Origin: Escherichia phage EC150
Reading direction: 5' to 3' (one strand)
DNA: 64,000 nt
Sequence record: ON210137.1
Part shown: positions 1 through 64,000 of the stretch, one piece after another
Layout: every line of letters starts with the position of its first letter
How positions within the stretch are numbered: the first letter of the stretch is position 1
Program-made: the position numbers and the translations under genes
Notes under the pieces: generated by a model
What the model saw: the letters and a program-made list of their open reading frames with translations, nothing else
Databases searched by the model: none
What the model was told of the DNA's origin: nothing

Positions 1-156
1 CTTTATGAGGCAAAAGGACTTATTATTGATGGAAGGCAAATTGTCTTCACGGTAGTCAGCGGAATGCATTGGTTCGTGAAGCGTGATGTCGAGGGCCGTG
101 ACATGTTTGTCGCAGGATTTCCAGAAACAAGATTCCAATTGGAGAAGGTTAAATGA
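1..156 (+). CDS. hypothetical protein, C-terminal fragment (gene starts upstream of window)
   Basis: Frame-1 ORF open from window edge to TGA at 154-156; overlaps next start in ATGA arrangement. Confidence 0.4.
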   Translation, partial: LYEAKGLIIDGRQIVFTVVSGMHWFVKRDVEGRDMFVAGFPETRFQLEKVK

Positions 157-485
157 AATTGAAATGGTACGTGGACCCTGAGACGACAGGCTCATACAGG
201 TCATTCCAACGTCGCGGCTGGCCGATTTGTTACAGCGGCAATCCCGATAAAGAAGACTGCGAGATGCTCGCCGCGATAGTAAGTCTTAATCATGACGGCT
301 ATGAAGGCCACTACGCGAGAGCAACCAACCTTCGGCTCAAGGTGCGCATCCATTTCAAGGTCGCAGGCGAGGACCGCACCGGACTCTCCAAAGAAGAGTT
401 CAGCAGCATTGCCGAAGCAAAGGCATGGCTAAAGGCGTTCTACAAGGCCAATCCTAAATTTTATCCAACTAAGGGTGCATCATGA
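153..485 (+). CDS. hypothetical protein (110 aa)
   Basis: ORF track; GGAGAAGG Shine-Dalgarno 5-12 nt upstream of ATG 153. Confidence 0.5.
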   Translation: MKLKWYVDPETTGSYRSFQRRGWPICYSGNPDKEDCEMLAAIVSLNHDGYEGHYARATNLRLKVRIHFKVAGEDRTGLSKEEFSSIAEAKAWLKAFYKANPKFYPTKGAS

Positions 486-973
486 CTAACAAAACGCAAC
501 GCATCAATTTTGAAGGTAAAGAATACGAAATAGACGCTCGTGCAAGATTCGTTGCGCGCGATTCTAACGGAACCATCTGGGCGTATGAGGGAAAGCCTGC
601 ATGGAACGATTGGTGCGGCCAGTGGGGATATGCAATTGGCGATTCACTTTGGTGTAAGCAAATTGGTGATGGAAAGATGTTCAAAGAGAATAAACCATCA
701 TCACGTGATTCATTGAAGGAAGTCGAATCAATCAAAATCCAAGACCAAGCGCCATCGACAGATAACCAATACGCAGTCGGGCAACGTGACATCGAGCAAC
801 TCGACGAGGGCGGCTATTATACGCGCCACATCTATGCCATGACGCATGAAGGACTTTGCAGCAAGTCGGACATCGCCGCTGAACTGGCCCATCGTGACTT
901 ACAAATCGACCTTCTCAAGATAGAAGTGCAGAACTTACGAAACACCCTGTTAAATACTTGGAGCTTAAAATGA
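482..973 (+). CDS. hypothetical protein (163 aa)
   Basis: ORF track; ATGA start/stop overlap with upstream gene (translational coupling). Confidence 0.5.
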   Translation: MTNKTQRINFEGKEYEIDARARFVARDSNGTIWAYEGKPAWNDWCGQWGYAIGDSLWCKQIGDGKMFKENKPSSRDSLKEVESIKIQDQAPSTDNQYAVGQRDIEQLDEGGYYTRHIYAMTHEGLCSKSDIAAELAHRDLQIDLLKIEVQNLRNTLLNTWSLK

Positions 974-1395
974 TACAACGTTACGACCTGACATATGATG
1001 TGGTATCAGAAGATTGCTCCATCACTCCCGTTCCAGAGAGTCATGAAGGACGTTTTGTTGCATATGAGGACTATGCCGCGCTGGAAGCGAAATACAGTGA
1101 AGCGCAACGCGAGTTGGTTGCATTACGCTCACAGGTCCGTGATGCATCGGTGCTTGTTAAGCAGTTGCACGACGTTGTTGCTACTATAGGCGTGGATGAT
1201 GATGCGCCGAAGGAGGAAGCGTGGACCGTGTGGCTTGGTGGCGCGAATCCGGTGCCTGGGAAGATGGTTGAGTTTGAATTACTCAACGGTTATAAATCAA
1301 AAGAGGCCGTCCCTTCGGATAATTTGAACTGGGGTGCAGTGGCAAGCCCGACTGGCGCAAAGATTGTTGCTTATCGGGTCGTTAAGGAGGGGTGA
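970..1395 (+). CDS. hypothetical protein (about 141 aa)
   Basis: ORF track frame; ATG 970 overlaps upstream TGA 971-973; track start 958 is a TTG. Confidence 0.5.
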   Translation: MIQRYDLTYDVVSEDCSITPVPESHEGRFVAYEDYAALEAKYSEAQRELVALRSQVRDASVLVKQLHDVVATIGVDDDAPKEEAWTVWLGGANPVPGKMVEFELLNGYKSKEAVPSDNLNWGAVASPTGAKIVAYRVVKEG

Positions 1396-1928
1396 TGGGC
1401 GGCTTTTGGCGTAAAGCTAAATACTCTAAAGACTTGCATTACTTCTTGGATAATGAAGGCATAAGTATATGTGGTAGGTACAGAAGGGATAATGAATCAG
1501 CGTCGCAAAGTAATAAGGCTGAATGGTTACTCAAGGAAGAATGCAAAGTTTGCCGCAAACGTTTTTGTGACAAAACTAGCATAACTGATTACATAAAGGA
1601 GCTTAGAAAAAGATGTAAAAGCCCGCAAGAGTTTGCCATAGCTCTTTGGGATGATCACCCTGAGTTGAGAAGCGAATGGTTAAAGACTGATGCAATCAAT
1701 TATATCTTCAAATCGAAATACAGGACGACAGCAAGATATAAAATGGATGAAGCAGTAATTCAGAAGGTATTTTCTTATTGGAGGGATACAGTCGATATTG
1801 TGAAAATAAAGAAATACCAAAACGAAGTGCTGCTGGAATTGGAGAGGATTGGCTATAAAGTCACCAATAAAATGATAAAAGAAGAAATAAAAAGGAGAAC
1901 GGAAAAGGGACTGATGCCTAAGATATAG
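1395..1928 (+). CDS. hypothetical Cys-rich protein (CxxC...CxxC, putative zinc-binding), AT-rich gene
   Basis: ORF track; AGGAGG at 1386-1391; ATGA overlap with upstream gene; cysteine pairs CGRY / CKVCRKRFC in translation. Confidence 0.45.
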   Translation: MGGFWRKAKYSKDLHYFLDNEGISICGRYRRDNESASQSNKAEWLLKEECKVCRKRFCDKTSITDYIKELRKRCKSPQEFAIALWDDHPELRSEWLKTDAINYIFKSKYRTTARYKMDEAVIQKVFSYWRDTVDIVKIKKYQNEVLLELERIGYKVTNKMIKEEIKRRTEKGLMPKI

Positions 1929-2177
1929 TGAATAAACGAACACTGTTTACGTGTTTTGAAGAATGGAATGTGTGCAATGGGTCGCTTTATGCGGCCTTTT
2001 GTCGTTTGGGTCGTGTTTTGCGATGGAATAATTATGATGAGGTGTTTTATTTATTGATTGTGCGGAAATATTTAGAAATATATTTCATAGGTCGTGTCTA
2101 TTGGTCCGTGGTGTTTGTTAGATTATATCTATGGATTGAAATTTTAGTGTCGTGAAACGTGGTGTTTGAACACATTT

Positions 2178-2540
2178 GATACGCCTAAAATACGGCTAAA
2201 AATTAAGCGTATCATGGCTGCAGGCCGCGTCGTTCCTGGATTCTTCTTTTTAAAATTGGTACACCCTTACGTCATGATACGTCATGGTTTTTTATCCGTA
2301 TCAGTGTACAGCCCTTGCCGCGCCTGGCTTGTACATTAATCTTACGGATGATACGGATAAAACTGGGCATCGTTATATATAAAACTCCAAAAATAAATAA
2401 ACTCCATTTTAAAAACATTTATATTAATTTTTTTCATATCCTCATACTTATGTTAATTTATATATTTAACGTATCATCCGTAAGATATAAGTAAAAACAA
2501 AGACTTGCGGCAATACGGATGATACGTCATGATACGCTTC
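2178..2540. repeat. Repeat locus A: inverted GATACGG/CCGTATC-type repeats (CTTACGGATGATACGGATAAAA at 2341-2362; inverse CGTATCATCCGTAAG at 2470-2484) flanking a ~105 bp AT-rich core
   Basis: Read directly; further copies at 2178-2196, 2208-2218, 2269-2304, 2511-2537. Confidence 0.6.
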
Positions 2541-2763
2541 AACCAGCCAGCAGCGGCTAAGTCATTGATTTGCATAACAAGCGGCGAAAGGGATGGATTT
2601 CTTTTATACGTATCAAACAGTACACCACGCACCACGGTCCGCTATTCATTCAGTACTATGATTTGTGTACGTTTACAGCCAATTTGAACATCAATCTGCA
2701 CTTGAATATAATGTTCATTCATTGTATAATTCACACTATTAATTTGCACTATGGGATTTGCAC

Positions 2764-3238
2764 TATGAGTCAAGATTATGTAGCAATGCCTGAAGACTTT
2801 GAAGACCCGCGATTTGCAGAGCATAATCAGGCATTATTCGATGAGTTCATTGACCTTGTTATTCAGGGCCATGACATGCGCGCAGCTTTTGCACTAGTAT
2901 TTGGCATGGAGGTTGCGACCGATAACTACACTGGCCAGCGAGTCCTCTGCACGCAACGCAATCCGTACTACAAGATGCGCTACAAAAAGCGTATGGAAGA
3001 GATGCCATTGAAGGAATTGTGGAGCGTAAAGAGTTCCATCCACAATTTAGTGAAGCTTGTGCGTGATCCAGAAGTCGCGGCGTCAGCCAAGCTTAATGCC
3101 ATTCGTGAACTGAATATCATCTACGGCATCACGATGATTGATGAGAATGGCAATAGTAAAATGGGCCGTTCCATGGACGATTTCTACAAGGATTTTGGAG
3201 AGGCAGCCAAAGAGGGTGAGCAATTCTCCCGCCACTAG
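2764..3238 (+). CDS. hypothetical protein (158 aa)
   Basis: In-frame ATG 2764 (MSQDYVAMPEDFED...) inside track ORF 2570..3238; upstream extension starts at TTG and is low-complexity; start codon overlapped by an ATTTGCACTAT copy. Confidence 0.5.
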
Positions 3239-3258
3239 CCAATTTGCACTATAAAACG

Positions 3259-3291
3259 GCCCTAGAACACATTTTCTCCACTTCTAGGGCC
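3259..3291. terminator. Perfect 10-bp stem hairpin (GGCCCTAGAA / TTCTAGGGCC, 13-nt loop) between convergent genes
   Basis: Inverted repeat read directly; 20 nt after stop of CDS 2764..3238; weak U-tract on minus strand only. Confidence 0.45.
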
Positions 3292-3666
3292 ATCGGTAAT
3301 ACGACGGGGAAGGTTACAACCATAAACGCGTTAGAAAGTGTATTATTATAAGTCATCTTTTAGTCACTTTACGTAACAATTTACGACCTTCCGCCGTCCA
3401 GTCGAACGACTCCACCAGCAGATTTGCACTATAACCTAAGACGATGCGCCCTTTCTCGTTATCGACCCGCCAACAAGTCTCGAATAGCATTCGATTTGCA
3501 CTATTAACTATCGCCGCAACGCGCGCTGGGTAAGCGCAATTTGCACTATGGTCGTAAAGGGATAAGGTGCGACCACTTCCGATGGACAACGTAGCGATGA
3601 GAATAAGCGTATTCATAAGCCACCAATTTGCACTATGAAAAGCGACCCCGAAGGGCCGCCATTCGA

Positions 3667-4293
3667 TTAGATGATCTGGAATGTGTATGACTTGTTGCCG
3701 AACTCGAAGTTCAAGCGCCCAGCTTCCTTAAGCTTCATGCGGAAGCGAATGTGCTTGCTATCCGGTAATCCCAGCGCGATGAAAGCTACGCGGACCGATT
3801 TGAACTCGCCTACACCCTCGACCATAACGCCGTTACGGGTGAGACGCTTTTGCGCCACTTCCTTATTATCCCAACTTTTTGCAATGCCTTCGCTATTCGA
3901 ACGGCGATGGGAAGAAGTTCCATTTTGCACTACGCAATTTGCACTATCGTTTAGGCCGCTCTTAACGAAGGCTTCATACTCTTCGTCGGTCATCGCGTCG
4001 AGTTCTTCCTGAGTCGGCTCAGACTTTTTAACGACCGCACGCGCCTTATGCGTTTTTACATCGCTGGGCACTTCCTCGCGCGGCTTCGCGTCGGGAATGG
4101 GCGATTCGTTGGACGGCTCATCGAGCGCGTTCAAGGACTCGATTAACGCGATTACGCGAGTCTCGGCGGTCCGGCGGTCCGCGAACTTTTTAATCGGCTT
4201 CGAACCGGAATTTGCGTTGTAAAATGCAACGAGGTCGGCGGTCTTAGTTGCGATAACGTCGCCGCTAGTCGAGAAGCGATTTAAGCTAACCAT
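3667..4293 (-). CDS. hypothetical protein (208 aa)
   Basis: ORF track; long ORF; no recognised motif. Confidence 0.5.
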   Translation of the reverse strand: MVSLNRFSTSGDVIATKTADLVAFYNANSGSKPIKKFADRRTAETRVIALIESLNALDEPSNESPIPDAKPREEVPSDVKTHKARAVVKKSEPTQEELDAMTDEEYEAFVKSGLNDSANCVVQNGTSSHRRSNSEGIAKSWDNKEVAQKRLTRNGVMVEGVGEFKSVRVAFIALGLPDSKHIRFRMKLKEAGRLNFEFGNKSYTFQII

Positions 4294-4373
4294 AATAAAC
4301 TCCTATTTGTTAGGGCGCTAAGCGCGAAAGAATTTTATTAAAGCGCCGCGCACGACGCTCTTAAAATCCTCTC

Positions 4374-4658
4374 TTACGCTTCGACGAGGGAGAAGGTTTC
4401 AAATTCTTCTTCGCCCATAACGAGTAAAATATTCCCGATTTCGACCGCTTCGAAGAAGTATCCGTTAACGTTTACTTCGAAGGCTTCGCGGTCCGATTCC
4501 GGTAACGCCGCGTAAAGTTTAAAAGCCTCGGCGACCGTTACCCCACCCGCTTCGATAGTTTGGTCTACGTTCGCGGCGTAGACTTCGGATAAATTTTGTT
4601 TTACGCCGTAGTTCTCGACGATAGCGTTACGGATAGAAGAAACGTTAAGAATAGCCAT
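4374..4658 (-). CDS. small acidic protein, paralog family member 1 (94 aa)
   Basis: ORF track; shares EVYAANVDQTIE / VNVNGYFFEAVEIG blocks with CDS 5292..5582; conserved promoter and leader upstream. Confidence 0.6.
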   Translation of the reverse strand: MAILNVSSIRNAIVENYGVKQNLSEVYAANVDQTIEAGGVTVAEAFKLYAALPESDREAFEVNVNGYFFEAVEIGNILLVMGEEEFETFSLVEA

Positions 4659-4726
4659 TTTAAACTCCTAGTTGGGAGAGGCGTTAACGACCTATTCGTT
4701 AACTCATCCCGTCCCGATATGAGTAC

Positions 4727-4756
4727 ATTATAATATAGTGTAGAAAAAAGTAAAGC
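4727..4756 (-). promoter_or_regulatory. sigma70-like promoter TTTACT-16-TATAAT for CDS 4374..4658
   Basis: Reverse complement of 4727-4756 reads TTTACTTTTTTCTACACTATATTATAAT; same architecture as the two promoters below. Confidence 0.5.
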
Positions 4757-4798
4757 ACTTTTTCGATAAAAATGCGATAAATTATTTTATCTTTTTCC

Positions 4799-4826
4799 TT
4801 TACTTCTTCGTACACTCGCGTATACT
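4799..4826 (+). promoter_or_regulatory. sigma70-like promoter TTTACT-16-TATACT for CDS 4882..5184
   Basis: CCTTTACTTCTTCGTACACT...TATACT read directly; followed by TATATCGAGACGGG leader element. Confidence 0.5.
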
Positions 4827-4881
4827 TGTTTATATCGAGACGGGCGATGGCCTTCCTTCTACTAGCATCGGGAGTTTTATT

Positions 4882-5184
4882 ATGACTACTTTAATCTCTT
4901 CTATCCTTACTTACGACGAAGACCGTTTAACCGTTCGTTCTCTTATCGCCGCCGTTAACGCGGAACTAGAATCCACCATCATTAAGGTCCGCGCGGTCGC
5001 TTTCGTCGGCCTTTCCTTCGACGATATTAAGTATGCCGAACGTAGCGCCATCCGCTTCGCGAAGACCGACGACGAAGCCGTTACCCTTATCGAGACGGTT
5101 ACGCCGCGCGGCGAAGCGTTAATTATCGTCGAGTATATCGACGTAGAGGGCGATAAGGCTTATAAATATTTTATCGCAAAATAA
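4882..5184 (+). CDS. small protein, paralog cassette member (100 aa), distant relative of the other two
   Basis: ORF track; GGGAG Shine-Dalgarno; shares the promoter/leader element. Confidence 0.55.
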   Translation: MTTLISSILTYDEDRLTVRSLIAAVNAELESTIIKVRAVAFVGLSFDDIKYAERSAIRFAKTDDEAVTLIETVTPRGEALIIVEYIDVEGDKAYKYFIAK

Positions 5185-5196
5185 CGAAAAAGTGCT

Positions 5197-5224
5197 TTAC
5201 TTCTTCGTACACTAAGACTATAAT
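5197..5224 (+). promoter_or_regulatory. sigma70-like promoter TTTACT-16-TATAAT for CDS 5292..5582
   Basis: GCTTTACTTCTTCGTACACT...TATAAT read directly; leader shares ATATCGAGAGGGG, GAATAGGTCG and CTCCCAACTAGGAG with the leader of CDS 4374..4658. Confidence 0.5.
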
Positions 5225-5291
5225 GTTTTATATCGAGAGGGGAGAGGAAGCGAATAGGTCGCCTTCCCGCCCTCCCAACTAGGAGAATATT

Positions 5292-5582
5292 ATGATTACT
5301 TTATCCGCTATCCGTTCCGCTCGCGTCGAGACTTCCGAAAACTCTAACGTATTTGGCGAAACCTTAGAGAGCGTTTATCTCTCTAACGTCGACGCGACTA
5401 TCGAATCTATTTATGAGCCGATCAACTTCCTCGACCTTTACAAGTATCGCGACGAGGACATCGTATCATCCCGCGTAACTATCAACGGCTTCGTCTATAC
5501 GATTACCGAAATCGGCGGCGAATATATCGCGGTCCCGCAACTCGGCGGCGAAGTAACTTATTTTAAAATCGTCTCCTTATAA
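5292..5582 (+). CDS. small acidic protein, paralog family member 2 (96 aa)
   Basis: ORF track; AGGAG Shine-Dalgarno; paralog of CDS 4374..4658. Confidence 0.6.
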   Translation: MITLSAIRSARVETSENSNVFGETLESVYLSNVDATIESIYEPINFLDLYKYRDEDIVSSRVTINGFVYTITEIGGEYIAVPQLGGEVTYFKIVSL

Positions 5583-5602
5583 TACCCTTCCGTTACTAAT
5601 AG

Positions 5603-5628
5603 GCCGCGCTTAGTCGCGGCTTTTCTTC
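5603..5628 (+). terminator. rho-independent terminator (GCCGCG-CTTAGT-CGCGGC then TTTTCTT)
   Basis: GC hairpin followed by T-tract, 20 nt after stop of CDS 5292..5582. Confidence 0.6.
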
Positions 5629-5746
5629 GTCCCTATCCCGATGCGCGTCTACGCGAAAACTCCTTTATCCTTCCCTTCGTCGTCGCATAATCTTCTTCGA
5701 GATGCTCCTTAGTTCGCATAACAGGTATTACGTTAAATGGAGAACA

Positions 5747-5820
5747 TCGCGTAAGTCCTTGTTTTATATAGACACCTATATCGGACCGTTAGGGCGGGTC
5801 GCGTAAGTCGTTGTTTTATA
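5747..5820. repeat. 22-bp direct repeat pair TCGCGTAAGTC(C/G)TTGTTTTATA (5747-5768, 5799-5820)
   Basis: Read directly; one mismatch; non-coding region. Confidence 0.55.
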
Positions 5821-5945
5821 AAGGCGCAAAACTTTCCCTTCGTTCCGAACTAAAACGAGAAATGTGCCGACCCTTCGCCCGAAAATAGTACGTATGCGAA
5901 ATTACATGCATCTCGAATAATCCCTCCCGATATTATCCTACACGC

Positions 5946-6008
5946 AATCATTCGCTTTCGAATCATTATGCTTCATATTGTTATGCGTCGAATCATTCGC
6001 TTTCGAAT
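5946..6008. repeat. 18-bp perfect direct repeat pair AATCATTCGCTTTCGAAT (5946-5963, 5991-6008)
   Basis: Read directly; non-coding region. Confidence 0.55.
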
Positions 6009-6096
6009 TGTAACGCTGGAAACTGTAACGGCGATTGATTATTGCGTTCGTGTGGTTTTTATGGCATGGGTCTTTTGGTGCGTTTTGGTACTTGAT

Positions 6097-6210
6097 GAAA
6101 TTTGCAGTACACTAATCAAAATACGACACATTTGGTCCACTAACTTTTCAAAGAAAAAGTCCTAGACAGTACCGTACTATTTTGTACCCACAGGAAATTT
6201 GCAGTACACT
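6097..6210. repeat. 17-bp perfect direct repeat pair GAAATTTGCAGTACACT (6097-6113, 6194-6210), related to the ATTTGCACTAT motif
   Basis: Read directly; shares ATTTGCA core with the 2.7-3.9 kb array. Confidence 0.55.
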
Positions 6211-6280
6211 CCTGCGCGGCAGGCAAAACAAAGGGCCGCACTAAGCGACCCACGATTCACGGTTAAATCAGCAACACCCA

Positions 6281-6661
6281 CTATTCGCTCTTATGGGCAT
6301 CACCAAAGCCATCCGCAATCTGGCTGATCAATGATTCAATGGACACAGTTTTACCAATTGATCGAGCGGTAATAGCAAGCATATTATCAATCAAACCATG
6401 ATTGGATGCGTATGGTTCAGGTTTTGAATCATCTTCAGGACAACCAAAAAGCTGGTCGCGCAAACTTTCGAGAGAACGCTCAACATTTTCCAACTTCTCT
6501 TCTAAATCGGATTGGCGACGTAAAACCCATGTCAAGTCACGGTTGCCAACTTCCAATCCATCAGAATAGCAAGGTGGAGCGTCAATTTTGTTGCTGGAAC
6601 CAAAAGCAGTGCCGCTGCCTTTAGTATAAGTATGGCTCATAGAATCATTTTTATTTGACAT
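6281..6661 (-). CDS. hypothetical protein (126 aa)
   Basis: ORF track; no recognised motif. Confidence 0.5.
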   Translation of the reverse strand: MSNKNDSMSHTYTKGSGTAFGSSNKIDAPPCYSDGLEVGNRDLTWVLRRQSDLEEKLENVERSLESLRDQLFGCPEDDSKPEPYASNHGLIDNMLAITARSIGKTVSIESLISQIADGFGDAHKSE

Positions 6662-6735
6662 ATCATTACCTTTAATATTTGGTGATTAACAATAACTATA
6701 ATAAAGCCGCATAGCGCGGCATTCAAATCGATTTA

Positions 6736-6984
6736 TTAATTGTGACGATTGGATTCATCAATCGATACCAATTGTGCAGGGTTGCCGGATACCGTTGCGC
6801 CGATGATTCCCATTTGAGAGAAAAATTCTGAATAAACCTCTTTCCAGTACTTGCGCGCTGCTTTCTGGGCTTGACCTTTGCGCTTATAACTTTTGCCTTG
6901 AAAGATGAAGCGGTCTTTTGGAGCGTAATACTCCACCACACCTTCCAGCCATTGTAAGAATGCTACTGATTCATTTTTATTCAT
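6736..6984 (-). CDS. hypothetical protein (82 aa)
   Basis: ORF track. Confidence 0.45.
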   Translation of the reverse strand: MNKNESVAFLQWLEGVVEYYAPKDRFIFQGKSYKRKGQAQKAARKYWKEVYSEFFSQMGIIGATVSGNPAQLVSIDESNRHN

Positions 6985-6991
6985 GTTAACC

Positions 6992-7387
6992 TCAATATTT
7001 TAATAAGAAAGCGCCCAACCAACTTTCCTCAATCTCGCGGCCAGTAGCCACACGGTCGGTCTTTGATATGGGTCTGGATTCGCCACAGGGCAACCCGTCC
7101 TGTAGTTGTGTACTATTGCCAATCCTCACCAGAACCTTTCCATCAGGGTCGATATAAGCGCGACAACCCATGATTTCGAGTCGTTGTAGACACTGGCGAA
7201 TCGTTTTCAGCTTCTCACCGGACCTGATAGAGCGCGGTCGCGACCGCTGACCGTTCTTATTCACTTTGCGCTTTGCAACCGGAATATCATTGATGCGCTG
7301 CGACTTGGGTCGATAATAGGCTTCTTCGCCAGGAGTTGCACCTGGCGTCAGTTCGCGTTTGAGATCCTTTTCAATATCGATGATCAT
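6992..7387 (-). CDS. hypothetical basic protein (about 131 aa; track start 7459 possible)
   Basis: ORF track; internal ATG at 7387 preferred because the N-terminal extension is Cys-rich low-complexity. Confidence 0.4.
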   Translation of the reverse strand: MIIDIEKDLKRELTPGATPGEEAYYRPKSQRINDIPVAKRKVNKNGQRSRPRSIRSGEKLKTIRQCLQRLEIMGCRAYIDPDGKVLVRIGNSTQLQDGLPCGESRPISKTDRVATGREIEESWLGAFLLKY

Positions 7388-7488
7388 GATTATGCCGCTG
7401 CAGCGTAAACAATTGCATAAGCAATTCCAAACAGCGCAGCAATACATACCGTGCCCCAAAATGCAAAGCGTCGTGACTCTTTATCCAT

Positions 7489-7722
7489 TTATTTATCCCC
7501 CAACGTCCATGAATTAAACACTAATTTTGCCATTTCATCTTGTGAAACCACATTATAGTGCTTAGGCAAATCGCTTTCTGATAATACCTTCTGGGCTTCT
7601 TCTTTTGTCTCAAAGAGAGGGATGAAAAAGACCAAGCGGTTATCTTCAGGATCAATGCCGCAGATGACGTATTTTGGCAATGCTTTTGCTTTTTGAGTCT
7701 TATCAATATCTTCAAATTTCAT
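7489..7722 (-). CDS. hypothetical protein (about 77 aa)
   Basis: ORF track; start set at MKFEDIDK methionine. Confidence 0.4.
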   Translation of the reverse strand: MKFEDIDKTQKAKALPKYVICGIDPEDNRLVFFIPLFETKEEAQKVLSESDLPKHYNVVSQDEMAKLVFNSWTLGDK

Positions 7723-7777
7723 AATACACCTCACTTGTTAACGTATAATGAGTATAACTTAATCGAGCATAAAGTAA

Positions 7778-7797
7778 AGGCGCTTTTCAGCGCCTTG
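7778..7797 (-). terminator. hairpin (GGCGC-TTTTCA-GCGCC) downstream of the minus-strand tail fibre gene
   Basis: Palindrome 7 nt below the stop of CDS 7804..10119; moderately T-rich downstream on the minus strand. Confidence 0.5.
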
Positions 7798-7803
7798 AGT
7801 GAA

Positions 7804-10119
7804 TTATTTTGCTGATTTCAGCACGGCTATCTCTGCCTTGAGTTCATCAATCTGATCCATCAATGCGAGAATAGCCTCGTGGTGCAATGCCGCTGCAACG
7901 CCGTAAGTGTCAACTGACTTGATATCTTCGACAACAGTCCCATCCTTGAGTTCCGTGTTTGAATATTTCAAAGTTTTTACTGCGTCAGGAAATACACCTT
8001 CTACATCTTGAGCTATAAATCCGATGCCATTCGGTTTCTCTGACTTATCAAGGCGCTCCCAAGTCACACCCTTGATCAATCTCATCTTTCCTAACGGGTC
8101 GGAAATCCTTTGAATATTTGTTTTGACCCTCTCATCAGACGTGCTGACCCAGTTCCCTGCAGTAGCAGTACCATCAGGCATAAATTTGAAATCTGCTGCA
8201 GCGCCTTGCCCATTGTTTATGGATATTTGCGCGTGCATCAAATCAGTTCCAGTACCTCGAACGCCTCCGAATGTATAGCTGCCAGCATACCAATCCCCTG
8301 AAAAATATGATACATACCCAGGCGTTGACTGGTTGAAGTTTATCATCCTCATACCGTTGCTTTCATACGCTGAAACGCCTACTGAATTCAACGGTTGCAC
8401 AACAAGGTCTTTTGGTCTGAGATATGCATTAACATTCAGCGCCCCGTCTGTCCTTTCCGTACTAATTTGATTTATGGAGTTAGGGAAATAAAATGTGCCA
8501 TCTTGCGCAAACTTCCATTCTTGCACCCCATTAGATATCACAGCACCTTGTTCAGACGTTAATCCATCAATCTTACCGTATGCTTGCAAGAATGCTTGAT
8601 ACGCAATGTTGGTGCCAATTTTATATTCAGATTTTACACTGCCGCCACTGACAAGCGTTCCGGTTGCAGGTTTTACTGCGTCACCATTAATAACGCTCCA
8701 AGTCGTATTCGCAGCAGCAAATCCACCCGATGCACGAATCACCCAAACGCCTACAAAGTTACGACCCATTATTTCACTGTTTGAACGGCCATAAACCGGA
8801 CTTACTCGCGAAGCATCAAAACTCACCCTAATAACACCATTACCAGTTACCGGTTCTGGTGACAATGGTGTTTCTACCTGACCCGGTACAATAGCACCCG
8901 TCTGCCCGTAGGCGACGACGCCACCAATATCCCCGTAAATGTTTGGTGCAGCTGAATCAAACACAACACCATCAGCGTTGGAGTTTGCGGTGCCATTTCC
9001 TGCGCCGTCACCTCGTCCATAAAGAGCGGCTAATGAACCGACTTGAACGCCGTTTTTGTCGGGCACACGGAAAGTCGTTGAGCCATTACCAAGAGAATAC
9101 TTTCCGCGCTTTGTTGGGTCCGCAAGCCAATCCGCATCAGCAATAGGAGTCAGCATTTGAGCATATGCCCAAAGCTCAGGCCAGTCTGCGCGGTTAAGCA
9201 ATTGCCCGTCTGCAACAACTTCATATGGCTGGATGTAAGCACGGCTATCACGAAGATGAAAATCACCAACACCATAGTTCATTACACCGTTCATGTTCGG
9301 TCCAACGGTGCCAGTGTTGATAAGGTTTTCAACCCAACGTTTAGTCGCAGCATCATAATCATTCACAGGGTCACCAGCAAGCGGAGTTGGGCCTGTCGGT
9401 CGAATATTCAACCAAGCCTGCGCATTATCCCCTGATCCTGTGCCGCCCATGGAAGTGGGCACGATATTTTGATCAGCGACTTGTCCGAATCCAAAAGCAG
9501 ACTTCATGCCCTGAATAGTACTCTGCCCTGTGCCACCGTTTGCCACTGGTACTACATCAAGTTCGCTATAAACCTTTTTCCAAGGTGACCAAAAGTCGCC
9601 ATTAAATACCCTGTTGTATTCAGGGCCAACCGTTGCTGTGTATTTTTGTGAACAAGCATTTGCTGAAATTTGGATTACTTCCAATACTCCAGACGATAAG
9701 GTTGGGTAGTTCAAAGCAGGTGATGCTGATAGACTGTTCGGCTGGTAATATTGGCCAAACCATGAACCAGTCAAAGCATTGAGATTTATTCCGTTAGGAA
9801 TCTCTCCAAAGTTTCGGACAGTACCCGTCAAAGTCGCAGCAGTAGTTCGAATGGAAAGCATGTCGCCAGCCGCCCATGCACGCGCTGCAGTTCCTTCCTG
9901 TGCACGCTGCACGGTCAGGACGTTTCCAACAACGGCTGTTACTGTGACGATTTCGAATTGGAGGCCTGTCGCAGCGTCTACGATTGTCGCCACTACACGC
10001 TCGTTTGCAGCCAAGGTCGGAAATCCCGACCCTGAGCGAATTGTGATTGTGGTGTCTGAAGTCGTCGTTGGCTGAGCGAGCGCGACCTCAAAGTTGTTTT
10101 TGAATATTAGCCTTGGCAT
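7804..10119 (-). CDS. tail fibre / tailspike protein with C-terminal intramolecular chaperone (peptidase S74-type) domain
   Basis: 771 aa; C-terminus contains SDERVKTNI and GIGFIAQDVEGVFP, which I recognise as intramolecular chaperone motifs of phage tail spikes/fibres; Gly-rich central region. Confidence 0.75.
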   Translation of the reverse strand: MPRLIFKNNFEVALAQPTTTSDTTITIRSGSGFPTLAANERVVATIVDAATGLQFEIVTVTAVVGNVLTVQRAQEGTAARAWAAGDMLSIRTTAATLTGTVRNFGEIPNGINLNALTGSWFGQYYQPNSLSASPALNYPTLSSGVLEVIQISANACSQKYTATVGPEYNRVFNGDFWSPWKKVYSELDVVPVANGGTGQSTIQGMKSAFGFGQVADQNIVPTSMGGTGSGDNAQAWLNIRPTGPTPLAGDPVNDYDAATKRWVENLINTGTVGPNMNGVMNYGVGDFHLRDSRAYIQPYEVVADGQLLNRADWPELWAYAQMLTPIADADWLADPTKRGKYSLGNGSTTFRVPDKNGVQVGSLAALYGRGDGAGNGTANSNADGVVFDSAAPNIYGDIGGVVAYGQTGAIVPGQVETPLSPEPVTGNGVIRVSFDASRVSPVYGRSNSEIMGRNFVGVWVIRASGGFAAANTTWSVINGDAVKPATGTLVSGGSVKSEYKIGTNIAYQAFLQAYGKIDGLTSEQGAVISNGVQEWKFAQDGTFYFPNSINQISTERTDGALNVNAYLRPKDLVVQPLNSVGVSAYESNGMRMINFNQSTPGYVSYFSGDWYAGSYTFGGVRGTGTDLMHAQISINNGQGAAADFKFMPDGTATAGNWVSTSDERVKTNIQRISDPLGKMRLIKGVTWERLDKSEKPNGIGFIAQDVEGVFPDAVKTLKYSNTELKDGTVVEDIKSVDTYGVAAALHHEAILALMDQIDELKAEIAVLKSAK

Positions 10120-10157
10120 TTTACGGTCCTCGTTTTGTCGACAACCGTATTATAACC

Positions 10158-10499
10158 TTAATTTCTTTTGAGAGGAATATGGCGGTTGCTGTCATTATTT
10201 GGTTTAATAATGAGCATAAAAACGATTAGAAAGATGATGGCTGATATACTTAATTCAATCAGCGCGGCTTGAGATATAGATTGATCTTCATGATACTGCT
10301 TTTGCATTTCTGCTTTCTTCTGAGCGCAAACTTCAGGTGATATGTAATCGCCTTTTGAGTTGCCATAATAAATCTCGCCATTCTCAGAAATAAGCCTGCC
10401 GCAAATATCCGTGTCAGCCTTTGCGCTTGACATCATAATAACGGTGCCGATGATAGCGGCAATTGTCCAGATTAGCAGTTGTGATAAGGTATTATTCAT
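10158..10499 (-). CDS. membrane-anchored exported protein (N-terminal signal peptide, C-terminal transmembrane helix)
   Basis: ORF track; hydrophobic N- and C-termini; AAAGAGG Shine-Dalgarno on minus strand. Confidence 0.5.
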   Translation of the reverse strand: MNNTLSQLLIWTIAAIIGTVIMMSSAKADTDICGRLISENGEIYYGNSKGDYISPEVCAQKKAEMQKQYHEDQSISQAALIELSISAIIFLIVFMLIIKPNNDSNRHIPLKRN

Positions 10500-10694
10500 G
10501 ATAACCTCTTTAATTCCCTTCCCATATCGGGAAGGGTGAATATTATTTTACGCGAAAGAATAGGCGCGTGCCACACAGCGAGTCCCAACGGCCCTCACCA
10601 TCCCATATCGACCCAACACCAGCGGTGATTGGGCCAGCAGAATTGGCGGCATTGGCCCAGGCTAGACGTTTCAACTTCCAACTGCACCAACGAT

Positions 10695-10928
10695 TCACAT
10701 TTCATCTCCAGATTGCAAAACAAGTCCCGCATAGATGATTGCTAAAGCTAAAGGCGCACCACTTCCCGCCTCTCTGTTCTCTTTAATCTGAAGAGCATCC
10801 TTAAGGAATTGCAACTGAACGTTGAATTCATTTTCAATTCCAAGCACTCCAGACAATCCTTTTACAGAATCTGCATATGCCTTGTCTAGCACTTCTTTTG
10901 GTACTGTTAAAGTCAATTCATTTGCCAT
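10695..10928 (-). CDS. small protein with C-terminal hydrophobic segment
   Basis: ORF track; internal Met start chosen to limit overlap with upstream gene. Confidence 0.4.
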   Translation of the reverse strand: MANELTLTVPKEVLDKAYADSVKGLSGVLGIENEFNVQLQFLKDALQIKENREAGSGAPLALAIIYAGLVLQSGDEM

Positions 10929-11139
10929 TTTCTTTCCACTCCACGAATGTACTGCCACTTGTTTCTCTATTTAGCAGGTATCTGCCGCGCATTCCATGAA
11001 GGCTGAACTCAACCGTCGATGGATTAGATTTTGAAAGCCACATCACTTGACCGTCGAATGGTCCGCCGATGCATGTGTATTTGGCCTTTGGCTCACTCCT
11101 TTTGGGTCGCTTTGCCCGCTCTTTGATTGATAGTCTCAT
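10918..11139 (-). CDS. hypothetical small basic protein (73 aa)
   Basis: ORF track. Confidence 0.35.
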   Translation of the reverse strand: MRLSIKERAKRPKRSEPKAKYTCIGGPFDGQVMWLSKSNPSTVEFSLHGMRGRYLLNRETSGSTFVEWKENGK

Positions 11140-11354
11140 CAGTCTTCACCTTGAGATTCAAGACAAGTAAGGACAAGCCACGTCATCGGAAGAATCAAAA
11201 CCAGAGAAATAAGTGACCAAATGGACCAACACAAGATGACAGACTTGAATGTGTGAACGTCGCCAAACGTAGCAGTGAAACAAAATCCCATTACGAAAGC
11301 AATCGCTGTGGAGTGATTATCAATGGCTTTGATGGCGCGGTCGATGAGTTTCAT
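11139..11354 (-). CDS. small membrane protein with two predicted transmembrane helices (71 aa)
   Basis: ORF track; two hydrophobic stretches. Confidence 0.45.
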   Translation of the reverse strand: MKLIDRAIKAIDNHSTAIAFVMGFCFTATFGDVHTFKSVILCWSIWSLISLVLILPMTWLVLTCLESQGED

Positions 11355-11435
11355 ATTACCTCCGGTTTTGAGTTAATATGATTATAATGCAGAATTTCAG
11401 AAAGGCAAACTTTTTGTGAATTTAAATTAAAAAAA

Positions 11436-11456
11436 TGGCCAGAAATAATCTGGCCA
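11436..11456. other. palindromic hairpin TGGCCAG-AAATAAT-CTGGCCA flanked by A-tracts on both sides
   Basis: Read directly; T-tract follows on the minus strand; lies at the boundary between the minus-strand block and terL. Confidence 0.4.
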
Positions 11457-11502
11457 AAAAGATCACCCTTTATCCACTACTAAGCTGGAATCATAATTTT
11501 AC

Positions 11503-11532
11503 TTGATATAGCTGTCTCAAGCAAACTATAAT
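11503..11532 (+). promoter_or_regulatory. putative sigma70 promoter TTGATA-18-TATAAT upstream of terL
   Basis: Hexamers read directly; TATAAT ends 1 nt before ATG 11533, which argues for ATG 11566 as the real start. Confidence 0.4.
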
Positions 11533-11565
11533 ATGAATAAAATATTAACACATAATTGGAAAGTC

Positions 11566-12993
11566 ATGTACCAGTTGAATCCTGCTTTAAGAGAAGTCTG
11601 GAAGACGAAAGCGCGATACAAAGTCATATACGGCGGTCGTGCATCTTCCAAATCGCACGATGCCGCTGGTTTTGCTATTTATTTGGCGGCAAACTTCAAA
11701 TTAAAATTCCTTTGCGTTCGACAATTCCAGAACAAGATTTCTGAATCAGTATATACGCTATTAAAAGACAAAATAGAAATTTCTGATTTCAAAGACGAGT
11801 TCAACTTATTAAAGAACTCTATTGAACACAAAAGAACAAAATCTGAATTCTTATTTTACGGTATCGCACGCAACGTTGATGAAATCAAATCAACAGAAGG
11901 CGTTGATGTTCTTTGGCTTGAAGAAGCGCATGCGCTGACTGAAGAGCAGTGGGACATCATTGAGCCGACAATTCGTAAGGAAGGGTCCGAAATATGGATC
12001 ATATTTAACCCTGATGAAGAGGCTGATTTTGTCTACCAGAACTTTGTCATGCGACCGCCGAAGAATGCCATCGTTAAGAAGATTAACTGGCAAGACAACC
12101 CATTCTTGTCGCAAACAATGCTGGATGTTATCGCTGGCATGTATGAGCGCGACCCGAAAAAGGCAGAACACGTTTATGGCGGAGTACCGAAGACTGGCGG
12201 CGACAAGTCGGTAATCAACCGTGCATTCGTCAAGGCCGCGCTAAACCTCCACAAACACCCTACGCTGGGATGGAGCTTGTCAGGGTCTAACCGTATAGGC
12301 TTTGACGTGGCGGACGACGGCGACGACTTAAACGCCACAGCATTTGTCACTGGCAACGTATTGCGCGGCATCAAGACATGGGAAGGTCTGGAGGATGAAT
12401 TGCTTAAGTCCGCAAGCGGAGTCTGGAAAGACGCATTGACATTCGGCGCATCAATCACCTATGACGCCATCGGTGTTGGTGCATTTGCTGGTTCAAAATT
12501 TGATGAGCTTAATGAGTGTGCAATCCATGAAAATCCAACATTCCCAAGAATCGAATTTAATGCGTTCAACGCGCAAGGTGCTGTTGATGATCCTGATGAC
12601 GTTTTCCTTGAGTTACCACACGTTGAAATACTCAATAAAGACCATTTCGCAAACATAAAAGCGCAAAAATGGACTGAGATTGCCGAACGATTCAGAAAGA
12701 CATATGAGTATGCGACAGGGCAAGCCGTATATCCGACCGATGAGTTGATTTCCATCGACACAGACGGCATCCCAGAACTTGGTATTCCCGCTTGGTCTGC
12801 GGAAGAGATTGAGACGTTTCTTTTTGAGATGTCAGCGCCGCGCAAAGATACGTCTGTTCTTGGTAAGTTCAAAGTTGAATCGAAAAAAGATATGGCAAAG
12901 CGTGGAGTCAAATCGCCTAACAAAGCGGACGCAGCAATCATGGCATTGATGAAACCAATTGTTGCAGCATCCGGCTTCTTCTCTAACCTTTAA
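11566..12993 (+). CDS. terL: terminase large subunit
   Basis: Walker A-like YGGRASSKSHD near N-terminus, Walker B-like VLWLEEAH; start of morphogenesis module; GGAAAG Shine-Dalgarno before ATG 11566 (track start 11533 has none). Confidence 0.8.
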   Translation: MYQLNPALREVWKTKARYKVIYGGRASSKSHDAAGFAIYLAANFKLKFLCVRQFQNKISESVYTLLKDKIEISDFKDEFNLLKNSIEHKRTKSEFLFYGIARNVDEIKSTEGVDVLWLEEAHALTEEQWDIIEPTIRKEGSEIWIIFNPDEEADFVYQNFVMRPPKNAIVKKINWQDNPFLSQTMLDVIAGMYERDPKKAEHVYGGVPKTGGDKSVINRAFVKAALNLHKHPTLGWSLSGSNRIGFDVADDGDDLNATAFVTGNVLRGIKTWEGLEDELLKSASGVWKDALTFGASITYDAIGVGAFAGSKFDELNECAIHENPTFPRIEFNAFNAQGAVDDPDDVFLELPHVEILNKDHFANIKAQKWTEIAERFRKTYEYATGQAVYPTDELISIDTDGIPELGIPAWSAEEIETFLFEMSAPRKDTSVLGKFKVESKKDMAKRGVKSPNKADAAIMALMKPIVAASGFFSNL

Positions 12994-12996
12994 CAA

Positions 12997-13236
12997 TTAA
13001 ATCATTCCGTGCTGAAGGTCGAGCTTTCTTGCGGCAAACGACCTGGCACGGAATCGCTTACCCGCCCTTACTGCCTGTCGAATTTTCTTTTGCAAACACT
13101 TACGGTCAAAATCGTTGCGGTCGACGGCTTCGAGTAAATCGCGACGCAGTGCACCCAGTGTCGACTTTTCGGAGACTTCAACGCCCAGCGCGGCTGCAAC
13201 ATCTTTCAAAACATCGAGTTCGGTTAAAGTTCTCAT
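12997..13236 (-). CDS. hypothetical small basic protein (79 aa)
   Basis: ORF track; second gene of an opposite-strand pair between terL and portal. Confidence 0.4.
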   Translation of the reverse strand: MRTLTELDVLKDVAAALGVEVSEKSTLGALRRDLLEAVDRNDFDRKCLQKKIRQAVRAGKRFRARSFAARKLDLQHGMI

Positions 13237-13649
13237 TTGATAATCCCCTTGATGTCTGATTCTGCCATAAAGATTGGAGTGCCGCCGCCAGGAACAATAG
13301 AGCGCGTGACCTTGTCAAACATATCGTTTTCTTCAACTTGAATACGATAAAATTTATTTTTGGATGAAGATGGGCACAATCCCATAAATTTTCCGATGCC
13401 GCGAACGCATTCATCTTCAAAGTATACTGTTTCACCTTGAATGGAGTCGATGTCGTCTACTGGATAGACCTTGCGACCCAATAGCCACTCATCCAAAGTC
13501 GCCTGCAAGACGTTGCGCGCATCTAAAATCCACGGGTCAATAGTAGCACCTTCATATCGCGCAGCAGTGGCCTTTGCCAGTTCTTCATATTCGCATACGT
13601 TAACGACTTCGCCGTTGTGCAAGACGACAAATACAATTGTTGTGCTCAT
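13233..13649 (-). CDS. hypothetical protein (138 aa)
   Basis: ORF track; 4-nt overlap with downstream gene; AT-rich divergent promoter region upstream. Confidence 0.5.
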   Translation of the reverse strand: MSTTIVFVVLHNGEVVNVCEYEELAKATAARYEGATIDPWILDARNVLQATLDEWLLGRKVYPVDDIDSIQGETVYFEDECVRGIGKFMGLCPSSSKNKFYRIQVEENDMFDKVTRSIVPGGGTPIFMAESDIKGIIK

Positions 13650-13744
13650 TTCAATCTCCTTTCGTTTGGTTAACTAAAATATAACTCAAAATGATACAAA
13701 AGCAAAATATTTTATGAACTATTTATGATCACCATACATATCAT

Positions 13745-13773
13745 TTGCTTACAAACACATGAATATTTATAAT
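13745..13773 (+). promoter_or_regulatory. putative sigma70 promoter TTGCTT-17-TATAAT upstream of portal gene
   Basis: Hexamers read directly. Confidence 0.45.
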
Positions 13774-13811
13774 ATAGATTGATTCCCTTTCACTGTCAGG
13801 TGGCGTTAACA

Positions 13812-16187
13812 ATGAAAATTCTTGGCATAAAACTCTGGGAGAAGACGCAACCAGAAGCCGAACCAGCGGAGATGCCGCCAGGCGACCCATTGGCACCGTT
13901 TGAACGCCTTGAAAGGCGCGGCAGCGGTCAACGCTGGGAAAAGACTGAAAGCAATCGACCGACCTTTAAAACGGTTGATGACTTCCCTTTATATGAGCCT
14001 GATATTAATGGCGATGGTGTTGCAATCATAAAAGGTCGTTCAGTCGATTCCGCAACAGTATCCAAAAAGGTTATGGATAATGCCTTAAAGAACATCAGTT
14101 CAGAAGGGCAAGTCAACCCATACACAGTACCTATTCAACTTCAAAACTGGTATTTGTCACAGTCATTCATCGGCTATCAAGCTTGTGCCATCATCGCACA
14201 GCATTGGCTGGTGAACAAGGCATGTTCCATGGTAGGCCGCGATGCGGTCCGTAAAGGTTGGGAAGTCAAATCCAGTTCTGAGTCAGAATTGTCAGTACAG
14301 GCAAGCGAACGCCTAAAGCAAATTGATAAAGAATTTAATATCAAAGAGCACTTAGTTGAAGCCGAACGATTCAAAAATATTTTTGGTATCCGCGTCATCA
14401 TATTTGATGTGCGTAGTGATGACCCAGAATATTACAGCAAGCCTTTTAACATTGATGGTGTGACAAAGGGGTCTTATAAGGGAATCATTCAGGTTGACCC
14501 TTATTGGATGATGCCGTTTCTGACGTCTGAAAACACAGCAGACCCTGCATCACAGCACTTCTATGACCCAGAATATTGGGTAATCAGCGGACAACGTTAT
14601 CATCGCAGCCACCTCATAATCTTGCGCAACGATGAGCCAGCTGATATTCTCAAGCCGACTTATATTTACGGCGGCATTCCTCTGACTCAGCAGATTTATG
14701 AACGCATCTATGCCGCTGAACGTACCGCCAACGAAGCGCCATTGCTGGCGATGTCCAAGCGTACAACGACGCTGCGGACCGACGTTGACAAGGCTATTGC
14801 CAATGAGCGGTCTTTTGCAGAACGTCTGATGATGTGGATCAAGTACCGCGACAACTATGCAGTCAAAGTGCTTGGCCAAAAAGAAGAGATGGACCAGTTT
14901 GACATCAACTTGTCAGACTTCGACAGCATCATCATGAACCAGTACCAGCTTGTGGCCGCAATCGCAAAAGTTCCGTCGACCAAACTGCTTGGGACTTCGC
15001 CAAAAGGCTTTAACGCCACTGGTGAATTCGAGATGGTCAGCTATCACGAAGAGTTGGAAACGTGCCAGCAGCATGACCTGACAAAAATTCTCGACCGCCA
15101 TTACAAAATCCTTCTCAAATCAGAAGGGGTGGATGTCGATGTTAAGGTTGCATGGGAACCAGTTGGCTCACTTACTGCTACTCAACTTGCAGAAATCAAT
15201 GATAAGCGAGCCAACACTGGCAAAACTCTTATTGATGCTGGCGTCATTTCTCCTGATGAAGAGCGCGACCGCATCAAAGACGACAAAAACAGCGGCTACA
15301 ACCGTCTGCCGGAAGACGCAGCAGAAGAAACCCCAGGGATGTCTCCAGAGAATATGGCATTGCTTGGCAAGTCTGCTGGTGAAGTCCTGCAAGGTAAGGC
15401 CGATATTGAACAGGCGAAAGCTGATGTCGTTAAGATGGGCGGCCAGTTCTATAGCGAAACAGGTATTATGCCAGAGGGTGCCGCGCGCGGTGAGTTGGCG
15501 GAAAACCCTGACAAAGCGCCTGTCGAAATCAACATGGACGATACCGATGATGAATCGAGCCATCACATTGATGTCCTAACGCAGTTGAAAGAAGGGCTGG
15601 AGGGTATTGCGGATTACTACCTGAAAGAAGGTCAGGATGTGGATTTTGACCCTCAAAAAGATTCACGGTCGGTGCAACCGTCTACCCTTCCAAGCGTTAA
15701 AGGACACGTAGTCAACTTACGCCACAACGTGGGTAAAATGGACGCAGCATCATTACCTAAGATGAAGTTGCACGGAATGATTCTTGGCATTGAGAATCCG
15801 CGAAACAGCATTCGTAGAGGAAACAGCATTGACGGTGAATGGGCCGTGAAGATGCCGCACCACTACGGATTCATCAAGGGCACCAAGGGCGCAGACGGTG
15901 ATGAAGTCGACTGCTTTGTGGGTCCAAATCTGAAGTCGCCGAAAGTCTTTATTGTGAACCAAAACGATAACTACTCTGGCGAGTTTGATGAACACAAGTG
16001 TATGCTTGGATTCGATTCAGCAGAAGAAGCGAAAGAAGCTTATCAAGCATCATTTGGTAACGGTTGGAACGGCTTCGACTCAATCCACGAATTAGATGTG
16101 AACTCATTCAAGGAGTGGTTGAAGGGTGATTGCTCTCAAGCATACGGAGCACTCAATAATCCTACTAATTCACCGAAGCAAGGTTGA
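13812..16187 (+). CDS. portal protein (putative)
   Basis: About 790 aa ORF just after terL and before a MuF-like head morphogenesis gene; GGTGG Shine-Dalgarno before ATG 13812; track start 13779 is a TTG. Confidence 0.6.
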   Translation: MKILGIKLWEKTQPEAEPAEMPPGDPLAPFERLERRGSGQRWEKTESNRPTFKTVDDFPLYEPDINGDGVAIIKGRSVDSATVSKKVMDNALKNISSEGQVNPYTVPIQLQNWYLSQSFIGYQACAIIAQHWLVNKACSMVGRDAVRKGWEVKSSSESELSVQASERLKQIDKEFNIKEHLVEAERFKNIFGIRVIIFDVRSDDPEYYSKPFNIDGVTKGSYKGIIQVDPYWMMPFLTSENTADPASQHFYDPEYWVISGQRYHRSHLIILRNDEPADILKPTYIYGGIPLTQQIYERIYAAERTANEAPLLAMSKRTTTLRTDVDKAIANERSFAERLMMWIKYRDNYAVKVLGQKEEMDQFDINLSDFDSIIMNQYQLVAAIAKVPSTKLLGTSPKGFNATGEFEMVSYHEELETCQQHDLTKILDRHYKILLKSEGVDVDVKVAWEPVGSLTATQLAEINDKRANTGKTLIDAGVISPDEERDRIKDDKNSGYNRLPEDAAEETPGMSPENMALLGKSAGEVLQGKADIEQAKADVVKMGGQFYSETGIMPEGAARGELAENPDKAPVEINMDDTDDESSHHIDVLTQLKEGLEGIADYYLKEGQDVDFDPQKDSRSVQPSTLPSVKGHVVNLRHNVGKMDAASLPKMKLHGMILGIENPRNSIRRGNSIDGEWAVKMPHHYGFIKGTKGADGDEVDCFVGPNLKSPKVFIVNQNDNYSGEFDEHKCMLGFDSAEEAKEAYQASFGNGWNGFDSIHELDVNSFKEWLKGDCSQAYGALNNPTNSPKQG

Positions 16188-16188
16188 T

Positions 16189-17040
16189 ATGGCTTTTAAA
16201 GCTTCGAAAAAACGTGAACGCCGCTCACCCGATAGAGTCGGGCGCGGCAGTCCGATAATCCCATCCAACGCTATTGCGATGGCCTATCGTCGTGAGATGA
16301 AAGGTCTTTGCTATGCGATGATTGACGACTATCAAGCAGGAATTGCTGAGTGGCTTGAAAAGAAGCAGGTTAAAAAGTTCTTTGCGCAAGACTCTGCTGA
16401 TTCAACTTTTCAGACCTTGATGAAGCGACTGCAACTGAAATGGGCAAAAGCTTTCGCCCGTGTCGGGTCAAAGATTGCCGCAGATTTCATCAAGTCAGTT
16501 GAAAAGGGCGCCACTTCTGCTACATTTGCAAGTCTTAAATCTGCAGGAATAGAAGCGCCAAAAGCCACATATAATAAATTCGTTGAGAACACTCTTAAAA
16601 CAAGCGAGACGTTCAACACGACTTTAGTGACTAAGGTTGGCGAAGATATTCACAACAGGGTGTACGAAGCGGTGATGCTTTCGCTGACTTCGCCAGACCC
16701 AGCACAACAAGGCACGTCAGGCATTCAGGCGGCATTGCGAAACGTAAAACACTTCTCTGCAAAGAGAGTCGACTTGATCGCTAAAGACCAGACAAGCAAG
16801 TTGTATTGCGTTCTAAGCGATGAAAGGATGCGCCAGAATGGAGTCGAAGAATTTGAGTGGGCGCACTCAGGAGCAGGAAAGGAGCCGCGAATCTCTCATG
16901 AACACGTCGACGGAATGAGATTCAAACTTGATGACAAGCGCCTATGGGAAGTTGGCGGCGAATTGAAGTTCAAAAAGGGTGACATCGGTCCTCCTGGATG
17001 GGCAATACACTGCAAGTGCAGAAAAATACCAATCATTTGA
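16189..17040 (+). CDS. head morphogenesis protein (Mu gpF / SPP1 gp7-like)
   Basis: Position after portal; C-terminal HEHVDG...CKCRKIP pattern typical of MuF-like proteins; ATG 16189 directly after portal stop. Confidence 0.6.
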   Translation: MAFKASKKRERRSPDRVGRGSPIIPSNAIAMAYRREMKGLCYAMIDDYQAGIAEWLEKKQVKKFFAQDSADSTFQTLMKRLQLKWAKAFARVGSKIAADFIKSVEKGATSATFASLKSAGIEAPKATYNKFVENTLKTSETFNTTLVTKVGEDIHNRVYEAVMLSLTSPDPAQQGTSGIQAALRNVKHFSAKRVDLIAKDQTSKLYCVLSDERMRQNGVEEFEWAHSGAGKEPRISHEHVDGMRFKLDDKRLWEVGGELKFKKGDIGPPGWAIHCKCRKIPII

Positions 17041-17047
17041 GGTCATT

Positions 17048-17968
17048 ATGACGATACCAATCAGCACGTTTCCTCTATCTGGACAAACGCCAGTATTGCC
17101 TGCTGTATATGCTAACGGTTTGGCGATTGTTTCAGAATTTACATCCGATAAAAACCTGATTGTTCCATTGAGTCCGCCATTGGCATCTGGATACAATTCA
17201 GTTGGTCAATTCTTTATGATCGGTAATGATGGCGATTCTACCAGCAAGCCGAATCTGACACTTTCAGTTCCCAAAATGAACATAACAGACGTGCAGACTG
17301 GTTTAACTGCATCTACAATCACCATCGCTTTTGGAGAAGCAGTGATTATAGGCATGGAGTCTGGAGGGTCCAAGAATGCTGTCGCCGTTAAGGTAGTCAA
17401 ATCCAGCGGCAACCAATACACGTTACCAGCGGCAACGGCTTCTGTTCTCGGCGGCGTCAAGATAGGAAGTGGCATAAGTGTTGCAGGTGACGGTACAATT
17501 AGTGTTACTCAATACTCGTTACCGATTGCATCAGCATCAACCTTGGGTGGCGTAAAAGTAGGAACGACACTATCAATTGATGGTTCTGGAGTTCTTAATG
17601 CTGCTGCAAGCAATGTGCAAAACACAAGCAATAGTGTAAGCAATCCTCCGACAACTCTGGTGAATCTGGCAACATTAAACCTGCCTGCAGGGAAATGGCT
17701 TGTGACAGCAAGTCAGTTGACTGTCGCAACAGAAGGAGTTCAAGCGAATACCGGAATTACAGTAAAATTGTCAACAAGTAATTCAGATATTACGGATGAT
17801 GCATTCACGATGTCTGCTGGCATTCGGGCTGCAGGTCGTTTCGGCGGCAATATTCCAACAAAGATAATTACTCTTGCCGCGCCTGGCAACGTGTATCTAA
17901 ACTATCAATGCACAGACGCATTGACATCTACCGTTTACGGACAGATCACCGCAATTAAGTTGAACTAA
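17048..17968 (+). CDS. structural protein with internal tandem repeat (putative head fibre/decoration or Ig-like)
   Basis: GAGG Shine-Dalgarno; tandem ~30 aa repeat YTLPAATASVLGGVKIGSGISVAGDG / YSLPIASASTLGGVKVGTTLSIDGSG. Confidence 0.45.
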   Translation: MTIPISTFPLSGQTPVLPAVYANGLAIVSEFTSDKNLIVPLSPPLASGYNSVGQFFMIGNDGDSTSKPNLTLSVPKMNITDVQTGLTASTITIAFGEAVIIGMESGGSKNAVAVKVVKSSGNQYTLPAATASVLGGVKIGSGISVAGDGTISVTQYSLPIASASTLGGVKVGTTLSIDGSGVLNAAASNVQNTSNSVSNPPTTLVNLATLNLPAGKWLVTASQLTVATEGVQANTGITVKLSTSNSDITDDAFTMSAGIRAAGRFGGNIPTKIITLAAPGNVYLNYQCTDALTSTVYGQITAIKLN

Positions 17969-18149
17969 AGAGGAAGTTATGCAAAAGATTATGCAGTCAC
18001 GTTACGTTAAAGTGCGAAATATTAATTGCAACTCTTTGCTTTCTTGGAAATGGGCTGTTTACGACTCGATGCTGATTGGCGTTTTAGTTGCTGGAGTGCT
18101 TTTTAATATTCACTGAATCGCCTGGCAATGGATTGCCGCAGGATTTCAC

Positions 18150-18425
18150 GCGTATAATGACGTATCATCCGTATCAAGTAAGTAGTTGTTTTCAAAAGAA
18201 TCTTACGGATGATACGGATGATACGCGTTGCCGCGATACTTTATAGGAATTCAAATAAATTAATTTAAAATTATATATCTAATTTAATTTTATTTTTTTA
18301 TAAACTCTTATATATGAAAAGTATCCGTATCATCCGTATCATCCGTAGCACACCAGTGATAGCGCGGCTTATACACCGATACGGATAAAAATACGCCTCA
18401 TTTTATCCGTATCATCCGTATCACA
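18150..18425. repeat. Repeat locus B: inverted arrays of GGATGATACG / CGTATCATCC units (CTTACGGATGATACGGATGATACG at 18202-18225; GTATCCGTATCATCCGTATCATCCGTA at 18321-18347) flanking a ~95 bp AT-rich core
   Basis: Read directly; shares the 17-mer CTTACGGATGATACGGA and TTTTATCCGTATCA with locus A at 2.3 kb. Confidence 0.6.
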
Positions 18426-18540
18426 CTAATTAAGGCGCGCGGCTATATCGGTTGTTATACATATTCAAACCATAATTATTGTTTGCCTAAGTTTTTTTCA
18501 TTAGATATAATACACAATACTTATTTGAGGGTGGATGCGA

Positions 18541-19953
18541 ATGCAAACGGCACGCGAAATTGACAAAAATGGATTCTTGACGATTGTGGGTTGTCCCATT
18601 TCGTCATTTGGCATTTTTGATTATTCTGCAGGTCAGGTTGGACTTGATGGTGATCCGAATCGCATCGTAAAAGTTTATCGCCCAGAGTCAGCGGTGAAAG
18701 ACCCCGAAGCGATAGATTCATTCAAAAATATCCCTTTCATCGACAATCACGAAATGCTTTCTGGATTCGAAGGTGATGAGGATAACACAGCACCCGAAGA
18801 GTATGGCGTTGATGGCGTTCTAACTGGCAATGTTTATTATGACAAGCCATGGATGCGCGGCGACCTTAAAGTTTTTAGCCGTCGTCTGAAGAAAGCCATC
18901 GATTCTGGAAAGGTTGACTTGTCTTTGGGCTATGACTGTGAATTCATCATACAGTCTGGAGAGTTTGACGGGCAGCCGTATGAAGTGGTACAGACAACTC
19001 TTCGCGGCAACCACATTGCTCTCGTGGACGTTGGTCGAGTACCAGGTGCACGGGTGCTGGATGGTCGTTGCTTTGACCATCTTTGTTTGACGACTGTAAC
19101 ACCATCCAACGAGGATTTAGACATGCCAAAACCGTTAAAAGGTAAAGCGCGTGATAATGCTGTTGAACAGCTGAAGTCGCTGATCCCTGCGCTCGAACAA
19201 TTTCTGAATGAAGAGAGCACCGAAGCTGCTCATCAGGACGAAGTTGAAGTGAAAGCAGAAGAGAAGGATTCAACCGAAGAACGTGAAGAAGTGATGGTTG
19301 ATCCAGAAGTCAAAGCAGAAGCTGAAGAGACTCCAGAAGGTGAAGAGAAGTTTGAAGTTGAAACTGAATCTCACGCTGGCGGCGAGCTTCCGCAACTGAT
19401 CAGCCAAATCGAAGCACTTATTGCAAAACTGAAAGGTGGCGCGGTAGGTGATGAAGAAGAAGTTGAAGCCGAAGTCAAAGACGAAGAAGTTGAAGTCAAG
19501 GCTGAAGATGTATCACCTTGCGACAAAGCTGAAGATGTGGTTAGCGGCCTGCAAAACAGCAACGTAAAGGGGGCTTCGGTCGAAAAAGATGACAAACCGA
19601 CAAAAGCGGCGAAAGCGTCGCCAGGTCCAGCAAAAGGGGAACACTCAATGGCATCTGATTCAGCAGTTGCTGCTTTCTACGCTGATTCTGCTCGTAAGAA
19701 TAGCCTCTACCAGCGCCTGTCTAAAGTTGTTGGTGCCTTTGATCATGCAACTATGGACTCCAAGTCCGTAGCGAAATATGGCGCTAAAAAGTTAGGCTTG
19801 AAGTGCGTTGATGGTGCTGAGTTTGACGTGGTGGATAATTATCTGCGCGGCGTTGAACACGGTCAAAAACAGCGTGTAGTCGCAAAACAAAAGGCTGCTG
19901 CGGATTCTGCAGCAACTGACGAAGCGTTTGAAGCTTGGTTGAAAGGGGAATAA
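18541..19953 (+). CDS. prohead protease / scaffolding fusion protein (putative)
   Basis: Globular N-terminal domain followed by long acidic Glu-rich coiled-coil region; immediately upstream of capsid genes; GAGGGTGG Shine-Dalgarno. Confidence 0.55.
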   Translation: MQTAREIDKNGFLTIVGCPISSFGIFDYSAGQVGLDGDPNRIVKVYRPESAVKDPEAIDSFKNIPFIDNHEMLSGFEGDEDNTAPEEYGVDGVLTGNVYYDKPWMRGDLKVFSRRLKKAIDSGKVDLSLGYDCEFIIQSGEFDGQPYEVVQTTLRGNHIALVDVGRVPGARVLDGRCFDHLCLTTVTPSNEDLDMPKPLKGKARDNAVEQLKSLIPALEQFLNEESTEAAHQDEVEVKAEEKDSTEEREEVMVDPEVKAEAEETPEGEEKFEVETESHAGGELPQLISQIEALIAKLKGGAVGDEEEVEAEVKDEEVEVKAEDVSPCDKAEDVVSGLQNSNVKGASVEKDDKPTKAAKASPGPAKGEHSMASDSAVAAFYADSARKNSLYQRLSKVVGAFDHATMDSKSVAKYGAKKLGLKCVDGAEFDVVDNYLRGVEHGQKQRVVAKQKAAADSAATDEAFEAWLKGE

Positions 19954-19955
19954 AC

Positions 19956-20573
19956 ATGACTTTCCAAACTAGTGTAGGCCGTCAATATACAACTGGCTTT
20001 CCTGGCGACATCGTTCGCGACGGCCCACAGCGTGGGAAGCCAGGCCGAATTGCCAACGCTAACGAAGGCGCAAACGTAAACGCCATCAGCCGTGTGTTCG
20101 GTTTTAAGACTGACGTATCCTTAATGGGTACTGGTCAAACCAAAACTTTGGGCGCGCAGGACTTTGAAGTTGAGCTGGGCGGCACTAACTACTACGGCAT
20201 CCTCGGCAATAGCAAGCGTTACGCGCTGTATGGCAACTCTACTGGCCCTTTGGGTGCCAGCATGGTTCTGCCTCAATATAGCGAAGGCGAGTTCTATGAT
20301 ATGTGCACGGGCCTCGTAGTTGAAGTATTCAACCCAAGCACCAGTCCGCAGACGCTTAACTATGGCGACCTGCTTGCTTATGTACCTAAAGGCATTTCCA
20401 GCGGTAACAACCCGAACAACTTGCCTATTGGTGCAATTATCGCCTATACTGGCTCATTGCCAACTGGCATGGTTGCCATCCCAGGCGGTATTGTGATTGA
20501 CCCGACGACTATTGCCCTTTCCGGCCCAAGCGTCCAGTCTTCCACTTATACCATTGTACAATTGACTCGTTAA
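19956..20573 (+). CDS. capsid-associated protein (putative decoration/minor capsid)
   Basis: Position between scaffold and major capsid genes; Gly-rich. Confidence 0.4.
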   Translation: MTFQTSVGRQYTTGFPGDIVRDGPQRGKPGRIANANEGANVNAISRVFGFKTDVSLMGTGQTKTLGAQDFEVELGGTNYYGILGNSKRYALYGNSTGPLGASMVLPQYSEGEFYDMCTGLVVEVFNPSTSPQTLNYGDLLAYVPKGISSGNNPNNLPIGAIIAYTGSLPTGMVAIPGGIVIDPTTIALSGPSVQSSTYTIVQLTR

Positions 20574-20587
20574 TAGGCAGGTGAATA

Positions 20588-21727
20588 ATGACTCGCATTA
20601 GCCAAACACACTCTCGCCTCCCAGCGAGCAAGGTGCGCCCTTTTGATATGCAATCCGTGACCGACGCGGCTGTTTCCCAGCTTGCGCGTATCGGTATTGT
20701 GTTTGATTCCGCGATTGTGCGTGATCAGATTGAGCACTTAAACCGTGCAGGCGCTTTCCGCGTAGGTGACGCCGCATTTACTGCGCCGCAGACCACGCCA
20801 TCAATCCCGACCCCGCTGCAGTTCCTGCAACAGTGGCTGCCTGGCTTCGTCAAAATCATGACCGCTGCCCGTAAAATTGACGAGCTGGTTGGTATTGATA
20901 CTGTTGGTCAGTGGGAAGATGCAGAAATCGTTCAGGGCATCGTTGAACCAGCTGGCACCGCAGTTGAATATGGTGATTTCACCTCTATTCCTCTGGCAAG
21001 CTGGAACGTGAACTTTGAACGCCGTTCCATCGTTCGCGGTGAAATGGGCATGGCAGTCGGCATGCTGGAAGAAGGCCGCGCGTCTGCGATGCGTCTGAAC
21101 TCTGCAGAGACCAAGCGCCAGCAGGCTGCTGTATCTCTGGAAATCATGCGTAACGCAATCGGCTTCTATGGTTGGTATAACGGGAACAACCGCACGTTCG
21201 GCTTCCTGAATGATCCAAACCTGCCAGCGGCAATGACTTCAAACACCACTTCCGGCTGGGCTACTGCGACCTTCCAACAGGTGACTGCAGACATCCGTTT
21301 GATGGTTCGTCAAATCCGTGTCAACTCTCAGGACCAGATTGATCCAGAGAAGGTTGATATGACTCTGGCGCTGCCGACCAACTCTATTGATTGGCTGTCA
21401 AACACCACCGACTTCGGTATTTCTGTACGTGACTGGATCACCCAGACTTATCCGAAGATGAAGATCAAATCTGCACCGGAACTCAACGGCGCACTTGGCA
21501 GTGACCCGACTTTCCTGAACGTGGCATATCTGTACGCTGATCACATCGATTCCTCAATTGATGGCTCAAGCGATGATGGTTCCGTATTCAGTCAACTGGT
21601 CCAGACTAAGTTTATGACTCTGGGCGTTGAGAAACGCGCTAAGAGCTACGTTGAAGACTACGCAAACGCAACAGCAGGCGTTCTGCTCAAGCGTCCTTTC
21701 GCAGTCGTCCGTATGACTGGTATCTAA
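20588..21727 (+). CDS. major capsid protein (putative)
   Basis: 379 aa ORF after protease/scaffold; followed by a strong hairpin. Confidence 0.6.
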
Positions 21728-21752
21728 TTGCTGTGATTACACAGTAAAACAC

Positions 21753-21782
21753 ATGGGGCGTGGTCGAAAGGCTTCGCCCCAT
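21753..21782 (+). terminator. GC-rich hairpin (ATGGGGCG ... CGCCCCAT) after major capsid gene
   Basis: Inverted repeat read directly; weak T-tract, so may be partial terminator or processing site. Confidence 0.45.
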
Positions 21783-21842
21783 ATCAATAGACCTCAAGGG
21801 CTGTAGGGGCTTATCTGAGGCTTATATAAATAGGACTACAAA

Positions 21843-22307
21843 ATGCCAAAATACATCGTTTCAACTATGTCTATGTCAGTCAACTACACTTTCTATACGG
21901 AAGTGAAAGAAAACCCGAATGCAAAAGCTGGTTCAGGCGCTCTTCCAAATATTCGCAAACAGATTCTGATCAAGGGCGGTGCTGGTCTTACTTCGGCAAC
22001 TTCCGGCTTTGGTGAAATGGCAAAAGGCGCTGATGGTGCACCTTTGTGGACTCCTGAAGGAATCGTCACCGTTGTAAGCGATGCTGATTTTGAACATTTA
22101 AAAGATCATCACGTATTCAAGCAGCACCTTGAAAAAGGTCTGGTTAAAGTGGTTAACCACGACATCGTTGGCAATCATAAAGCTGTCGCTAAAGAAGCGC
22201 GCGGCATGTCAGATGACCCGTTCGCACCTATGACGCGTGAGACGGCTGACAAGCGCATCAAGGTTAAATTGAGCGGCGAACAAGAAGATGATTTGTTCCG
22301 CGTTTAA
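21843..22307 (+). CDS. hypothetical virion protein (154 aa)
   Basis: ORF track; position in head-tail joining region. Confidence 0.5.
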   Translation: MPKYIVSTMSMSVNYTFYTEVKENPNAKAGSGALPNIRKQILIKGGAGLTSATSGFGEMAKGADGAPLWTPEGIVTVVSDADFEHLKDHHVFKQHLEKGLVKVVNHDIVGNHKAVAKEARGMSDDPFAPMTRETADKRIKVKLSGEQEDDLFRV

Positions 22308-22321
22308 ATAAGGTGAATGCC

Positions 22322-22777
22322 ATGTCATTAGATTACGAAAAGTTCAGAATAAAATTTCCACAGTTTGCTGATCAGGTAAAATTCCCTGACACAACGCTTC
22401 AAGTATTCTATGACATGGCATGTGAATTTATTGAATCACAAGACAGTCCTTGTCGTGTTTTAAATGGCAGTAAATTGGAGCTGGCATTGGAATATATGAC
22501 GGCTCATCTTTTATGCATAGCCACAGACCAACAGGTGTCTGTGTCTTCTGGTGACGGAGTTGAACAAGGCGGCTTCGTGACTGGTGCAACAATCGGTGAC
22601 ATCACCGTGAATAAGGTAGCGCCGCCTGCAAGTGATGGTTGGGAATACTGGCTTTCAAGCACTCCTTATGGCATGGCGCTTTGGGCGCTTCTGCAAGCAC
22701 TGGCTGTCGGCGGCTTGTCGTTTGGCGGTCTTCCAGAGCGCGAAGGATTTCGTAAAATTGGTGGGGTATTCTGGTGA
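22322..22777 (+). CDS. head-tail connector/adaptor region protein (hypothetical)
   Basis: ORF track; AAGGTG Shine-Dalgarno before ATG 22322. Confidence 0.45.
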   Translation: MSLDYEKFRIKFPQFADQVKFPDTTLQVFYDMACEFIESQDSPCRVLNGSKLELALEYMTAHLLCIATDQQVSVSSGDGVEQGGFVTGATIGDITVNKVAPPASDGWEYWLSSTPYGMALWALLQALAVGGLSFGGLPEREGFRKIGGVFW

Positions 22778-23160
22778 GGATTCCTGGCGTAAACTTATAT
22801 CGAGTTGCGACAAAGGTCATCGGTCGCCAACCGATTCAATATTACATGTACAAGGGGCGCACTCTTGATAAAATGCGCAACTACGTTACCACTTATGAAG
22901 AACCAATCACGCTACTTGCTTCGGTGCAGGCTGTTCTTCGAAATCAATACGTCGAGCTTGGATTGGAGCTTCAAAAGAACTATGTCAAAATCTGGGTAGA
23001 CAAAGACATTGTTGACCTTGACCGCGACGCTTCCGGCGACTATTTTGTGTTTGGTGGGAAAACGTATAAAATGGAAGATGAAACGACATGGTTTGACCAA
23101 GATGGTTGGACGACTTGCCTTGCCGTGGAAATAAAACAAAGCTTTCCAGTGTCTACTTGA
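22774..23160 (+). CDS. hypothetical virion protein
   Basis: ORF track; GTG start overlapping upstream stop; in-frame ATG 22846 is an alternative. Confidence 0.45.
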   Translation: MRIPGVNLYRVATKVIGRQPIQYYMYKGRTLDKMRNYVTTYEEPITLLASVQAVLRNQYVELGLELQKNYVKIWVDKDIVDLDRDASGDYFVFGGKTYKMEDETTWFDQDGWTTCLAVEIKQSFPVST

Positions 23161-23167
23161 GGTGTAT

Positions 23168-23743
23168 ATGACAGATGTCGACCTGATTGACATGCTGGCA
23201 ACGCGAATTGAAGAAGGTCTGGCGGCGTATAGTCGTGCAGACCTTTCTGCTGTTCCGGTCCAGAAAAAGTATCAACCGACTCAACAGGGTATTCCGACTG
23301 GTGACCAAATTTGGTTTAACCTTTTATTCTCAGTTCCGTTTGGATGGTCCATGAGGAAAAGTGAATTTGTCAATGATGAGTCTCAATTTGTAAACGGAAA
23401 ATTCAAAGATATTGAAGATCAAATATACGCTACACGTTTTCAAATCAGCGGCTTATTTCCAGAAGTTCCTGGCAATCCAGAAAAGCCTACTGCTAATGAC
23501 GTATTGACTTATTTGGCAAGATTCATAACTCATAAAGCGAATTTGAGGGATTGGTTCAAAAAGCATCAGGCATCAGTATATCGAATCGACATGAATAATA
23601 ATGAAAAGTTTTATGATGACATGTCGCAATTTGAATCATTCCCTTCTTTTGATTTGGTAATACTTCACAGAAACGCAATTTCAATTGATACTCCTGCTGT
23701 TGCAAGAGCTGTTAATAATGATTTGGGTGATATTCCGGTGTAA
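23168..23743 (+). CDS. hypothetical virion protein
   Basis: ORF track; GAGGTG Shine-Dalgarno before ATG 23168. Confidence 0.45.
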   Translation: MTDVDLIDMLATRIEEGLAAYSRADLSAVPVQKKYQPTQQGIPTGDQIWFNLLFSVPFGWSMRKSEFVNDESQFVNGKFKDIEDQIYATRFQISGLFPEVPGNPEKPTANDVLTYLARFITHKANLRDWFKKHQASVYRIDMNNNEKFYDDMSQFESFPSFDLVILHRNAISIDTPAVARAVNNDLGDIPV

Positions 23744-23744
23744 T

Positions 23745-24230
23745 ATGACAAAATCAAAAATGATAGAAAAACAGATTAAGGCGCTTCAGTCTATGAAGGG
23801 TCTTACTGTTGAGGCAGGATGGTTTGATTCTACCAGATACCCTTCAGAAACTGGTGGAGAAGGAATACTGGTGTCAGAAGTCGCGCGACTTAACGAGTTT
23901 GGTCACATAGCTGTTTTGAACTTTGGACAAGGCCCAGTCAGGGTAGAAGTGCCACCCAGACCATTCATGAGATATGCCTATGAATTATTCGTTAGTGAGC
24001 GCAGTGAAATAGAGAATAAAATTGCTAAAAAGATTTTTTCCGGTAAAATAGACGCTAGACAGGCATTGGGTCAAATTGGGCTTGCGATGGAAGCAAAGAT
24101 TGTCGAATCAATTAAAAACGGACCGTGGCAACCAAATGCCAGATATACTGTACGTGTGAAGGGATTCGACAAGCCTTTGATTCACACTAGCCTCATGTGG
24201 CAATCTGTCAGCAGCCAAGTCATTAAATAA
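23745..24230 (+). CDS. virion morphogenesis / tail completion protein (putative)
   Basis: ATG 23745 directly after upstream stop; position immediately before tail sheath. Confidence 0.45.
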   Translation: MTKSKMIEKQIKALQSMKGLTVEAGWFDSTRYPSETGGEGILVSEVARLNEFGHIAVLNFGQGPVRVEVPPRPFMRYAYELFVSERSEIENKIAKKIFSGKIDARQALGQIGLAMEAKIVESIKNGPWQPNARYTVRVKGFDKPLIHTSLMWQSVSSQVIK

Positions 24231-24242
24231 GAGGACACCGAC

Positions 24243-25781
24243 GTGATCAGTCAATCTCGTTATATTAAAATTGTATCAGGGGTCGGAGCAGGCGCGGCTG
24301 TTGCAGTTCGCAAACTGTCGCTTCGCGTCATGACTTCTAATACAGTTCTGCCGCCGGGCATTGTAGCAGAATTTTCAACGGCTGATGCTGTTGGATCATA
24401 TTTCGGTTATTCTTCCGAAGAATATAAGCGCGCAGCATTATATTTTGGATTCATCAGCAAGCAAATTAACTCGCCTGATTCAATCAGCTTCTCGCGTATT
24501 GTTTCAACTGCGATTCCAGCAATGGTCATCGGTGATACTGAGCCTAAAGTGCTTGCTACGTTTCAAGCATTCACTGGCGCTATTTTAAGCATCACTTATG
24601 ATGGCACAGACTACCTGACTGACGCAATTAACCTTTCAGCGGCAACAAGTCTGGCGAATGTGGCTGAACTTCTGGAAACGGCAATCAATACTAAATTTGC
24701 AGCAGAAGGTGGCACGTCGGTGCCTGCACTTGCTGATGCAGAAGTGTATTGGAACGCTAATACTCAGCAGTTCACGCTGGAAGCAGCGCCGTCGACCGCT
24801 GGCGCAGGCAACCTGTCTATCAACGTCACAGGCCAACCGACCGACCCGTCTCAAGCATTGGGTTGGACCACCACTGGCACCGTAACCGTTGCAGGCCAGG
24901 GCGTTTCAAGTCCGGTAGAAGCAATCGCAGCATCTGTGGAAATCTCCAACAACTTCGGCTCATTCCTTTTTGCTGGGGCTGACCGAACTCTGGAAGAAAT
25001 TACCGCTGTGGCAGCGTGGAATCATTCGCAGAATAATATGTACATGTATTTATTCTCGACTTCGTTTGCTAATATCGGGTCATACTACACCGCTCTGAAA
25101 GGGTACTCAGGCGTTGGCATGATGATTCGCGCAACTAACCTTGCCAACGATTACATCGACCAAGCACCTGCTGAAATCCTCGCGGCAACAAACTATAATA
25201 CTGTGAATGCGACTCAAAACTACATGTATTATCAGTTTGATACTCGCAACGTGACTGTTTCAACTGACTCTCGCGCAGATACTGCTGATCAAAACCGTGC
25301 GAACTACATCGGCGCTACTCAGCAGGCCGGACAAACCTTGGCATTCTTCCAGCGCGGCGTATTGATGGGCGGGTCAACAGCAGCAGTTGATATGAACACT
25401 TATGCCAACGAAATGTGGCTCAAGTCTGCTATTACATCTCAGCTGTTCAGCATGTTCTTGAATCTTGGTCGCGTCCCTGCTAACGAAGAAGGGAAAGCGA
25501 CTGTGCAAGCCATGATTCAGGTTGCTGTGGATAACGCAAAAGTGAACGGCACCATCTCTGTTGGCAAGGCGCTGACTGAGATTCAGAAACAATACATCAC
25601 GCAAACTTCCGGTGACAACACTGCTTGGCGGCAGGTTGAAACTATCGGTTACTGGCTGACTGTAGATTTTGATACTGAAACCACTTCCGATGGGCGCACC
25701 GAATACTATGCAACATACACGCTAATCTACTCTAAAGATGATGCTGTGCGTCGCGTTGAAGGTCGTGACGTTCTTATCTAA
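24243..25781 (+). CDS. tail sheath protein (putative)
   Basis: 512 aa ORF followed by a small tube-like gene; AAGAGGA Shine-Dalgarno; GTG start. Confidence 0.6.
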   Translation: MISQSRYIKIVSGVGAGAAVAVRKLSLRVMTSNTVLPPGIVAEFSTADAVGSYFGYSSEEYKRAALYFGFISKQINSPDSISFSRIVSTAIPAMVIGDTEPKVLATFQAFTGAILSITYDGTDYLTDAINLSAATSLANVAELLETAINTKFAAEGGTSVPALADAEVYWNANTQQFTLEAAPSTAGAGNLSINVTGQPTDPSQALGWTTTGTVTVAGQGVSSPVEAIAASVEISNNFGSFLFAGADRTLEEITAVAAWNHSQNNMYMYLFSTSFANIGSYYTALKGYSGVGMMIRATNLANDYIDQAPAEILAATNYNTVNATQNYMYYQFDTRNVTVSTDSRADTADQNRANYIGATQQAGQTLAFFQRGVLMGGSTAAVDMNTYANEMWLKSAITSQLFSMFLNLGRVPANEEGKATVQAMIQVAVDNAKVNGTISVGKALTEIQKQYITQTSGDNTAWRQVETIGYWLTVDFDTETTSDGRTEYYATYTLIYSKDDAVRRVEGRDVLI

Positions 25782-25787
25782 ATAATT

Positions 25788-25805
25788 GCCGCCGTAACTG
25801 GCGGC
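25788..25805 (+). other. hairpin GCCGCC-GTAACT-GGCGGC between sheath and tube genes
   Basis: Inverted repeat read directly; no T-tract. Confidence 0.35.
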
Positions 25806-25828
25806 CATCTCTCTGAGAGGAATCTGTA

Positions 25829-26296
25829 ATGATTAACGTTTCCGGTTTTGGCGCTTCGATTCGTTTAGTGGCATCAAACACTTTTCCAAATGGTGTAACC
25901 CTTTCTGATTTCGCAGATGATGCTGATCCGATTGACGCGCCTGATCTTCAAATCTCTGAAGCCGCAATGGGGCTTAACGGTGACCTGGTAGTCTGGAACC
26001 GTGCCAACCCTCTTGAAGTAGGCGTCAACATCATCCCTACTTCTGAAAGCGATGTAAACTTAGATGTTCTGGCAGCGGCTAACCGTGTAGGCAAGCGCAA
26101 GAACTCTGCGAAAGACGTGATCACCCTTATTCTGACCTACCCTTCTGGCATGGTCATTACACTGAACAAGGGCACTTTGACGACTGGTTCAGTAATTCCT
26201 GGCATCCAGTCTCAGGGTCGTGTAAAAACACGTCAATATCGCTTTAAGTTTGAGAACGTAGTCAAAACTGGCGTGAGCAACCAAGAGATTTTATAA
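25829..26296 (+). CDS. tail tube protein (putative), paralog A
   Basis: 155 aa directly after sheath; N-terminus MINVSGFGASIRLVA closely matches CDS 27247..27744. Confidence 0.55.
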   Translation: MINVSGFGASIRLVASNTFPNGVTLSDFADDADPIDAPDLQISEAAMGLNGDLVVWNRANPLEVGVNIIPTSESDVNLDVLAAANRVGKRKNSAKDVITLILTYPSGMVITLNKGTLTTGSVIPGIQSQGRVKTRQYRFKFENVVKTGVSNQEIL

Positions 26297-26625
26297 TGTA
26301 TCAAATACCACTTGACAGCGTACCTAACCAGAATATCAGCTTTAACGTTGACGGGGCTTATTGGCAGCTGCACATATTCGCCGCAATTGAGCACATGTGC
26401 GCAGATGTTTACCGCAATGGCGAATTGTTGATTCAAGGGGTGCGCTGTTTTGGTGGTATACCAATGGTGCCTTATAAATATCTCATGATTGGGTACGGCA
26501 ATTTTATTTTTGACAGCACGCCCGATTATGAGAACTTTAATTCTGGCGGCTGTAATTTATATTACATGTCAGAATCTGAGTTGGCTGAATTCCAGAAAAC
26601 TGCTGAAGCGGAGTTTGCAATTTGA
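26296..26625 (+). CDS. hypothetical tail protein (109 aa)
   Basis: ORF track; start overlaps upstream stop. Confidence 0.45.
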   Translation: MYQIPLDSVPNQNISFNVDGAYWQLHIFAAIEHMCADVYRNGELLIQGVRCFGGIPMVPYKYLMIGYGNFIFDSTPDYENFNSGGCNLYYMSESELAEFQKTAEAEFAI

Positions 26626-26978
26626 CAACTCTAACGATTGAAGTTAATGATAACAACGACCTGTTTCTGCCTGATGGAAGAAATTTGAATATTCTGTCAG
26701 GAGAAAAGGCCATGGTACAAGTTATCAAGGCAGCGCATCAAATGCGACTTGGTGAAGACTTGTACGATGTTGAAAACGGAGTCGATTATTTAGGCACTGT
26801 TTTCAAATCGCCCGTTGATGAAGACGGTGCGAGAAAGTCGATTGCAGATGCTATTCTGAAGAAAGCAGACGTTGCCGGAATCGACTCATTGACTGTCACC
26901 ATCCAAAACGGTATTCTTGGATTCACCGCTGAAGTGGTGACTATTTATGGCGAACGTATAAAGGTGAGTAATCAATAA
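26622..26978 (+). CDS. hypothetical tail protein (118 aa)
   Basis: ORF track; TTG start overlapping upstream stop. Confidence 0.4.
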   Translation: MTTLTIEVNDNNDLFLPDGRNLNILSGEKAMVQVIKAAHQMRLGEDLYDVENGVDYLGTVFKSPVDEDGARKSIADAILKKADVAGIDSLTVTIQNGILGFTAEVVTIYGERIKVSNQ

Positions 26979-27244
26979 TGGCACAAGTAATTCATTTTGC
27001 TAATGGCGTCATGAAATTTGGCGAAAAATTTGAAGACGCATCTGAATTATTTAACAAGACTTCAAAGCCTGTTGTGGAGAAGAAAGAACAGGTTGAAGAG
27101 AAGGCAGTAGAATCGAAAGTTGATTTTGATTCGATGAGCGTCTCTGAATTGAAGGCTTATGCAAAGGAACATGAGATTGACATCAAAGGTCTTTCTTATA
27201 AGGATGAAATTCTTGCAGCAGTTAAATCTGCATCTGCGGAGTAA
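26978..27244 (+). CDS. small protein with C-terminal HeH/SAP-like motif (88 aa)
   Basis: C-terminal MSVSELKAYAKEHEIDIKGLSYKDEILAAV resembles HeH/Rho-N type helix-extension-helix motif. Confidence 0.45.
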   Translation: MAQVIHFANGVMKFGEKFEDASELFNKTSKPVVEKKEQVEEKAVESKVDFDSMSVSELKAYAKEHEIDIKGLSYKDEILAAVKSASAE

Positions 27245-27246
27245 AC

Positions 27247-27744
27247 ATGGTCAATATTAGTGGATTTGGCACAAGCATTAGAATTGTCGCTCTCCAATCT
27301 TTTCCTGTTGGGCTGAATATCAGTTCTTTGTCTGATGACCAGGATTCGCTAATTATTGAGGAAGTTGAATCAGTAGGCTATCAACTTACTTATGACGGCG
27401 GCATTTGTATTTATGACAAGGCCGCCGTCGTTCGCGTATCCATTGCGGTGATCCCAAACACTGAAGATGACATAAACCTAAAGCTTTTGCTTTCCGCTCG
27501 TAAAGGCGGATTCAAGTGGCTTCCTATACAGGATGTCACGTCAATGCTTATTACATATCCTGATGGCGGCAGAGTAGCATTTTCGAACGGGACCATAATC
27601 AGCGGTCCGCTTGGCGACTCCATTGAGCAATCCGGTCGTCGCAAGACAAACAGATATACATTCGTGTTTGCCAGCTACGGCGGCGCACAGAGCACATCGC
27701 AAATTGCAAAAGGCGTGGTGCAGAGCATATTGGGGTCAATTTAA
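27247..27744 (+). CDS. tail tube-like protein, paralog B (putative tube initiator)
   Basis: 165 aa; N-terminus MVNISGFGTSIRIVA and overall pattern parallel CDS 25829..26296. Confidence 0.5.
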   Translation: MVNISGFGTSIRIVALQSFPVGLNISSLSDDQDSLIIEEVESVGYQLTYDGGICIYDKAAVVRVSIAVIPNTEDDINLKLLLSARKGGFKWLPIQDVTSMLITYPDGGRVAFSNGTIISGPLGDSIEQSGRRKTNRYTFVFASYGGAQSTSQIAKGVVQSILGSI

Positions 27745-28277
27745 TGGCTATCGATTTATTGTCATATAGTCTTTCAAACAGAAGCTTCAAAATAAGAAGC
27801 TTCAACCTTGGGGAAGTGTCAACGCTTGGTTGGGCTATTGTTAACGTAAAAATAAGACTCCAAGCAAAGATATTCAAAAACCAAAGGGAAGACGGAAGCT
27901 ATATCGTCGATGGCAGAGTCAAAATGCCTAGAATATTGACTGTGACTGTAATAGCACAGACAAAAAGCGCGTCCGACGCAATCGCAAAGATGTTGCAGAA
28001 CAGGTCCACGATATACACAATAAATTCTCGTGGGCTAATCTTTGAACGTATGGTACTGCAAAATAACAATTTCAGCCAAGATGCTGACAATATAACCTCA
28101 CAACCCATACAACTAGTCTTCCATGAGATATTAACACAGCAGGATGTGTCTATTCAAACAGCGCAAGCAGCCGACTCAACTGTCATTGAGCGCGGCATCG
28201 CTTACATAAAAGAGACTACTGCCAGCGTCACTGGCGTTGCAACAAAGGTGATGAATGGCATCAAGGGGATGTTCTGA
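27744..28277 (+). CDS. hypothetical tail protein (177 aa)
   Basis: ORF track; start/stop overlap. Confidence 0.45.
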   Translation: MAIDLLSYSLSNRSFKIRSFNLGEVSTLGWAIVNVKIRLQAKIFKNQREDGSYIVDGRVKMPRILTVTVIAQTKSASDAIAKMLQNRSTIYTINSRGLIFERMVLQNNNFSQDADNITSQPIQLVFHEILTQQDVSIQTAQAADSTVIERGIAYIKETTASVTGVATKVMNGIKGMF

Positions 28278-28837
28278 TGGACTTTGTTTCGATTCTGCTT
28301 TCTGGTCAATCTCTGACCATAACGAATGAGTCGACAGGGCTTCCTGTCTGGACAAGGCTTTCTCCAGTGTCTGCAGAAATAACATCACCAGCAGAAACTA
28401 CTCAATTTCCACTTGCTGGAACGGCGATGCAGGTGGTGGAAGTATCAAGCACATCCTCAGTAAGCAATTTACAGGCGGCAAAAGTAATAATGCCAGCGCA
28501 CATGGCGCTAAACGTAATTTGCAACGACCAATCGACTATTGAAAACATAATTAATACATTCGACAATGATGAAGTCACATTTTCAATAGCTTCTCGAAGC
28601 ATAATTGCAAGTAAAATGTCGATGTCTGATGTCGAAATAACTCAGTCAGAAGAAAACCTGAATGGAGTCTCAATTGTAATAACATTTGAACAGACGTCAT
28701 TTAGTATTCAAGGAAGCTTTGACCCTAAACAGTCCGCAGATGAATCGTCAAATGGCGTGGCTATTAAAGAGCCAGTCAGTTTGACTACAACTGTGAGTTC
28801 GTTATATAATAAAATAAAATCAACAGTAGGAATATAA
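28277..28837 (+). CDS. hypothetical tail protein (186 aa)
   Basis: ORF track; start/stop overlap. Confidence 0.45.
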   Translation: MDFVSILLSGQSLTITNESTGLPVWTRLSPVSAEITSPAETTQFPLAGTAMQVVEVSSTSSVSNLQAAKVIMPAHMALNVICNDQSTIENIINTFDNDEVTFSIASRSIIASKMSMSDVEITQSEENLNGVSIVITFEQTSFSIQGSFDPKQSADESSNGVAIKEPVSLTTTVSSLYNKIKSTVGI

Positions 28838-28838
28838 A

Positions 28839-29255
28839 ATGAAGATCACCAATAAACAAACTGGTCGTAAAGTAGAAATTAAAATCAGCAAAATGACTGC
28901 GATGGAAGGTTGGAACATACAGCGCCGATTTATCGAATTTGCAATGTCAAAAGACCCTGCATTCCGTTCAGAATACACAATGGAAGTATTAAGCTTTGCA
29001 AAGGTTGAACTTGATGTCGGGCAAGAAATTCCGCTGAGCACTGGCGCACTTATTGACAACCATCTTGGCGACTGGGAAAACTTGAAATTGGTTTTCGAAG
29101 CGGTGTTGATGGAAAACGGAATCAACCCAGAGACTCACGCTGAACGTGAAGGATACTGGGAACAAGCTGGCGGCGAAATGGCTGCAGCATTTATTGGCGA
29201 ATCGATGCGATTAATCGCGCCATTCCTCAGCGGCGAGACTCCAAACAAGGGGTAA
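28839..29255 (+). CDS. tail assembly chaperone (putative)
   Basis: Small acidic protein immediately upstream of tape measure gene. Confidence 0.4.
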   Translation: MKITNKQTGRKVEIKISKMTAMEGWNIQRRFIEFAMSKDPAFRSEYTMEVLSFAKVELDVGQEIPLSTGALIDNHLGDWENLKLVFEAVLMENGINPETHAEREGYWEQAGGEMAAAFIGESMRLIAPFLSGETPNKG

Positions 29256-29258
29256 ACT

Positions 29259-31439
29259 GTGTCTGACTCATTAGAAAAATTTGTTCTTCAATATACGGTG
29301 GACTTGAAAGAGTCCATCAATCGTCTTGAGCAATTGCAAGATAAGGTTGATCGGTTGATCAGACAAATAAAGGCCGCTGGTAAGGACTTCACCGGAGCAT
29401 TCAAAGATGTGTTTGGTGAGCTGAAGCCTCTCACAGCTGAACTGGGGTCCATTGACGGAATCCTTGCGCGGCTTACTTATCGCTTTGCCGCGCTCGTTCC
29501 TGTTGTCGCAGGATTGGCTGTCGTAGTCAAATCCATTGTTGATGTTCGAAAAGAATACGAAGCGCAAAGGAAGCTGGGTTTTGAAGCAGGACTTTCACCA
29601 ATTGGCGTGGAGCAACTACAGCGACAATTGAATGAGAGTTCAGGCGGAGTTCTTGGTGCGCAAGGGTCAAGGGATTTGATCAGCAAGGCTTCTAATCTCG
29701 CATTCAACGCATACACCAACCCAGATGTTATGAACAAGGACAACTTGTTACTTAACAAGATGGGAACCAGTCCTTTCAACAGTAACGGCGGCATCAAAGA
29801 CACAAACCGGCTGCTTGATGAAATTGGCACAAAGCTGAGAAGTGTGAATGAGCAAACCGCTCGTGCTATTGGTGCTCTGGCAGGTTTTACCGCTGATGAA
29901 GTCCGTGCGCTTCGTGAGCGAAATCAATCAGTCAAAGAAAGCACCCGTATAAGCGACGAAGAAACCGCGAAGCTGCAAAGACAGCAGGTCGCACTTGAAA
30001 CGATACGAAACAGCATGGGCCAAATTCAAGAAGACTGGCGACGCATTGAACTGGTAATCGGCGAGAACGTGATGCCGGCATTCTCGACGCTTGTCAGCAA
30101 GACTGCCGATACAGTCGAAGGATTCCAGATGATGTTTCAAAGAATGTCTGATGGATGGTCTGAATTTGTCGACAATTTCATCGCTGACTTGAAACACCCG
30201 TTTGATAAACAGGCGGCTGTCAACGAGCGCCACGAGCGTGCCGTTGATAGATGGATCACTCAGATGGCTGACGGCGATGTGAAACGCCAGAGGAGTCAGG
30301 AGCAAAACGCGGCTGAACAACGTTCTGCGCAAGCACTTTTCACTCGCGATATAAACCTGTTTTCAAGCGCCGTTTCAACCTTTGCTGGTGTTATTGATGA
30401 GCGACAAGCGTGGGCTGCATGGGCTGGTGAGATAGGACGAAGCGCAGGCCAATCCGCAATGCCTGGCACGCCAGCACTAAGCACTGGTGCGACCGTAGGC
30501 AACAACTTGGGGTCAGGAAATCCGACTGCATATGACTCAATCTATGAGGAAGCCTCCAAGCGTTATGGAATCCCTGTTGCGATGATGAAGGCCGTCACAG
30601 AAGTCGAATCTGGATTCAACCCTAATGCCGTAAGCGGAGCAGGCGCGACCGGACTGATGCAAATAATGCCTTCCAACTTCAAGGGACTTGGTATCACAGA
30701 CGGTAATGACCCAAGACAAAACATTATGGGCGGCGCTCAACTTCTCAAGGAATATTTAACTGCTGCCAATGGCGATTGGAATCTTGCACTGACTATGTAT
30801 CACGGCGGATATGACCGCAGCGGATGGGGAAAGAACACCCGTGCATACCCTGGCAAGGTGATGGCCGCTCTCGAACGACAGGCGAATGGAGAATACGCCA
30901 CGGGAGCGCCGCAAGGTGCACCAGTTACTCCAGTGCTTAGCGGTAGCGGAGTAGAAGCGTCAAAAGGCAGCTACGCTCCAGTACAGGGCCAATCCCGCCA
31001 AACGGTGCAATACAGACAGTTGCAAGAAGCCATTGCAGGATACCTAAACGTGCCAGTTGAGCAGCTGATGCAAGGACAAGTCAACAAAGGTGATATTGAC
31101 TTTGCTCAAACTTACCTTAAACTTGGAACGCAAAGGGATTATATTAAAAACATGCAGCTGGCTTCAACTCCAGGTGTAAGGCCGAACATTCAGGCCGAAG
31201 CCATGAAGAATGCTCGTCTCGCGGCATTCCAGCTTGAAGCATTCCAGAAATACGGCGGCGACCTTTCCGCGAATAGTCGACCTGGTGGGCGTGATATTAC
31301 TATGGGTCAGAAAAACGTTGTCATCAACGTCAACGGCGCTCAAGACCCAAGAAGCACGGCGATTGAGACTAAGCGTGTGCTTGAACAAGATGATATAAAC
31401 GACATAAACAACCTTACTGCTACACCTTTGAAGTGGTGA
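29259..31439 (+). CDS. tail tape measure protein with C-terminal lytic transglycosylase (SLT) domain
   Basis: Coiled-coil N-terminal part with hydrophobic segment; SLT motifs TEVESGFNPNAVS and GLMQIMP; GTG start with AAGGGG Shine-Dalgarno. Confidence 0.7.
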   Translation: MSDSLEKFVLQYTVDLKESINRLEQLQDKVDRLIRQIKAAGKDFTGAFKDVFGELKPLTAELGSIDGILARLTYRFAALVPVVAGLAVVVKSIVDVRKEYEAQRKLGFEAGLSPIGVEQLQRQLNESSGGVLGAQGSRDLISKASNLAFNAYTNPDVMNKDNLLLNKMGTSPFNSNGGIKDTNRLLDEIGTKLRSVNEQTARAIGALAGFTADEVRALRERNQSVKESTRISDEETAKLQRQQVALETIRNSMGQIQEDWRRIELVIGENVMPAFSTLVSKTADTVEGFQMMFQRMSDGWSEFVDNFIADLKHPFDKQAAVNERHERAVDRWITQMADGDVKRQRSQEQNAAEQRSAQALFTRDINLFSSAVSTFAGVIDERQAWAAWAGEIGRSAGQSAMPGTPALSTGATVGNNLGSGNPTAYDSIYEEASKRYGIPVAMMKAVTEVESGFNPNAVSGAGATGLMQIMPSNFKGLGITDGNDPRQNIMGGAQLLKEYLTAANGDWNLALTMYHGGYDRSGWGKNTRAYPGKVMAALERQANGEYATGAPQGAPVTPVLSGSGVEASKGSYAPVQGQSRQTVQYRQLQEAIAGYLNVPVEQLMQGQVNKGDIDFAQTYLKLGTQRDYIKNMQLASTPGVRPNIQAEAMKNARLAAFQLEAFQKYGGDLSANSRPGGRDITMGQKNVVINVNGAQDPRSTAIETKRVLEQDDINDINNLTATPLKW

Positions 31440-31443
31440 TAAT

Positions 31444-32316
31444 TTGAAAAAGAGAATCCTTAAGGTCACCTTATCTATGCCGGATGGCACAAGCCAAGTT
31501 CTTGATGAAGGATTGATGCTCAGATGCCGAATCAAAAAGGCAGCACTTTCCGTTCAGAATAAGGCCACGATTGAAGTCGCAGGATTAACAGGGTACTTGA
31601 GAGAGTACCTGCTTTCCAACTTCACGGCATTCAACAAACGTCTGCGTGATCAAGGTCAGTTGGCGGCGAACTACGTTAATGTGACTATTGAAGCTGGATA
31701 CAGAGAAGGGAGCGTAATCAGCAGCAACTTGGTATACAAGGGACAGGTGACTACGGTGGAGATAACAGCGCCGCCGCCGAATATCGTCATCAGAATCACG
31801 TGTTATACAAACCAAATAAACAGAACGAAGTTCATAACTCAAGCCGCGCCATCCAACCCGACTTTCAAAGAGTTTGTGGAATGGTCTGCAAAGCAAATGG
31901 ACATTGATACTGTTATTTGCGACACGTCGATTAACAATCAGCGCCTTGTAAACCCAGGAAGAACGACATATGTTGCTGCTGCGCTGCTGCTTGAGATCCA
32001 GAACTATCAACGCAACTCCATCGCGGCATACATTGATGACGATACGTTAATTGTTAAGGATAAAGACAAAATTCTAAATCCAGACCAGATTACGGTCATT
32101 GAGGAATTTGTCGGAATACCGATGTGGAACGAGTGGGGTGCAGACTTCACTTGTATGTATAACGCAGATTTGAAGCTTGCACAAGGTGTTAAATTCAAAT
32201 CAGTCTTAAACCCAAGCTTGAACGACACCACATTTGTCATCATGCAACTTGAATATGATTTAGCGAGTCGTGATGACATATTTACGGTGACGGGCGGCGT
32301 TGCACCATCGGCATAA
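31444..32316 (+). CDS. baseplate protein (putative)
   Basis: ORF track (TTG start; in-frame ATG 31477 is an alternative); position after tape measure. Confidence 0.4.
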   Translation: MKKRILKVTLSMPDGTSQVLDEGLMLRCRIKKAALSVQNKATIEVAGLTGYLREYLLSNFTAFNKRLRDQGQLAANYVNVTIEAGYREGSVISSNLVYKGQVTTVEITAPPPNIVIRITCYTNQINRTKFITQAAPSNPTFKEFVEWSAKQMDIDTVICDTSINNQRLVNPGRTTYVAAALLLEIQNYQRNSIAAYIDDDTLIVKDKDKILNPDQITVIEEFVGIPMWNEWGADFTCMYNADLKLAQGVKFKSVLNPSLNDTTFVIMQLEYDLASRDDIFTVTGGVAPSA

Positions 32317-32318
32317 AT

Positions 32319-32840
32319 ATGAGAAAGAATAAAATAATCGACTTGTTTGGCGTAACTTATGAAATTCATCAATTCAGCGCAATAGATGCATTTGAAATGG
32401 TCGATGACATAAGTATATTAACCCCACTTGAATTATTGAGTGAATGTTATGTAATAAAATACGACGGGTCCAAAGTAAGGCTTAATTCTGAAAAAGTAAT
32501 TAGTGAAGAAGTGAAAAGTATTCCTAATCACTTGCCGCCTAATCTTGTGTTGAAAGTGTTAATGGAAGCCGTTAAAAAGCACAACTTTGGATTCCTTAGC
32601 GATTGGAAAAGCACCAAAATTCCAAATAGATTCTTGGCGGATGCACCGACAGTAGAGCCTAATTATCTTGAGCCAATGGTTGCAAGTCTAATAAATAACG
32701 GCCTTGCATCTTTAAAGGAGTTGGAAGAATACTATTCACTGCGTGATGCATTTGCTATGTTTGATGGTTTAATAGCAAAATCACTTAATGAAGCCTACTC
32801 AAACGAAGCTGCCATTAAAGAATCAAAGTCAAATCGCTAA
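32319..32840 (+). CDS. hypothetical baseplate-region protein (173 aa)
   Basis: ORF track. Confidence 0.45.
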   Translation: MRKNKIIDLFGVTYEIHQFSAIDAFEMVDDISILTPLELLSECYVIKYDGSKVRLNSEKVISEEVKSIPNHLPPNLVLKVLMEAVKKHNFGFLSDWKSTKIPNRFLADAPTVEPNYLEPMVASLINNGLASLKELEEYYSLRDAFAMFDGLIAKSLNEAYSNEAAIKESKSNR

Positions 32841-32898
32841 AATATTGCTTATAGACTCCTTATAGATTATAATTTGTTGATCAGATATAAGGAGTCTA

Positions 32899-33626
32899 TG
32901 ATGGCAGAAAAGTTAACCCAACTTACAAGCCCCAACCAAACTGACAAATCAAGTATGTTTGCCGCGCTTCAGGGAATGCTGGACCGTGGCAAGTATACCA
33001 CTGATGGCATGATTCCTGCGCAAGTAATATCTTATGACCGCAAGAAAAATTTAGCAGTCATAAAACCTGTTATTCATTTCGTAAGTCTTGATGATAAGCC
33101 AGTGGAGCGTCAACCTTTGGTGTCAATTCCGGTACTGGCAATCGGCGGCGGCGGATTCGTGATCAACTTCCCTTTGAAGGAAGGCGACTTGGGCTGGATA
33201 TTCGCTGGCGACCGCGAGTTGTCGACATTCCTTGAAGAATTGAAGCCGGCCGCGCCTACCAATGGCCGTGTAAAAACTTTCGCTGATGGACTGTTCATAC
33301 CGGATGTATTCCGAAAATACACCATAAGCGGAGAGGATGCAGGGTCAATGGTAATTCAATCCCTCAGCGGCGCTGTGAGAATTGCACTAAGCGATGACTC
33401 AATAAACATAATTGCGTCTGCTGGAGTAAACGTCAAGACCCCGATAACCACTATCGATCAACAATTGATAGTAAATGGAAAGGCAACATTCAATGGTGGG
33501 ATAGAAGGCAAAGAAGGAACGACGGCAACGCTTCCGACTGGCACAACGGTCGGTGGCATTGATGTATCCACTCACGGGCATATCGGTAACGGGCCTGGAA
33601 ACAGAACTGGGAATATGATAGAATGA
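32899..33626 (+). CDS. baseplate spike/hub protein (gpV-like, putative)
   Basis: AAGGAG Shine-Dalgarno before ATG 32899; position before baseplate J-like gene; Gly-rich beta-type sequence. Confidence 0.4.
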
Positions 33627-34894
33627 GTGCACAATATTCTTACATAGTAAGCACTGGTGTGATCACCATTGACACGGCAGATTTATTGGCTGATATTCAA
33701 GGTGAATGGATTGAGTCTTTAGGGGTCGGGCTTGATGTTGATGCTTCGACGCCGCAAGGCACGCTAATCGCAACAGAGACGTTGGCAAGAACTTCAGTGA
33801 TGAAGAATAATGCCGAATTGGGAAGTCTCATCAACCCTAACTACTCATATGGAGTATACCTTGATGCAATAGCGGCGCTTCTTGGCATCGAGCGCACAAA
33901 GAATGTAAGCACAATGTTGAAAGGTGTGACTGCAGAGGGAACGCCGCTGCTGGAAATTCCTGCTGGAAGTCTTCTTACTGATTCAAATGGTACATACTGG
34001 TATGTGCTGGAAGACGTTCAAATCACTTCGACTGGCAAGACAAGCAATATGACTCTTGCTTCAAAAGAGTATGGCTCATTCACTGTTGCGCCTGATGAAG
34101 AGTTTACAGTTGTGCAAGGTTATGACGTCATCGGATGGTCAAGAACTTATTCAACATCATCAACGACGACCGTGCCAGGCACGCAATACATGGGCGACGG
34201 AGCATTAAAGGCCGCTCGCGTTAAGCGTCTTTACCAGCAGGGAATCGCATCGCTTGGTGCCATTCGCGCTCGCGCCATGTCGGTCGACGGTGTAGAATCT
34301 GTGATGGTCGTGGAGAATGACACGGGAGTCCCTGGAACGGTGCGCGGCATTACGTTCTCAACGCCTAACGGTGTTTGGGTATGTGCAAGCGGAACATTTG
34401 ACAAGCAGGTGTTTGCGGAGACGATATTCAAGGCGAAGATGGGCGGTCAACCTTGGGACTTTGGTGCTACTAATCAAGGGAATCCGGTAAACTCGCCTGA
34501 TGGAATCGAAGTGGTCGATGCAGAATCACAGTTGTCTTATTTCGTCAAATTTAACACTGCAGTGATATATGATTTGTATGTTGACATAACCGTTTCAAGA
34601 GGAACGGCGACCGCTGATGCAGAGTCCATTATTGCCGCTGTACTAAATTACGGAAATGGCAATTTTAACGGTGAGCAGGGATATACAGTAGGCCAATCTC
34701 AATCTTCTTTTGAAATTGCTTCGGCAGTATCCTGCGAATATCCAGGACTTTATATCAAAGATTGCAAAATTGCAGCAGTTAAAAGCGGACAGGCAGCGCC
34801 AACTTATCCTTCCGATTATGGCAGCGAGTGGATTGCCAATCCTTGGGACAAGGCCAATACTATGCGCGGCTTCATCAACGTTAAATTTGTGTGA
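33623..34894 (+). CDS. baseplate J-like protein (putative)
   Basis: 423 aa; position between spike-like protein and fibre genes; start overlaps upstream stop. Confidence 0.5.
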   Translation: MSAQYSYIVSTGVITIDTADLLADIQGEWIESLGVGLDVDASTPQGTLIATETLARTSVMKNNAELGSLINPNYSYGVYLDAIAALLGIERTKNVSTMLKGVTAEGTPLLEIPAGSLLTDSNGTYWYVLEDVQITSTGKTSNMTLASKEYGSFTVAPDEEFTVVQGYDVIGWSRTYSTSSTTTVPGTQYMGDGALKAARVKRLYQQGIASLGAIRARAMSVDGVESVMVVENDTGVPGTVRGITFSTPNGVWVCASGTFDKQVFAETIFKAKMGGQPWDFGATNQGNPVNSPDGIEVVDAESQLSYFVKFNTAVIYDLYVDITVSRGTATADAESIIAAVLNYGNGNFNGEQGYTVGQSQSSFEIASAVSCEYPGLYIKDCKIAAVKSGQAAPTYPSDYGSEWIANPWDKANTMRGFINVKFV

Positions 34895-34900
34895 GGAACT

Positions 34901-37639
34901 ATGCAAAAGTTTGACACAAACCTGTTGCAAAACCTTAAGTGGATGCAGAACAACGCGCCAAACATCACATCTTTGGTTCAGAAGAAGAGTGATTGGTATG
35001 AGCGATATCAAGATCAGTTTTGGATTGACTGGTACAAAAACATATTCAACATTGATACTTGTGATGCAATGGGCATCTATATTTGGTGCGACATCCTATG
35101 CATACCAAGAGACTTTGTTGACTTAAGTAACTATGAGCACAACTGGGCATTCGGGCCAACACGCGACAACTTTGAAGGGCCGGACAATATCGGCGGCAAC
35201 TTCTTTGGTGCTGGCGGAAAGGTTGTGAAAAACATTGAAGAAGCGCGCATCCTTCTGAAGCTTCGTTATCTGACGCTTACAAGTGATGGCCGCATCGAAA
35301 GCATCAACCGTATGCTTAAGTGGATTTTTAACCGTGGGGAAGCTTGGGATTACTCTTCATCCCGATACGCATATGTGACAGACAATACTCAAGGCGCGGT
35401 GTCTTCTTCTGAATCAACAAACGGTTCATTCCTTCTGTATGACTGGCAGGGGTCGACTGAGATTCAGCACGATTATAAACAAATTCTTTTGAGTCACGGC
35501 AACAACGCAGGACTTACCATAAGTGGGGTGGCAGGGACTGTTTCGCGAATGGCACACCCAGACTGGTATTCATGGGGTAATGGGTCCGGCGCTGGTATTG
35601 TCGGCGGTGATACACGCCAATATGGCGGCCCTGACTATTACGGCCAACTGTGCGGTGATTACCCAGGAGAGGCCATAGAGAATTTCGCCAACGCAGTACG
35701 GGTCATCAAGACTGCTTCCAGCGGCGAGCCTGTGTATTCTTTGGCCAGTAATCCAAGTGCCCAATCTATTGCGCTTCCTTCTCAGGCTGGTGTCAACGTT
35801 TGCTATAGCTTCTACATAAAAGTGCTTTCTGAAAACGTGGCTTCTGTTTCCGTAACAGAGAACAGTGATGCATCGAGTAATGGAAAACTTTTCGACCCAG
35901 TGACTGGGCAGTTCAACCTTGACTCTTCTTTGAGTTATTTCATCACAGGCAAGTTCGACGGTGTGAGAAGGGAATCAAACCGTGGTGGCATCAAGGCAAT
36001 CGGCGGCGATTGGTACAGAATCTGGATTGTAGAACAAACTGCGAACGCGACAGCTGGGGTAAACACAAGCTTTTCAATTGAGTTGAAAGCAACTGCCGCT
36101 GGATCAACCCAGACTCGCGAATTGCCTGAAGGGTCTGATGCACTTCTTTTTGGATACTCCATTTGCGTTTGCGACCCTGTTCAGAATCCTAATGGGCCTG
36201 AGCCTTATTTCTATGGGACTCAAAATCCGCCTGCAGATGGAACAGCAATTTTGTCTGTCACGGCAGGAACGCTCAACAGCATTTCTTGCGCAAACGGTCC
36301 GTTGACGACAAGAAATGGCGTGGTGGGCGAGTCATTTATGCAGCCTGGGTCATCACTTGCGTACTCTGGTTCAATCGGCGGCTACCCGTACCCAGGAAAC
36401 GCCACTCTAATCGCAGAAACAGACGGAATCAGACGCTCATGGAACGTTAGCCGATTGGACGGAGTACCGCCGCCGCCGACCGCTGACTATTACATGGAAT
36501 ACGTCATCGGGCCTTATTTCGCCAACAACTTGTCTGATAACTTTAAGACGCTAGTTGGTGACAGGAATGAAGGATTCTTGCCAGCAAATGCCGGAATACG
36601 TTGGCAGCTTTACCAAGAAGTCGCAGACTTATCTGATATTGATTTGACTGTCAGCAACATAACAGACACGCGAGTAGGATTCGAAACGGAAGGTGTCGCA
36701 TGGATTAACACTGACGGCATCATCAGAGTTGGCGGCATTAACGAGTGGCCGTTGAACAACTTCAAAGGTGTTATACGACAGCTTGAGTCTTTGAAAGGTG
36801 TGAACCAAGTTATCGACGGCGCACTTGTCAACGACTATTCAATCTCAAAAGCATCAAGAGATGACTTTGGTCGTGAAATCCCACGTGCCGCGATCACAAA
36901 CTACTGGCGATACACACAGCCCAATGACGGCACATCTTTTGGCAACATCGTCAAGGACGGAGACAACACGGTAACGGCAACGCCAATAAGCGGTGTGCCC
37001 AACCAGTTTCCATCATTCAAGCTTTCCGCTACAATAGGGACTGTGCCAGCGTCCGGCTATGCACGCGCTGTACTTGCTACTAAATACACTGGCAGCCTGA
37101 CTGGTCCTTTGTCATTTATCGCAATAGTTAAAAACAACACGGTAAACGGTCAAAAACTTTTCGTAACCGTACCGGATGGTATGGGCGGCTATATCCCTAA
37201 ATTCTACAGCATAGGCGCAGGTGATTTGCAACGTATCGAAATTGACCTTGCCGCTGAGATTGTTGCAGGAACGACTTGGGATGGTTCGACGGGTGGAGTC
37301 AGTATTGGTTTGATATCAGGGAAAGACTTGCCGACCGAAGTTGGTACGACTCTTGAACTTGATATTTTAAGCTTGATGCTTGTTTCTGGTAATACGATGA
37401 ATGCGCTTGCGATTTCAACAAGCGAAGATTTTGCAAAGAAAACTGCAACTTCTATATACATCAAAAACCCAGGGTCACTGGCGACTGGAGTGCAATTGAT
37501 AGCTTCGAATGGGGATGTTGTAGCGACAGTAAACTTTCCAAGAAGTGCTGCTGGCGGTTATGTTTCAAGCATGAATATAACTGACTTAACTGGTGATTGG
37601 GCATCAACCCTTTTATCAAAAATTAAATACATCGTGTAG
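34901..37639 (+). CDS. large baseplate wedge / tail fibre-associated protein (912 aa)
   Basis: GTGAGGAA Shine-Dalgarno; large Gly/Ser/Thr-rich protein preceding tail fibre. Confidence 0.5.
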   Translation: MQKFDTNLLQNLKWMQNNAPNITSLVQKKSDWYERYQDQFWIDWYKNIFNIDTCDAMGIYIWCDILCIPRDFVDLSNYEHNWAFGPTRDNFEGPDNIGGNFFGAGGKVVKNIEEARILLKLRYLTLTSDGRIESINRMLKWIFNRGEAWDYSSSRYAYVTDNTQGAVSSSESTNGSFLLYDWQGSTEIQHDYKQILLSHGNNAGLTISGVAGTVSRMAHPDWYSWGNGSGAGIVGGDTRQYGGPDYYGQLCGDYPGEAIENFANAVRVIKTASSGEPVYSLASNPSAQSIALPSQAGVNVCYSFYIKVLSENVASVSVTENSDASSNGKLFDPVTGQFNLDSSLSYFITGKFDGVRRESNRGGIKAIGGDWYRIWIVEQTANATAGVNTSFSIELKATAAGSTQTRELPEGSDALLFGYSICVCDPVQNPNGPEPYFYGTQNPPADGTAILSVTAGTLNSISCANGPLTTRNGVVGESFMQPGSSLAYSGSIGGYPYPGNATLIAETDGIRRSWNVSRLDGVPPPPTADYYMEYVIGPYFANNLSDNFKTLVGDRNEGFLPANAGIRWQLYQEVADLSDIDLTVSNITDTRVGFETEGVAWINTDGIIRVGGINEWPLNNFKGVIRQLESLKGVNQVIDGALVNDYSISKASRDDFGREIPRAAITNYWRYTQPNDGTSFGNIVKDGDNTVTATPISGVPNQFPSFKLSATIGTVPASGYARAVLATKYTGSLTGPLSFIAIVKNNTVNGQKLFVTVPDGMGGYIPKFYSIGAGDLQRIEIDLAAEIVAGTTWDGSTGGVSIGLISGKDLPTEVGTTLELDILSLMLVSGNTMNALAISTSEDFAKKTATSIYIKNPGSLATGVQLIASNGDVVATVNFPRSAAGGYVSSMNITDLTGDWASTLLSKIKYIV

Positions 37640-37649
37640 AGGAACGGCA

Positions 37650-39437
37650 ATGCCAACACTTATTAACAGACCTTTCGCGCAAAGCGGTGATGTATCCGTG
37701 GTGCCGGATGCAAGCCCAAGCGGTTATGTGAACTTCCAGCGCGGCTACACCCCTGACTATGCACTTGCCCTGGAGGCTGGAAACGTCGCCGCGAAAGCTG
37801 TTGAGCGCGAATCAATGAACTGGTTGCTGAATTTGATTACAGACAACCTTATGTTTATTCAAGATCATGGCGCTCAACAATATTTCTCTTCTGACTTGAA
37901 GCCGGATGGATACCCGAAAAACGCCATCGTAGTAAGCAACTCTGGAACGCCTTCAGCGCCTGAGTGGCGCATCTTTCAAAGCGTGGTCGACGGCAACACA
38001 AGCGCCGTACCAGCTAACGGAGAAACGGAATCTTGGCAGGAATTAACGTTGCCCAGCGAAGCGCGAAAATACATTCCGATGCCTGCTGGCGGCGATGCGC
38101 AAAACCCGTACTTTGTTCGCGGATTGATTTCAAGTTTTGTGGACTTCGATAATATTACGACTTCCACCACTATTGTAATTCAATCCGATTCCGTCGCTGC
38201 TCTGTGCTCTAACATCCCGAATGCGGTTGGCGCAACGAAGGTTGCAGGTCGGCTGCAGGTCTGCGCTTGGCAGGTCGATGCACAAACATTTGCCTTGCAG
38301 CAATATACATCAATGAATGGCTATTTGTTTACTCGCTCTTACACTTCTGGTGCTTGGAGTGCTTGGATTCAAAATGCCACTGTTCAAGACGTGCAAATCG
38401 GAACTCCAAACCTTGCATCTGGTAAAGGCGCGCAAGATATAATCCTCACCGTTCCAGCAGGGTATTCATGGCCACCTTCTGCGGGTAGTCGTTTGACCAT
38501 CGTCAATGACGTGACTACTACCGGACCTGTCACCGTGACCATTGGTGTAAACAAAGTTGCCGTTCTTGGATTCGACGGCGGCGAGTTACCAGCTGGCGCT
38601 ATCGTAGGCTTGTTGCCATTCACCATCATTTATGACGGCGCTGTTTGGCGTCTCCTTCAGGCATTTGGCGCGGCGCAAATCGGCGTTGATGCTACTGAGC
38701 CGCAACAGTTTGTTACAAAGCGCCAACTCGATGCTTTGGCTGCGAAGTTGATCACTATGGGTGATGTATTCGAAGTAGGTGAGACTCGATTCCTCACCAA
38801 CGGGACCAACCCAAACACTAAACTGGGCGCTTACGGTCAGGTATGGACACGACTTCCTGATAACATGGTCATCAGAACATCTGGCACGGCGCGAAACGGT
38901 CTTGCCACTGGCGGCGCGGACTCTGTTACTCTTACCGCCGCCATGCTTCCTCTCCACAATCACAGCGTCAACATAACAACGCGCCAGAGCGGACCATGGT
39001 CCAATACAACTGGAGACGCAGGTAACCATAACCACACAGGCGATACAAGCCAAAACGGCGCTCACGTCCACGGTATGGATGCAGCAGGGAATCACCATCA
39101 CGACAGCGGTTGGGGAGAGTCAAACGTTCAAGATGCAAGGTACGGCGTTTATGATGGAACGCAAAACAACTTCGGAAGTCGAAAGGGCGGCGACTGGGAT
39201 AACTACAAATACAATACTTCAACTAATGGCAACCATGTCCATAATATTCAATCTTCTGGATCACACACCCATGGTTTGAATATAAATTACGCTGGTAATC
39301 ATAGCCATGGCTATACACTTCCCGCTCACACTCACGATGTGGTCGGGAATACTGGCGATGCAGGACAGTTGGTGCCAACGGCTGTTGCGACTTTGCCGCG
39401 ATACGTTGTTTTGAATGGCTGGTACAGAAGCGCATAA
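37650..39437 (+). CDS. tail fibre protein with His-rich HxH repeats in distal part
   Basis: GAGGAA Shine-Dalgarno before ATG 37650; repeated HxH motifs (NHNHTGD, AHVHG, GNHHHD, NHVHN, SHTHG, NHSHG, AHTHD) as in metal-binding fibre tips. Confidence 0.7.
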   Translation: MPTLINRPFAQSGDVSVVPDASPSGYVNFQRGYTPDYALALEAGNVAAKAVERESMNWLLNLITDNLMFIQDHGAQQYFSSDLKPDGYPKNAIVVSNSGTPSAPEWRIFQSVVDGNTSAVPANGETESWQELTLPSEARKYIPMPAGGDAQNPYFVRGLISSFVDFDNITTSTTIVIQSDSVAALCSNIPNAVGATKVAGRLQVCAWQVDAQTFALQQYTSMNGYLFTRSYTSGAWSAWIQNATVQDVQIGTPNLASGKGAQDIILTVPAGYSWPPSAGSRLTIVNDVTTTGPVTVTIGVNKVAVLGFDGGELPAGAIVGLLPFTIIYDGAVWRLLQAFGAAQIGVDATEPQQFVTKRQLDALAAKLITMGDVFEVGETRFLTNGTNPNTKLGAYGQVWTRLPDNMVIRTSGTARNGLATGGADSVTLTAAMLPLHNHSVNITTRQSGPWSNTTGDAGNHNHTGDTSQNGAHVHGMDAAGNHHHDSGWGESNVQDARYGVYDGTQNNFGSRKGGDWDNYKYNTSTNGNHVHNIQSSGSHTHGLNINYAGNHSHGYTLPAHTHDVVGNTGDAGQLVPTAVATLPRYVVLNGWYRSA

Positions 39438-39445
39438 GGTGATTT

Positions 39446-40090
39446 ATGATTAATGCAAACGTAATATCTAAAGGGACCGGATGCAGCATGGATGTTGCAG
39501 AGAAATGGGTGGACCCTTTCAAGCAGGCTTGTGAGCACTACGGAATCAAAAGCAAGAATGCCATCGCGGCATTCCTTGCAAACGTAGGAGTAGAGACGGG
39601 CAGCTTGAAGACCTTTGTGGAAAATCTCAACTACTCTGCTCAAGGTCTTGCCAATACATGGCCTAGTCGTTACAGCGTCAGCGGTCGCTCTGGAAGTGCC
39701 CCGAACTCATTGGCCCTGTCGATTGCCCGTAAACCTGTGGAAATCGCCAATAATACATATGCAAACCGCATGGGCAACGGTTCAGTAGCATCTGGCGACG
39801 GTTGGAAGTACCGTGGCCGTGGTGCCATTCAGCTGACTGGAAAGGCCAACTATGCGGAATATACGCGTCAATCAGGCTATGATGCATTGAACAATCCTGA
39901 TATTCTGACTGAACCAAAATACATTGCTGACAGCGCGGCATGGTTCTTTAAGAATAGCGGCTGTATTCCTCTTGCGGATGCAGGAAATTTTGATTCAACC
40001 GTTAAGCGGATTAACGGGGCCGCGCCGAACGCAGCAAACCACGGTGAGTTGCGAAGAAAGCGTTACAAAGATGCACTAGCAGTTATGTAA
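39446..40090 (+). CDS. endolysin, glycoside hydrolase family 19-like
   Basis: Motifs AAFLANVGVETGSL and YRGRGAIQLTGKANY match GH19 chitinase/lysozyme catalytic region; last gene of late operon. Confidence 0.8.
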   Translation: MINANVISKGTGCSMDVAEKWVDPFKQACEHYGIKSKNAIAAFLANVGVETGSLKTFVENLNYSAQGLANTWPSRYSVSGRSGSAPNSLALSIARKPVEIANNTYANRMGNGSVASGDGWKYRGRGAIQLTGKANYAEYTRQSGYDALNNPDILTEPKYIADSAAWFFKNSGCIPLADAGNFDSTVKRINGAAPNAANHGELRRKRYKDALAVM

Positions 40091-40092
40091 GA

Positions 40093-40122
40093 AAAAGGCC
40101 CATATGGGCCTTTGTTTATTTT
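40093..40122. terminator. bidirectional rho-independent terminator (GGCCCA-TA-TGGGCC flanked by A-tract and T-tract)
   Basis: Perfect palindrome 40097-40110 with AAAAA upstream and TTTGTTTATTTT downstream; between convergent endolysin and minus-strand genes. Confidence 0.7.
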
Positions 40123-40328
40123 ACGGCTTCAACTTGGACGGGCGGAGCGGAACTTGTATCAATGTCTGGTAAGTCGAAATAATACCCCGCCATACCAATT
40201 GCACCCACAATCGCGGCCCGTGCCACCTTGCTGCTAATTGACTCCCCAATAAGCTTTACCAACAGGGATAAGATTTGAGACATCAAAGCCTTTTTCAGCC
40301 TTTTGTTTTCTTCCAAATCTTTCTGCAT
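40116..40328 (-). CDS. small membrane protein (one transmembrane helix), possible holin-like
   Basis: ORF track, internal Met start; hydrophobic AAIVGAIGMAGYYF; convergent with endolysin. Confidence 0.35.
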   Translation of the reverse strand: MQKDLEENKRLKKALMSQILSLLVKLIGESISSKVARAAIVGAIGMAGYYFDLPDIDTSSAPPVQVEAVK

Positions 40329-40342
40329 AACTACCACCCATG

Positions 40343-40885
40343 TCAACGCACTTCCTGTGTCTTAACATTACCTGAAGCATCTCTCAAGGGCAGTGGATAG
40401 TAGGCCATTTGGTAGTCTGATACGCCTTCAATGTGATAAAACACGATTACGTCTTTGCTGTTGATGAGCATGTTAACGATATCTGATTTATCTTCTGGAG
40501 TGAGTATTAGTGCGCCGCCTGTCCTGCTGTCTACTGCAACAGGGTATGTCTTGTCGACAAGGCCGCTGTCCAATGTATTATACCTGACAACGATTTCAGG
40601 GGCATCAACTTTTTCCATTGACATTCCGAACACAAACGACACGACCTGCCGACCGCGATCATTCATTACGCACATCTTTTCTTTGTCAAATCTTTCTTTT
40701 ATTGCGTCGTATTTATTCCAGCAAAACTCAAATGACTGCCCATTGTTGAAATATCTTGTCAAAACTTTTGCACTTCCATTCGGCGGCGTAAACATATTTT
40801 CAGCCGATGCAGTCTTGGTGAAGAATATAACTGTCAGCACAGCCATGATGATGATCAAAACAATCTTTAACTTGTTCGCTTTCAT
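40343..40885 (-). CDS. exported protein with N-terminal signal peptide (180 aa)
   Basis: N-terminal hydrophobic stretch then ASAEN (signal peptidase-like site). Confidence 0.5.
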   Translation of the reverse strand: MKANKLKIVLIIIMAVLTVIFFTKTASAENMFTPPNGSAKVLTRYFNNGQSFEFCWNKYDAIKERFDKEKMCVMNDRGRQVVSFVFGMSMEKVDAPEIVVRYNTLDSGLVDKTYPVAVDSRTGGALILTPEDKSDIVNMLINSKDVIVFYHIEGVSDYQMAYYPLPLRDASGNVKTQEVR

Positions 40886-40965
40886 TATAATTCACCTTTT
40901 GATTATGAATATTAATAGTATAGGCTCAAGGTTTTGAAAGTAAATACGCCGAAAGTAAATAAAAG

Positions 40966-40990
40966 AAAAGCCGGAAATTTCCGGCTTTAT
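40966..40990 (-). terminator. rho-independent terminator (AAAGCCGGAAATTTCCGGCTTT palindrome, T-tract on minus strand)
   Basis: Palindrome read directly; about 70 nt downstream of stop of CDS 41061..42038. Confidence 0.6.
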
Positions 40991-41060
40991 GTATACACTG
41001 TATATTAAATTCTAGAAAACGGCGCGATAGATTATACGCACCAATTATTTATCCAGTGTG

Positions 41061-42038
41061 TTAAAAATACTCCATATCGGTAATATCACGGAAGCATTTA
41101 TACAAGGCAGAGCGCGGCACGTCAACGATGCCAAAGTTGAAGAATTTATATGTCAGATACTTGTTGCGATAATTCTCGCGATTCTCCCAAAGCATTTTTC
41201 TCTCTGCCATAGGCATTGAACCAGCGGATACGCGGAAAGGAATCATTTCACCTTTCTCATCAACATATTTTGGATTGACAACCACAAATGATCCAAGGTA
41301 TCCTTTTGCAACTAAGCCTTCAGCCTCTTTCGAACGCTTAGTGCGACCCAACTCATCAATGAATGCTTCGTTGTTATTCTCCATCATCTCAACGAAGTCT
41401 ATGATCAGACCTTCTTCATCGGTCCACGGCTTGTCCTTCCACACATCACGTGACTTTGGCGTCGCGCGGCCATGCTTGTATTTGCCCGTCCAAGACTTGC
41501 CATACAAGCCTTCATAGCCAAGCTGGTCTGCTTCGATTTGCATCGCCGCGTACTGTTCCATATTTTCGATGTTTCGATATTCGAGAGCGCGAAGGAATGG
41601 GCGTCGACCATGGTTGAGGAGGTGCTGATTGACTTCAGCAACTCTAGCGCGATAGTTTGCATAACGCTTTTCAAAAGGCAAATCAGGGTCGCTGAAGTCA
41701 TCAAACACCCACCATGTAAAGTTAGTGATTGCATCAGTGTTCATGCATGCAGTATAGGCCTGTTGCATGACGTTCTTGTCGTTCGGATTACCGTCAATTA
41801 GCTCTCCATCAAGTCCGTGAATCAATTCACCCAAGAATAGGAACTCTTTTTTGATTTGAATATTGCGCAGCGCCATGCCGGACGTGCCCATTGGCAAGTT
41901 GTCATACGCCATCGCGCGTATGCCATCGACCTTGAAGGATAATCCGCAAGGCAGCGGCACATCTTCGCCGCGCTCGATGATTTGTTTACGCTGACAGCCT
42001 TTCATTGGTTTTAATGCTTTGATTTCTCCTGCCATCAC
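41061..42038 (-). CDS. ATP-dependent DNA ligase (putative)
   Basis: Nucleotidyltransferase motif I KVDGIR (KxDGxR) with downstream motif III-like FLGELIHGLDGELI. Confidence 0.55.
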   Translation of the reverse strand: MMAGEIKALKPMKGCQRKQIIERGEDVPLPCGLSFKVDGIRAMAYDNLPMGTSGMALRNIQIKKEFLFLGELIHGLDGELIDGNPNDKNVMQQAYTACMNTDAITNFTWWVFDDFSDPDLPFEKRYANYRARVAEVNQHLLNHGRRPFLRALEYRNIENMEQYAAMQIEADQLGYEGLYGKSWTGKYKHGRATPKSRDVWKDKPWTDEEGLIIDFVEMMENNNEAFIDELGRTKRSKEAEGLVAKGYLGSFVVVNPKYVDEKGEMIPFRVSAGSMPMAERKMLWENRENYRNKYLTYKFFNFGIVDVPRSALYKCFRDITDMEYF

Positions 42039-42628
42039 TCAAACTCCTTATTCATCACTTGTTCCAGCGCATAGGCATAAGCCTGATCAGTCGATTTGAT
42101 AAACGTTCCGTTGTACATCACACCTTTACGGTCCTTGATGTCTTCATAGGCGGCTTGAGCGCAATCAGACAGTCGAAGTCCATAATCATGTGCTACGCCG
42201 GAAAGATAATCGACTGCGCCCATGATGGTGACATCAATATCCATACTTTGATTTTTAGCAATGGCGTCACCAAGCCGTCCAAGAGTCTTTGCCAAGCGAA
42301 GGATAAACGAGTGAGGGTGAGCGCCTTTGTCAGCGCAACCGCCGCCGTTGATGTCTTCGATTTTTGCACCGTTTTGCGCGGCAAGAATAGTTAACACAAC
42401 AAGGCAATCGCCGATGTCATCCTTGATTGCGGATTGTAAATCACAGATGGCCTGCTCTGTATATCCGATTTCAGGGTCAAAGAACACAAGGTCATGTAAT
42501 TGATCAACGTGGTCGGTCAACTCCCCAAACTCGCTAATAAGCTTCGGGTATTGGTCCTTAAGGTCGCAGCCTTGGATGATGTTACGTTCAGAAGCCCACT
42601 GGCGAATGTTTGCATAAATCTGGTTCAT
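42035..42628 (-). CDS. MazG-like nucleotide pyrophosphohydrolase (putative)
   Basis: All-alpha protein with EFGELTDHVDQLHD and DIGDCLVVL acidic motifs reminiscent of MazG EExxE/D boxes. Confidence 0.45.
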   Translation of the reverse strand: MNQIYANIRQWASERNIIQGCDLKDQYPKLISEFGELTDHVDQLHDLVFFDPEIGYTEQAICDLQSAIKDDIGDCLVVLTILAAQNGAKIEDINGGGCADKGAHPHSFILRLAKTLGRLGDAIAKNQSMDIDVTIMGAVDYLSGVAHDYGLRLSDCAQAAYEDIKDRKGVMYNGTFIKSTDQAYAYALEQVMNKEFE

Positions 42629-43143
42629 TTATTTTCCTTTGATGCGTTGAATTGATCGATTTTAATTTTAGCCTGATTATAAGTATCAATCAAGCTATTA
42701 ACCTTCTCTTTTAATCGGTTTGTTTCTGCGGCGAACTGAACAAGAAATCTGACATCGTCTTCTGATAGTCCACAGTTTCCTTCTGGGATAGAGAGGCGTC
42801 CAGTGGTCGCAGAGTCGGGCACACTCCTGAGTAACTCACGGGAGCAGCTGAGTTGCTCGCGCAGCTTGATATTCCCAGACTTGTAACGAGCAATAGTGTC
42901 ATCAGCAACCAGTTGCGCTTCCTGGCGACCCTTCTCATATGCCGATGCCGATTCAACCTGTAAAGATGCAATTTGCTCTTCGAGTGCATTTATCTTGTCC
43001 TTACGCTCATTAAGCGATGTCAGATATTGATTATCCTTTGCCAGTGATGCGTTGGTTTGCTGCAGGTCTTCAACGTATGATCCAGCGGCAAACGCGCCAA
43101 CAAGGGCAAGAATCTTCAGGAGCGGTACAATTCTTTCTATCAT
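42625..43143 (-). CDS. Rz-like inner-membrane spanin (i-spanin, putative)
   Basis: N-terminal transmembrane helix IVPLLKILALVGAFAAGSYV then coiled-coil region; embedded alternative-frame lipoprotein ORF. Confidence 0.5.
   Translation of the reverse strand: MIERIVPLLKILALVGAFAAGSYVEDLQQTNASLAKDNQYLTSLNERKDKINALEEQIASLQVESASAYEKGRQEAQLVADDTIARYKSGNIKLREQLSCSRELLRSVPDSATTGRLSIPEGNCGLSEDDVRFLVQFAAETNRLKEKVNSLIDTYNQAKIKIDQFNASKENK
42711..42938 (-). CDS. Rz1-like outer-membrane lipoprotein spanin (o-spanin, putative), embedded in alternate frame
   Basis: Alternate-frame ORF inside CDS 42625..43143; signal MRRVARKRNWLLMTLLLVTSLGISS followed by Cys (lipobox-like ISSC). Confidence 0.4.
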   Translation of the reverse strand: MRRVARKRNWLLMTLLLVTSLGISSCASNSAAPVSYSGVCPTLRPLDASLSQKETVDYQKTMSDFLFSSPQKQTD

Positions 43144-43155
43144 GATGCACCAGAT

Positions 43156-43182
43156 AAATAAAAGGCCGCCAATCGGCAGCCT
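43156..43182 (-). terminator. rho-independent terminator on minus strand (GGCTGCC-GATT-GGCGGCC then TTTTATTTAT)
   Basis: Hairpin with one mismatch plus T-tract when read on the minus strand; downstream of CDS 43201..44061. Confidence 0.5.
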
Positions 43183-43200
43183 TGTTGATTTGATTGTCGA

Positions 43201-44061
43201 TTAAAACTCTTCTGCGTCGGTCGGAGTTTCATTGACAGGACCAGCGGCACCGCTTGCTTCTTCCTGCTTGCTGCGGTCAATGTTAACGTTGCCGCCAACT
43301 ACGTCGTTGTGGAATGCTTTGGCGACTTCGTACAAACCTTTGTCCTGCACCAGACCTTCCAGCTCAAACTTCAGAACTGACCATGTGTTGCCGTCTTTGG
43401 ACTGGGATGCAGTACCCATGCGAACGATGTTCATAAAGGTCGGCGGCGTTTTCAGACCCTGCGGAGTCTGAACTTTCTTCTGCTGCAGAGCGGTCATCAG
43501 CATGCGAGACGGCTTGATCATGGAAGAAGTCAGAGACAGCATTGCGCTACCAAATTCACCAGTTTCTTCGTTCAACAGAATCACAAAGTGGTTGCGTGTA
43601 TCTGCGTAGTAAGGCGATTTCTTCTCGTGCACCTTGCCGTTTTCGTCCGGCACGAATACCTTACCGTTGATCTCAACAGCGCGGCCTGCCGCGACTTCTG
43701 CATCAACGTGCTCTTTGGTGAATTCACCTTTAAAGCCTTTATCGTCGGACTCGCGACCGCCCCAAAGGATGAAGGTGCGTTTGAATGCGCAAGGGATGAT
43801 CTGCACGCCTTTCTTACCGTCATACAACTCACCAGTAACGGTGTTGTAAAGCATTCCGGCTTTTGCGCCAGGAACGTGTTTTGGATCATCTTCGTCGACC
43901 ATAGGAGACATCTTCTGCAGGACGACGATAAAAGGAATGGCATACGCATCGGCATCGGCACCTTCAAAACCAGCGCCAAAATCGGTCATGTCGACAAAAT
44001 CAGCCATAGCGGACATCTGGGTGTTTTTCACTGCAACTTCGGTAGTTTCTTTCTTAGACAT
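43201..44061 (-). CDS. putative single-stranded DNA-binding protein (acidic C-terminal tail ending in Phe)
   Basis: 286 aa; C-terminus ...ETPTDAEEF resembles acidic tails of SSB/T7 gp2.5-type proteins; replication module context. Confidence 0.35.
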   Translation of the reverse strand: MSKKETTEVAVKNTQMSAMADFVDMTDFGAGFEGADADAYAIPFIVVLQKMSPMVDEDDPKHVPGAKAGMLYNTVTGELYDGKKGVQIIPCAFKRTFILWGGRESDDKGFKGEFTKEHVDAEVAAGRAVEINGKVFVPDENGKVHEKKSPYYADTRNHFVILLNEETGEFGSAMLSLTSSMIKPSRMLMTALQQKKVQTPQGLKTPPTFMNIVRMGTASQSKDGNTWSVLKFELEGLVQDKGLYEVAKAFHNDVVGGNVNIDRSKQEEASGAAGPVNETPTDAEEF

Positions 44062-44120
44062 TTGATATTTTCCTATAGTATCAAGTTTCGTGGCAACCTG
44101 ATTTCAAGATAAAGGTTAAA

Positions 44121-44678
44121 TTACTTTTTGCTTTTAGGCAAGGTTATTTTAGCTTCTTTGTATTCAAAAACGCTAATATCTTCACTAACTGGATTGCCTG
44201 CTTCCAGCTGTTCTTTTACAAATGACTTCAGTGTAGCAGAATGAACGCCTTGTTTCAAGGTGGCTTCAACACCATCTTCACGCAGCGCGGCAACAATCTC
44301 TTGCGCCTGTTCGATTTCTTCGCGACCAAACTCAGCCGTGACGCTGGACTTGATCAGGCCGCCGTAACCGTTGTTTACAAGCCAATCGAAAACTTTTAAT
44401 TCGTTTTCTTTCTTGATTGAAGCGTTCACCTTGGACTCGACCTTGATTTTGGTCTTGTCCTCAAGCTTGATTTCGGACACGCCAAGCTCATCCATAACGC
44501 CAGGAAGCAAAACAGTTTTGATTTCACTGATACGCTGCTTTTGCATATCAGCTTCATCTTCAAGCTCTGTCAAAGCTTCTTGGCGTTCTGCCAGTTCAGA
44601 TACTAAGCGCGCAAGGCGCTCTTGAATGCTCTCAGGAGCAACCTGCGGCAAATCATCTTCCCAATTAATATTGCTCAT
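44121..44678 (-). CDS. hypothetical acidic coiled-coil protein (185 aa)
   Basis: ORF track. Confidence 0.5.
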   Translation of the reverse strand: MSNINWEDDLPQVAPESIQERLARLVSELAERQEALTELEDEADMQKQRISEIKTVLLPGVMDELGVSEIKLEDKTKIKVESKVNASIKKENELKVFDWLVNNGYGGLIKSSVTAEFGREEIEQAQEIVAALREDGVEATLKQGVHSATLKSFVKEQLEAGNPVSEDISVFEYKEAKITLPKSKK

Positions 44679-44938
44679 ATTTTACCTTCTTGCATTAGCC
44701 CTTCAACACGGGTCATTTGATAACGTTCAGGTTTCCAAGCCGCCAAAGCCTTCTCAGCGCCTTTTAAGGTTTTATACGCCTTGATGCCAGGCGTGATAAC
44801 AGTATTCACCCCAGCACCGTTGCCATAATCAAACTCTTTAACAACGCGAAACATTCCGTCAATTTCTTTGACCAAAAGACGTTTGAAAGCGATTGCGCCA
44901 GTAGCTTCATTTTTGTAACGTTCAAGGATGCGTACCAT
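44675..44938 (-). CDS. hypothetical protein (87 aa)
   Basis: ORF track; 4-nt overlap with downstream gene. Confidence 0.45.
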   Translation of the reverse strand: MVRILERYKNEATGAIAFKRLLVKEIDGMFRVVKEFDYGNGAGVNTVITPGIKAYKTLKGAEKALAAWKPERYQMTRVEGLMQEGKI

Positions 44939-45012
44939 TTTGTATTCCTCTGTTTCGTTTCGATGAAGTAATTATGACTCATCTTCCATGACAAGTCAAA
45001 TTATTTTTGATA

Positions 45013-46536
45013 TTAATTCATCTTTTTGCCGTCGAGGATGTGATCAGCAAGCATAGATTTCATGCTCAGTGAACGCTGAATTTCTTCGTCGATGGTATCA
45101 ACGCCAATAAAATCAACATACAACACGCTTGATTTGGTGCCGATGCGGTGATTTCGGTCTTCGGATTGTTTGCGCAGCTCGTTGTCGTAGTTGCAAGAAT
45201 AATAAATTGCCAAGTCAGCGGCGGTAAGCGTGATTCCGATGCCTGCCGCTGCAGCGTGACAAACCAAGACTTGCGTTCCACCGTTCTCGACTGTGTTTTT
45301 CTGGAAGTCATCAATCAAGAACTCGCGCTGCTCTTTTGACGTCTCACCGTTATATACACCAGTGACCACGCCTTCAGACTCAAGCCAATCCTTAATCTGG
45401 TTCATCTCTTCCTTAAAGATGGCCCAAACGATGAATTTGCGCTCTGGGTCGTCTTCCAGCACCCCTTCCACATAATCCTTAAAGGCCGTGAATCGTGGGT
45501 TGTCTTCCATGTAAACCATCTCATCATACACCTTAACAAAGCCTGATGTCACCTGCTTCATCTTAGTGCGCGACGCGATCATCTCAAACTTGACGTTTTC
45601 TTCTTCGCCCTTGTATTCCATCAAATAGTTGTACTCATTCTTGAGTTCATCGTAAACATCACGTTGTTTAGGCGACAACTCGAAGTCAATAAACTTGTAC
45701 ACCTTCTCTGGAAGGTCAGGCAAGTATTCTGCTTTTGTTGCACGAAAATAGTGCGGTTCCATCAGCCGGATAAGCTTGTCAAGGTTTTTGTACATCGGTC
45801 GGCCAAACTGGTCTTTGCGCGGCACTTGCGGAATCCCATAGCCATTGCCGCCGATTTTCTTGAGGATGGCTTGCATCTCTGGGTCGTGCGCTTCAAGCAG
45901 CACTGTAAATTCAGAGTTAAAGGCACGGAATGATTTAGTGCCGAGCAATCCTGCTTCAAGGAAGTGGTATTGCATGTAAATATCCGCAGGCGAGCGCGGC
46001 AACGGCGTGCCAGAAAGGATTCGACGGGCCTTTGCCAGCCGTCCCAATTCCACAACCTTGATGGAGCGTTTGGCTGTGTTATTCTTGATGCGCGTTGATT
46101 CGTCGATGATCATCAGGCAGCGGTACTTCTTCAAGACCGACTCGATGTGTTGATAACCGACTGGTGTGTTGACAGTGTCGATGTTGAATGAGAAGATGCG
46201 CGCAGGCACTTCGCCTTCGGGGTAGTGATCAGCAAACATCTTCTCCCAAAGCGCCTTGCCCTTTTTAGTTTTCATCTTATCGTTGCCGCGCCAGTAGTGT
46301 CCAATCCACTTGATGGAAAGGTGCTCTGGTGCTTCACGACGAATCCAGTTTGAGTGGACACCGTTTGGAGCGATGACGACCATGGCATCGAACGCGCCAG
46401 CGGCGAAGTGCTTTTCAAACTCTGCCAAAGCGGTCCAAGTTTTACCAAGACCCTGTTCCATGAAATAGGCAAAGTATTTTCTGCGGCCTGCTTTATCAAG
46501 CGCCAGAAGCTGGTGGCGCATCCCTTGTGTTTTCAT
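45013..46536 (-). CDS. SNF2-family (DEAD/DEAH-like) helicase
   Basis: Walker A EQGLGKT, DExx box MIIDESTRIKN, helicase C-terminal region. Confidence 0.75.
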   Translation of the reverse strand: MKTQGMRHQLLALDKAGRRKYFAYFMEQGLGKTWTALAEFEKHFAAGAFDAMVVIAPNGVHSNWIRREAPEHLSIKWIGHYWRGNDKMKTKKGKALWEKMFADHYPEGEVPARIFSFNIDTVNTPVGYQHIESVLKKYRCLMIIDESTRIKNNTAKRSIKVVELGRLAKARRILSGTPLPRSPADIYMQYHFLEAGLLGTKSFRAFNSEFTVLLEAHDPEMQAILKKIGGNGYGIPQVPRKDQFGRPMYKNLDKLIRLMEPHYFRATKAEYLPDLPEKVYKFIDFELSPKQRDVYDELKNEYNYLMEYKGEEENVKFEMIASRTKMKQVTSGFVKVYDEMVYMEDNPRFTAFKDYVEGVLEDDPERKFIVWAIFKEEMNQIKDWLESEGVVTGVYNGETSKEQREFLIDDFQKNTVENGGTQVLVCHAAAAGIGITLTAADLAIYYSCNYDNELRKQSEDRNHRIGTKSSVLYVDFIGVDTIDEEIQRSLSMKSMLADHILDGKKMN

Positions 46537-46955
46537 GACAATTCCTCTAAATACTTGATGATGTGGTGAATAGTTCCCTTCACGATTATCTCACGTTGAA
46601 CGTCTGCAATATTATAACGCTTTAATTCAATCGAAGGGTGGACTAAATAAAACATCTTCTCAGAATCGACTTTAAGCAAAACAAATGATGGGTATTTCCA
46701 ATCATTCCACGAAGAAAGAAAGCTGCACTGACCTTTCTCAAATGCATTTCTGAAAGGTGCAGTGGTGGCCCTTGCAGGCCACGATTCAAAGAACTTCATT
46801 TCAAGCCAAAAGCCGCGCCCTTTCCGGTTGGTGCCGATTACATCCGGCACACCATCACCCGTCATGGATTCGATTCTTTGAAGCTTCAATGCTGATTCTG
46901 AATGCTTCTTCAGGGGCACAAAAATGTATTTTTGTTCACGGTTGTTTGTTGCCAT
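46533..46955 (-). CDS. VRR-NUC domain nuclease (putative)
   Basis: GDGVPDVIG...GRGFWLEMK pattern resembles VRR-NUC; adjacent to SNF2 helicase as often seen; track start 47006 is an alternative. Confidence 0.5.
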   Translation of the reverse strand: MATNNREQKYIFVPLKKHSESALKLQRIESMTGDGVPDVIGTNRKGRGFWLEMKFFESWPARATTAPFRNAFEKGQCSFLSSWNDWKYPSFVLLKVDSEKMFYLVHPSIELKRYNIADVQREIIVKGTIHHIIKYLEELS

Positions 46956-49839
46956 CTGGATACACCTGTTTGATAACGTCGACGATGAACATATCAATGC
47001 CTTCAAGCTTGCGGCCTTTCATCAGGAAGAATGCACCGTTCCCGACGTACTCTGCAATGTACTTCCCGTATTTCTGGAACTTCTCTGGGCGAATCCTGAA
47101 GCGCATTGGCGAGTCGGTCGAATCGTCCTTGCACATAAGGTCGATGAATTGAGTTTCAAGCTTGTTTCCATACTGGTCAAATTCTGCGTAGCGGCCATCG
47201 GCCTGAAGACCCTTTTTAAGCTTGCCGTGCTTTGTATAAATGCCGCGCTCAAGACGTTTACGGATGCGTGTTGCTTCGTTCTCGTCTGCCAGCACTTTCT
47301 TGGTCAGCTTGCCGATTACTATTGCACGCTCATCATCGCCTACTTCCTTCATCTGGCGTATTGAAGCGCCGGAAGTGACGCCAATCAGATATGGGTCATT
47401 ATATGCCCAGCCGAACTTGGTGTGCATCTCTGTAAGGTCGCCGTATTTAACTTCAGCATTGGCCAATGCATCCTTCTGCTTTTGCGTTAAGGTTCCGGCT
47501 TCACGTGCTTCGATGTACTTCATCGCCTTCACCATTCCGTACCCTTTAGCGTTCATGATGCCGCCGATTAGCTTTCCGTTAGCGATGGTCCAGTTCATTG
47601 AAGAGTGATCAGGGTCGATTGGCACATAATCCACGCCTTCCTTCGCAAGTTCACGTAATATCGCAATCGTCTGGTCTTCGTCCTTAGCAGCGCGTAAGCA
47701 AGCAGCGGCAAATTCCAACGGGTAGTGTCGTTTAAGCCACAAGGTCCAGTAGGTTACGACCGCGTATGACACGGAGTGTGACTTGTTAAAGCCCCATGAC
47801 CCGAACGTCGCCATCGCCTGCCAAAGCTTTCTTGCATCCGCTTCCGGTACGCCGTTATTTATTGCGCCTGCAACGAAGTCTTCGCCAAGCTTGTTAAAGT
47901 ATTCCTCGCCCTTACGACCTGACATCGCCTTACGCACGGCTGATGTTTTCGCCCAGTCGAATGAACCAATCTCTTTAACCACGGCCATGATTTGCTCTTG
48001 GTAAAGAAACACGCCGTAAGTCTCTTTTAAGTACGGCTCAAGCTGCGGCACGTCGTACTCAATCGGCGCACGCCCTGCCGCGCGTTCAATGTATTTCTGG
48101 GCCATACCGGATGACAACGGGCCAGGTCGACCAAGTGCTGTCAGGTTATCGATTTTGTTGAAGTTGTCAACGTGCACAAAGTTGGTTACTGAGCGCACAG
48201 CGTCACCTTCAAACTGAAAGATTCCTGACATCTTGTTTTCGTTAAGGATATCAAGGACGCTTTGGTCATCAAGCTTGATTCCGTATAGCGTTTCAGCATC
48301 TATCACGCCAGTATCAGAAATGATTCCGAGGGTGCGAAGACCCAACGCATCAAGCTTCAAAAGGTTAAGGTATTCGCTGTCAGGCTTATCAATTTGCGCA
48401 ATCCCTTCCGCCGTTACCGTACAGTAATCAGAGATTGGGTCATTACACACGATGATTCCCGCTGCGTGAACGCCAGTGTGGGAAGGGTGAATCTCAAGGT
48501 CACCCATGCATCGCGCGGCGTCAGGATATTTCGCCACGAACTCTTGGCCCGTGGTCGTTGTTGCAAAAGTATCCTCCAGGCCGTGACCATAACGGGCGTC
48601 ACCGGATGAGTATTCAAGCAATGCGTTTTTAATGTTGGCCGTTTCGTGATATCCAATGTTGAACTTCTTACCAACCTGAGCCATTACTGAGTTGGCCTTA
48701 AGCGTGTTGATGTTGCCAAGCTTTGCAACGTTCATTTCGCCATATTTTTCTTTAAGGTAATCAAACACCATATAACGTTTGGTGTCCTCAAAGTCAATAT
48801 CAATATCAGGGAGGTCGGCGCGGCTTACGTCGATGAATCGGGCAAATAGCAGCTTATACGGGATTGGGTCAACTTCCGTGATGCCGAGGCAATAACAAAC
48901 CAGTGAACCAGCCGATGAGCCGCGTGCAGGACCGACAAGCATTTTTGTTTTTGCGAATCGTACAAGGTCCGCTACTACCAGAAAGTATGAGTCGAAATCT
49001 TTCAACTGAATCTGGTGAATTTCTTCGTTGAAGCGGTCCTCATATTCCTGAGTCCATTCTTTGATGTGACCTGCTTTGAGACGGTACTCCATCCCCTCAC
49101 GCGCAAGCTTTACCATATCACCAGCAAGGTGAATAATCGGTGCCTTGCGTAATTTCAGGTCAAGTCCGACTATGCCGTTTGCTATGTCAACAGCATTGGC
49201 CGTTGCCTGATTCAGCTCATCTTCCGTCAAGATGCCTTTAAGCTGTTTGCGCAAGTCTTCCGCGTCAACGATGCAGTGCGGCTTGACCGTGTCGCGCACT
49301 TCCCAAGCATAAGCAAAGTCAACGTGCTCAGGTGAAGGCATGTGGTTGTATCCGGTTAAAACCAGCGGCCTTCCGTTGCTGCGGTGAGCCAACACCTGGC
49401 GCTTAGCCAAAAGGAACGATGATGGGTTGACGTCTATATAATCGTAGTCCTCTGGCCGCAGCAGCTCAACGGCACCGCCACAGAATTTAACGACGCCATC
49501 AAGCGCACCGAACTCTTCACGGGTAAGCCCACCGCGCTGCGTTGAAAGTGTTGTAGCGTTGTAAAAAGATTTTAAGTCAAGGGACAGTATCCAAGCCTTC
49601 GGTTTGAATCCCTTTTTCGGGTCCGCATCAGGGTCGATGATTGGAATCTCCATCCCAAACATAGGCTTAATATCATTTTTCTGGCATTCCTTTTCCCAGC
49701 GGACGTGACCCCATGTGTTGTTATCAACTAATGCCGCGACTTCGCAGCCCAACTCTTTGAGCCGTGCTATAATTTCAGGATGCCGTCCATAAACTTCTTT
49801 GAACGTGTAACCGCTGCGAACTCTCAATTGTGGAAACAT
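46936..49839 (-). CDS. dnaE: DNA polymerase III alpha subunit-like replicative polymerase (DnaE family) with N-terminal PHP domain
   Basis: 967 aa; N-terminal PHP-like region; polymerase core motifs; adjacent DnaQ-like exonuclease. Confidence 0.8.
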   Translation of the reverse strand: MFPQLRVRSGYTFKEVYGRHPEIIARLKELGCEVAALVDNNTWGHVRWEKECQKNDIKPMFGMEIPIIDPDADPKKGFKPKAWILSLDLKSFYNATTLSTQRGGLTREEFGALDGVVKFCGGAVELLRPEDYDYIDVNPSSFLLAKRQVLAHRSNGRPLVLTGYNHMPSPEHVDFAYAWEVRDTVKPHCIVDAEDLRKQLKGILTEDELNQATANAVDIANGIVGLDLKLRKAPIIHLAGDMVKLAREGMEYRLKAGHIKEWTQEYEDRFNEEIHQIQLKDFDSYFLVVADLVRFAKTKMLVGPARGSSAGSLVCYCLGITEVDPIPYKLLFARFIDVSRADLPDIDIDFEDTKRYMVFDYLKEKYGEMNVAKLGNINTLKANSVMAQVGKKFNIGYHETANIKNALLEYSSGDARYGHGLEDTFATTTTGQEFVAKYPDAARCMGDLEIHPSHTGVHAAGIIVCNDPISDYCTVTAEGIAQIDKPDSEYLNLLKLDALGLRTLGIISDTGVIDAETLYGIKLDDQSVLDILNENKMSGIFQFEGDAVRSVTNFVHVDNFNKIDNLTALGRPGPLSSGMAQKYIERAAGRAPIEYDVPQLEPYLKETYGVFLYQEQIMAVVKEIGSFDWAKTSAVRKAMSGRKGEEYFNKLGEDFVAGAINNGVPEADARKLWQAMATFGSWGFNKSHSVSYAVVTYWTLWLKRHYPLEFAAACLRAAKDEDQTIAILRELAKEGVDYVPIDPDHSSMNWTIANGKLIGGIMNAKGYGMVKAMKYIEAREAGTLTQKQKDALANAEVKYGDLTEMHTKFGWAYNDPYLIGVTSGASIRQMKEVGDDERAIVIGKLTKKVLADENEATRIRKRLERGIYTKHGKLKKGLQADGRYAEFDQYGNKLETQFIDLMCKDDSTDSPMRFRIRPEKFQKYGKYIAEYVGNGAFFLMKGRKLEGIDMFIVDVIKQVYPDGNKQP

Positions 49840-50381
49840 TATTTACTCCAGATGTCATATACGCCAATTTGTTGGCAGACTTTGTGCAGTAATATTACGT
49901 CGTCTAATGCACGGTGCTTCTGTTCATATTTTCCGAAATATAATTCATACAGCTCTTGAAGCTTAACTCTTCGGCCAAAAATAGGCAAGGTTTGCTCAAC
50001 TGTACATATGTTTATTTCTGGAAAATTAACATCATCAAGCGTAAGTCCTTCGCGCTGTAGTGCATAATCAAGAATGTTTTTATCGAACGCATGGTTGTGC
50101 GCGATAGTTGCATCAGTCTTCTTGAAGATTTCTTTTAGCTGCGGGACGAAATTGATGAACGGTGGATTGCACTCAAGGTCTTCATTAGTTAATCCGGTAA
50201 TCTTTGTGATGATTTCTTCAATCACAATTTCAGGATTAATTATGAATTCAAACGTTTCAAGAATCTCTTTGCCGTCTGTCAACAGACCTGCAAATTCAAT
50301 AGGACGCGGCTGCATCCCAAGCGGCGCTTTCGGGTGCACGGTCAATCCGGTTGTTTCGAAGTCATAAGGGAGAAATAACAC
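49839..50381 (-). CDS. DnaQ-like 3'-5' exonuclease (proofreading subunit)
   Basis: Exo I motif YDFETTG near N-terminus; Exo III-like HRALDDV near C-terminus; 1-nt overlap with dnaE start. Confidence 0.8.
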   Translation of the reverse strand: MLFLPYDFETTGLTVHPKAPLGMQPRPIEFAGLLTDGKEILETFEFIINPEIVIEEIITKITGLTNEDLECNPPFINFVPQLKEIFKKTDATIAHNHAFDKNILDYALQREGLTLDDVNFPEINICTVEQTLPIFGRRVKLQELYELYFGKYEQKHRALDDVILLHKVCQQIGVYDIWSK

Positions 50382-50394
50382 ATTAGCCTCCTAC

Positions 50395-50419
50395 AAAAAG
50401 GCCGCCCATTAGGACGGCC
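50395..50419 (-). terminator. rho-independent terminator on minus strand (GGCCG stem, T-tract)
   Basis: Minus strand reads GGCCGTCCTAATGGGCGGCC then TTTTTGTAGG; between CDS 50436..50987 and the DnaQ gene. Confidence 0.5.
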
Positions 50420-50435
50420 ACAGATTCACGATTCG

Positions 50436-50987
50436 TTATACGGTGTACGGAGTACCGTCTTGATTCAAGCGCACGATAAACTTAAGGTCGACGCCAATAA
50501 TATCACGCGTGTCAAAGATCACATAGTTGTAGCGACGTTGACCAGCAATGTTAGGATTGGTGTGGGAGTCGGTGATGACTTCCTGCGCAACCTGAATATG
50601 TTCGTTCTTAAAGAACTCACGCCATTCGGCAAGTTCTGCGGCAGTCACGTGCATGCCAAGGTGGCTAACCTGATTATCGTGCGCATCGATGTATTCAATG
50701 TTTTCGTTAATCCAGTTGCAGCCCTTTGTGTAGTCAAGGATTTCAAGCTCAAGAGGCTTACCAGCGCTGCCATCAGTTCCGTTTCCAGCTTGATAGTTGA
50801 AGCGTAAATCAGCTTCGTTGGTGCAATCGCCGCGCTGGCCTTTAAAGTCATCAGATTCAAATACGCGACCAGTAGCAACAACGTGATCATGGAACCATTC
50901 TGTCAGGCCGATTTTAGCCAGGAAATTCTGTGCGCGCTGAGCACCTGGGATTGACAGGGCGATTTGTTCAATTTTAAAATGTGGCAT
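50436..50987 (-). CDS. hypothetical protein, possibly VOC/glyoxalase-like
   Basis: ORF track; weak resemblance only. Confidence 0.45.
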   Translation of the reverse strand: MPHFKIEQIALSIPGAQRAQNFLAKIGLTEWFHDHVVATGRVFESDDFKGQRGDCTNEADLRFNYQAGNGTDGSAGKPLELEILDYTKGCNWINENIEYIDAHDNQVSHLGMHVTAAELAEWREFFKNEHIQVAQEVITDSHTNPNIAGQRRYNYVIFDTRDIIGVDLKFIVRLNQDGTPYTV

Positions 50988-51083
50988 TTTGTTTCCTTAA
51001 TTAAATATTATTGATTAATTACTGTGTTATCTTCGTCCTGTTTCTTTTCAGGAGCGGGTGTGACAACTTCAAATGTTCGTGAT

Positions 51084-51767
51084 TTATTTCCCAAATGGAA
51101 TATCAGTACCAGACATAAAGCGCCATGCGCCCGTAATTAAGATATGGCGAATGAAGTCAGCAATTACTTGCGGCTCAGTCTCCAATCCATTCATCAGTGC
51201 CTTTTTCTGGTATTCAGCAGCATACTCAGGAGTCCAGCCGCGAGTCGCGCAAACAGCATCTTCAATCTGTTTGGACATGCCAGTACCACGTAGCTTGTTA
51301 GGACTAATAGAGAATACCGTGATGCCGTATTTAGGCGTAAGCTCGTGAGCCATCTGCTTGCTAATCATAAGCGCAGCAGCCTTGGATGCATTATAACACA
51401 AGCTGGACGTCATAGGAATGTGCGCAGCGTTAGAAACGATATTGATCACAAAACCTTTGTTGTCGATAAGACTTTTCAGCGCGGCTTGAGTCGTGTTAAC
51501 GAAAGAGAATGCGTTGGTGTGCATAACGCGATTGAACTCTTCGTAGTTAACATCTTCGAACCAGTTGTTGGAGTTGACGCCAGCGCAGTTGATCAAGCCT
51601 TCTACATCATATGGGCTTAAAATTTCTTTCATCTGTTTAGCGTCGCGGACGTCATATCCGTATGCTGAATCGATGCCAAGCACGTTATGACCGTAAGCGC
51701 CAAGGGTGTCAAAAATAGATTTACCAAGACCGGAATTGGAACCTGTTACAACAATTACTTTTTTCAT
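51084..51767 (-). CDS. short-chain dehydrogenase/reductase (SDR) family oxidoreductase
   Basis: N-terminal cofactor-binding VTGSNSGLGKSI (TGxxxGxG) and catalytic YNASKAA (YxxxK). Confidence 0.8.
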   Translation of the reverse strand: MKKVIVVTGSNSGLGKSIFDTLGAYGHNVLGIDSAYGYDVRDAKQMKEILSPYDVEGLINCAGVNSNNWFEDVNYEEFNRVMHTNAFSFVNTTQAALKSLIDNKGFVINIVSNAAHIPMTSSLCYNASKAAALMISKQMAHELTPKYGITVFSISPNKLRGTGMSKQIEDAVCATRGWTPEYAAEYQKKALMNGLETEPQVIADFIRHILITGAWRFMSGTDIPFGK

Positions 51768-51790
51768 TTATTTATCCTTTTTGGACTTCG

Positions 51791-51820
51791 TTTCGATGAG
51801 ATAAATATAACTCATCGAAA
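51791..51820. other. perfect 10-bp stem-loop (TTTCGATGAG / CTCATCGAAA, 10-nt loop) between HAD-like and SDR genes
   Basis: Inverted repeat read directly; no T-tract. Confidence 0.4.
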
Positions 51821-51832
51821 CGCACAAGTAAA

Positions 51833-52705
51833 CTATTTATTGAAATTAATATTATGGGTGTTGACAAGACGTTCACACATGGCGCTGTAAACACCATCGT
51901 CGTGTATTGAGTCTTCGTGCTTCAGGCCGCTGATTGCGAAGCGTGTAAGCTTGACAATCTTAAGCTCGAACAGATGCCACATGTGGTAGTCTTCCGGCGT
52001 TTTCAACGTTACGCCATTAGGGAAAAGCACCTGCATAACCTGGCCTACCATCACAGCGTTATCGCCATAGACAGCGTTGCGCTCACGAAAGGTTGCTGCC
52101 ATTGCATCAAGAATATCGGCGGCAGTTGCCGGAGATTGTTCAACTTCCACAGCCTTAGTCTCTTCTTGCCCTGTTGCGCTTGGATCAATTGCTAATTGTT
52201 GCACCACTTCACCTGCCTTGCAAAGATTAAATGTAAAAGCGATTTTATTTTGAGCAACGGAATTATAATACAATGCTTCATCTTGCATCCGCGCGAGTAC
52301 GTCTTGTCGGTCGTCGAATACGTTGATGATTCGATAATCGCCGTGGCGCAATGCGTGCGATAGCCATGCAGATTTCATAATAGTTGATGGACGTTTGTCG
52401 CCATAGTCTCTCATCTTGATTGTAAATTCATCAAAAGGAAAAACATTGTCCAGACGTTCAAAAGTCACTTGTCTGTATTTTTCTGGCCTTGCAGTCCAAT
52501 ATTCAACCGCCTCACCGCGAAGAGATGCCGACTCTACTGCTGATGCAATGTGAGGATAGAACTGATCATAACCAATACCGCTATGATAGTCATCATAGTC
52601 TGACAACGGACCTGCCACCTTGATGCGGTCTAAGCGCCAACGGTCATCAAACAGCGTTCCGTCAAGGTCGAATACGTTTAAGATTTCGCTGTTTTTAATG
52701 CTCAT
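51833..52705 (-). CDS. HAD-superfamily phosphatase-like protein with C-terminal domain of unknown function
   Basis: HAD motif I VFDLDGTLFDD near N-terminus. Confidence 0.5.
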   Translation of the reverse strand: MSIKNSEILNVFDLDGTLFDDRWRLDRIKVAGPLSDYDDYHSGIGYDQFYPHIASAVESASLRGEAVEYWTARPEKYRQVTFERLDNVFPFDEFTIKMRDYGDKRPSTIMKSAWLSHALRHGDYRIINVFDDRQDVLARMQDEALYYNSVAQNKIAFTFNLCKAGEVVQQLAIDPSATGQEETKAVEVEQSPATAADILDAMAATFRERNAVYGDNAVMVGQVMQVLFPNGVTLKTPEDYHMWHLFELKIVKLTRFAISGLKHEDSIHDDGVYSAMCERLVNTHNINFNK

Positions 52706-53505
52706 CCTTTTGATACTCCATCTTTAGCAACTGGATTGTTGGTGATTGGCATCGCACTCCAAAACTGGATGCGCAACTCTTCTTGCTGTGACGTGGTATC
52801 CATCCAATCACGATACCAAGGGCAATGGGCTTTGCCATGACGAGGAAACGCGCATTTACCCATACCGATGCATTGCGGCTGTAATAATGGATTTGCCCAC
52901 GGGTGCACCTTGAGGACTTCCGCAACCATTGCGCGGAATACTTCTTGATACTCGCCTTGAGTGCGCGTGCACAAGCGGTTTGACGCCATCTGCTGCAGCG
53001 TGCGCAAGTTGAACTTTGCCATGATATGCGTTTGCATATTAGAAGGCAACACGGCACGTGCATCTTGAATCTCTGCGCCAGCCGCGCGAAGCTCTTGATA
53101 CAAAGCATCGATAGTCGCCATCGCATCATCCCACTTCTCTGCCAGTTCAGCGGCCTTCTCGTCATGACGAGTCCATCCCTTTGGATCATCCTCTGGGTAA
53201 GTGAATTTAGCAGGACGAATCGCATCAAATGCAGACGACTCCTGAGCGCGGCTGGTGCGTTCTTGATATGCGCCTGTGCGTGTGCGTACCATCTGATGGG
53301 TCATGTTCTTTGATACATCTGTGATATCAAAGATATAGTCCACAAAGTCAAAAGGCGACTTGATTGTATCAAGCATGTAGCGCCAATGCTCTTGCTTCTC
53401 TGATTCCGTCATCTCAGAGACAGGCTTACCAGTCATGCGCGTGTTCTTTGTTTCCAGCAAAAGGTCAAGTGCATCTTGGGTGTATCGAATTAATTCAACT
53501 TTCAT
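52702..53505 (-). CDS. flavin-dependent thymidylate synthase (ThyX)-like protein with divergent signature motif
   Basis: HQMVRTRTGAYQERTSR resembles ThyX HxxVRHRxxSxSQxSxRY block but with RTR in place of RHR; C-terminal NLRTL...TQGEYQEVFRAM also ThyX-like. Confidence 0.55.
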   Translation of the reverse strand: MKVELIRYTQDALDLLLETKNTRMTGKPVSEMTESEKQEHWRYMLDTIKSPFDFVDYIFDITDVSKNMTHQMVRTRTGAYQERTSRAQESSAFDAIRPAKFTYPEDDPKGWTRHDEKAAELAEKWDDAMATIDALYQELRAAGAEIQDARAVLPSNMQTHIMAKFNLRTLQQMASNRLCTRTQGEYQEVFRAMVAEVLKVHPWANPLLQPQCIGMGKCAFPRHGKAHCPWYRDWMDTTSQQEELRIQFWSAMPITNNPVAKDGVSKG

Positions 53506-53518
53506 TTTAATTATCCTA

Positions 53519-53965
53519 TTAACGGTAATTCACTAGTTGCTGATCACCAGAGAAGGTGCAATGATAAACGAATTGTGCGTTATAAAGCAACTGAAAACTT
53601 TTCTTTGGTTCATTATTAGAACTCATCGATGTAAAGATTTCTGCACCAGAACGGTTTTCACCAATCAGATTAATAAAGCCGCCAGTTGAACGAGGCTGGA
53701 CGAAAGTGAAACGTTGCATCCACGGAGTACGGTTGGCACCTTTCCCTGTGAATCCCTGAATCTGAATATTCAGACCTTCTTGCTCGTTCACACCGATGTA
53801 AGTGGTAATCTTCGCACCAGTCGTTGCTGCGGTCTTACCGTCCATCGCTTCGCAATCGTAAACAGCGATTGAATCGGAAGTACGGATGGCAGCTTCAGTC
53901 GCTTCCATATACATGGTGCCGAGAATAGCAGTTGCGGCAAGCGCGATTCCAGTGATTCGTTTCAT
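53519..53965 (-). CDS. exported protein with N-terminal signal peptide (148 aa)
   Basis: N-terminal MKRITGIALAATAILGTMYMEATEAA hydrophobic signal-like segment. Confidence 0.5.
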   Translation of the reverse strand: MKRITGIALAATAILGTMYMEATEAAIRTSDSIAVYDCEAMDGKTAATTGAKITTYIGVNEQEGLNIQIQGFTGKGANRTPWMQRFTFVQPRSTGGFINLIGENRSGAEIFTSMSSNNEPKKSFQLLYNAQFVYHCTFSGDQQLVNYR

Positions 53966-54030
53966 TTCCGTTTCCTCTATGAGTTCTGCTTCAATGATTA
54001 AAGTATACGCCCATTGAAGCAGAAAGCAAA

Positions 54031-55026
54031 TTATTTATTAGCAATATAAGCAAATTTTTGATAGTTATTTGCTTTGATGAGTTTTTCAACTTCAACAAGG
54101 TCATGAGCGACGTCATCAAGCAAAATGTTGCGCCAGGTAGCAAATCGACCGACACTAAACACGTTCAAATCCATGGTCAGCTGCAGGAGTAGGGCGTGTC
54201 GCAAGTCTTTCGGAATGTCGACAATCTTGCCATATTTCTGGTCGACCTTTTCAACTTCTTCAAGAGCAATGTCACTCCATGAGAGGCCAAAAGCTGTCAA
54301 CACTTCGTCGACTTCTGCGCGCAGCTTGATGTCACGGTAACGAGTGATGCCGCCAGCGGCTTCAACTGCAGCTTCACTCACGCTGACCAAAGGAATTGTT
54401 TCAATGATCAGTGTGTCGCCAGTGATTGATGCGCGGTAAGTTCTGACGGAGTAGTCAGGGAAGTAAATTGTTTGATACAAATCACACTTACGTTTAATCT
54501 TAAAGCGGTAAACGCGAATGTTTGCTTTATCAAATGAGAAATCAAGCTTTTGATCAATCCCAGCCAGCTTCATCATGACTGGCAGCGGCGACGTGTTGAT
54601 GATTGGCGTCTCGCTATAGCCGCAAAGAGTATCAACCGGAGTATTAAAGAATATGCGGTCACCCAGTTTGTCGACAAGCTGATCATAAAAGTCATCAGGC
54701 GCAATATAACGTGTTGCAGTCTTAAGCTTCATGATTGAACGGCTGCCAAACTGATTGGTGACCTTCATGGAATACATATTGGCAAGGTTGATTGGGCAAT
54801 GGTCGTGGTAGTAGTTGCCGCGAAAATACACAGCCTTGTCAACTGTCACGGCCTTGAAAGGGATTCCGGTAATACGGCTTACTTCTTCGCCGCGAAAGCG
54901 TAGAAGCGCCTTGTGCTGTTGCGCTCGTTCCCCTGCTTCGTACACAATAGAGTTCGGGAAGTGACACGCTGTGATAAGTCCTGCCAGTCCGCCGCCGATA
55001 ATCATTACAGGTTGTTTCATGTTCAT
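54031..55026 (-). CDS. FAD/NAD(P)-binding Rossmann-fold oxidoreductase-like protein
   Basis: N-terminal dinucleotide-binding motif VMIIGGGLAGLITA (GxGxxG). Confidence 0.55.
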   Translation of the reverse strand: MNMKQPVMIIGGGLAGLITACHFPNSIVYEAGERAQQHKALLRFRGEEVSRITGIPFKAVTVDKAVYFRGNYYHDHCPINLANMYSMKVTNQFGSRSIMKLKTATRYIAPDDFYDQLVDKLGDRIFFNTPVDTLCGYSETPIINTSPLPVMMKLAGIDQKLDFSFDKANIRVYRFKIKRKCDLYQTIYFPDYSVRTYRASITGDTLIIETIPLVSVSEAAVEAAGGITRYRDIKLRAEVDEVLTAFGLSWSDIALEEVEKVDQKYGKIVDIPKDLRHALLLQLTMDLNVFSVGRFATWRNILLDDVAHDLVEVEKLIKANNYQKFAYIANK

Positions 55027-55104
55027 TTGTCCTTTGTGGGTGATATGAGAAGTATAATAGCTAAATTATTTTACAGCAACAAGTCATTTTATTTAGTACA
55101 GATG

Positions 55105-55131
55105 AAAAAAGACCCACAACAAGTGTGGGTC
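55105..55131 (-). terminator. rho-independent terminator on minus strand (GACCCACA-ACAA-GTGTGGGTC plus T-tract)
   Basis: Palindrome with AAAAAA on + strand (T-tract on minus) just below the stop of CDS 55159..56004. Confidence 0.6.
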
Positions 55132-55158
55132 AATTACCGCTGCATAACCGTCCTAAGG

Positions 55159-56004
55159 TTATTCCGCTTGATCACCGTCTTCGGCATCTTCGTTGGATTC
55201 AACATCGACAAACTCGATGTGACCCATCTCTTCCAGCTTGCTCAGGTAGGAGCGAACTGAAGCGCCAAACAGTTGATCTTTAACTTTTTCGCCCAGCTCA
55301 TCGATAGACTGTGCCACGCCAACTTCGCCTTCTTTGATCGCCGCCAGAACGCGTCCACGGGTGGAATGCTCTTGCGGCTGACTCAGGCCATTGCCAGTGT
55401 AGATGAAGTGAGTAGCTTTTGCACGACGCTGACCATTGGCCTTTTTGGCAGCCTTACGTTCTGCGATGGCTTTGCGACGTTCTTCAGCTTCTTGCTTACG
55501 CTGTTCTTTCTGCTGTTCTGCAGCTTCTTTCGCCGCAATCTTAGCAGCTTCACGCTCTGCCTTGCGTTTCGCTTTGGCTTCTTCTTTGGCCTTCTCTTTT
55601 TCGGCCTTCGCTGCAGCACGGGCTTGATCACGCTCTGCTTTCTTAGCAGCAGCTTGTTCAGCTTTCAGGCGCTTGGCTTCTTCTTTAGCCTTTGCCTTTT
55701 CGATTTCTTTCGCTGCTTTAGCGGCTTCACGCTCTGCTTTCTTAGCAGCAGCCTTTTCTGCACGCTCTTTGGCCTTCTTGGCTGCTTCTTCAGCACGCTT
55801 CTGAGCCTTCTCATCAGCAGCCTGCTTGCGTTTCAGGGCAGCTTCTTCACGCTTGGCTTGTTTTTCCTGCTCACGCTTCTGGCGTTTTTCTTCGGCTTCT
55901 TTCTTTTTAGCCAGACGTTTTTCTTCAGCCACGCGACGACGTTCTGCTGCAGCTGCTTGTTTTTCTTCTTTAGATAATACTTTGATTGCTTCGGCCATGT
56001 TCAC
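55159..56004 (-). CDS. Lys/Ala/Glu-rich repeat protein (long charged helix, histone H1-like / TolA-like repeats) with C-terminal acidic domain
   Basis: About 190 aa of KAEEAAKKA-type imperfect repeats then a globular region and acidic tail EDAEDGDQAE; repetitive DNA 55400-55950. Confidence 0.55.
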   Translation of the reverse strand: MNMAEAIKVLSKEEKQAAAAERRRVAEEKRLAKKKEAEEKRQKREQEKQAKREEAALKRKQAADEKAQKRAEEAAKKAKERAEKAAAKKAEREAAKAAKEIEKAKAKEEAKRLKAEQAAAKKAERDQARAAAKAEKEKAKEEAKAKRKAEREAAKIAAKEAAEQQKEQRKQEAEERRKAIAERKAAKKANGQRRAKATHFIYTGNGLSQPQEHSTRGRVLAAIKEGEVGVAQSIDELGEKVKDQLFGASVRSYLSKLEEMGHIEFVDVESNEDAEDGDQAE

Positions 56005-56157
56005 AGTCCTTAAATAAATTAGTTTATTTTATATTCCCCGTTTGGGATAACTTAATTATGCCTTCAGTCGCCGCCAGTAGCAACTAAAAACTCTGGCAGC
56101 AATGCCACTTTAATTAAACTGATTTTCAGTTTTATTTTTCGTAAATTTACGTCAACA

Positions 56158-57342
56158 TTAACGCGCTTTCAAATCACGGTACACGGTCAGATTCTTTTTA
56201 GCGCGGGTAATAGCGGTGTACATCATCTTTGCATACGGAACGCCGCGCAGGATTTCTTCCAACACGCACACATTGTCCCACTCGCTGCCTTGCGATTTGT
56301 GCACCGTTATGACATAGCCATAGTCCATGCCTCCAACGGCTCGTTGGGCCTCTTTGCGCACTTCCTGATCAGTAGAGAAGGAAAGAGGATTTATCTTCAC
56401 CTTTATATCTTTGCCATCGGTAAGCGAGCGCAAGTTGACATACATGATTTCATTAGACTCGTCTTCATCCCTTTCAAAGTCCGGCACTGGCTCATAACTA
56501 ATAACAATCCCTTGCTCGCCATTACAGAATCCTGGACCGTGTTGGTTGAATGTGCAAATAACTTTCTCTCCGATTCCTGGCATCGGCGTTATACGTCCGC
56601 TCACTTGCCGCAATAATGAATTCCATTTATCTTTGGTGCTATTATATGAGCAAATAATTTGATCATCTTCGCCCATGAATTTCTTCAACGCAGTAACGCG
56701 CGGCGATTCAGCCAACACCTTGACATCATCGTATTCACGCGGAGGAAGTCGGTTGCCCTGTCGCACGAAGAAGGAAGCGCGGATGATGTTGGACTCTTTC
56801 CCTTGCCGCATGATTTCGGTTAACAGTACGTCAACGGCATCTTCAGTAAAGTAGGCGGCGGCTTTTACCGGAGGGACTTGTCCAATGTCGCCTAATGCCA
56901 GAACAGGGATGCGGTGATCAAGAAGGCGCTCTGCGTCCCACTCGCCAACCATTGAAGCTTCATCAAGGACGACAAGATGCGGCCTTTCATCAAGCGTTGA
57001 CTTCCTTGCAAAGATTGGTTCATTGTCATCGTTAACGCCGCGCACGTTATAGATGAACTGGTGAAGGGTCTTAGCGCCACGACACCCTTTCTGCTTCAAT
57101 CGGCTGGCGGCCTTTCCGGTCGGCGCAATATAAATGGCACCGTACTCACCGACACAACGGCGCACAATCTCACGCGCAATAGAGGTTTTACCTGTTCCTG
57201 CATAGCCAGCGATGAAAAACACGCGCTTCGTTGTTTTGCCGTCCTGCAATCGCTTGTACCATGCAACGGCCTTTTCGATGGCGTCAATCTGTTGCGCGTT
57301 AAACTGAATCACTGGCTCATCATTAAATTCTGGAATGTTCAT
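56158..57342 (-). CDS. Dda/RecD/Pif1-like superfamily 1 DNA helicase
   Basis: Walker A AGYAGTGKTS, Walker B VVLDEASM, C-terminal YVITVHKSQGSEW motif. Confidence 0.75.
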   Translation of the reverse strand: MNIPEFNDEPVIQFNAQQIDAIEKAVAWYKRLQDGKTTKRVFFIAGYAGTGKTSIAREIVRRCVGEYGAIYIAPTGKAASRLKQKGCRGAKTLHQFIYNVRGVNDDNEPIFARKSTLDERPHLVVLDEASMVGEWDAERLLDHRIPVLALGDIGQVPPVKAAAYFTEDAVDVLLTEIMRQGKESNIIRASFFVRQGNRLPPREYDDVKVLAESPRVTALKKFMGEDDQIICSYNSTKDKWNSLLRQVSGRITPMPGIGEKVICTFNQHGPGFCNGEQGIVISYEPVPDFERDEDESNEIMYVNLRSLTDGKDIKVKINPLSFSTDQEVRKEAQRAVGGMDYGYVITVHKSQGSEWDNVCVLEEILRGVPYAKMMYTAITRAKKNLTVYRDLKAR

Positions 57343-57668
57343 TATAACTCCACTACGCTTTCAAGGTCCAGATATACTGGAATAAAATGGCAATCTTCTT
57401 TTCGTTCAAACATCTCACCGTCAACATGACTGAAGAAAACAGTTGTGTTTGGTATCTTCCACCCTTGCTCGCCGCGCACTAGGTATGCCATGGATTCAAC
57501 AGGGATGTAAAGCGATACCGGATTTGCGGCAAAGATGAATTTGATTCTGTCTGGTTGACCAAGGAATCGCATAATTGTAAGACTTGAATTCAGTCTTGTA
57601 TTAAGGAAGGACTCAACGATGCCGACGTGTGTTGCACGTTCGCGTTGCTTCGTATCTTTTTCGTTCAT
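57342..57668 (-). CDS. hypothetical protein (108 aa)
   Basis: ORF track; 1-nt overlap with helicase start. Confidence 0.45.
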   Translation of the reverse strand: MNEKDTKQRERATHVGIVESFLNTRLNSSLTIMRFLGQPDRIKFIFAANPVSLYIPVESMAYLVRGEQGWKIPNTTVFFSHVDGEMFERKEDCHFIPVYLDLESVVEL

Positions 57669-57771
57669 TTCAGGCGACCTTTGTTAGTGCGGAAATATTT
57701 TCTGATAGTATAATTGCAGATATAGTATAAAGCAAAGTAAATCGAAATTGTGAACTAAATGGTAAATATTG

Positions 57772-57799
57772 TTGACTTTGTATCACTCAATATTATACT
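57772..57799 (+). promoter_or_regulatory. putative sigma70 promoter TTGACT-16-TATACT
   Basis: Hexamers read directly about 30 nt upstream of the GGAAAGAAAG Shine-Dalgarno of CDS 57829. Confidence 0.5.
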
Positions 57800-57828
57800 G
57801 CAGGTATTGATCACCGAAGGAAAGAAAG

Positions 57829-58911
57829 ATGGCTAGTTTAAGAGAAGAAGCAAAAATAATCGAAGAGTTTTTGACAGAACTCCAAAGAGGCATTCCAGAA
57901 GATGAACGCGTCATGACCGTGTTTGCGCCTGAAGCAACGGTGCAGACCGACGAGCGCGGCAAAAAGATTAACAGCAGCTTCTGGCCTAAGCCTTGGAAGC
58001 TTGGCAAGCCGCTGATGCAACATCAGAACGGTTACGCCTGCATAAGTTCAATGCGTAAGTCTCCCAACCCAAAGACAGGCGAGATGCGATACTGGCGCAC
58101 GGAATCGGCTTTCGGTCATGGCATGGCGATGATGGTCGACGACATCGGTCACGGTAAAGGGTCCAAAGGCGATTTAGATTTAGAGTTCTTTTTCGAGCGT
58201 CTGAAGCCAACCGTCATTGTTGAGACTTCACCGAACAACCACCAGCTGTGGTATTTCTTTAAAGACCCGATTGACCATCTTATCCAGTTCAAAGCATTCC
58301 TTGGGTCTTTCGTAAACATGGTACTCAAGAAGGGCGGCGACAACACGATTAAAGACGTGACGCGCGTGGGCCGTGTTCCTGGTTGCATCAACAACAAGCG
58401 TGTGACTCACGACGGCCCTTACAAATATGTCGATGAGAACGGCGACCCGTTCCGCTGCCGACTTGTCCATGCAGACTATTCTTTGCGATACACAATCGAA
58501 GAGATTTGCCAAGCCTTCGGTTTCCACGTCGTTATGCCGCAAAAGCGTGAAATTCAAATTGACGTTGACGAATACAAATATGATGCTGTTTGGTATAAAA
58601 TAGCCCAGCAAATCCTTTCGCGCAATAAGATGGGTGAAGGGTCCGATGGCGATGTTGTTGAAAACATGTCAGGTAAATGCCGCATCATCTGCCCTTGGGG
58701 TGAAGAGCACACCAACGGCGACCCATATGGCGCTTACTTTCGCGGCCCAATCCCTGGCGCTGAACATGAATTCGTTTTCGGTTGCGCTCACGACTGTCAC
58801 CGGAAAGGTGAAGGTAAGAAAGGCTGGACAGCTTTTGTTGAAGCAGTAGTCATGCCTTATATTGAGAATCAACTTGATATGATAAATCGTCGCGCAGGTG
58901 GCATAAAATAG
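57829..58911 (+). CDS. archaeo-eukaryotic primase (AEP)-type primase-polymerase with C-terminal Cys/His zinc-binding region (putative)
   Basis: AEP-like motifs: DxD-type MAMMVDDIGHG, His motif NNHQLWYFF, RVGRVPGCINNK; C-terminal CPWGEEH...CAHDCH. Confidence 0.5.
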   Translation: MASLREEAKIIEEFLTELQRGIPEDERVMTVFAPEATVQTDERGKKINSSFWPKPWKLGKPLMQHQNGYACISSMRKSPNPKTGEMRYWRTESAFGHGMAMMVDDIGHGKGSKGDLDLEFFFERLKPTVIVETSPNNHQLWYFFKDPIDHLIQFKAFLGSFVNMVLKKGGDNTIKDVTRVGRVPGCINNKRVTHDGPYKYVDENGDPFRCRLVHADYSLRYTIEEICQAFGFHVVMPQKREIQIDVDEYKYDAVWYKIAQQILSRNKMGEGSDGDVVENMSGKCRIICPWGEEHTNGDPYGAYFRGPIPGAEHEFVFGCAHDCHRKGEGKKGWTAFVEAVVMPYIENQLDMINRRAGGIK

Positions 58912-58912
58912 T

Positions 58913-58940
58913 TTGCTTTTATTTTTCTAGCAACTATAAT
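58913..58940 (+). promoter_or_regulatory. putative sigma70 promoter TTGCTT-16-TATAAT
   Basis: Hexamers read directly; followed by AGAGGTGA Shine-Dalgarno and ATG 58970. Confidence 0.5.
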
Positions 58941-58969
58941 CATTTTATGAACTGAAGCAGAGGTGATTT

Positions 58970-59116
58970 ATGAAAAGCGAAGAATTGAATATCGAGCTTG
59001 AAGGTCTGTTAAAGTCGTTAGAACCTAAGCCCGTAGAGCTTCCCACCCTTGAAGGTGTCATGGCTCACCACCAATCGGCTGCGGCCAAACACTACTATGA
59101 ATTTATTAAGGAATAA
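58970..59116 (+). CDS. hypothetical small protein (48 aa)
   Basis: Below track size cutoff; strong Shine-Dalgarno and promoter upstream; stop abuts next gene. Confidence 0.35.
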   Translation: MKSEELNIELEGLLKSLEPKPVELPTLEGVMAHHQSAAAKHYYEFIKE

Positions 59117-59118
59117 AA

Positions 59119-59409
59119 ATGAACGAACCAAAAATGATGACTGTTGAAGAAGCGCAAAAGCTTCGTGTTGAAAACGAGCTTAAGCTTGTCAACCAGATTC
59201 TTCCCTTGTTTGCAGGCTACGCAGTTGAGGAAGTTGTTGGTGCAATCCTTAACGTATCCACGCACGTAGCGATGAATCTTCAGGCCGAGCGATTCAACAC
59301 GCTGCTGACTATTAAAAATCTTACGGTCAGTGCAACGTTCACCGTTGAGCCAGTCAATTTTGACGAAGCTTCAGCCGCGATTCAACAGCAAAGAGATCAA
59401 GAGGTGTAG
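59119..59409 (+). CDS. hypothetical protein (96 aa)
   Basis: ORF track. Confidence 0.5.
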   Translation: MNEPKMMTVEEAQKLRVENELKLVNQILPLFAGYAVEEVVGAILNVSTHVAMNLQAERFNTLLTIKNLTVSATFTVEPVNFDEASAAIQQQRDQEV

Positions 59410-59410
59410 C

Positions 59411-59674
59411 ATGGGCGCTTTCCGTAACGAGTTCATCTGGAACGTTACTAGCAATCTCTCGACTTGTCCTAACTGTGCGAGCGATGTGATCAAGGTGCGG
59501 CAGCATCGCAACGCAGAGGAAGGTGCCTGGGAGGACGGCGACCTTGTAGAGTGCCAGTGCTGCTCTCACGAAGGCGTGGTGGAGCTTTACGCAGGAGAAG
59601 GTTGTCCACCAGCAGAACGTTCAGCACGCGTTGAATGGGATGCGACAGACTCCATCGGTGATCCTCAACAGTAA
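59411..59674 (+). CDS. small zinc-ribbon protein (CPNC ... CQCC)
   Basis: AGAGGTG Shine-Dalgarno before ATG 59411; two Cys pairs. Confidence 0.45.
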   Translation: MGAFRNEFIWNVTSNLSTCPNCASDVIKVRQHRNAEEGAWEDGDLVECQCCSHEGVVELYAGEGCPPAERSARVEWDATDSIGDPQQ

Positions 59675-59793
59675 ATTTAGGTATAGATACATATGAAAGC
59701 CGTAAAGAAATACACATTAATCATTTCCCTTGTTATCATCCTGGGGCTATTATATGTATTGGATATGGCATATTATTTGGCAGGGGTGAGTAA

Positions 59794-60084
59794 GTGAATA
59801 TTGTAATTCTTTATGGTGAGAATATCAGCGATGACGACATCGAAGTTGCCGTTGATGTTTACGGTATCGATGAGGTGAAACGTGTTGAAGAAATTAATGG
59901 CGCAAATCTTAACGAGATTGTCAAAGAAGCTGGTTGCCCTTCGGAAGAGATTCTGGTGGTTACTAACGATGACCTGTCTTCTATGGATTGTTTGCGTCGC
60001 ATCTTCACCGATTGCCAATACCTTCATGCTGTTCAGTCAGTAAACAAATTGAGAAAGGCATACGCTGACCAATTTCCTTGCTGA
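59794..60084 (+). CDS. hypothetical acidic protein (96 aa)
   Basis: ORF track; GTG start with AGGGGTGAG Shine-Dalgarno. Confidence 0.4.
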   Translation: MNIVILYGENISDDDIEVAVDVYGIDEVKRVEEINGANLNEIVKEAGCPSEEILVVTNDDLSSMDCLRRIFTDCQYLHAVQSVNKLRKAYADQFPC

Positions 60085-60134
60085 TAGTTCACCAGTTATA
60101 TTGCTTTAAACTGAGTTTTACTATATTAATATAC

Positions 60135-60160
60135 AACGCCAGATTTCTGGCGTTTATTTA
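60135..60160 (+). terminator. rho-independent terminator (ACGCCAG-ATTTC-TGGCGT then TTATTTA)
   Basis: Hairpin plus T-rich tract about 50 nt after stop of CDS 59794..60084. Confidence 0.6.
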
Positions 60161-60220
60161 CCGCACCCTGAAAGGATATATCCATGCAACAATATAACAA
60201 AGCCGTATCAGGAGGATTAA

Positions 60221-61891
60221 ATGTCAATTGAACATGACAATCTTCCAGAGGATACAGGTGATGAATTTGGTGCAATCTTTGACGAAATTCAAGATGCTGG
60301 TGTTTCAGAAGAAATGCAAGCGGCAGAGCAGCAAGGCACCAGAGCTAAAATCAGCCTCCAGCACAAGGCTGTTGAGAAAGATGCAGAGCGCATGGAATGC
60401 TACGGTGAAGAAGACTTGGTTGAAAGGGCACGTTTGCTCGCCTCACTTCAGGTAATCAAGTTCCCTCACTACAAACCGACGAAAGATGATTTTGTTCTTC
60501 AGGCGGACCGGACGAGTGACATGAACCGTTATGCGGTTTTCGACGCGTTGTTTGATAAGGGAAGTGGCGTTGTTCCATTCCCTCACAAAGATACTTTTCG
60601 TGGGCGCTTAGTCGACCATCGCGGCGAAACATTCACCGACCGGACGTTGGAAGTCACAGAGATAGTTGCCGCTGTCGACGCAGCAGGGCTGTCCAACCCA
60701 AACTCACGTCAGGTCGCTCAATCCTATAAGGAATGGGCCATGCGTTATCAGCGCGACGACCTGATGGACTTCTTCTACAAGAAGCTGCCTGAATGGGACG
60801 GTACTGCGCGCATTGAGAAATACCTTATCGAGCTATTCCGACCGTTCGATACAGAGTTAAACCGACAAATCGGTGTGTATTTTTGGCTATCGCTCTATAA
60901 CCGCCTGACCAACCCTGGCTGTCAAGCGCCAATCTCCATCGCGCTCATCGGCGGCCAGAACGCAGGGAAAAGTTATTTTAGCAAGCTGCTTTGCGAAGCT
61001 ATTATGAACGACCGCCACGCAACACCGATTCCGTTGAACTTGGCCGCGCAGAACTTCAACCCGTTCTTGCGAGCTATTACGGGTCGCTCAATTATCGCGA
61101 ACGTTGGCGAGATGACAGGCTTTAAAAAAGCTGACATCGAAAACATGAAAGCATTCCTGACTAAGACGGAAGATGACCTGGACTTCAAATTTGAAGACAC
61201 GCAGGTTAAACCACGCCAGTGGATTGCTATCATGGACGGCAACGAATACGCAGGTATGCAGCGTGACGACACGGGCAACCGTCGTGTGTACCCTATATTT
61301 GTTGGCCAACTCGCTGACAAGGACGGGCAACCGAACTGGTCCAAAGACTTCCAAGCTGACCTTTCCACTTTGAAAGAAGACGTTTGGCAGCTGATGGCTG
61401 AGTGCGCCGCATGGATGGAGAAGCACGGCGAAGCAGGTTACAATGCCTTTGTTGGTGAAACATCTCGCATGCTTACTGAGTTCAGCAAGAACGAAATGGA
61501 ACGTGCTCGCGGCGTTATCCGTGATGAGATGGTCGACAACGACCTTGTTGAAGTAGTCATTACCGCGCCTTATGACCGACATCACAGCGGACGCTGGCAC
61601 ATCACCAGTGGTGCAATTGCTATGGGATTCAGAGCTAAGTGCGGCAAGTCGCCTTTCTCACGTACCCTTGCGCCGCACATGTCGAAGCTTGGATTTGAGC
61701 CTGCGACCTATCGCAACCAGCGTGGTTACTTTACGCCGCTGATTAAGAATGAAGCAGGGGAATACATTTCTGACTTGATGACTATCTTAGCGTATCTTAT
61801 CCGCGACGAGTCTGACCCTGAAGATATTGAATTCTTGAAGAAGGTTATTGAGCGCAAACGTTCTTTAGGAAGAGATAAGGATGAATTCTGA
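60221..61891 (+). CDS. VirE-family / primase-associated P-loop NTPase (putative replicative helicase)
   Basis: Walker A IGGQNAGKSYFSKLL; Walker B-like WIAIMDGNEY; AGGAGG Shine-Dalgarno; adjacent to AEP primase. Confidence 0.55.
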   Translation: MSIEHDNLPEDTGDEFGAIFDEIQDAGVSEEMQAAEQQGTRAKISLQHKAVEKDAERMECYGEEDLVERARLLASLQVIKFPHYKPTKDDFVLQADRTSDMNRYAVFDALFDKGSGVVPFPHKDTFRGRLVDHRGETFTDRTLEVTEIVAAVDAAGLSNPNSRQVAQSYKEWAMRYQRDDLMDFFYKKLPEWDGTARIEKYLIELFRPFDTELNRQIGVYFWLSLYNRLTNPGCQAPISIALIGGQNAGKSYFSKLLCEAIMNDRHATPIPLNLAAQNFNPFLRAITGRSIIANVGEMTGFKKADIENMKAFLTKTEDDLDFKFEDTQVKPRQWIAIMDGNEYAGMQRDDTGNRRVYPIFVGQLADKDGQPNWSKDFQADLSTLKEDVWQLMAECAAWMEKHGEAGYNAFVGETSRMLTEFSKNEMERARGVIRDEMVDNDLVEVVITAPYDRHHSGRWHITSGAIAMGFRAKCGKSPFSRTLAPHMSKLGFEPATYRNQRGYFTPLIKNEAGEYISDLMTILAYLIRDESDPEDIEFLKKVIERKRSLGRDKDEF

Positions 61892-62538
61892 TGAATAAAG
61901 CAATCAACATCGCTAAATTCTTTCAACATCTCGGTGAACTGAACAAAGAGAGTGACGTTCACGGAGAAGAAATGAACCGGATGATTTCAACCGTGTTGCG
62001 TGGTTTTGGCTACGATAAGGACTCCATCACCTGCAAGCGCACGAAGCTTGTCGATGAGACATACCTTTACTACGTTGAATTGCGCGTAGGGAAAGATTTG
62101 ATGATCATCGACCCTAAATTGGAAGGGGCGCACTGTTTTGGCGCTCACCCTCGTGCAAGTGAATTCAAGGGGCGCGGTCGCAACCGACTCCAGAAGCTTG
62201 ATGATGCAGGCGACCTGAACATCTCGATGTTCCTCAAAGAGTTCCTTGCTTTGCCGAAGGTTGCATCTTCAACAGGTCGTGATGACCTGTGCAAGATTGG
62301 ATTCAGAACTAAAGATTTGCGCAATGCGCTACGCAAGAAGGGATTTGTGCCTTCTTATGATAACGTCGCCGCGCTGATGGCTTCCATGGAGGAAGCTGAA
62401 GCAATGGACAAGGTGCGCGGCTATTTCCTGAATACAGGCTACACAATGTATGAGTGGCACACCAAAGGATTGACGGTCGCCGACTTCATCTATTCATTAG
62501 AGCAGAAGTATGTACGCAATATGCAGGCCACAGGATAA
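61891..62538 (+). CDS. hypothetical protein (215 aa)
   Basis: ORF track; ATGA overlap with upstream gene. Confidence 0.5.
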   Translation: MNKAINIAKFFQHLGELNKESDVHGEEMNRMISTVLRGFGYDKDSITCKRTKLVDETYLYYVELRVGKDLMIIDPKLEGAHCFGAHPRASEFKGRGRNRLQKLDDAGDLNISMFLKEFLALPKVASSTGRDDLCKIGFRTKDLRNALRKKGFVPSYDNVAALMASMEEAEAMDKVRGYFLNTGYTMYEWHTKGLTVADFIYSLEQKYVRNMQATG

Positions 62539-62577
62539 TTATCATCAAAATATTTGCTTTTCTGACGAGGTGATATT

Positions 62578-62802
62578 ATGATTAATTTAGACAGGATTGA
62601 GTTAGCACTTAGTACCTTAATCAAATATTACCAGTTTGCTTTTAAGGCCAGTTTGTTCGGCTTGTTCAATCCTCATCAAGCAGCAAAGGCGCGAAGCAAT
62701 GCCAACCGCCTGCGTTGTACTGGTATAGTCATCCACGACCGGATATTGACAGAGGGTAGATTCAGCCATGAATACACAAGGGAGAATAACAAATCAGCGT
62801 AG
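62578..62802 (+). CDS. hypothetical protein (74 aa)
   Basis: ORF track; GAGGTGA Shine-Dalgarno. Confidence 0.4.
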   Translation: MINLDRIELALSTLIKYYQFAFKASLFGLFNPHQAAKARSNANRLRCTGIVIHDRILTEGRFSHEYTRENNKSA

Positions 62803-62977
62803 GGCTTTACAAGTCCTCATCCACTACCTGACACGCCTTTATCCAACGGCGCACGAGCAGAATCCATCAACGGGTCACCTGTTTAAGCGCCGTAACCTTT
62901 CGTTGAAAACATTCGCTTTAATCCAATACGACCGCTACCTGGACGGGCGCTACTGCGGCCCGAAGGATTCACTATGA
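62768..62977 (+). CDS. hypothetical protein (69 aa)
   Basis: ORF track; 35-nt overlap with upstream ORF makes one of the two doubtful. Confidence 0.3.
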   Translation: MNTQGRITNQRRALQVLIHYLTRLYPTAHEQNPSTGHLFKRRNLSLKTFALIQYDRYLDGRYCGPKDSL

Positions 62978-63252
62978 TTACTACATACAAAGTATTCTTT
63001 GTCAAGTGCACATCATCGATTGATGACCAGTTTACTGCTGGAAAGAATTATCCCGTGATTTCTGAGTCAAGACTAGATATAATCTTGAACGATCATGAAA
63101 TCTATGAGCCGATGCCAGCGACTGCGTTTGATGTTATCGGTCACGTTCGGATTAAGACGAATGTTGAAACGATGCATGACCCGTTGTTCAAGAAGCAGAT
63201 TAAGAATGCCATGCAAGACTTTTGCGCGGCTATGTTTAAATACTATAAGTGA
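62974..63252 (+). CDS. hypothetical protein (92 aa)
   Basis: ORF track; ATGA overlap. Confidence 0.45.
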   Translation: MITTYKVFFVKCTSSIDDQFTAGKNYPVISESRLDIILNDHEIYEPMPATAFDVIGHVRIKTNVETMHDPLFKKQIKNAMQDFCAAMFKYYK

Positions 63253-63259
63253 GTTGAAG

Positions 63260-63481
63260 ATGAGCAAGAAAACTCTTAAGGCTGGCGACCGTATCCGTTG
63301 GATGTCAGGACAGAATATGCGCGCAGGCACCATCCTTGAGCTGGATGAACACCTTACCGATTCTCGCGGTCGCAATCATTACCGTGTAAGAATCGATACA
63401 GTAAAGGAAGATGACAAGTCACTGGTTGGTGAAGTCGTCATCGTAACTCCACGTCAAATCAAGGCGGCTTGTGAAGTATGA
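63260..63481 (+). CDS. hypothetical protein (73 aa)
   Basis: In-frame ATG 63260 with GAGTTGAAG upstream; track ORF 63095 overlaps previous gene. Confidence 0.45.
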   Translation: MSKKTLKAGDRIRWMSGQNMRAGTILELDEHLTDSRGRNHYRVRIDTVKEDDKSLVGEVVIVTPRQIKAACEV

Positions 63482-63633
63482 ATAAATATCAATTTAGCGA
63501 TAATAAAATCAGTAAGGCAGATGCAATCAAGCAGCTTCGCCGCGTACTTGAAGCCAGCGGACATACGAAAGAGCGTGCACGCGTCCTGGCCAAAGAGCAT
63601 TATAAACGTTTCGTGTCACAAATCAGAGGTTGA
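63478..63633 (+). CDS. hypothetical small protein (51 aa)
   Basis: ATGA overlap with upstream stop; below track size cutoff. Confidence 0.35.
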   Translation: MNKYQFSDNKISKADAIKQLRRVLEASGHTKERARVLAKEHYKRFVSQIRG

Positions 63634-63635
63634 TT

Positions 63636-64000
63636 ATGATTATCCATCGCCCTTTAATGTTAAACAAAGAAGAAGCTAAAGAAATTTTACACGCATTGAG
63701 ACGTGCAGAAGCAGATGTCAACCTTCGTGTAAGGGTAAGAAACTTCATCATGAAGGAGTTTGAAAGTGATGATGTTGACTATGCCATTGATGAATTGCTG
63801 AAGCGCAACGTCAAGGGTGCAACAAGACCTGTGTATCATTCAAATTCTCGCTGCATTGCCTTACCTATTAAAACTTATGTTGATAAAAAGCCGCGCCTTA
63901 AGCCAATTGACATATTTGACATCAAGAACGGCGACTCAATCATAAGCAAGGACGCGGAAGAGGGTGCAATTCCTGTTAATGGCCGGGTGATTTACGTGTC
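63636..64000 (+). CDS. hypothetical protein, N-terminal fragment (runs off window)
   Basis: ATG 63636 with AGAGGTTGA upstream; frame open to window end. Confidence 0.4.
   Translation, partial: MIIHRPLMLNKEEAKEILHALRRAEADVNLRVRVRNFIMKEFESDDVDYAIDELLKRNVKGATRPVYHSNSRCIALPIKTYVDKKPRLKPIDIFDIKNGDSIISKDAEEGAIPVNGRVIYV

Follow-up and report, generated by a model that had tools for sequence, protein, structure and literature searches.

What is the function of a gene that lies among the replication genes of Escherichia phage EC150 and encodes a protein ending in an acidic tail with a C-terminal phenylalanine? The gene was encountered in a 64,000-nt stretch of the phage genome (sequence record ON210137.1), hereafter the window, which is nearly identical to the Escherichia phage ECML-117 and to other members of Wifcevirus, the kin of the Pseudomonas PB1-like Pbunavirus. 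[quoted passage not shown] The ORF is indeed present and is located on the minus strand, which that annotation had not given: it runs from an ATG at 44061 to a final sense codon that ends at 43204, and a TAA stop codon (43203-43201) completes the CDS span of 43201..44061. In translation, the C-terminus reads ...GPVNETPTDAEEF, the same end also being given as ...SGAAGPVNETPTDAEEF. As argued below, we consider it fairly probable that this protein, a member of the PF23977 family, is an OB-fold ssDNA-binding protein with an SSB-like recruitment tail.

The genomic neighborhood agrees with the earlier description of a gene placed among helicase, ligase, and polymerase genes. Upstream on the same strand are, in order, a 185-aa gene of the DUF7307 family (44121..44678, minus strand), an 87-aa ORF, an SNF2 helicase (45013..46536, minus strand), a nuclease-like 157-aa ORF, and a DnaE-type polymerase (46936..49839, minus strand). 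On the 3' side, an Rz-like spanin gene (42625..43143) lies directly downstream, followed by MazG and an ATP-dependent ligase, and a Dda/RecD-like SF1 helicase is encoded elsewhere in the window (56158..57342). A Shine-Dalgarno-like AGGAAA, read from the sequence, is located 7 nt 5' of the ATG (44069..44074, minus strand). A sigma-70-like site at 44096-44067 was not counted as a promoter because it matches at only 9 of 12 positions and overlaps the ribosome-binding site, ending 6 nt before the ATG. Beginning 18 nt past the stop codon, the hairpin AAGGCTGCCGATTGGCGGCCTT, then TTATTTATCT (43152..43183, minus strand), has a 9-bp stem with six G-C pairs, a 4-nt loop, and a T-rich tail, the stretch after the stem also being given as TTATTTAT; it represents a putative intrinsic terminator, the only strong one on the gene strand within positions 41000-47200 (~6 kb).

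Homology searches placed the protein in a large, unannotated sequence family that is separate from the known SSB families. It matches the Pfam family PF23977 (Pam3_Gp34, 'Pam3 gp34-like') over aa 15-259 with 289 bits against a cutoff of 27 (E 4e-86) and PHROG 2402 (phrog_2402, listed as 'unknown function') over aa 3-285 (E 3.6e-105); neither family carries an assigned function. An exhaustive HMMER search over 1.84 billion representatives recovered 3,323 clusters at E <= 1e-3, and tblastn found the protein encoded in 509 phage records. Among the records listed, which include the curated BASEL phages, it is 'hypothetical' or unannotated, save for one 'putative holin'. In the literature on Pam3 gp34, on SSBs in PB1-like phages or Pbunavirus, and on the E217 atlas, no publication characterizing the protein was found.

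At E <= 0.1, no Pfam family besides PF23977 was matched, so no SSB OB domain (PF00436-like) was detected, and PF23977 alone was matched in each of 150 diverse members. There was also no Pfam match to the T7-type SSBs (PF21265 SBB_T7 and PF10991 Enc34_ssDNA-bd) or to PF18897, the family to which Pfam assigns phiC31 gp3. Neither phmmer nor a profile search of PDB sequences matched anything meaningful. In hhalign comparisons with profiles that were shallow (Neff 2.3-4.5), the alignment of 150 family sequences (A1) gave probabilities below 1% with T7 gp2.5, Enc34 ORF6, and a 120-sequence Enc34/DUF2815 profile, as well as with phiC31 gp3 and a 120-sequence gp3 profile.

The acidic linker and tail of the protein (aa 261-286, IDRSKQEEASGAAGPVNETPTDAEEF; 43204..43281, minus strand) have a net charge of -5 and low pLDDT and are probably disordered; the last three 10-residue blocks have pLDDT values of 77, 50, and 46 in the alignment-based model described below. 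The tail terminates in the tip D-A-E-E-F (43204..43218, minus strand), which conforms to the family motif A-[DE]-x-F-COOH and is a candidate partner-docking peptide. Of the 190 window ORFs of at least 80 aa, only two terminate in an acidic stretch of eight residues that lacks Lys and Arg and closes with an aromatic one, the second being the ligase. The tail is beyond chance, for which its conservation across homologues is a stronger argument than its rarity among the window ORFs. All 116 close full-length homologues (~50-80% identity) end in Phe; 111 of them have Ala at position -4, 111 have an acidic residue (Glu or Asp) at -3, and 89 have Pro at -7. Ahead of the tip, the linker varies in both sequence and length in these homologues, with an entropy of 2.2-3.0 bits per position. 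The acidic, SSB-like tail with a final Phe that was noticed at first pass is therefore a conserved feature, with a constant tip on a variable acidic linker.

More distant relatives were represented by 142 full-length proteins at 30-50% identity, in which the last residue is Phe in 105, Met in 12, and Tyr in 9, and the last 12 residues have a mean net charge of -2.75. The canonical bacterial SSB tip is DDIPF. An SSB-like [DE]-[IVLMT]-P-F tip was found in 19 of the 142 distant members, several of which end in exactly DDIPF or DDDDIPF, and other ends among them include DEEIPF, DDTPF, and similar peptides. For two members with DDIPF tails, only 1.5-kb contigs were recovered, too short for useful context. 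Taken together, tail composition, conservation, and probable disorder support a tail that would behave like the recruitment tails of SSB and gp2.5-type proteins.

The structure was taken from a model built on alignment A1 (pLDDT 91.1, pTM 0.86), as the single-sequence AlphaFold model had a pLDDT of 36 and was unusable; the numbering of the model is that of the protein minus 1, because the query lacked Met1. The N-terminal extension (aa 1-20, MSKKETTEVAVKNTQMSAMA; 44002..44061, minus strand) contains Lys and has a pLDDT of 63-66. Family members differ in the length of the N-terminus, which is basic (mean net charge +1.4 over the first 12 aa), and an [EDQN][VIL]A[VITL] motif near it was found in 40 of 150 members (27%) compared to 0.8% of control windows. 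The N-terminal self-association peptide of T4 gp32 offers a parallel for such an x-V-A-V-type motif (PMC11551737), and one may speculate that the extension has a role in self-association like the N-terminal peptides of gp32 and of the TG1 recombination directionality factor (RDF).

The folded core (aa 21-260; 43282..44001, minus strand) is predicted to be compact and mostly beta, with pLDDT mostly at 91-98. Its first 40 residues (aa 21-60) are acidic (net charge -9) and contain the most conserved motif of the family, with the consensus DAGxGFE...AIPFLxxLQKxSPQVD, which in the EC150 protein reads FGAGFEGAD...AIPFIVVLQKMSPMVD. The remainder (aa 61-260) is a basic, beta-rich domain with a pI of 8.8, within a protein that as a whole is acidic (pI 5.1). 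The model has long beta-hairpins and a helix, H178-193 in model numbering, between strands, and its secondary structure is compatible with a beta1-beta2-beta3-alpha-beta4-beta5 order. The near-invariant residues W99, R155, H157, K182, and W226 are located on predicted strands or on the inter-strand helix. With a single Cys in 286 aa (C91, in IIPCAF), the protein has no gp32-type Zn-binding His/Cys3 subdomain.

A comparison with OB-fold SSB and gp2.5 families, for instance by Foldseek, had been proposed at first pass as a check. [quoted passage not shown] Against the PDB, in contrast, nothing was found at E <= 1e-3, the weak leaders being RPA, a Streptomyces SSB, and 9teh, and the gp2.5-type profiles gave the negligible probabilities stated above. 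Based on these Foldseek neighbors and the null profile comparisons, we therefore describe the predicted fold as OB-like and closest to phage SSBs, a grey-zone similarity that does not place it in a known SSB family.

The DUF7307 gene directly upstream is a conserved partner of the family. Its product matches PF23984 ('Pam3 gp33-like', E 3e-37) and PHROG 2378 and has a coiled-coil-like N-terminal region and a Lys-rich, basic C-terminus (...ITLPKSKK). A profile search gave no link to the PDB, and Pfam gave no link to a family of known function. A Mu Gam/Sipho_Gp157-like identity was considered on the basis of two weak single-member Pfam matches (E 0.009 and 0.02) and rejected: profile-profile alignment with Mu Gam yielded a probability of 1%, equal to that of the negative controls, and the PDB profile search gave no support.

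A DUF7307 homologue (E 1e-23 to 3e-7) is found just upstream of the PF23977 member in each of six divergent phages with annotated records, namely Pseudomonas Jack, Bordetella MW2, Rhizobium TM26, Acinetobacter pB23, and Vibrio K228 and QH; it is immediately adjacent in five, and one small ORF intervenes in pB23. An SF2/SNF2 helicase is encoded further upstream in all five functionally annotated phages, the genes of pB23 all being 'hypothetical', and three of them (Jack, MW2, and TM26) have a Dda/RecD-like helicase gene directly 3' of the PF23977 member. This survey was extended by searching IMG/VR with a degenerate DNA pattern of the conserved motif, which identified 99 loci against ~0.1 expected by chance according to a rough estimate. 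All 99 loci encode a PF23977 member, and where enough upstream DNA is available (91 loci), the gene directly upstream on the same strand is DUF7307 in all but one (90). Two architectures recur in these loci: DnaE, nuclease, SNF2, DUF7307, and the PF23977 member in 27, and PolA, DUF7307, and the PF23977 member with SNF2 further on in 24. The DnaE-linked members have tips ending in -GF, -KF, or -EF (19 distinct tails), and the PolA-linked members have -HF, -AF, -PF, or one of a few further endings (16 distinct tails). No ending is shared between the two sets across these 35 distinct tails, a separation that is confounded with phylogeny.

We further assessed whether another SSB accompanies the family. 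None of the window ORFs matched an E. coli-type, T7 gp2.5, Enc34, or gp3-type SSB. An HMM of the E. coli, QH, and K228 SSBs had no match in the window ORFs or in the 99 metagenomic loci (935 kb), where known SSB types numbered zero; the positive controls worked. The complete genomes of phage kaset, which is near-identical to the source phage, and of MW2, as well as the near-complete genome of TM26, encode their own polymerase, primase, and helicases and contain no annotated or HMM-detectable SSB. Other lineages differ. A canonical SSB ending in ...PPMDFDD[DG]IPF is encoded one or two genes 3' of the PF23977 member in Vibrio K228 and QH, whose PF23977 member has a different acidic tail that ends in Met, and SSB HMM searches identified an unannotated short canonical-type SSB ORF ~4 kb from the PF23977 member of pB23. 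The role proposed at first pass is thus partly supported: the recruitment-like tail and the lack of another recognizable SSB in the window agree with it, but since a canonical SSB accompanies relatives in some lineages, 'the phage SSB' may be too narrow a label. Because of this co-occurrence, the PF23977 family is not simply interchangeable with canonical SSBs, and in K228, QH, and pB23 its role must be distinct or additional, for example in annealing, mediation, or helicase coupling.

These lineages bring forward the strongest alternative, that the protein acts in single-strand annealing or as a mediator of recombination. It would bind ssDNA and, with DUF7307, SNF2, and the nuclease, drive annealing or strand exchange during, for example, recombination-dependent replication or repair, while the SSB role would be filled by a separate phage SSB, where there is one, or by the host SSB. 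Known recombination modules have the order accessory protein, single-strand annealing protein, SSB. The order in the VP2-like Vibrio phages, namely helicase, DUF7307, PF23977 member, (HNH in K228), canonical SSB, and PolA, resembles it, and the canonical-type SSB of pB23 points in the same direction. The obligate pairing with DUF7307 and the linkage to SNF2 and a VRR-NUC-like nuclease also point to a dedicated module more than to an SSB acting alone. Moreover, kaset and MW2 have no annotated recombinase, and T7 gp2.5 is described as both SSB and annealase in its RefSeq annotation text and in PMC2896510. However, the fold neighbors of the model are SSBs and not Rad52-like or RecA-like recombinases, and the three replisome-encoding lineages kaset, MW2, and TM26 would be left with no other SSB. 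The alternative also overlaps with the SSB reading, since ssDNA binding is needed by both, and the two roles could coexist. We regard an annealing or mediator role in place of an SSB role as rather unlikely.

Considerably less probable is a non-DNA-binding adaptor or decoy, in which the core would serve as a helicase or polymerase accessory or scaffold and the tail would compete with or mimic host SSB and so capture host proteins that interact with SSB, or would tether phage enzymes. Such a role would account for the exact bacterial tip DDIPF in a subset of distant members and for the canonical SSB co-occurring in some phages, and it would be compatible with the acidic pI of the whole protein and with a structural similarity to OB-folds that is only grey-zone. 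On the other hand, the structural neighbors are consistently OB-fold ssDNA-binding proteins, the core domain is basic, and no precedent for such a decoy was found. Most members, including that of EC150, bear lineage-specific tips (-GF, -EF, -HF) that are not host-type, which argues for phage-encoded partners. A lysis or membrane function, to which the 'putative holin' label on the Pseudomonas homologue in phiLCL12 and the adjacent Rz-like spanin gene could point, is highly improbable, as the protein has no hydrophobic or transmembrane segment (maximal Kyte-Doolittle 19-aa window of 1.14), which makes the holin label untenable, its model is a soluble beta-rich fold, the terminator-like hairpin separates the gene from the spanin gene, and replication-gene synteny is kept in divergent phages that have no spanin neighbor.

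Returning to the favored reading of an OB-fold ssDNA-binding protein with a recruitment tail, we infer ssDNA binding, the docking of partners on the tail, and the identities of these partners from the combined evidence and propose the following mechanism. The basic beta-barrel core (aa ~61-260) would coat ssDNA exposed at replication or recombination forks, and the flexible acidic linker would present the hydrophobic tip A-[DE]-x-F-COOH to partners in the phage replisome. Candidate partners are the Dda/RecD-like helicase, the SNF2 helicase, the DnaE-type polymerase, and the neighboring DUF7307 protein, which would act as an obligate co-factor. In addition, the tail may tune binding by folding back onto the basic surface that contacts DNA, a behavior established for gp32 and gp2.5. 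The PF23977 protein would be the sole SSB-like product encoded by Wifcevirus, Pbunavirus, and several further lineages. In T4, the C-terminus of gp32 engages and recruits Dda (PMC11551737); given this precedent and the Dda/RecD-like gene located 3' of the PF23977 member in three lineages and present in the window, the SF1 helicase is a prime candidate partner. The polymerase is a further candidate, given that the tail tips divide by polymerase type.

The proposed function was compared with known SSB systems. Similarly to gp32 of T4 and RB69, the EC150 protein has a basic N-terminal extension, a predicted OB-type core, and an acidic C-terminal tail with a putative role in partner recruitment, although there is no sequence similarity to T4 gp32 and the structural similarity score is low. 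The tail of gp32 ends in Leu, not Phe. T7 gp2.5 and Enc34 ORF6, the 'T7-type' SSBs, are monomer-sized phage proteins with an OB-type core and a long, unstructured acidic C-terminus, the low-confidence EC150 tail with its final Phe being comparable to the T7 end ...EDGDF. In the Enc34 ORF6 module, as for PF23977, polymerase, nuclease, and SNF2-type helicase genes are found alongside (PMC5686142). However, no Pfam, phmmer, or hhalign signal connects the EC150 protein with these two, it is larger (286 aa versus 200-232 aa for the T7-type SSBs), and its tail is much less acidic, with 7 Asp/Glu in the last 26 residues compared to 16 in the last 29 of Enc34 ORF6.

With the bacterial-type SSBs, such as those of E. 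coli and Vibrio phage QH (gp29), the protein shares a linker that is probably disordered here and an acidic tip with a hydrophobic or aromatic end, here a C-terminal Phe, which in SSB serves as a protein-interaction hub. In contrast, it does not match the SSB OB domain, its core is approximately twice the size, its tip is DAEEF and not DDIPF, and a true bacterial-type SSB co-occurs with PF23977 in some phages. The members of the 'Gp3-like' family PF18897, TG1 gp25 and phiC31 gp3, are phage SSBs that moonlight as RDFs of serine integrases. As in that family, the EC150 gene is located among replication genes, and its product has at one terminus a short peptide whose key residues are hydrophobic, here a putative partner contact. 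The differences are that gp3 ends in ...NDAIAD and lacks an acidic Phe tail, that the partner-binding peptide of the TG1 RDF is N-terminal (F4, L6, and W7) whereas the EC150 candidate is C-terminal, and that the TG1 RDF is predicted to bind zinc while the EC150 protein has its single Cys. The annotation of kaset contains no serine integrase, and gp3 is not reported to have a DUF7307 partner. Based on these comparisons, the novelty lies in the sequence family and its strict pairing with DUF7307, whereas the class, phage OB-fold SSBs with an acidic recruitment tail, is already well known.

A broader reading that we put forward only tentatively is that PF23977 and DUF7307 form a widespread two-component module for ssDNA handling, which would act as the SSB, and possibly in annealing or helicase loading, in the many phage lineages where a canonical SSB is absent, among them the therapeutic Pbunavirus group. 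The tips would then be tuned to the replisome, with -GF/-EF accompanying DnaE, -HF/-AF accompanying PolA, and DDIPF occurring where the host SSB interactome is hijacked. The general picture of SSB action would remain unchanged, and the finding is not conceptually surprising; its use would be in the annotation of therapeutically relevant phages and as a clean experimental target. Since phage SSBs trigger some bacterial defense systems, an unrecognized SSB family would matter for the reading of escape mutants in these phages. The tail variants would represent a natural experiment on how SSB tails choose their partners, whether phage-encoded or host. If correct, the assignment would define the conserved gene pair of DUF7307 and PF23977 as a unit of study and provide a function for a family of more than 3,300 sequence clusters, which nearly all of the annotated GenBank records examined label 'hypothetical'.

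Members of PF23977 (Pam3_Gp34), the family of the candidate OB-fold ssDNA-binding protein with an acidic tail, are accompanied by a second conserved gene encoding a DUF7307 protein (PF23984, "Pam3 gp33-like"), which occupies 44121..44678 (-) in the window. Among the IMG/VR loci recovered by the degenerate DNA pattern (L017-L115), a same-strand DUF7307 gene was located directly upstream of the PF23977 gene in 90 of 91 loci, and the two form a near-obligate gene pair. The DUF7307 proteins have a coiled-coil-like region at the N-terminus and a basic, Lys-rich C-terminus (e.g., ...ITLPKSKK and ...KPKVKKSKS), opposite in charge to the acidic tail of the PF23977 partner. In the second, PolA-linked architecture, the DNA polymerase I gene is followed directly by the DUF7307-PF23977 pair (loci L021, L029, L035, L044, L047, and others), and the PF23977 tip has a distinctive ...x-H-F form (e.g., APVQEEETKSHF and PEQDHAETVQHF).

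Among the ORFs of 80 aa or more in the window, the only product besides the PF23977 protein whose C-terminus is acidic and finishes on an aromatic residue is the ATP-dependent DNA ligase (41061..42038, -; ...KCFRDITDMEYF). This C-terminus may be a free tail, or it may belong to the ligase OB domain. An Rz-like i-spanin gene (42625..43143, -; phrog_1327, E 3e-26) lies amid the genes of the replication module, a long way from the endolysin. It contains in another frame an ORF (42711..42941, -) with a lipobox-like LGISSC motif and a weak spanin match (phrog_4306, E 0.004), and the two look like an embedded Rz/Rz1 pair. Between the DnaE (46936..49839, -) and SNF2 genes lies a 157-aa ORF (46533..47006, -), which in this longest reading overlaps the DnaE 3' end by 71 nt; the ECML-117 record gives a shorter, 140-aa version. 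This ORF had no Pfam match and was assigned to phrog_2165, labeled "DNA helicase," with a weak Holliday-junction-resolvase-like match. The label appears to be a misnomer, the product looking like a small nuclease-like protein.

Another label, that of the 786-aa "integrase protein" in the replication module of Rhizobium phage RHph_TM26 (MN988465.1, L014/L117; 10470..12830), is probably a propagated misannotation. The gene occupies the position of the DNA primase in related phages, and the legacy note "similar to integrase" is also present on the primase of Vibrio phage QH.

Some other phages carry a canonical or probable SSB in addition to PF23977. In Acinetobacter phage pB23 (OR994999.1, L006), a bacterial-type SSB OB-domain HMM matched 11623..11967 (+) with an E value of 1.8e-7, and the "hypothetical" CDS 11647..11970, approximately 4 kb downstream of the PF23977 gene, is probably an unannotated short SSB. 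Vibrio phages K228 and QH share the gene row DUF7307, PF23977, canonical SSB, and PolA, with an HNH gene separating PF23977 from the SSB in K228. The acidic tails of the two proteins differ in these phages, the PF23977 members ending in ...DDIPAEM or ...DFPDEM, whereas the SSBs end in ...DFDD[DG]IPF. The annotations of K228 and QH also include 2-aminooxy adenylosuccinate synthetase and dATP triphosphohydrolase, and these two enzymes are consistent with a PurZ-type modified-base genome in both phages.

Follow-up and report, generated by a model that had tools for sequence, protein, structure and literature searches.

Gene order at the locus

The window analysed, a stretch of 64,000 nucleotides from Escherichia phage EC150 (ON210137.1), belonged to Wifcevirus, an E. 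coli myovirus, with ~96% identity to phage WFH. A preliminary description of this DNA had claimed six minus-strand ORFs for enzyme-like proteins within the replication module. All six were found, flanked as described by DnaQ (49839-50381) on one side and a Lys/Ala/Glu-rich protein (55159-56004) on the other. The features of the locus were as follows:

50400..50419, minus strand: terminator-like hairpin downstream of the cassette, between P1 and DnaQ; 8-bp stem with 7 GC pairs, then TTTTT
50436..50987, minus strand: P1, 183 aa, VOC-fold protein; last gene of the five-gene cassette
51084..51767, minus strand: P2, 227 aa, classical SDR; found in the five-gene version of the cassette
51833..52705, minus strand: P3, 290 aa, HAD phosphatase (PNKP-phosphatase type) with C-terminal DUF6378
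52702..53505, minus strand: P4, 267 aa, ThyX family, histidine-less subfamily (RTR for RHR)
53519..53965, minus strand: P5, 148 aa, small protein with a signal peptide; Wifcevirus-only insertion
54031..55026, minus strand: P6, 331 aa, FAD-binding flavoprotein; first gene of the cassette
55111..55131, minus strand: terminator-like hairpin upstream of the cassette, between the Lys/Ala/Glu-rich gene and P6; 8-bp stem, then TTTTTT

All six genes were bracketed by the two strong hairpins, and the annotation of phage Mansfield places terminators at both corresponding positions. It was proposed that P6, P4, P3, P2 and P1 form one transcription unit. The start of P3 overlapped the stop of P4 by 4 nt, DnaQ and Pol III alpha followed directly downstream of the cassette, and a DNA ligase gene lay 9 kb away. 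A MazG-like gene (42035-42628), previously associated with the cluster, was real, however its match was weak (Pfam MazG, E 0.0098) and it was located 8 kb off in another transcription unit.

Protein families of the cassette

The HMM searches suggested earlier identified adh_short, HAD_PNKP and Thy1 domains, but left P5 and P6 without a Pfam match. P4 had been described as ThyX-like with a non-canonical signature, and residues 74-79 indeed read RTRTGA where RHRxxS was expected. The protein matched Pfam Thy1 (PF02511) with an E of 1.3e-30 (107.1 bits against a gathering cutoff of 24.8) and is named thymidylate synthase in databases, yet it scored below the NCBIfam equivalog cutoff for TIGR02170 (83.1 bits vs 87.9). 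When P4 was aligned to T. maritima ThyX, the replacements His53 to Ile (Ile48), His79 to Thr, Ser88 to Thr and Tyr91 to Ala were observed, and the dUMP-binding arginines (T. maritima R78, R80, R90, R147 and R174) were kept both in P4 and in the family alignment. The central histidine of RHR was missing in 75 of the 76 distinct ThyX homologues linked to P6, the residue at this place being T in 59, S in 12, N in 3, I in 1 and H in 1. The position of T. maritima His53, which we take to be the histidine stacking on the folate pterin, was occupied by Ile in nearly all of these homologues, with a TI(K/P/R)S motif kept. A Cys/His-rich C-terminal insertion, CIGMGKCAFPRHGKAHC, was present at residues 212-228 of P4. 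Since the folate- and flavin-contacting histidines were lost, P4 probably does not carry out a simple reduction of the intermediate to thymine.

The reported GGGLAG motif was present at residues 11-16 of P6, which had an FAD-binding GxGxxG fold of the UDP-galactopyranose mutase (UGM)/amine-oxidase type. The fold appeared nearest to that of UGM, with protoporphyrinogen oxidase (PPOX) close behind. Despite this likeness, a match to UGM at the sequence level was absent: no Pfam family, GLF included, was matched at E up to 0.1, and sequence and profile searches of the PDB at E up to 10 found no UGM. P6 corresponded to PHROG 4828 and is a new, phage-specific family of FAD proteins.

The remaining motifs were located where the preliminary description had placed the corresponding enzymes. 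P3 carried DLDGT at residues 13-17 and matched HAD_PNKP (E 5.4e-8; 33.5 bits vs a cutoff of 27.6) and phrog_4889 (8e-122). Its C-terminal domain (~aa 185-290) was DUF6378, a family matched by 12 of 15 homologues of the domain, which also occurs as a stand-alone gene of ~95 aa in several lineages. The database name of P3, polynucleotide kinase/phosphorylase, was rejected, as no kinase family was matched and the C-terminal half was DUF6378. P2 contained TGSNSGLG (residues 8-15) and YNASK (residues 125-129) and matched adh_short with an E of 2.6e-31 (109 bits). All of its NCBIfam matches were far under the cutoffs. The name FabG 3-oxoacyl-ACP reductase, given to P2 in databases, was likewise discarded: the best FabG models scored 59-75 bits against cutoffs of 222-298, and similarity to FabG in the PDB was only generic (1.6e-12). 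The SDR is classed by PHROGs as an auxiliary metabolic gene.

P1, earlier only a possible VOC-like protein, had the paired beta-alpha-beta-beta-beta modules of the VOC fold and was nearest to methylmalonyl-CoA epimerases of the VOC glyoxalase/epimerase superfamily. Its invariant residues Q8, E80/E82, H109/H113 and D167 were located on the strands expected for the four-residue metal site and are candidates for it by strand position. The exported protein was recognized in P5 by its N-terminal signal-like segment, MKRITGIALAATAILGTMYMEA. P5 had no match in Pfam, PHROG or NCBIfam, and its homologues were confined to Wifcevirus loci among the 87 loci searched.

Distribution of the cassette and modified DNA of related phages

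Conservation of the cluster in related phages, proposed earlier as a check, was seen for five genes, which form a widely kept cassette, but not for P5, which was absent outside Wifcevirus. In 45 IMG/VR loci whose sequence extended 7 kb or more past a P6 homologue on its downstream side, ThyX followed P6 in all 45, HAD was present in 44, and SDR and VOC in 32. The gene order was always P6, ThyX, HAD, SDR, VOC, DnaQ, Pol III alpha. It was unchanged in six of six distant MAG loci (29-41% identity), and marine contigs whose replication module differs also kept the order of the cassette. A survey of 50,697 phage genomes gave 361 records for P6 and 363 for the His-less ThyX subfamily, with an identical host distribution; the two were linked one-to-one. 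The pair also occurred in the unrelated architectures of the 42-kb Cronobacter phage Ss1, a 207-kb Rhizobium phage and an actinophage, the last having SDR, VOC, DUF6378, HAD, an FAD protein, an RQR-type ThyX and a GT2 glycosyltransferase. Common descent within one large phage supergroup, which also has the Pol III replication module in common, could however account for much of the linkage.

Pbunaviruses are among the most used therapy phages against Pseudomonas aeruginosa. Two of them, F8 and 14-1, were found to hold a three-gene core of P6, ThyX and HAD-DUF6378. Their virion DNA contains a sugar-type hypermodified thymidine at TG, where about one quarter of the thymidines are replaced by nucleosides of 362 and 390 Da, read as tetritol- and pentose-type derivatives, and no biosynthetic genes were assigned to this modification (2025; PMC12191111). 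Native nanopore sequencing of Pbunavirus fails, for which the authors blamed modified bases. F8 and 14-1 carry different adducts, yet their P6 proteins were 97% and their ThyX proteins 94% identical, a point against the cassette as the source of the modification. The most divergent nearby gene between the two phages was gp070/gp71 (57%), which had no homologue in the window.

Wifcevirus withstands restriction-modification (RM) systems without a known protection mechanism (2025; PMC11990801), and its replication is reported to be very fast. Restriction sites were still present in the window (15 EcoRI, 8 EcoRV and 6 EcoKI). As Wifcevirus resists EcoRI and EcoRV, whose sites contain no TG, either the specificity differs from that in Pbunavirus or a second mechanism contributes.

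Of the 64 hexamer palindromes, 19 occurred once or never in the window. None of the 16 palindromes containing TG/CA was among those avoided, vs 19 of the 48 others (Fisher p 0.0015), and TG/CA gave the strongest signal of the ten dinucleotide classes, a pattern counted in favour of the DNA modification proposed below. F8 avoided largely the same palindromes, with a weak TG/CA signal (p 0.09), and 59 pooled loci gave p 0.03 before correction. In phiEco32, the single control genome without the cassette, 6 of 16 TG/CA palindromes were avoided.

Proposed function and comparison with known systems

Modification of nucleotides or DNA bases, with hypermodified-pyrimidine or sugar-nucleotide chemistry, had been suggested for the cluster. 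This is now the best-supported reading, given the conserved cassette, the Pbunavirus modification and the Wifcevirus resistance, although its support is partial, with P5 outside the cassette and the MazG-like gene a putative partner only. We consider it probable, with considerable room for doubt, that the five genes constitute a new flavin- and ThyX-based pathway of thymidine hypermodification, sugar-derived in its predicted chemistry, which shields the phage's own DNA from restriction. By this comparison of loci, the cassette is the best candidate maker of the sugar-decorated thymine seen in Pbunavirus, and such a role would account for the restriction resistance of Wifcevirus. We infer both that the cassette makes the modification and each of the chemical steps below.

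The ThyX paralogue would use its flavin to act on C5 of a deoxyuridine or thymidine nucleotide by an exocyclic-methylene/flavin-iminium route, and a sugar or polyol unit may either capture the intermediate or serve to build it. The UGM/PPOX-like P6, as its obligate partner, would prepare or couple the sugar moiety, and HAD-DUF6378 would take a phosphate off a sugar-phosphate or nucleotide intermediate. Where the cassette has all five genes, SDR and the epimerase-like VOC protein may oxidise, epimerise and reduce the sugar to remodel it; since Wifcevirus has both, its sugar-thymidine should differ from that of Pbunavirus. More tentatively, and with somewhat less than even confidence, we proposed that the His-less ThyX and P6 join a sugar-derived unit to deoxyuridine C5 by new flavin chemistry, in which the exocyclic-methylene intermediate is trapped by a sugar hydroxyl or a sugar aldehyde replaces the folate one-carbon unit. 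This chemistry would yield both Pbunavirus sugar-thymidines (362 and 390 Da) as well as a third adduct, in Wifcevirus, shaped by SDR and VOC. Such a route would be independent of ThyA-type hydroxymethylases, DNA kinases and aGPT-Pplases and would occur in hundreds of phages, major therapy phages included. No ThyA-type dUMP hydroxymethylase, 5-hmdU DNA kinase or aGPT-Pplase was found among the six cluster proteins, ten other unassigned ORFs (of ~120 aa and above) or the Mansfield and Bas98 annotations, and no other known modification gene among the ten further ORFs or in the curated Mansfield annotation. Among the five cassette proteins, no recognisable DNA-binding enzyme was found. A TG-specific modification requires an enzyme acting on DNA, whereas canonical ThyX uses free dUMP, which counts against this function of the cassette.

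The ThyX fold, the conservation of every nucleotide-binding arginine, the database name of P4, the location within the replication module adjoining DnaQ and Pol III alpha, and the very fast replication reported for Wifcevirus are consistent with an ordinary supply of nucleotides. P4 would then function as a thymidylate synthase and HAD as a nucleotidase or as a phosphatase that heals ends, with the flavoprotein, SDR and VOC in support (e.g. in flavin or folate redox) to raise dTMP pools, and any DNA modification would be made by other genes. We regard this as unlikely, though deserving of weight. P4 remains under the ThyX equivalog cutoff, and the RHR histidine and the His53 equivalent are missing in 75 of 76 linked homologues. 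Moreover, an obligate UGM-like partner would be superfluous for a plain thymidylate synthase, yet the ThyX and P6 families match one-to-one in the phage database, and dTMP synthesis has no step for an SDR or an epimerase-like VOC protein.

A role outside DNA, in which the cassette would make or remodel a small metabolite or sugar nucleotide (to change the host envelope, for superinfection exclusion or for metabolic takeover, for example), was judged very improbable. The fold of P6, the SDR and epimerase-like enzymes typical of sugar tailoring, the filing of the SDR by PHROGs and the signal-peptide protein inside the Wifcevirus cluster would fit such a role. However, P6 has no sequence-level UGM match, no glycosyltransferase, flippase or membrane protein was found in the window, the exported protein is missing from all other cassettes, and the phages in which the cassette occurs, always tied to ThyX and replicase genes, are strictly lytic and infect very different hosts. 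Least probable of all is RNA modification by TrmFO- or MnmG-like flavin chemistry on tRNA uridine, or PNKP-type end healing with the nearby ligase. The modification of tRNA uridines at C5 by flavin enzymes is well established (PMC8989533), the HAD domain is of the PNKP phosphatase family, and a DNA ligase lies 9 kb off. Against this, P3 lacks a kinase domain, no domain of the tRNA-binding or THUMP/PUA type was found, the oddity observed by experiment in relatives concerns virion DNA, and the palindrome signature is a DNA matter.

Thymidine hypermodification would make the cassette a concrete, testable genetic candidate for two puzzles of 2025, the Pbunavirus sugar-thymidine and the Wifcevirus restriction resistance. 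If true, the enzymes that build non-canonical DNA would come to include the ThyX family and a new flavoprotein family. The failure of native nanopore sequencing and cloning of these phages would be explained, the phage targets of modification-dependent nucleases (e.g. END nucleases) would become predictable, and new enzymes for sugar-decorated DNA would be on hand.

Canonical ThyX (PF02511, TIGR02170) has its fold and dUMP-binding arginines in common with P4. It has RHR, however, where the P4 subfamily has RTR, RSR, RNR or RQR, and His53 and Tyr91 where the latter has Ile, then Ala or Val, plus the Cys/His-rich insertion; unlike canonical ThyX, the P4 subfamily is always paired with the P6 flavoprotein. 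PolB of polyoxin biosynthesis in Streptomyces is a ThyX-like UMP C5-methylase and is a precedent for a ThyX paralogue recruited for an unusual C5-substituted uridine nucleotide. It acts in an antibiotic pathway and still performs methyl transfer, and its likeness to P4 is one of description only.

The systems of phages M6, ViI, SP10, PhiW-14 and PaMx11 are likewise gene clusters near replication genes (Lee et al. 2018; PMC8989533). The C5-methyl of some thymidines is decorated in these phages, restriction is blocked, and the tailoring enzymes are combinatorial between phages. PaMx11 gp47 is a precedent for a flavoprotein acting on a DNA base adduct (PMC8989533). These systems begin with a ThyA-type dUMP hydroxymethylase, whereas the cassette has at this point an enzyme of the ThyX family, which is unrelated. 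They also employ a P-loop 5-hmdU DNA kinase and an aGPT-Pplase amino-acid:DNA transferase, neither of which was found here. Their adducts are amino acids or amines, whereas those in relatives of the window are sugar-like. Base J and the T-even glucosyl-hydroxymethylcytosine resemble the proposed modification in that a sugar is carried via a pyrimidine C5 substituent and the DNA is protected. They depend, however, on dedicated glycosyltransferases and on either a JBP/TET dioxygenase or a ThyA-type hydroxymethylase, and no such enzyme was found in the window.

Organization of the six-gene cluster and its products

The 4.6-kb region was 93-97% identical to 28 Wifcevirus genomes (WFH, ECML-117, FEC19, Mansfield, BASEL Bas98-101). 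Wifcevirus comprises myoviruses 66-72 kb in size that infect E. coli and Shigella and are distant kin of the Pseudomonas Pbunavirus (PB1-like) group. The six consecutive minus-strand ORFs were all located as in the preliminary description, and every motif quoted there was present in the encoded proteins. The features of the cluster with assigned positions were as follows.

55131-55111, minus strand, strong terminator-like hairpin, upstream bracket of the cluster
54031-55026, minus strand, P6, FAD flavoprotein
53519-53965, minus strand, P5, protein with a signal peptide and no family assignment
52702-53505, minus strand, P4, ThyX family (Thy1, 1.3e-30)
51833-52705, minus strand, P3, N-terminal HAD phosphatase of the PNKP-phosphatase type, with DUF6378 in the C-terminal 100 residues
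51084-51767, minus strand, P2, classical short-chain dehydrogenase (SDR; adh_short, 2.6e-31)
50436-50987, minus strand, P1, VOC-fold protein
50419-50400, minus strand, strong terminator-like hairpin, downstream bracket of the cluster

The intergenic gaps were short, the start of the HAD gene overlapping the ThyX stop by 4 nt, and the two hairpins enclosed precisely the six genes and no others. Terminators are also annotated at both matching places in phage Mansfield. On these grounds the six genes seem to make up a single transcription unit, set between the gene of a Lys/Ala/Glu-rich protein and the DnaQ-Pol III alpha genes. The MazG-like gene (42035-42628, minus strand), which had been drawn into the same pathway, was present; its Pfam MazG match was weak (E 0.0098, below cutoff), and it belonged to a different transcription unit with no tie to the cassette. 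It is kept beside the ligase in Pbunavirus also (F8 gp049).

The Lys/Ala/Glu-rich protein of 281 aa (55159-56004, minus strand) is encoded directly upstream of the cassette; its N-terminal part is basic and of low complexity, and its C-terminal domain is globular. It gave no Pfam match, was homologous to Pbunavirus F8 gp066 (4e-31) and, among the cassette loci, occurred in the PB1-like subset only; it may bind DNA in the manner of a histone. It was also observed that 43201-44061 and 44121-44678 (minus strand) encode conserved proteins matching the Pam3 gp34-like (4e-86) and Pam3 gp33-like/DUF7307 (3e-37) families, and the gp34-like gene also flanks the cassette on marine contigs (L098-L100).

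PHROGs and NCBIfam returned generic names or none for P5, P6 and the VOC-fold protein P1. Neither a comparison of the P6, P1 and P3 sequences with all PDB chains nor profile searches built on alignments of P6 and of DUF6378 gave anything significant, leaving fold comparison as the sole informative method. For P6, sequence matches were absent from Pfam, NCBIfam and PDB alike, and as judged at the sequence level P6 is not a UDP-galactopyranose mutase (UGM). Independently, an HHpred match of the P6 counterpart to UGM is noted in the GenBank record of phage Mansfield. Two database names were rejected as unsupported: 'FabG' for P2, whose likeness to FabG was generic only, with all NCBIfam scores far under cutoff, and 'polynucleotide kinase' for P3, in which a kinase domain was sought and none was found. 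The DUF6378 model was matched by 12 of 15 homologues of the P3 C-terminal domain, and in several lineages this domain is a stand-alone gene.

P4 scored under the NCBIfam ThyX equivalog cutoff (83.1 versus 87.9 bits) and lacked three defining features of ThyX. In the alignment to T. maritima ThyX all nucleotide-binding arginines were kept, while RHR was changed to RTR, His53 to Ile, Ser88 to Thr and Tyr91 to Ala. Residues 212-228 (52822-52872, minus strand) form a Cys/His-rich C-terminal insertion, CIGMGKCAFPRHGKAHC, followed by a conserved NNPVAKDG tail. The insertion was found in 36 of 76 P6-linked homologues, namely the PB1-like ones, and was absent from the rest; it may be a metal site.

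Conservation of the cassette

The P6 family contained ~1954 proteins, almost all of them encoded on viral contigs about 40-73 kb long. Eighty viral loci with a P6 homologue (39-99% identity) were fetched and searched for the remaining cassette genes, and the gene counts were based on the 45 loci that extended 7 kb or more downstream of P6. ThyX was present in 45/45 and HAD in 44/45 of these, while SDR and VOC occurred together in 32 and were both missing in 11. The order P6, ThyX, HAD(-DUF6378), SDR, VOC, DnaQ, Pol III alpha was invariant in these loci, and it recurred on marine contigs whose primase and helicase differ. In distant loci on MAG contigs (29-41% identity) ThyX followed P6 directly in 6/6 cases. 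When GTDB, represented by a single genome for each species, was searched for cellular P6 homologues, just six matches were obtained, all on phage-like MAG contigs.

In the database of 50,697 phage genomes, 361 records had P6 and 363 had the P4-type ThyX, the two sharing one host distribution; the VOC protein was detected in 52. Based on the linkage in the loci and these matching records and distributions, P6 and the P4-type ThyX subfamily appear to be obligate partners. The canonical histidine was missing from 75 of 76 distinct P6-linked ThyX sequences. SDR and VOC form an accessory pair, gained or lost together. The exported protein P5, which had been counted as a pathway member, was discarded as such, being absent from the cassette loci outside Wifcevirus, where it had no relatives; it looks like an inserted moron and may serve in the periplasm as an exclusion factor or to counter defence.

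The P6-ThyX-HAD trio was also present in unrelated genome architectures, those of the 42-kb Cronobacter phage Ss1, a 207-kb Rhizobium phage and the Pbunaviruses 14-1 and F8. Further, the actinophage Sparcetus of Microbacterium (ON755183, 37215-46086 and 48262-49662; L096/L097) encodes a HAD phosphatase and homologues of SDR, VOC and DUF6378 adjoining DnaE, together with an FAD protein weakly like P6 (hhalign probability 52%), a GT2 glycosyltransferase and a ThyX of 466 aa in which RQR replaces RHR. The module thus occurs in phages whose hosts are Gram-negative as well as in those whose hosts are Gram-positive.

Additional cassette genes were sought by clustering 212 same-strand ORFs between P6 and DnaQ in the 45 loci. 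Most of the clusters consisted of spurious alternative-frame ORFs, and the single recurrent genuine addition, found in some lineages, was a Pyr_excise gene (E 1.5e-14, 3.2e-5 and 1.6e-3), coding for a pyrimidine-dimer DNA glycosylase like T4 endonuclease V. It was located at L069:6356-6916, L098:6754-7239, L096:4234-4782 and in ~12 further loci, either flanked by ThyX and HAD or immediately upstream of the P6-like gene, and was found neither in the window nor in Pbunavirus. It could be a DNA-acting component in the phages having it, and a glycosylase gene inside the cassette of some lineages hints at a DNA-level step.

Thymidine modification, restriction resistance and palindrome usage

Yee et al. 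(PMC12191111) found that roughly one in four virion-DNA thymidines is replaced, in a TG context, in the Pseudomonas phages F8 and 14-1, and emphasized that neither phage has any of the known modification genes. According to a 2026 preprint, native nanopore sequencing of Pbunaviruses fails, probably owing to modified bases. Wifcevirus was reported to be resistant to EcoRI and EcoRV (PMC11990801); no published restriction or nucleoside data for Wifcevirus were found in the literature searched. Such resistance does not arise from absent sites, since the window contains 15 EcoRI, 8 EcoRV and 6 EcoKI sites. A TG-only specificity was rejected for Wifcevirus because it conflicts with this resistance.

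P6, ThyX and HAD-DUF6378 are common to Wifcevirus and Pbunavirus, and no other recognisable modification enzyme was found within the window. The thymidine adducts of F8 and 14-1 differ (PMC12191111). Near the cassette the most divergent gene between these two phages was gp070/gp71 (L006:3031-4227 in F8, L005:2931-4235 in 14-1), with 57% identity against 94-100% for its neighbours; its product weakly matched a DnaJ-type CxxCxGxG zinc finger. HAD-DUF6378 was second, at 81%. The genes differing most, gp069-071, had no homologue in the window.

Hexamer palindromes were avoided to an extreme extent in the window, 19 of 64 being present at most once against an expectation of 5-19 copies each. Six of these occurred once and 13 were absent (AGATCT, CCCGGG, CTCGAG, CGTACG, CGATCG, CCGCGG, CCTAGG, GAGCTC, GGATCC, GGGCCC, TCCGGA, GGTACC and GCTAGC). 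The observed and expected numbers were 103 versus 247 for GATC, 1 versus 18 for XbaI sites and 1 versus 26 for BsaI sites. All 19 scarce palindromes belonged to the 48 lacking TG/CA and none to the 16 having it (Fisher p 0.0015). In the GC=4 class near-absence was seen for 0/8 palindromes with TG/CA and 11/16 without. TG/CA was the most significant of ten dinucleotide classes, and palindromes with TG/CA or TT/AA were spared.

Mostly the same set was avoided by F8 (CTCGAG, CCCGGG, CGATCG, GGTACC, GGGCCC, CCGCGG, GAGCTC, AGATCT, GGATCC, CGTACG), and those with TG/CA were spared there too, 1/16 being avoided versus 14/48 of the others (p 0.09). In cassette-free phiEco32, a single control genome, 6/16 TG/CA palindromes were avoided. 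When 59 non-redundant cassette loci were pooled (858 kb), the highest median observed/expected ratio was that of the TG/CA palindromes, 0.89 versus 0.64 (p 0.03, uncorrected). The pattern, set against one control genome, is suggestive of a modification that shields TG/CA sites and relaxes selection against them.

Proposed function and comparison with known systems

We proposed that the cassette makes a hypermodification of DNA thymidine, which we regard as probable, if by no wide measure; each particular chemical step is held with much less confidence. A plain nucleotide-supply role is unlikely, as the ThyX is non-canonical and has an apparently obligate flavoprotein partner, and an SDR and an epimerase-like protein are present. 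Still less credit is given to an envelope-sugar or metabolic role, for which no transferases or membrane proteins were found and against which stands the invariable coupling of the cassette to replicase genes. A role in RNA modification or end healing is the most improbable.

The measured adduct masses equal thymidine + C4H8O4 and thymidine + C5H8O5 by arithmetic, as expected if 5-hydroxymethyl-dU had condensed with either a tetritol or a pentose; the 362 Da species fits dU with a C-linked five-carbon polyol equally well. ThyX chemistry proceeds via a flavin-N5 iminium and an exocyclic methylene at uracil C5 (PMC8989533). In a paralogue without the histidines near flavin and folate, a sugar hydroxyl rather than hydride could capture the electrophile; alternatively, the paralogue could take a sugar aldehyde instead of the one-carbon unit. 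Since flavin-sugar iminium adducts are formed by UGM-type enzymes, P6 could plausibly supply or couple the sugar. HAD-DUF6378 would strip phosphate from a sugar-phosphate or nucleotide intermediate, and in the five-gene version, which the window carries, remodelling of the sugar would fall to the SDR and the epimerase-like VOC enzyme. The main gap of the model is that TG specificity calls for a DNA-level step, which no cassette protein obviously supplies.

No paper in the literature searched ties the cassette genes to DNA modification. The known thymidine hypermodification systems employ a ThyA-type hydroxymethylase, a 5-hmdU DNA kinase and aGPT-Pplase, and attach amino acids (PMC8989533); genes for these three enzymes were not found in the window. 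The cassette would serve the same end as those systems, of which it is not a member.

Follow-up and report, generated by a model that had tools for sequence, protein, structure and literature searches.

Flavin-dependent thymidylate synthases (ThyX) carry the canonical signature RHR-x7-S. The RHR motif touches the phosphates and ribityl of FAD, and Tyr91 screens C5 and N5 from solvent (PMC6514825). Mutation of Tyr91 in Thermotoga maritima ThyX makes flavin oxidation about 1000-fold slower, and His53 forms a stack with folate and FADH- (PMC11940539). Canonical ThyX is a homotetramer whose active sites lie where subunits meet. The T. maritima enzyme has also been crystallised as an S88A variant (PDB 3g4a).

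In phages, thymine hypermodification begins with the transfer of a one-carbon unit to pyrimidine C5 by ThyA-family enzymes (PMC5889632, PMC8989533). A new sugar-bearing thymidine was reported from Pbunavirus DNA in 2025 (PMC12191111). In the Pbunaviruses F8 and 14-1, novel thymidine-derived nucleosides of masses 362 and 390 replace about one quarter of T and about three quarters is ordinary; the adduct is TG-specific, and no biosynthetic genes for it were identified (PMC12191111).

The window described here is the whole stretch of DNA that was analysed, 64,000 nucleotides of Escherichia phage EC150 (sequence record ON210137.1). At 52702-53505 on the minus strand it contains an ATG-to-stop open reading frame (ORF) for a ThyX-like protein of 267 aa, consisting of a Thy1 fold (residues 1-205) and a cysteine-containing C-terminal extension (residues 206-267). 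The phage is a Wifcevirus, a myophage of E. coli, and in this genus the gene is already annotated as "thymidylate synthase". Wifceviruses are fast-replicating coliphages.

An earlier note on this DNA had proposed that the protein is a ThyX homologue, and this is borne out. The Pfam family Thy1 (PF02511) matches with 107.1 bits against a cutoff of 24.8, covering profile positions 2-191 of 191, and PHROG 85, "thymidylate synthase", matches at 4.8e-38. The score against the thyX equivalog TIGR02170 is 83.1 bits, slightly under the curated cutoff of 87.9. An AF2 model of the protein (pLDDT 92.3, pTM 0.86) finds T. maritima ThyX as its top structure in Foldseek (E 1.5e-10, target-normalised TM 0.77) and is also paired with PolB (4p5b, TM 0.63-0.71); identity to solved ThyX structures is only about 20%. 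The ORF is thus a full-length, atypical Thy1/ThyX homologue. Searching the window with E. coli ThyA by tblastn gave chance matches only (E at least 1.4), and homology searches of the window, F8 and 14-1 turned up no hydroxymethylase of the ThyA type.

The C-terminal part contains a cysteine motif, RLC...C-x5-C...C, shared with many canonical ThyX sequences. The four conserved cysteines were considered as a novelty of the virus-type clade and rejected, the motif being ancestral in canonical ThyX; no solved structure covering it was found. Among the ThyX homologues no Rosetta-stone fusions to dUTPase, dCMP deaminase or DHFR were seen, and N-terminal extensions had neither a Pfam match nor similarity to proteins of the window. 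One homologue contains an intein.

The signature motif of the ORF reads R74-T75-R76-x7-T84-S85-R86, compared with RHR-x7-SGR in Thermotoga ThyX. Both peptides quoted in the earlier note occur in the ORF: HQMVRTRTGAYQERTSR is residues 70-86 and NLRTL...TQGEYQEVFRAM is residues 166-193. The alignment with characterised ThyX that it had proposed places QWFRHRIASYNELSGRY opposite QMVRTRTGAYQERTSRA of T. maritima ThyX, gap-free in phmmer and in an independent MAFFT alignment. Since the stretch from Gln75 to Arg90 is ungapped in both, a shifted register hiding the canonical residues was rejected. Thr75 stands opposite His79, so the signature histidine is indeed replaced by threonine. The serine position is altered as well, with Thr84 in place of Ser88, but is not shifted as had been suggested. 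Gly89 corresponds to Ser85, and Arg78, Arg80 and Arg90 are retained.

Thr75 is present in 120 of 120 homologues, down to about 54% identity, and the RTR pattern is therefore not due to chance. At position 84 the same homologues have T in 108 cases, S in 10 and A in 2. Three further changes relative to T. maritima ThyX are invariant in all 120: His53 is Ile48, His59 is Phe54, and Tyr91 is Ala87. Equally invariant are the counterparts of Gln75, Arg78, Arg80, Arg90, Arg147, Arg165, Arg174 and Glu182. Those of the dUMP site (T. maritima Gln75, Arg78, Arg90, Arg147 and Arg174) are Gln71, Arg74, Arg86, Arg150 and Arg177 in the ORF. At the positions of the FAD site (T. maritima Arg78, His79, Arg80, Asn163 and Arg165), Arg74, Arg76, Asn166 and Arg168 are kept and His79 is Thr. 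No substrate- or cofactor-binding arginine varies in thousands of diverged sequences. In the MAFFT alignment the loop of the active site that follows Arg86 is unlike that of canonical ThyX.

The histidine and serine replacements had been put forward as pointers to new chemistry, and neither serves that purpose well. Position 79 is labile within the subfamily (T 299, H 32, Q 13, S 12, N 7), so the change from His to Thr is by itself no sign of new chemistry. Relatives with RHR occupy the same flavoprotein-ThyX gene pair, and the alignment forms a graded series, with canonical ThyX at one end, the RTR type at the other and RHR-bearing intermediates between them. Ser to Thr is a conservative change, and Ala occupies the Ser88 position in 22 family members; Koehn and co-workers are reported to have found in 2009 that the S88A variant of T. 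maritima ThyX retains activity. The losses at His53, His59 and the lid residue Tyr91 matter more than the change from His to Thr, as do the retained nucleotide- and flavin-binding arginines, the essentially virus-only distribution and the recurring gene neighbours. A changed product such as a hydroxymethylated one, which the earlier note had also suggested, is better motivated by the loss of His53 and Tyr91, the absence of ThyA and the hypermodified thymidine of the sister genus.

The RTR pattern was found at 14 loci among 185,579 species genomes, all of them on MAG contigs of 1.6-59 kb, and no cellular organism relying on an RTR-type ThyX was found in that set. The subtype is essentially virus-only. 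Long RQR-type proteins were considered as the ThyX of Chlamydia, a validated enzyme without the histidine, and this was rejected because their relatives lie on phage-sized contigs (55-66 kb). An assay of any member of the virus subtype was not found in the searchable literature.

The gene is part of a replication module, and its translation is coupled to that of its downstream neighbour, whose ATG overlaps the ThyX stop codon (ATGA). All neighbours described here are on the minus strand. The next gene (51833..52705) encodes a HAD_PNKP-type phosphatase domain (residues 11-142) fused to a DUF6378-like C-terminal domain. DUF6378 is a weak match in the F8 orthologue, and the DUF6378-like domain is a stand-alone gene at two of the sampled loci (L030 and L031). 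Downstream follow a classical short-chain dehydrogenase/reductase (SDR) of 227 aa (51084..51767) and a VOC-like protein of 183 aa (50436..50987), assigned to the glyoxalase/VOC family by a GenBank note for phage Mansfield and without a Pfam or PDB match. The cassette ends downstream with a 3'-5' exonuclease of the RNase_T or epsilon-like kind (49839..50381), beside a Pol III alpha-type replicative DNA polymerase (46936..49839). Further along are a Pam3 gp33-like/DUF7307 protein (44121-44678), a Pam3 gp34-like protein (43201-44061) and a MazG-like nucleotide pyrophosphohydrolase that is common to Pbunavirus (42035..42628). In small relatives, the gp34-like and gp33-like genes are directly upstream of the flavoprotein gene.

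That flavoprotein-like partner has 331 aa (54031..55026), with an N-terminal GxGxxG dinucleotide-binding motif, and belongs to PHROG 4828, of unknown function. Between it and ThyX is a 148-aa ORF (53519..53965) whose N-terminus is hydrophobic and which matches no family; no homologue of it was detected in the other sampled loci. In each sampled locus whose upstream flank is long enough, a flavoprotein homologue of about 320 aa precedes ThyX. Searches of a family profile against PDB, and of Pfam, match its Rossmann motif alone, with no hit to Pfam GLF or any other Pfam family. The GenBank note for phage Mansfield names the partner UDP-galactopyranose mutase (UGM), from an HHpred match to UGM 1I8T; aligning the family profile with E. 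coli Glf in hhalign gave a probability of 5% over 29 N-terminal columns only. A single-sequence AF2 model of the flavoprotein reached a pLDDT of 32. PDB and NCBIfam searches with the VOC-like, HAD/DUF6378, 148-aa, 281-aa and Pam3-like proteins gave no match.

The order of genes recurs elsewhere. ThyX is usually followed downstream by a gene for a HAD phosphatase or a DUF6378-like protein and in some loci by an SDR and VOC-like pair, before the exonuclease and Pol III alpha. An SDR stands beside ThyX again in L004, L006, L013, L014 and L031, accompanied by a VOC-like gene in L004, L006, L013 and L031, and an adh_short gene is found near the RQR-type ThyX of L023/24. The gene two positions downstream in L033 faintly resembles a GT2 glycosyltransferase. 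The earlier note had tied ThyX functionally to the surrounding enzymes. This is supported: its synteny with flavoprotein, HAD phosphatase, SDR and VOC-like genes is repeated in unrelated phage contigs.

Pbunaviruses are the sister genus, and F8 and 14-1 have the same cassette with a ThyX orthologue of 48% identity. The ThyX proteins of these two phages are 94% identical to each other and their flavoproteins 97%, and differences in these proteins were accordingly rejected as the cause of their distinct adducts; the most divergent gene between them is gp070, at 56% identity.

We favour the reading that the ThyX-like ORF is an ordinary dTMP synthase and give it a probability of about 0.5. Its product would be a folded, selected and catalytically competent member of a virus-specific ThyX branch, binding FAD and dUMP at the subunit interface with reduced flavin transferring a one-carbon unit to C5 of dUMP. 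That reaction would most likely yield dTMP and supply more thymidylate to a fast-replicating virulent phage whose DNA contains mostly ordinary T. A need for dTMP follows from the Pbunaviruses, in which about three quarters of T is ordinary. Thr75, which is Ser, Asn, Gln or His in relatives, may hydrogen-bond an FAD phosphate or the ribityl as His79 does elsewhere, and Thr84 would be a conservative stand-in for Ser88. From the loss of the folate/NADPH-stacking His53 and the lid Tyr91 we infer a different way of reducing the flavin or of delivering the one-carbon unit, aided by the adjacent flavoprotein. In favour of a dTMP synthase we count the Thy1 match, the fold, the binding arginines, the labile position 79, the graded series, the TG-specific adduct, the position in the replication module and the coupling to the next gene. 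Against it are the sub-cutoff TIGR02170 score, the absence of Tyr91 and His53, the virus-only subtype, and a sister genus that has hypermodified T without a ThyA homologue. The pairing with a flavoprotein and the recurrent SDR and VOC-like neighbours are not expected for a plain thymidylate synthase.

A changed product is the main competitor, with odds nearer one in three than even. ThyX and the flavoprotein would then be neofunctionalised to make a C5-substituted dUMP other than dTMP, as the committed step of thymine hypermodification. With the Tyr lid gone, water could capture the exocyclic-methylene intermediate to give 5-hydroxymethyl-dUMP; a larger C5-alkyl or alkoxymethyl adduct is an alternative, and the HAD/DUF6378, SDR and VOC-like proteins might process the nucleotide or its sugar part. 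F8 and 14-1 share the cassette and bear the 362 and 390 nucleosides (PMC12191111), and by arithmetic both masses fit 5-hydroxymethyl-dU (258) plus a tetritol or pentose minus water. A ThyA-type hydroxymethylase is missing from the window, F8 and 14-1, and the phage ThyX is a candidate for making the modified thymine of related phages. The window contains 15 EcoRI and 8 EcoRV sites; pre-2025 literature on restriction digests of Wifcevirus or Pbunavirus DNA offered nothing decisive. The solvent-shielding Tyr91 (PMC6514825) is Ala in the ORF, the essentially virus-only subtype has its flavoprotein partner in the sampled loci with enough flank, and the SDR and VOC-like insertions, like the faint GT2 of L033, resemble variable tailoring genes. 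There is precedent in the ThyX paralogue PolB, which changed substrate (PMC5954106; 4p5b), and in ThyA homologues that yield 5-hydroxy-dCMP (PMC13326640). However, T followed by G makes up 27% of T in F8 and 14-1, and a TG-specific adduct with the remaining T ordinary therefore points to a post-replicative step; a DNA-level enzyme fits better than a modified dNTP pool. The F8 and 14-1 adducts differ although ThyX and flavoprotein are nearly identical, and neither a kinase for a modified dNMP nor a DNA glycosyltransferase could be recognised among the genes of the window. The cassette belongs to a replication module that is inherited vertically, and this by itself could explain the virus-only distribution and synteny; the hypermodified DNA is known from Pbunavirus. 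The broader form of this idea, in which virus-type ThyX and flavoprotein are a two-flavoenzyme system that initiates the hypermodification of thymine in Pbunavirus and Wifcevirus as well as in thousands of uncultured phages, is put forward more tentatively still. A ThyX without the Tyr lid and folate-stacking His might release or trap the exocyclic-methylene intermediate, giving 5-hydroxymethyl-dUMP or a sugar or polyol adduct, or dUMP might be reductively alkylated with a sugar aldehyde replacing formaldehyde.

Methylation of another nucleotide (dCMP, UMP or CMP), as by PolB in polyoxin biosynthesis, is improbable. The Foldseek match to PolB, a UMP/dUMP methylase (4p5b, TM 0.63-0.71), and the different loop after Arg86 speak for it, but the residues that read uracil O4/N3 and phosphate (T. 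maritima Arg90, Arg174, Arg147 and Arg78) are invariant. The retained uracil-recognising arginines thus argue for dUMP rather than dCMP, no new acidic residue able to read a cytosine amino group is seen, and the sister-genus modification is on T, not C (PMC12191111). We give the least credit to a catalytically dead relic with a structural or regulatory role, such as dUMP or FAD binding or a replisome scaffold. It would suit the loss of three residues that matter to the T. maritima enzyme, and the score below the TIGR02170 cutoff. Set against it, the binding arginines are invariant across thousands of diverged sequences, which indicates retained catalysis, and the replacements Ile48, Phe54, Thr75 and Ala87 are themselves invariant, which speaks for an alternative, defined active site and against decay.

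Either outcome would be informative. If the ORF is an ordinary synthase, then His53, His79 and Tyr91, hallmarks in work on ThyX mechanism and drug design, are dispensable, and the contribution of the partner flavoprotein becomes the question. If it makes another product, the ThyX fold gains a new reaction and DNA hypermodification a new entry point, with consequences for phage therapy, for how phages evade restriction and for making modified DNA with enzymes. In phage therapy against Pseudomonas aeruginosa, Pbunaviruses rank among those used most. The gene set of ThyX, flavoprotein, HAD/DUF6378 and optional SDR and VOC-like genes occurs in both genera and in thousands of uncultured phages, and is an obvious place to seek the synthesis of modified thymidine. 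A two-flavoenzyme system, if real, would give hypermodified thymine its first route that depends on flavin and not on ThyA, and would account for the 362 and 390 Da nucleosides of F8 and 14-1 and for the so far unexplained restriction resistance of Wifceviruses.

Among known systems, UGM and other flavoproteins of the amine-oxidase type share with the partner an N-terminal GxGxxG FAD/NAD beta-alpha-beta motif, the one likeness found in the profile and Pfam searches. The ThyA-family dUMP hydroxymethylases (SPO1 gp29; ViI, M6, phiW-14) have the role that a changed product would assign to the phage ThyX. Their nucleophile is a cysteine and their reductant is folate, flavin playing no part, and they are unrelated to ThyX in fold and mechanism; they are accompanied by a 5-hmdU DNA kinase, which is not recognisable in the EC150 window. 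PolB (Streptomyces cacaoi and S. viridochromogenes; 4p5a/4p5b), a ThyX-fold C5-methylase of UMP/dUMP in polyoxin biosynthesis, is a precedent for neofunctionalisation, the fold having been recruited beyond bulk dTMP supply (PMC5954106). PolB is bacterial, belongs to a secondary-metabolite cluster and still methylates; the phage protein is no more similar to PolB in sequence than to ordinary ThyX, and PolB-specific features are not evident in it. Canonical ThyX (T. maritima TM0449, M. tuberculosis, H. pylori, PBCV-1; PF02511, TIGR02170) shares with the phage protein its fold (TM 0.77), the dUMP- and FAD-binding arginines, Gln75, Glu182 and the cysteine motif. The phage protein differs in having RTR for RHR, Thr for Ser88, and Ile, Phe and Ala for His53, His59 and Tyr91, as well as in falling under the TIGR02170 cutoff, in being essentially virus-only and in having a flavoprotein gene adjacent.

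The minus-strand ORF at 52702-53505 runs from ATG to stop and encodes 267 amino acids. Its coordinates, and the two peptides quoted from it in the earlier note, were confirmed, and the claim that it is a ThyX homologue is borne out: the protein is a complete Thy1/ThyX family member. Pfam PF02511 matches it at 107 bits (cutoff 24.8) over profile positions 2-191 of 191, and PHROG 85 ("thymidylate synthase") at 4.8e-38; the curated thyX equivalog TIGR02170 scores 83.1 bits, slightly below its cutoff of 87.9. An AlphaFold2 model based on 134 homologues is confident (pLDDT 92.3), and in the PDB it most closely matches structures of T. maritima ThyX (E ~1e-10, TM 0.77); T. thermophilus Thy1 and then PolB (a UMP/dUMP methylase) come next. 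An AGGA ribosome-binding site lies ahead of the ATG. Escherichia phage EC150 has an identical protein. The Wifcevirus coliphages (WFH, ECML-117, FEC19, Mansfield, BASEL Bas98-101) are ~96% identical to the window, and "thymidylate synthase" is the existing annotation in these relatives; the gene has been annotated before and its fold family is known.

The active-site motif was aligned with phmmer against T. maritima ThyX and, independently, with MAFFT alongside canonical ThyX sequences. Because the two alignments agree and are both ungapped, the description of RTR-x7-T replacing RHR-x7-S is correct, and the canonical residues are not present in a shifted register. In T. maritima numbering, Gln75, Arg78, Arg80 and Arg90 are retained as Gln71, Arg74, Arg76 and Arg86, as are the equivalents of Arg147, Asn163, Arg165, Arg174 and Glu182. 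His79 has become Thr75, Ser88 Thr84 and Gly89 Ser85. Three more changes go beyond the earlier note: His53 to Ile48, His59 to Phe54 and Tyr91 to Ala87. None of the 120 closest homologues (54-100% identity) departs from Thr75, Ile48, Phe54, Ala87 or any of the arginines; at position 84, 108 of them have T, 10 have S and 2 have A. They come from Wifcevirus, Serratia Myosmarvirus, and phages of Pantoea, Erwinia, Xanthomonas and Burkholderia. The Pbunavirus orthologue, at 48-49% identity, has an identical motif. The alignments indicate that the RTR configuration is selected and clade-wide, not noise.

Family-wide comparison indicates that His79Thr is less unusual than it appears. Searching 1.84 billion cluster representatives exhaustively yielded 1620 relatives, and a profile search at least 3854 clusters. 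Of 366 alignable family members, 299 carry T at the His79 position, 32 H, 13 Q, 12 S and 7 N; all of these residues are polar and capable of hydrogen bonding. In solved ThyX structures the RHR motif touches the FAD phosphates and ribityl, and its first Arg the isoalloxazine and dUMP (PMC6514825). The alignment forms a graded series, from a canonical end with His53, His59, His79, Ser88 and Tyr91, through intermediates with Ile or Val at 53, Phe59, His79, Ser88 and no Tyr at 91, to the RTR type. Thr is thus one late step, and the deeper subfamily hallmark is the loss of His53, His59 and Tyr91. In the T. maritima enzyme, His53 stacks against folate and reduced flavin, and mutating Tyr91, the proposed general acid and lid, makes flavin oxidation ~1000-fold slower (PMC11940539; PMC6514825). 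The earlier suggestion that altered active-site residues could mean a changed substrate or product, in keeping with the surrounding enzymes, is supported in part: an atypical active site does sit in a recurring gene cassette, but the His-to-Thr change itself is labile.

The most informative result is the genomic context. Wherever the flank upstream of an RTR-type ThyX gene is long enough, it encodes a protein of 302-371 aa with an N-terminal GxGxxG motif, next to ThyX or with one to a few small ORFs in between. This holds for JG024, F8, 14-1, the MAG loci of a 185,579-genome scan whose upstream flank suffices (all but one), and for four metagenomic clusters (sampled through L017-L022, L030 and L031). 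In the window this partner flavoprotein is the 331-aa product of 54031-55026 (minus strand), to which the others are 29-44% identical. It belongs to PHROG 4828 (unknown function) and resembles known families through the dinucleotide-binding motif only; the UDP-galactopyranose mutase identity given to it by the Mansfield depositors, from HHpred, found no confirmation in this analysis. Homologues also lie upstream of two RHR-bearing intermediate ThyX genes (L032, L033), one of them in a virus with a family-B polymerase, so the pairing tracks the type lacking His53 and Tyr91 rather than His79Thr.

A 277-aa protein (P0210) matches the flavoprotein profile in its N-terminal part (E 3e-20) and ThyX in its C-terminal part; it is a natural fusion or else a chimera produced by gene calling. 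Another, P0167, is a ThyX split by an intein. Between the two genes of the window, within the replication module, lies a 148-aa ORF (53519-53965, minus strand) with a hydrophobic signal-like N-terminus; it matches no family, and the other loci sampled yielded no homologue.

Pam3 gp33/gp34-like genes are often found directly upstream of the flavoprotein gene. Downstream of ThyX comes a HAD_PNKP phosphatase and/or a DUF6378-like domain, then optionally an SDR and a VOC-like protein (the window, L004, L006, L013 and L031; L014 has an SDR with no VOC-like protein shown), and finally a 3'-5' exonuclease and Pol III alpha. The phosphatase gene of the window (51833-52705, minus strand) also encodes a DUF6378-like domain, fused at the C-terminus, and its ATG overlaps the ThyX stop codon (ATGA). 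The DUF6378-like domain is a separate small gene in other phages (seen at L030 8233-9060 and L031 8892-9188), in L031 without a HAD domain. The classical SDR and the 183-aa protein annotated as VOC/glyoxalase (50436-51767, minus strand) travel as a pair, which occurs inside the ThyX-polymerase cassette of several unrelated metagenomic phages but not of Pbunavirus. In L033, a metagenomic virus with RHR-bearing virus-type ThyX and the flavoprotein partner, the gene two places downstream (9667-10557) has a faint Glyco_tranf_2_3 match and is possibly a glycosyltransferase. RQR-type ThyX forms a large viral clade of 330-630-aa proteins (L023/L024 10001-11578 and neighbours) with a ~200-350-aa N-terminal extension matching no family. 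Genes for Pol III alpha, for an SDR and for an HD_3/YfbR-like protein resembling 5'-nucleotidases lie nearby; the flanks sampled (L023/L024) showed no flavoprotein homologue.

The subtype is essentially confined to viruses. A single genome per species, for 185,579 species of bacteria and archaea, was scanned with the patterns [FMC]THQ[LFM]VRTR and [EQ]DAR[GA][IVL]LP[TS][NA]. This gave 14 confirmed RTR loci, all on metagenome-assembled contigs of 1.6-59 kb, and no cellular organism depending on the subtype; its metagenomic members lie on contigs of at most ~70 kb. The searched literature contained no biochemical study of any member, and a virus-only subtype lacking three hallmarks and locked to a flavoprotein is not described there as such.

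A 2025 preprint demonstrates new nucleosides derived from thymidine, with masses of 362 and 390 Da, in virion DNA of the Pbunaviruses F8 and 14-1; it describes them as a tetrose sugar-alcohol derivative and a cyclised aldopentose derivative (PMC12191111). They replace about one quarter of T, apparently in TG context, and the authors stress that Pbunaviruses lack genes earlier implicated in genome modification (PMC12191111). By our arithmetic, both masses equal 5-hydroxymethyl-dU (258) plus tetritol (122) or pentose (150) minus water; other isomers of that formula are possible. T before G makes up 27.2% of all T in F8, 27.7% in 14-1 and 26.5% in the window, matching the reported quarter. No ThyA homologue is encoded in any of the three. 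To our knowledge, every known thymidine hypermodification pathway begins with a ThyA-type enzyme. The few non-structural genes common to F8 and the window are ThyX, the flavoprotein, HAD/DUF6378, MazG, and Pam3 gp33/34-like, gp066-like, gp076/077-like and replication genes. Between F8 and 14-1, ThyX is 94% and the flavoprotein 97% identical despite the different adducts; the two phages diverge most in gp070 (56% identity; F8, L027 18894-20090; 14-1 gp71, L029 18997-20301), which carries CxxC motifs. 14-1 has an extra gene annotated as a methyltransferase (L028 6707-7207). Neither gene has a detectable counterpart in the window.

The phage is reported to be restriction-sensitive to EcoP1_I only. 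A complete lack of recognition sites does not explain its resistance, since the window contains 15 EcoRI, 8 EcoRV, 6 EcoKI and 76 EcoP1 sites. Against a mononucleotide shuffle of the whole window, counting both strands, EcoRV GATATC occurs 16 times (~37 expected), EcoP1 AGACC 76 times (~114), NdeI 34 times (~36) and HindIII, which is over-represented, 96 times (~36).

With a probability of about 0.5, the phage ThyX makes dTMP and would act as an ordinary synthase. The nucleotide site is intact in the alignment and the flavin site appears to be, position 79 is labile, Ser-to-Thr is conservative, and canonical T is the majority in Pbunavirus DNA (PMC12191111). More tentatively, the enzyme might instead make an altered C5 product that feeds thymine hypermodification. 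The solvent-shielding Tyr and folate-stacking His are gone, the flavoprotein partner of the virus type is obligatory, SDR and VOC-like neighbours recur, restriction resistance lacks an explanation, and there is no other one-carbon transferase in phages shown to derivatise thymine at its methyl position. Against this, TG specificity points to an enzyme modifying at the DNA level, F8 and 14-1 carry different adducts with nearly identical ThyX and flavoprotein, and vertical inheritance as part of the replication module can account for the synteny as well as for the restriction to viruses; all three count in favour of dTMP synthesis. Another nucleotide substrate, or a non-catalytic role, is unlikely. 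The virus-type subtype now coincides with the question of Pbunavirus DNA chemistry.

Four cysteines of the phage ThyX (C179, C212, C218 and C228) are conserved in all 120 homologues, and across the family they are mostly all present or all absent together. None of the solved ThyX structures covers this motif. The pattern suggests a putative metal site (Zn or Fe-S) in much of the ThyX family, as canonical RHR-type sequences share the RLC...C-x5-C-x(2-23)-C motif with the phage protein.

Follow-up and report, generated by a model that had tools for sequence, protein, structure and literature searches.

Positions 55159..55998 on the minus strand of the window (the whole 64,000-nt stretch of Escherichia phage EC150 DNA that was analysed, sequence record ON210137.1) form a real, strongly conserved coding gene. 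Its product is built in three parts, a long helix, a winged-helix domain and an acidic tail, and this architecture is well supported, so that we hold it with high confidence. Two points are new here: the helix is a phase-locked hendecad charge pattern and not a loose repeat, and the globular part is, from its predicted structure, a winged helix. As for function, our best guess, which is a tentative one, is that the protein is a DNA-associated accessory of the replication module in PB1-like phages.

The open reading frame of the earlier note is present on the minus strand in the ORF listing at 55159..56004 (281 codons). Every annotated relative starts at a common codon, the ATG at 55998, which gives a coding sequence of 840 nt (279 amino acids plus stop). 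Between positions 54000 and 58000 the window shares 99.3% identity with Escherichia phage Mansfield and 94-98% with a further 27 genomes of Wifcevirus, a genus of PB1-like myoviruses whose present family is Lindbergviridae; the same gene is gp073 in Mansfield and gp32 in FEC19. The gene is under strong purifying selection, with a dN/dS of 0.038 overall across seven Wifcevirus copies (0.020 for the helix part and 0.045 for the C-terminal domain, i.e., the winged-helix region), compared with 0.020 for the adjoining helicase gene. Summed over the 21 pairs from these seven copies, there were 426 synonymous and 64 non-synonymous differences.

These values bear directly on whether the region might be non-coding repetitive DNA, the outcome that the earlier note had named as fatal to its reading, or whether the real gene might instead be a 234-codon ORF on the plus strand (55273..55977). 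Low-complexity DNA does give open frames in several registers. However, the dN/dS of 0.038 and the excess of synonymous differences both belong to the minus-strand frame, as do the winged-helix domain and the family-wide homologues, and the C-terminal domain recurs in 356 phage records. The product of the plus-strand frame, which is rich in F/L/S, is a shadow cast by the low-complexity coding strand. The region is coding, and the non-coding or plus-strand explanation is extremely improbable.

The gene also appears to have expression signals of its own. A Shine-Dalgarno sequence, AAGGA (56007..56011, minus strand), can be read directly 8 nt before the ATG; it is conserved in a six-genome alignment, and the Mansfield record annotates a ribosome-binding site at the same position. 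A consensus scan found a candidate sigma-70-like promoter, TTGCTA-17 nt-CATAAT (56055..56083, minus strand; 9/12 matches), within the 153-bp intergenic region upstream of the gene. This spacer is 98% identical across six Wifcevirus genomes and is conserved above the synonymous sites of the flanking genes. After the stop codon lies an intrinsic terminator (55101..55131, minus strand) with an 8-bp stem, GACCCACA/TGTGGGTC, followed by a T run. A terminator is annotated at the corresponding site in Mansfield and WFC, and the orthologues in LBL3 and 14-1 have an equivalent one 3' of the gene. With a promoter-like site, a conserved spacer, a strong ribosome-binding site and a terminator of its own, the gene therefore looks monocistronic. 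Autoregulation via upstream palindromes was considered and set aside, the two Wifcevirus palindromes each occurring only once in the window; no conserved operator-like palindrome was found upstream of the orthologues in other genera.

The charged region of the protein (residues 11-195) consists of A 31%, K 24%, E 21%, R 12% and Q 7%. Its 185 residues include 66 basic, 40 acidic (22%) and just seven bulky hydrophobic ones; proline is absent, and the net charge is +26, or approximately +0.14 per residue. A full-length AlphaFold2 model (single chain, 12-sequence alignment) renders residues 10-185 as one continuous helix with block pLDDT values of 79-96, bearing out the long charged helix proposed from the letters alone. 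This single helix of 176 residues (55444..55971, minus strand) would measure approximately 26 nm. The pLDDT falls to 65 at the junction (dip at 181-190), beyond which the model shows a compact domain at residues 197-264 and then a disordered acidic tail at 265-279, in agreement with the short globular region and acidic tail also anticipated by the earlier note.

The junction (residues 186-196; 55411..55443, minus strand) is marked by a basic motif, G-x-R-R-x-K-A-T-H, recognised by its conservation in the family; R191, R192 and T196 are each at least 90% conserved among 30 family members. The domain that follows (residues 197-264; 55207..55410, minus strand) was modelled a second time with AlphaFold2, using residues 186-279 and 30 homologues, which gave a pLDDT of approximately 96 across the domain and the order strand, H1, strand, H2, H3, strand. 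With this H1-S-H2-H3-S topology and structural matches to known winged helices, the predicted fold of the globular part is a winged helix. Protein-binding winged helices (RPA32C, Scc1/kleisin and ScpB) are among the structural matches and score like the DNA-binding ones. Among the aligned members, R191, R192, T196, S206, Q209, S212, R214, G215, R249, K254 and E256 are invariant or nearly so. The invariant R249 and K254 lie on the third helix, which is the usual recognition helix of the winged-helix fold. Overall the domain is slightly acidic (net -3). The disordered tail (55162..55206, minus strand) contains eight D/E residues and is devoid of K/R.

The charges of the helix follow an unbroken 11/3 (hendecad) register. 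K/R are found at positions 0, 3, 7 and 10 of each 11-mer in 11, 12, 9 and 10 of 16 rows, respectively (42 of the 64 cases), while E/D are found at positions 2, 5, 8 and 9 in 8, 7, 7 and 6 rows. The helix therefore carries a straight basic stripe approximately 26 nm long with an acidic face opposite, the two faces lying approximately 170-180 degrees apart. Fourier analysis of the charge positions gave a peak at 3.66-3.69 residues (z=17 for K/R and z=9 for E/D against shuffles). The observed power was reached by none of 2,000 block shuffles and by none of 2,000 phase scrambles, the latter preserving the local pattern while breaking long-range phase. Alanine showed no Fourier peak at the 3.67-residue period. 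In length, the helix is equivalent to approximately 78 bp of DNA.

The coiled-coil or single-alpha-helix check suggested by the earlier note gave a mixed answer, in that the region is indeed a lone 176-residue helix, but one that belongs to neither of the two standard classes. It is not a coiled coil, because the hendecad core positions are filled by basic residues; nor was any heptad register with hydrophobic a/d positions found in the charged region. Nor does it qualify as a classical ER/K single helix, since E-to-K pairs at i+4 are unenriched (z=-0.8) and the charges are sorted to opposite faces, with like charges enriched at i+7 (z=3.4).

The charge pattern also changes how the apparent repeats of this gene should be understood. 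The earlier note had described KAEEAAKKA-type repeats; no short tandem peptide repeat was found in the charged region, and its regularity is the 11/3 periodicity of charge, not a repeat of sequence. Tandem Repeats Finder detected only one imperfect duplication of 99 nt (55574..55752, minus strand; 1.8 copies, 79% matches), equivalent to 33 residues, and the two units (residues 83-115 and 116-148) are identical at 20 of 33 positions. Exact DNA repeats reach 26 nt at most. This sole visible duplication amounts to exactly three hendecads, i.e., it kept the phase. The expectation that the gene would be prone to length variation did not hold within the genus. The comparison of related phages proposed for this purpose showed a gene of exactly 840 nt in all seven Wifcevirus copies read, and total length varies by no more than 4 nt among the 28 Wifcevirus records whose alignment covers the full 4-kb region. 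Between genera length does differ, the charged region spanning 74-187 amino acids (2.5-fold).

The gene is already catalogued as a family of no assigned function, PHROG 4765, and the protein is found in most of the Lindbergviridae genera sampled. The match to this family (E=2.3e-84) pairs residues 3-281 of the 281-codon ORF with profile positions 14-271 of 294. Further annotated orthologues are PB1 gp69/ORF66, 14-1 ORF66, LBL3 gp64 and the 'TolA protein' of BcepF1; the orthologues in PHROG 4765 share the same three-part architecture and the same neighbours, with no structural difference. The 356 phage records with the C-terminal domain all seemingly derive from PB1-like phages. By host name, they comprise Pseudomonas (293), Escherichia (26), Serratia (9), Burkholderia (6), Xanthomonas (6) and Pantoea (3), with Luteibacter and Vibrio also represented. 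When 1.84 billion cluster representatives were searched exhaustively, only 28 members came up, and a word-indexed homologue search with the C-terminal domain only three proteins.

Nearly all full-length members share one plan, consisting of a variable N-terminus, the charged region, the G-x-RR-x-K-A-T-H motif, the winged helix and, as a rule, an acidic tail, which is present with varying length in most of the aligned relatives. The N-terminus is poorly kept, with no conservation across the family, and the charged regions of different members cannot be confidently aligned with one another. The periodicity of K/R at 3.66-3.70 residues is nonetheless significant (p <= ~0.015) in 22 of 26 members, including 14-1 ORF66, and in the members that have it the acidic residues lie 137-194 degrees from the K/R stripe. 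Moreover, the phase of the stripe relative to the junction motif is clustered, both in the nearest 44 residues (R=0.83, 28 proteins) and in the distal part (R=0.77, 25 proteins), although these proteins are related and the samples are thus not independent. The azimuth of the stripe relative to the winged helix is conserved in most of the family. Since the phase is clustered despite the differences in length, the length changes between members have kept it.

The surroundings of the gene are equally constant. In the relatives examined it is always downstream of a Dda-like helicase, and it lies between the enzyme cluster and this helicase, as the earlier note described. In Wifcevirus and Pbunavirus the order is Dda-like helicase, the gene, a UGM-like flavoprotein, others including ThyX and a PNK/phosphatase, and then the Pol III epsilon and alpha subunits. 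Luteibacter phage Pluto keeps the helicase-to-PNK part of this order, the available stretch ending before the polymerase. In Vibrio phage JSF39 the gene has an unannotated helicase ORF as its immediate neighbour on one side and Pol III epsilon/alpha on the other. On one metagenomic contig the sole intervening genes are a PNKP-like gene and a small ORF, and on a second five small genes stand between the helicase and the gene. The helicase-gene-polymerase order is thus kept even where the intervening nucleotide-metabolism genes are absent, and for this reason the gene appears to be linked to the replication genes and not to the enzyme cluster. Neither an SSB nor a sliding clamp was recognised in the replication module. 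An obligate pairing with the UGM-like flavoprotein was also considered and rejected; the two distributions overlap yet are separable, the UGM-like neighbour being absent from Burkholderia phages and present in Rhizobium phages. The Nello label 'ATP-dependent DNA helicase' had suggested a fusion with the helicase, but this is a separate gene and there is no fusion.

The constant place beside a helicase and a polymerase points to a role in replication or in the handling of nascent DNA. Given a winged helix whose recognition-helix side bears invariant Arg, Lys and Ser residues, a basic junction and a straight basic stripe at fixed azimuth to that head, we infer that a nucleic acid is the most economical candidate for the ligand. 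Invariant or near-invariant polar residues (R191, R192, S212, R214, R249 and K254) are situated where winged helices usually contact DNA. In the mechanism that we tentatively propose, the winged helix and the basic junction would anchor the protein on DNA, and the basic stripe would follow the duplex for the equivalent of approximately 78 bp. The acidic back face would prevent cross-linking of the coated DNA, and the acidic C-terminal tail would compete with DNA or recruit a partner. Acidic tails act as regulatory tails in SSB, T4 gp32 and HMGB1. The protein would thereby serve replication, or the handling of newly made DNA, beside the Dda-like helicase and the Pol III-type polymerase. The slightly acidic winged helix (net -3) and the modest net charge of the helix count against a DNA role. 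A literature search found no functional work on any family member. Hypermodified thymidine occurs in the DNA of Pbunavirus, in a TG context, so that the DNA which the protein would encounter may be modified too. The Pbunavirus anti-END nuclease inhibitor was considered in this connection, but it is 14-1 gp88 and not the present protein.

The acidity of the winged helix is more easily accommodated if the protein is a tether or spacer in the replisome that does not bind DNA directly, with the helix acting as a ruler or bristle of approximately 26 nm. The winged helix and acidic tail could then bind the Dda-like helicase, a primase or the Pol III alpha/epsilon pair, and protein-binding winged helices score as well as DNA-binding ones among the structural matches. 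The constant linkage to the helicase and the fixed helix length within the genus would also fit. However, a spacer has no need of face-segregated charges or of a stripe whose phase is conserved relative to the head domain; the helix length varies 2.5-fold between genera, and the N-terminus, which would be the far end of such a tether, lacks conservation. We consider such a role unlikely, though it is a credible competitor to DNA association.

A related idea is that the protein is a clamp-independent, DNA-tracking accessory of the phage replisome built on a bacterial-type Pol III alpha/epsilon pair. Its winged helix and acidic tail would grip either the helicase or the polymerase, and the 26-nm basic stripe would slide electrostatically on the duplex, which is hypermodified in the Pbunavirus relatives, as a processivity or tethering rail. 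If so, a single alpha-helix would be put to a new use on DNA. We give this possibility little probability.

The two faces of the helix could also engage one another. If basic faces were laid on acidic faces, their separation of approximately 170-180 degrees would make open-ended lateral stacking possible, and the protein might self-assemble by a charge zipper into sheets, fibres or a condensate that organises the replication zone. Hendecad K/A/E helices occur in the gel-forming CAHS and in LEA-type proteins, and a CAHS chain is among the weak profile matches of the phage protein. Nevertheless, seven bulky hydrophobic residues in 185 provide no hydrophobic seam, the conserved winged helix and junction would be left unexplained, and the single-chain AlphaFold2 model is silent on oligomers. 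Self-assembly of this kind seems improbable.

The earlier note had itself suggested a DNA-condensing, nucleoid-remodelling or scaffold role. Its DNA-related part remains plausible and agrees with the reading preferred here, but condensation is doubtful because an acidic face opposite the stripe argues against the bridging of two duplexes. The more specific form of the idea, an H1-like protein that compacts host or phage DNA, draws on the combination of a winged helix with a Lys/Ala-rich extension, which recalls linker histones, and on the basic stripe. Against it stand the acidic face just mentioned, an acidic content of 22%, the absence of proline and a reversed domain order, as well as the failure to match any linker-histone model in Pfam and the insignificant Foldseek comparison with the GII domain of Hho1p, an H1 globular domain (E=2.7, probability 0.14). 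We regard nucleoid compaction as decidedly unlikely.

Should the preferred assignment as a DNA-associated accessory protein be correct in respect of DNA binding, it would represent a new geometry of protein-DNA association. It could also explain how a replisome with no recognisable SSB or clamp is organised. These phages are of practical interest. Therapy against Pseudomonas aeruginosa counts Pbunavirus (PB1-like) phages among those it uses most, and Wifcevirus members are coliphages that grow very fast. The hendecad register provides a testable design rule, in that 11-residue insertions should be tolerated and 4-residue insertions should not. At a minimum, the analysis corrects the annotation in more than 350 genomes.

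That annotation is at present inconsistent, the product appearing as 'hypothetical protein' in the records of Mansfield, WFC and the BASEL phages and as 'TolA protein' in those of FEC19 and ECML-117. A resemblance to TolA domain II had likewise been noted from the EC150 sequence. BLASTP against E. coli TolA gave E=1e-32 uncorrected, because TolA domain II is also a long Lys/Ala/Glu-rich helix; with composition correction the value was 0.08, and with SEG masking there was no match. No TolA model in Pfam or NCBIfam was matched even at E up to 1-10. The N-terminus of the phage protein, MAEAIKVLSKEEKQ, has no hydrophobic segment that could serve as a membrane anchor, whereas TolA has an N-terminal anchor, and in place of TolA domain III the phage protein has a winged-helix C-terminus. 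The 3.67-residue charge periodicity is absent from E. coli TolA domain II (z ~-2). We therefore reject homology to TolA, the similarity being one of composition.

The same evidence weighs against the possibility that the protein is a TolA-like envelope protein, a cell-wall hydrolase or a structural protein of the virion, as labels in FEC19, ECML-117, BcepF1, LBL3 and JG024 would have it. In the records read, the sole basis for 'structural' is a note in LBL3, 'putative cell wall associated hydrolase'. The location of the gene is the replication module, and its product has no hydrophobic anchor or signal peptide stretch. The SCUT-S1 orthologue, ORF69, is absent from the 31 virion proteins detected by mass spectrometry, a weak point given that DNA-free ghosts were analysed and the protein offers few usable tryptic peptides. 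An envelope or virion role is very improbable, and the names "TolA" and "structural protein" are, on sequence comparison, artefacts of composition.

Wider searches returned few leads. Sequence searches of Pfam, NCBIfam and PDB with the whole protein and with profiles gave nothing significant, including a Pfam search with the full protein and 30 C-terminal domains. The only PDB profile matches were weak ones to ATP synthase subunit b and a CAHS chain (E ~0.3-0.5). Foldseek found no significant match in PDB and only orthologues among viral models, and no characterised DNA-binding protein was significantly matched by sequence or by Foldseek. For the nucleoid-associated protein YejK/NA37, neither the NA37 profile nor the structure of YejK was significantly matched. 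A phase-locked, two-faced helix fused to a winged helix thus matched no curated family or solved structure searched.

The protein does, however, share individual elements with several known systems. Linker histone H1 and the bacterial H1-like proteins (AlgP, Hc1) offer a winged-helix globular domain together with a Lys/Ala-rich extension. Homology to histone H1, another likeness raised by the earlier note, is nevertheless rejected; the extension of the phage protein is a regular helix of low net charge per residue, rich in acidic residues and free of proline, the order of the domains is reversed, and no linker-histone model matches. RK2 KfrA and Hop2-Mnd1 are winged-helix DNA-binding proteins with long helical extensions. 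The phage protein differs from this group in having no KfrA_N or other Pfam match, in the reversed order that places the helix N-terminally and in the absence of a heptad hydrophobic core. The long charged helix itself has counterparts in the ER/K SAH domains and in the 11-mer helices of ATP synthase subunit b, LEA group 3 proteins and CAHS. With SAH domains it shares the form of a long, solitary, charged helix that has no hydrophobic core, and with subunit b, LEA and CAHS the 11/3 periodicity. In the hendecad coiled coil of subunit b, positions a, d, e and h form a hydrophobic core, whereas the phage helix places K/R there. It differs from all of these SAH and 11-mer helices in its charges, which are sorted to opposite faces, in its lack of a hydrophobic stripe and in its alanine content of 31%.

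Synonymous divergence is uneven along the gene and its surroundings. It is lowest in the part of the gene encoding the long charged helix (55444-55971; dS 0.087), followed by the winged-helix part (55207-55443; dS 0.217) and the neighbouring Dda-like helicase gene (56158-57342; dS 0.261). The low value for the helix-coding part could reflect constraint at the codon or RNA level, high expression, or recent recombination. An F/L/S-rich open reading frame of 234 codons lies antisense to the gene on the plus strand (55273-55977), and is a shadow ORF arising from the low-complexity coding strand of the gene.

The 153 bp spacer between the helicase stop codon and the gene (56005-56157) is 98% identical across an alignment of six Wifcevirus genomes, a level of conservation exceeding that of neighbouring synonymous sites. 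Two elements lie within it, each occurring just once in the whole window: at 56140-56151 a perfect 12 nt palindrome, CGTAAATTTACG, and at 56116-56132 a hairpin, AAACTGA/TCAGTTT. A search for counterparts of these two elements in PB1-like phages of other genera found none.

Among the homologues of the encoded protein, many metagenomic relatives (P0007-P0010, P0013, P0020, P0023, P0025 and P0026) carry a histidine-rich N-terminus (e.g., MSHGHHHH..HTHG), the composition of which suggests metal binding; the Wifcevirus and Pbunavirus proteins lack this feature. In Vibrio phage JSF39, a Dda-like helicase ORF of 394 aa (2230-3414), not annotated in the GenBank record, is located directly upstream of the homologue. 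The EC150 replication module (39446-62538) encodes its polymerase as a Pol III alpha/epsilon pair of bacterial type, yet neither a single-strand-binding protein nor a sliding clamp could be recognised in this module from the BASEL annotation or from PHROG scans of its larger hypothetical proteins.

The C-terminal domain of the protein bears a faint likeness, over residues 205-242 or thereabouts, to the nucleoid-associated protein YejK/NA37 (PDB 9be2, E = 0.33; PF04245 matched below threshold by four of 30 family members). Kinship with YejK/NA37 was not supported by fold searches.

Adjoining the gene on the minus strand is an enzyme cluster (50436-55026) that encodes a glyoxalase-fold protein, an SDR/FabG-like reductase, a HAD/PNK-type phosphatase, ThyX, a small protein and a UDP-galactopyranose-mutase-like flavoprotein. 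A 148 aa protein (53519-53965, minus strand) has a signal-peptide-like N-terminus (MKRITGIALAATAILGTMYMEA...) and no PHROG match; its gene lies amid cytoplasmic nucleotide-metabolism genes. The UDP-galactopyranose-mutase-like protein was found in 361 phage records, with a spread almost equal to that of the helix protein itself. Sugar-like hypermodification of thymidine was recently reported in the DNA of Pbunavirus (PMC12191111), and the enzyme cluster may be the pathway that produces this modification.
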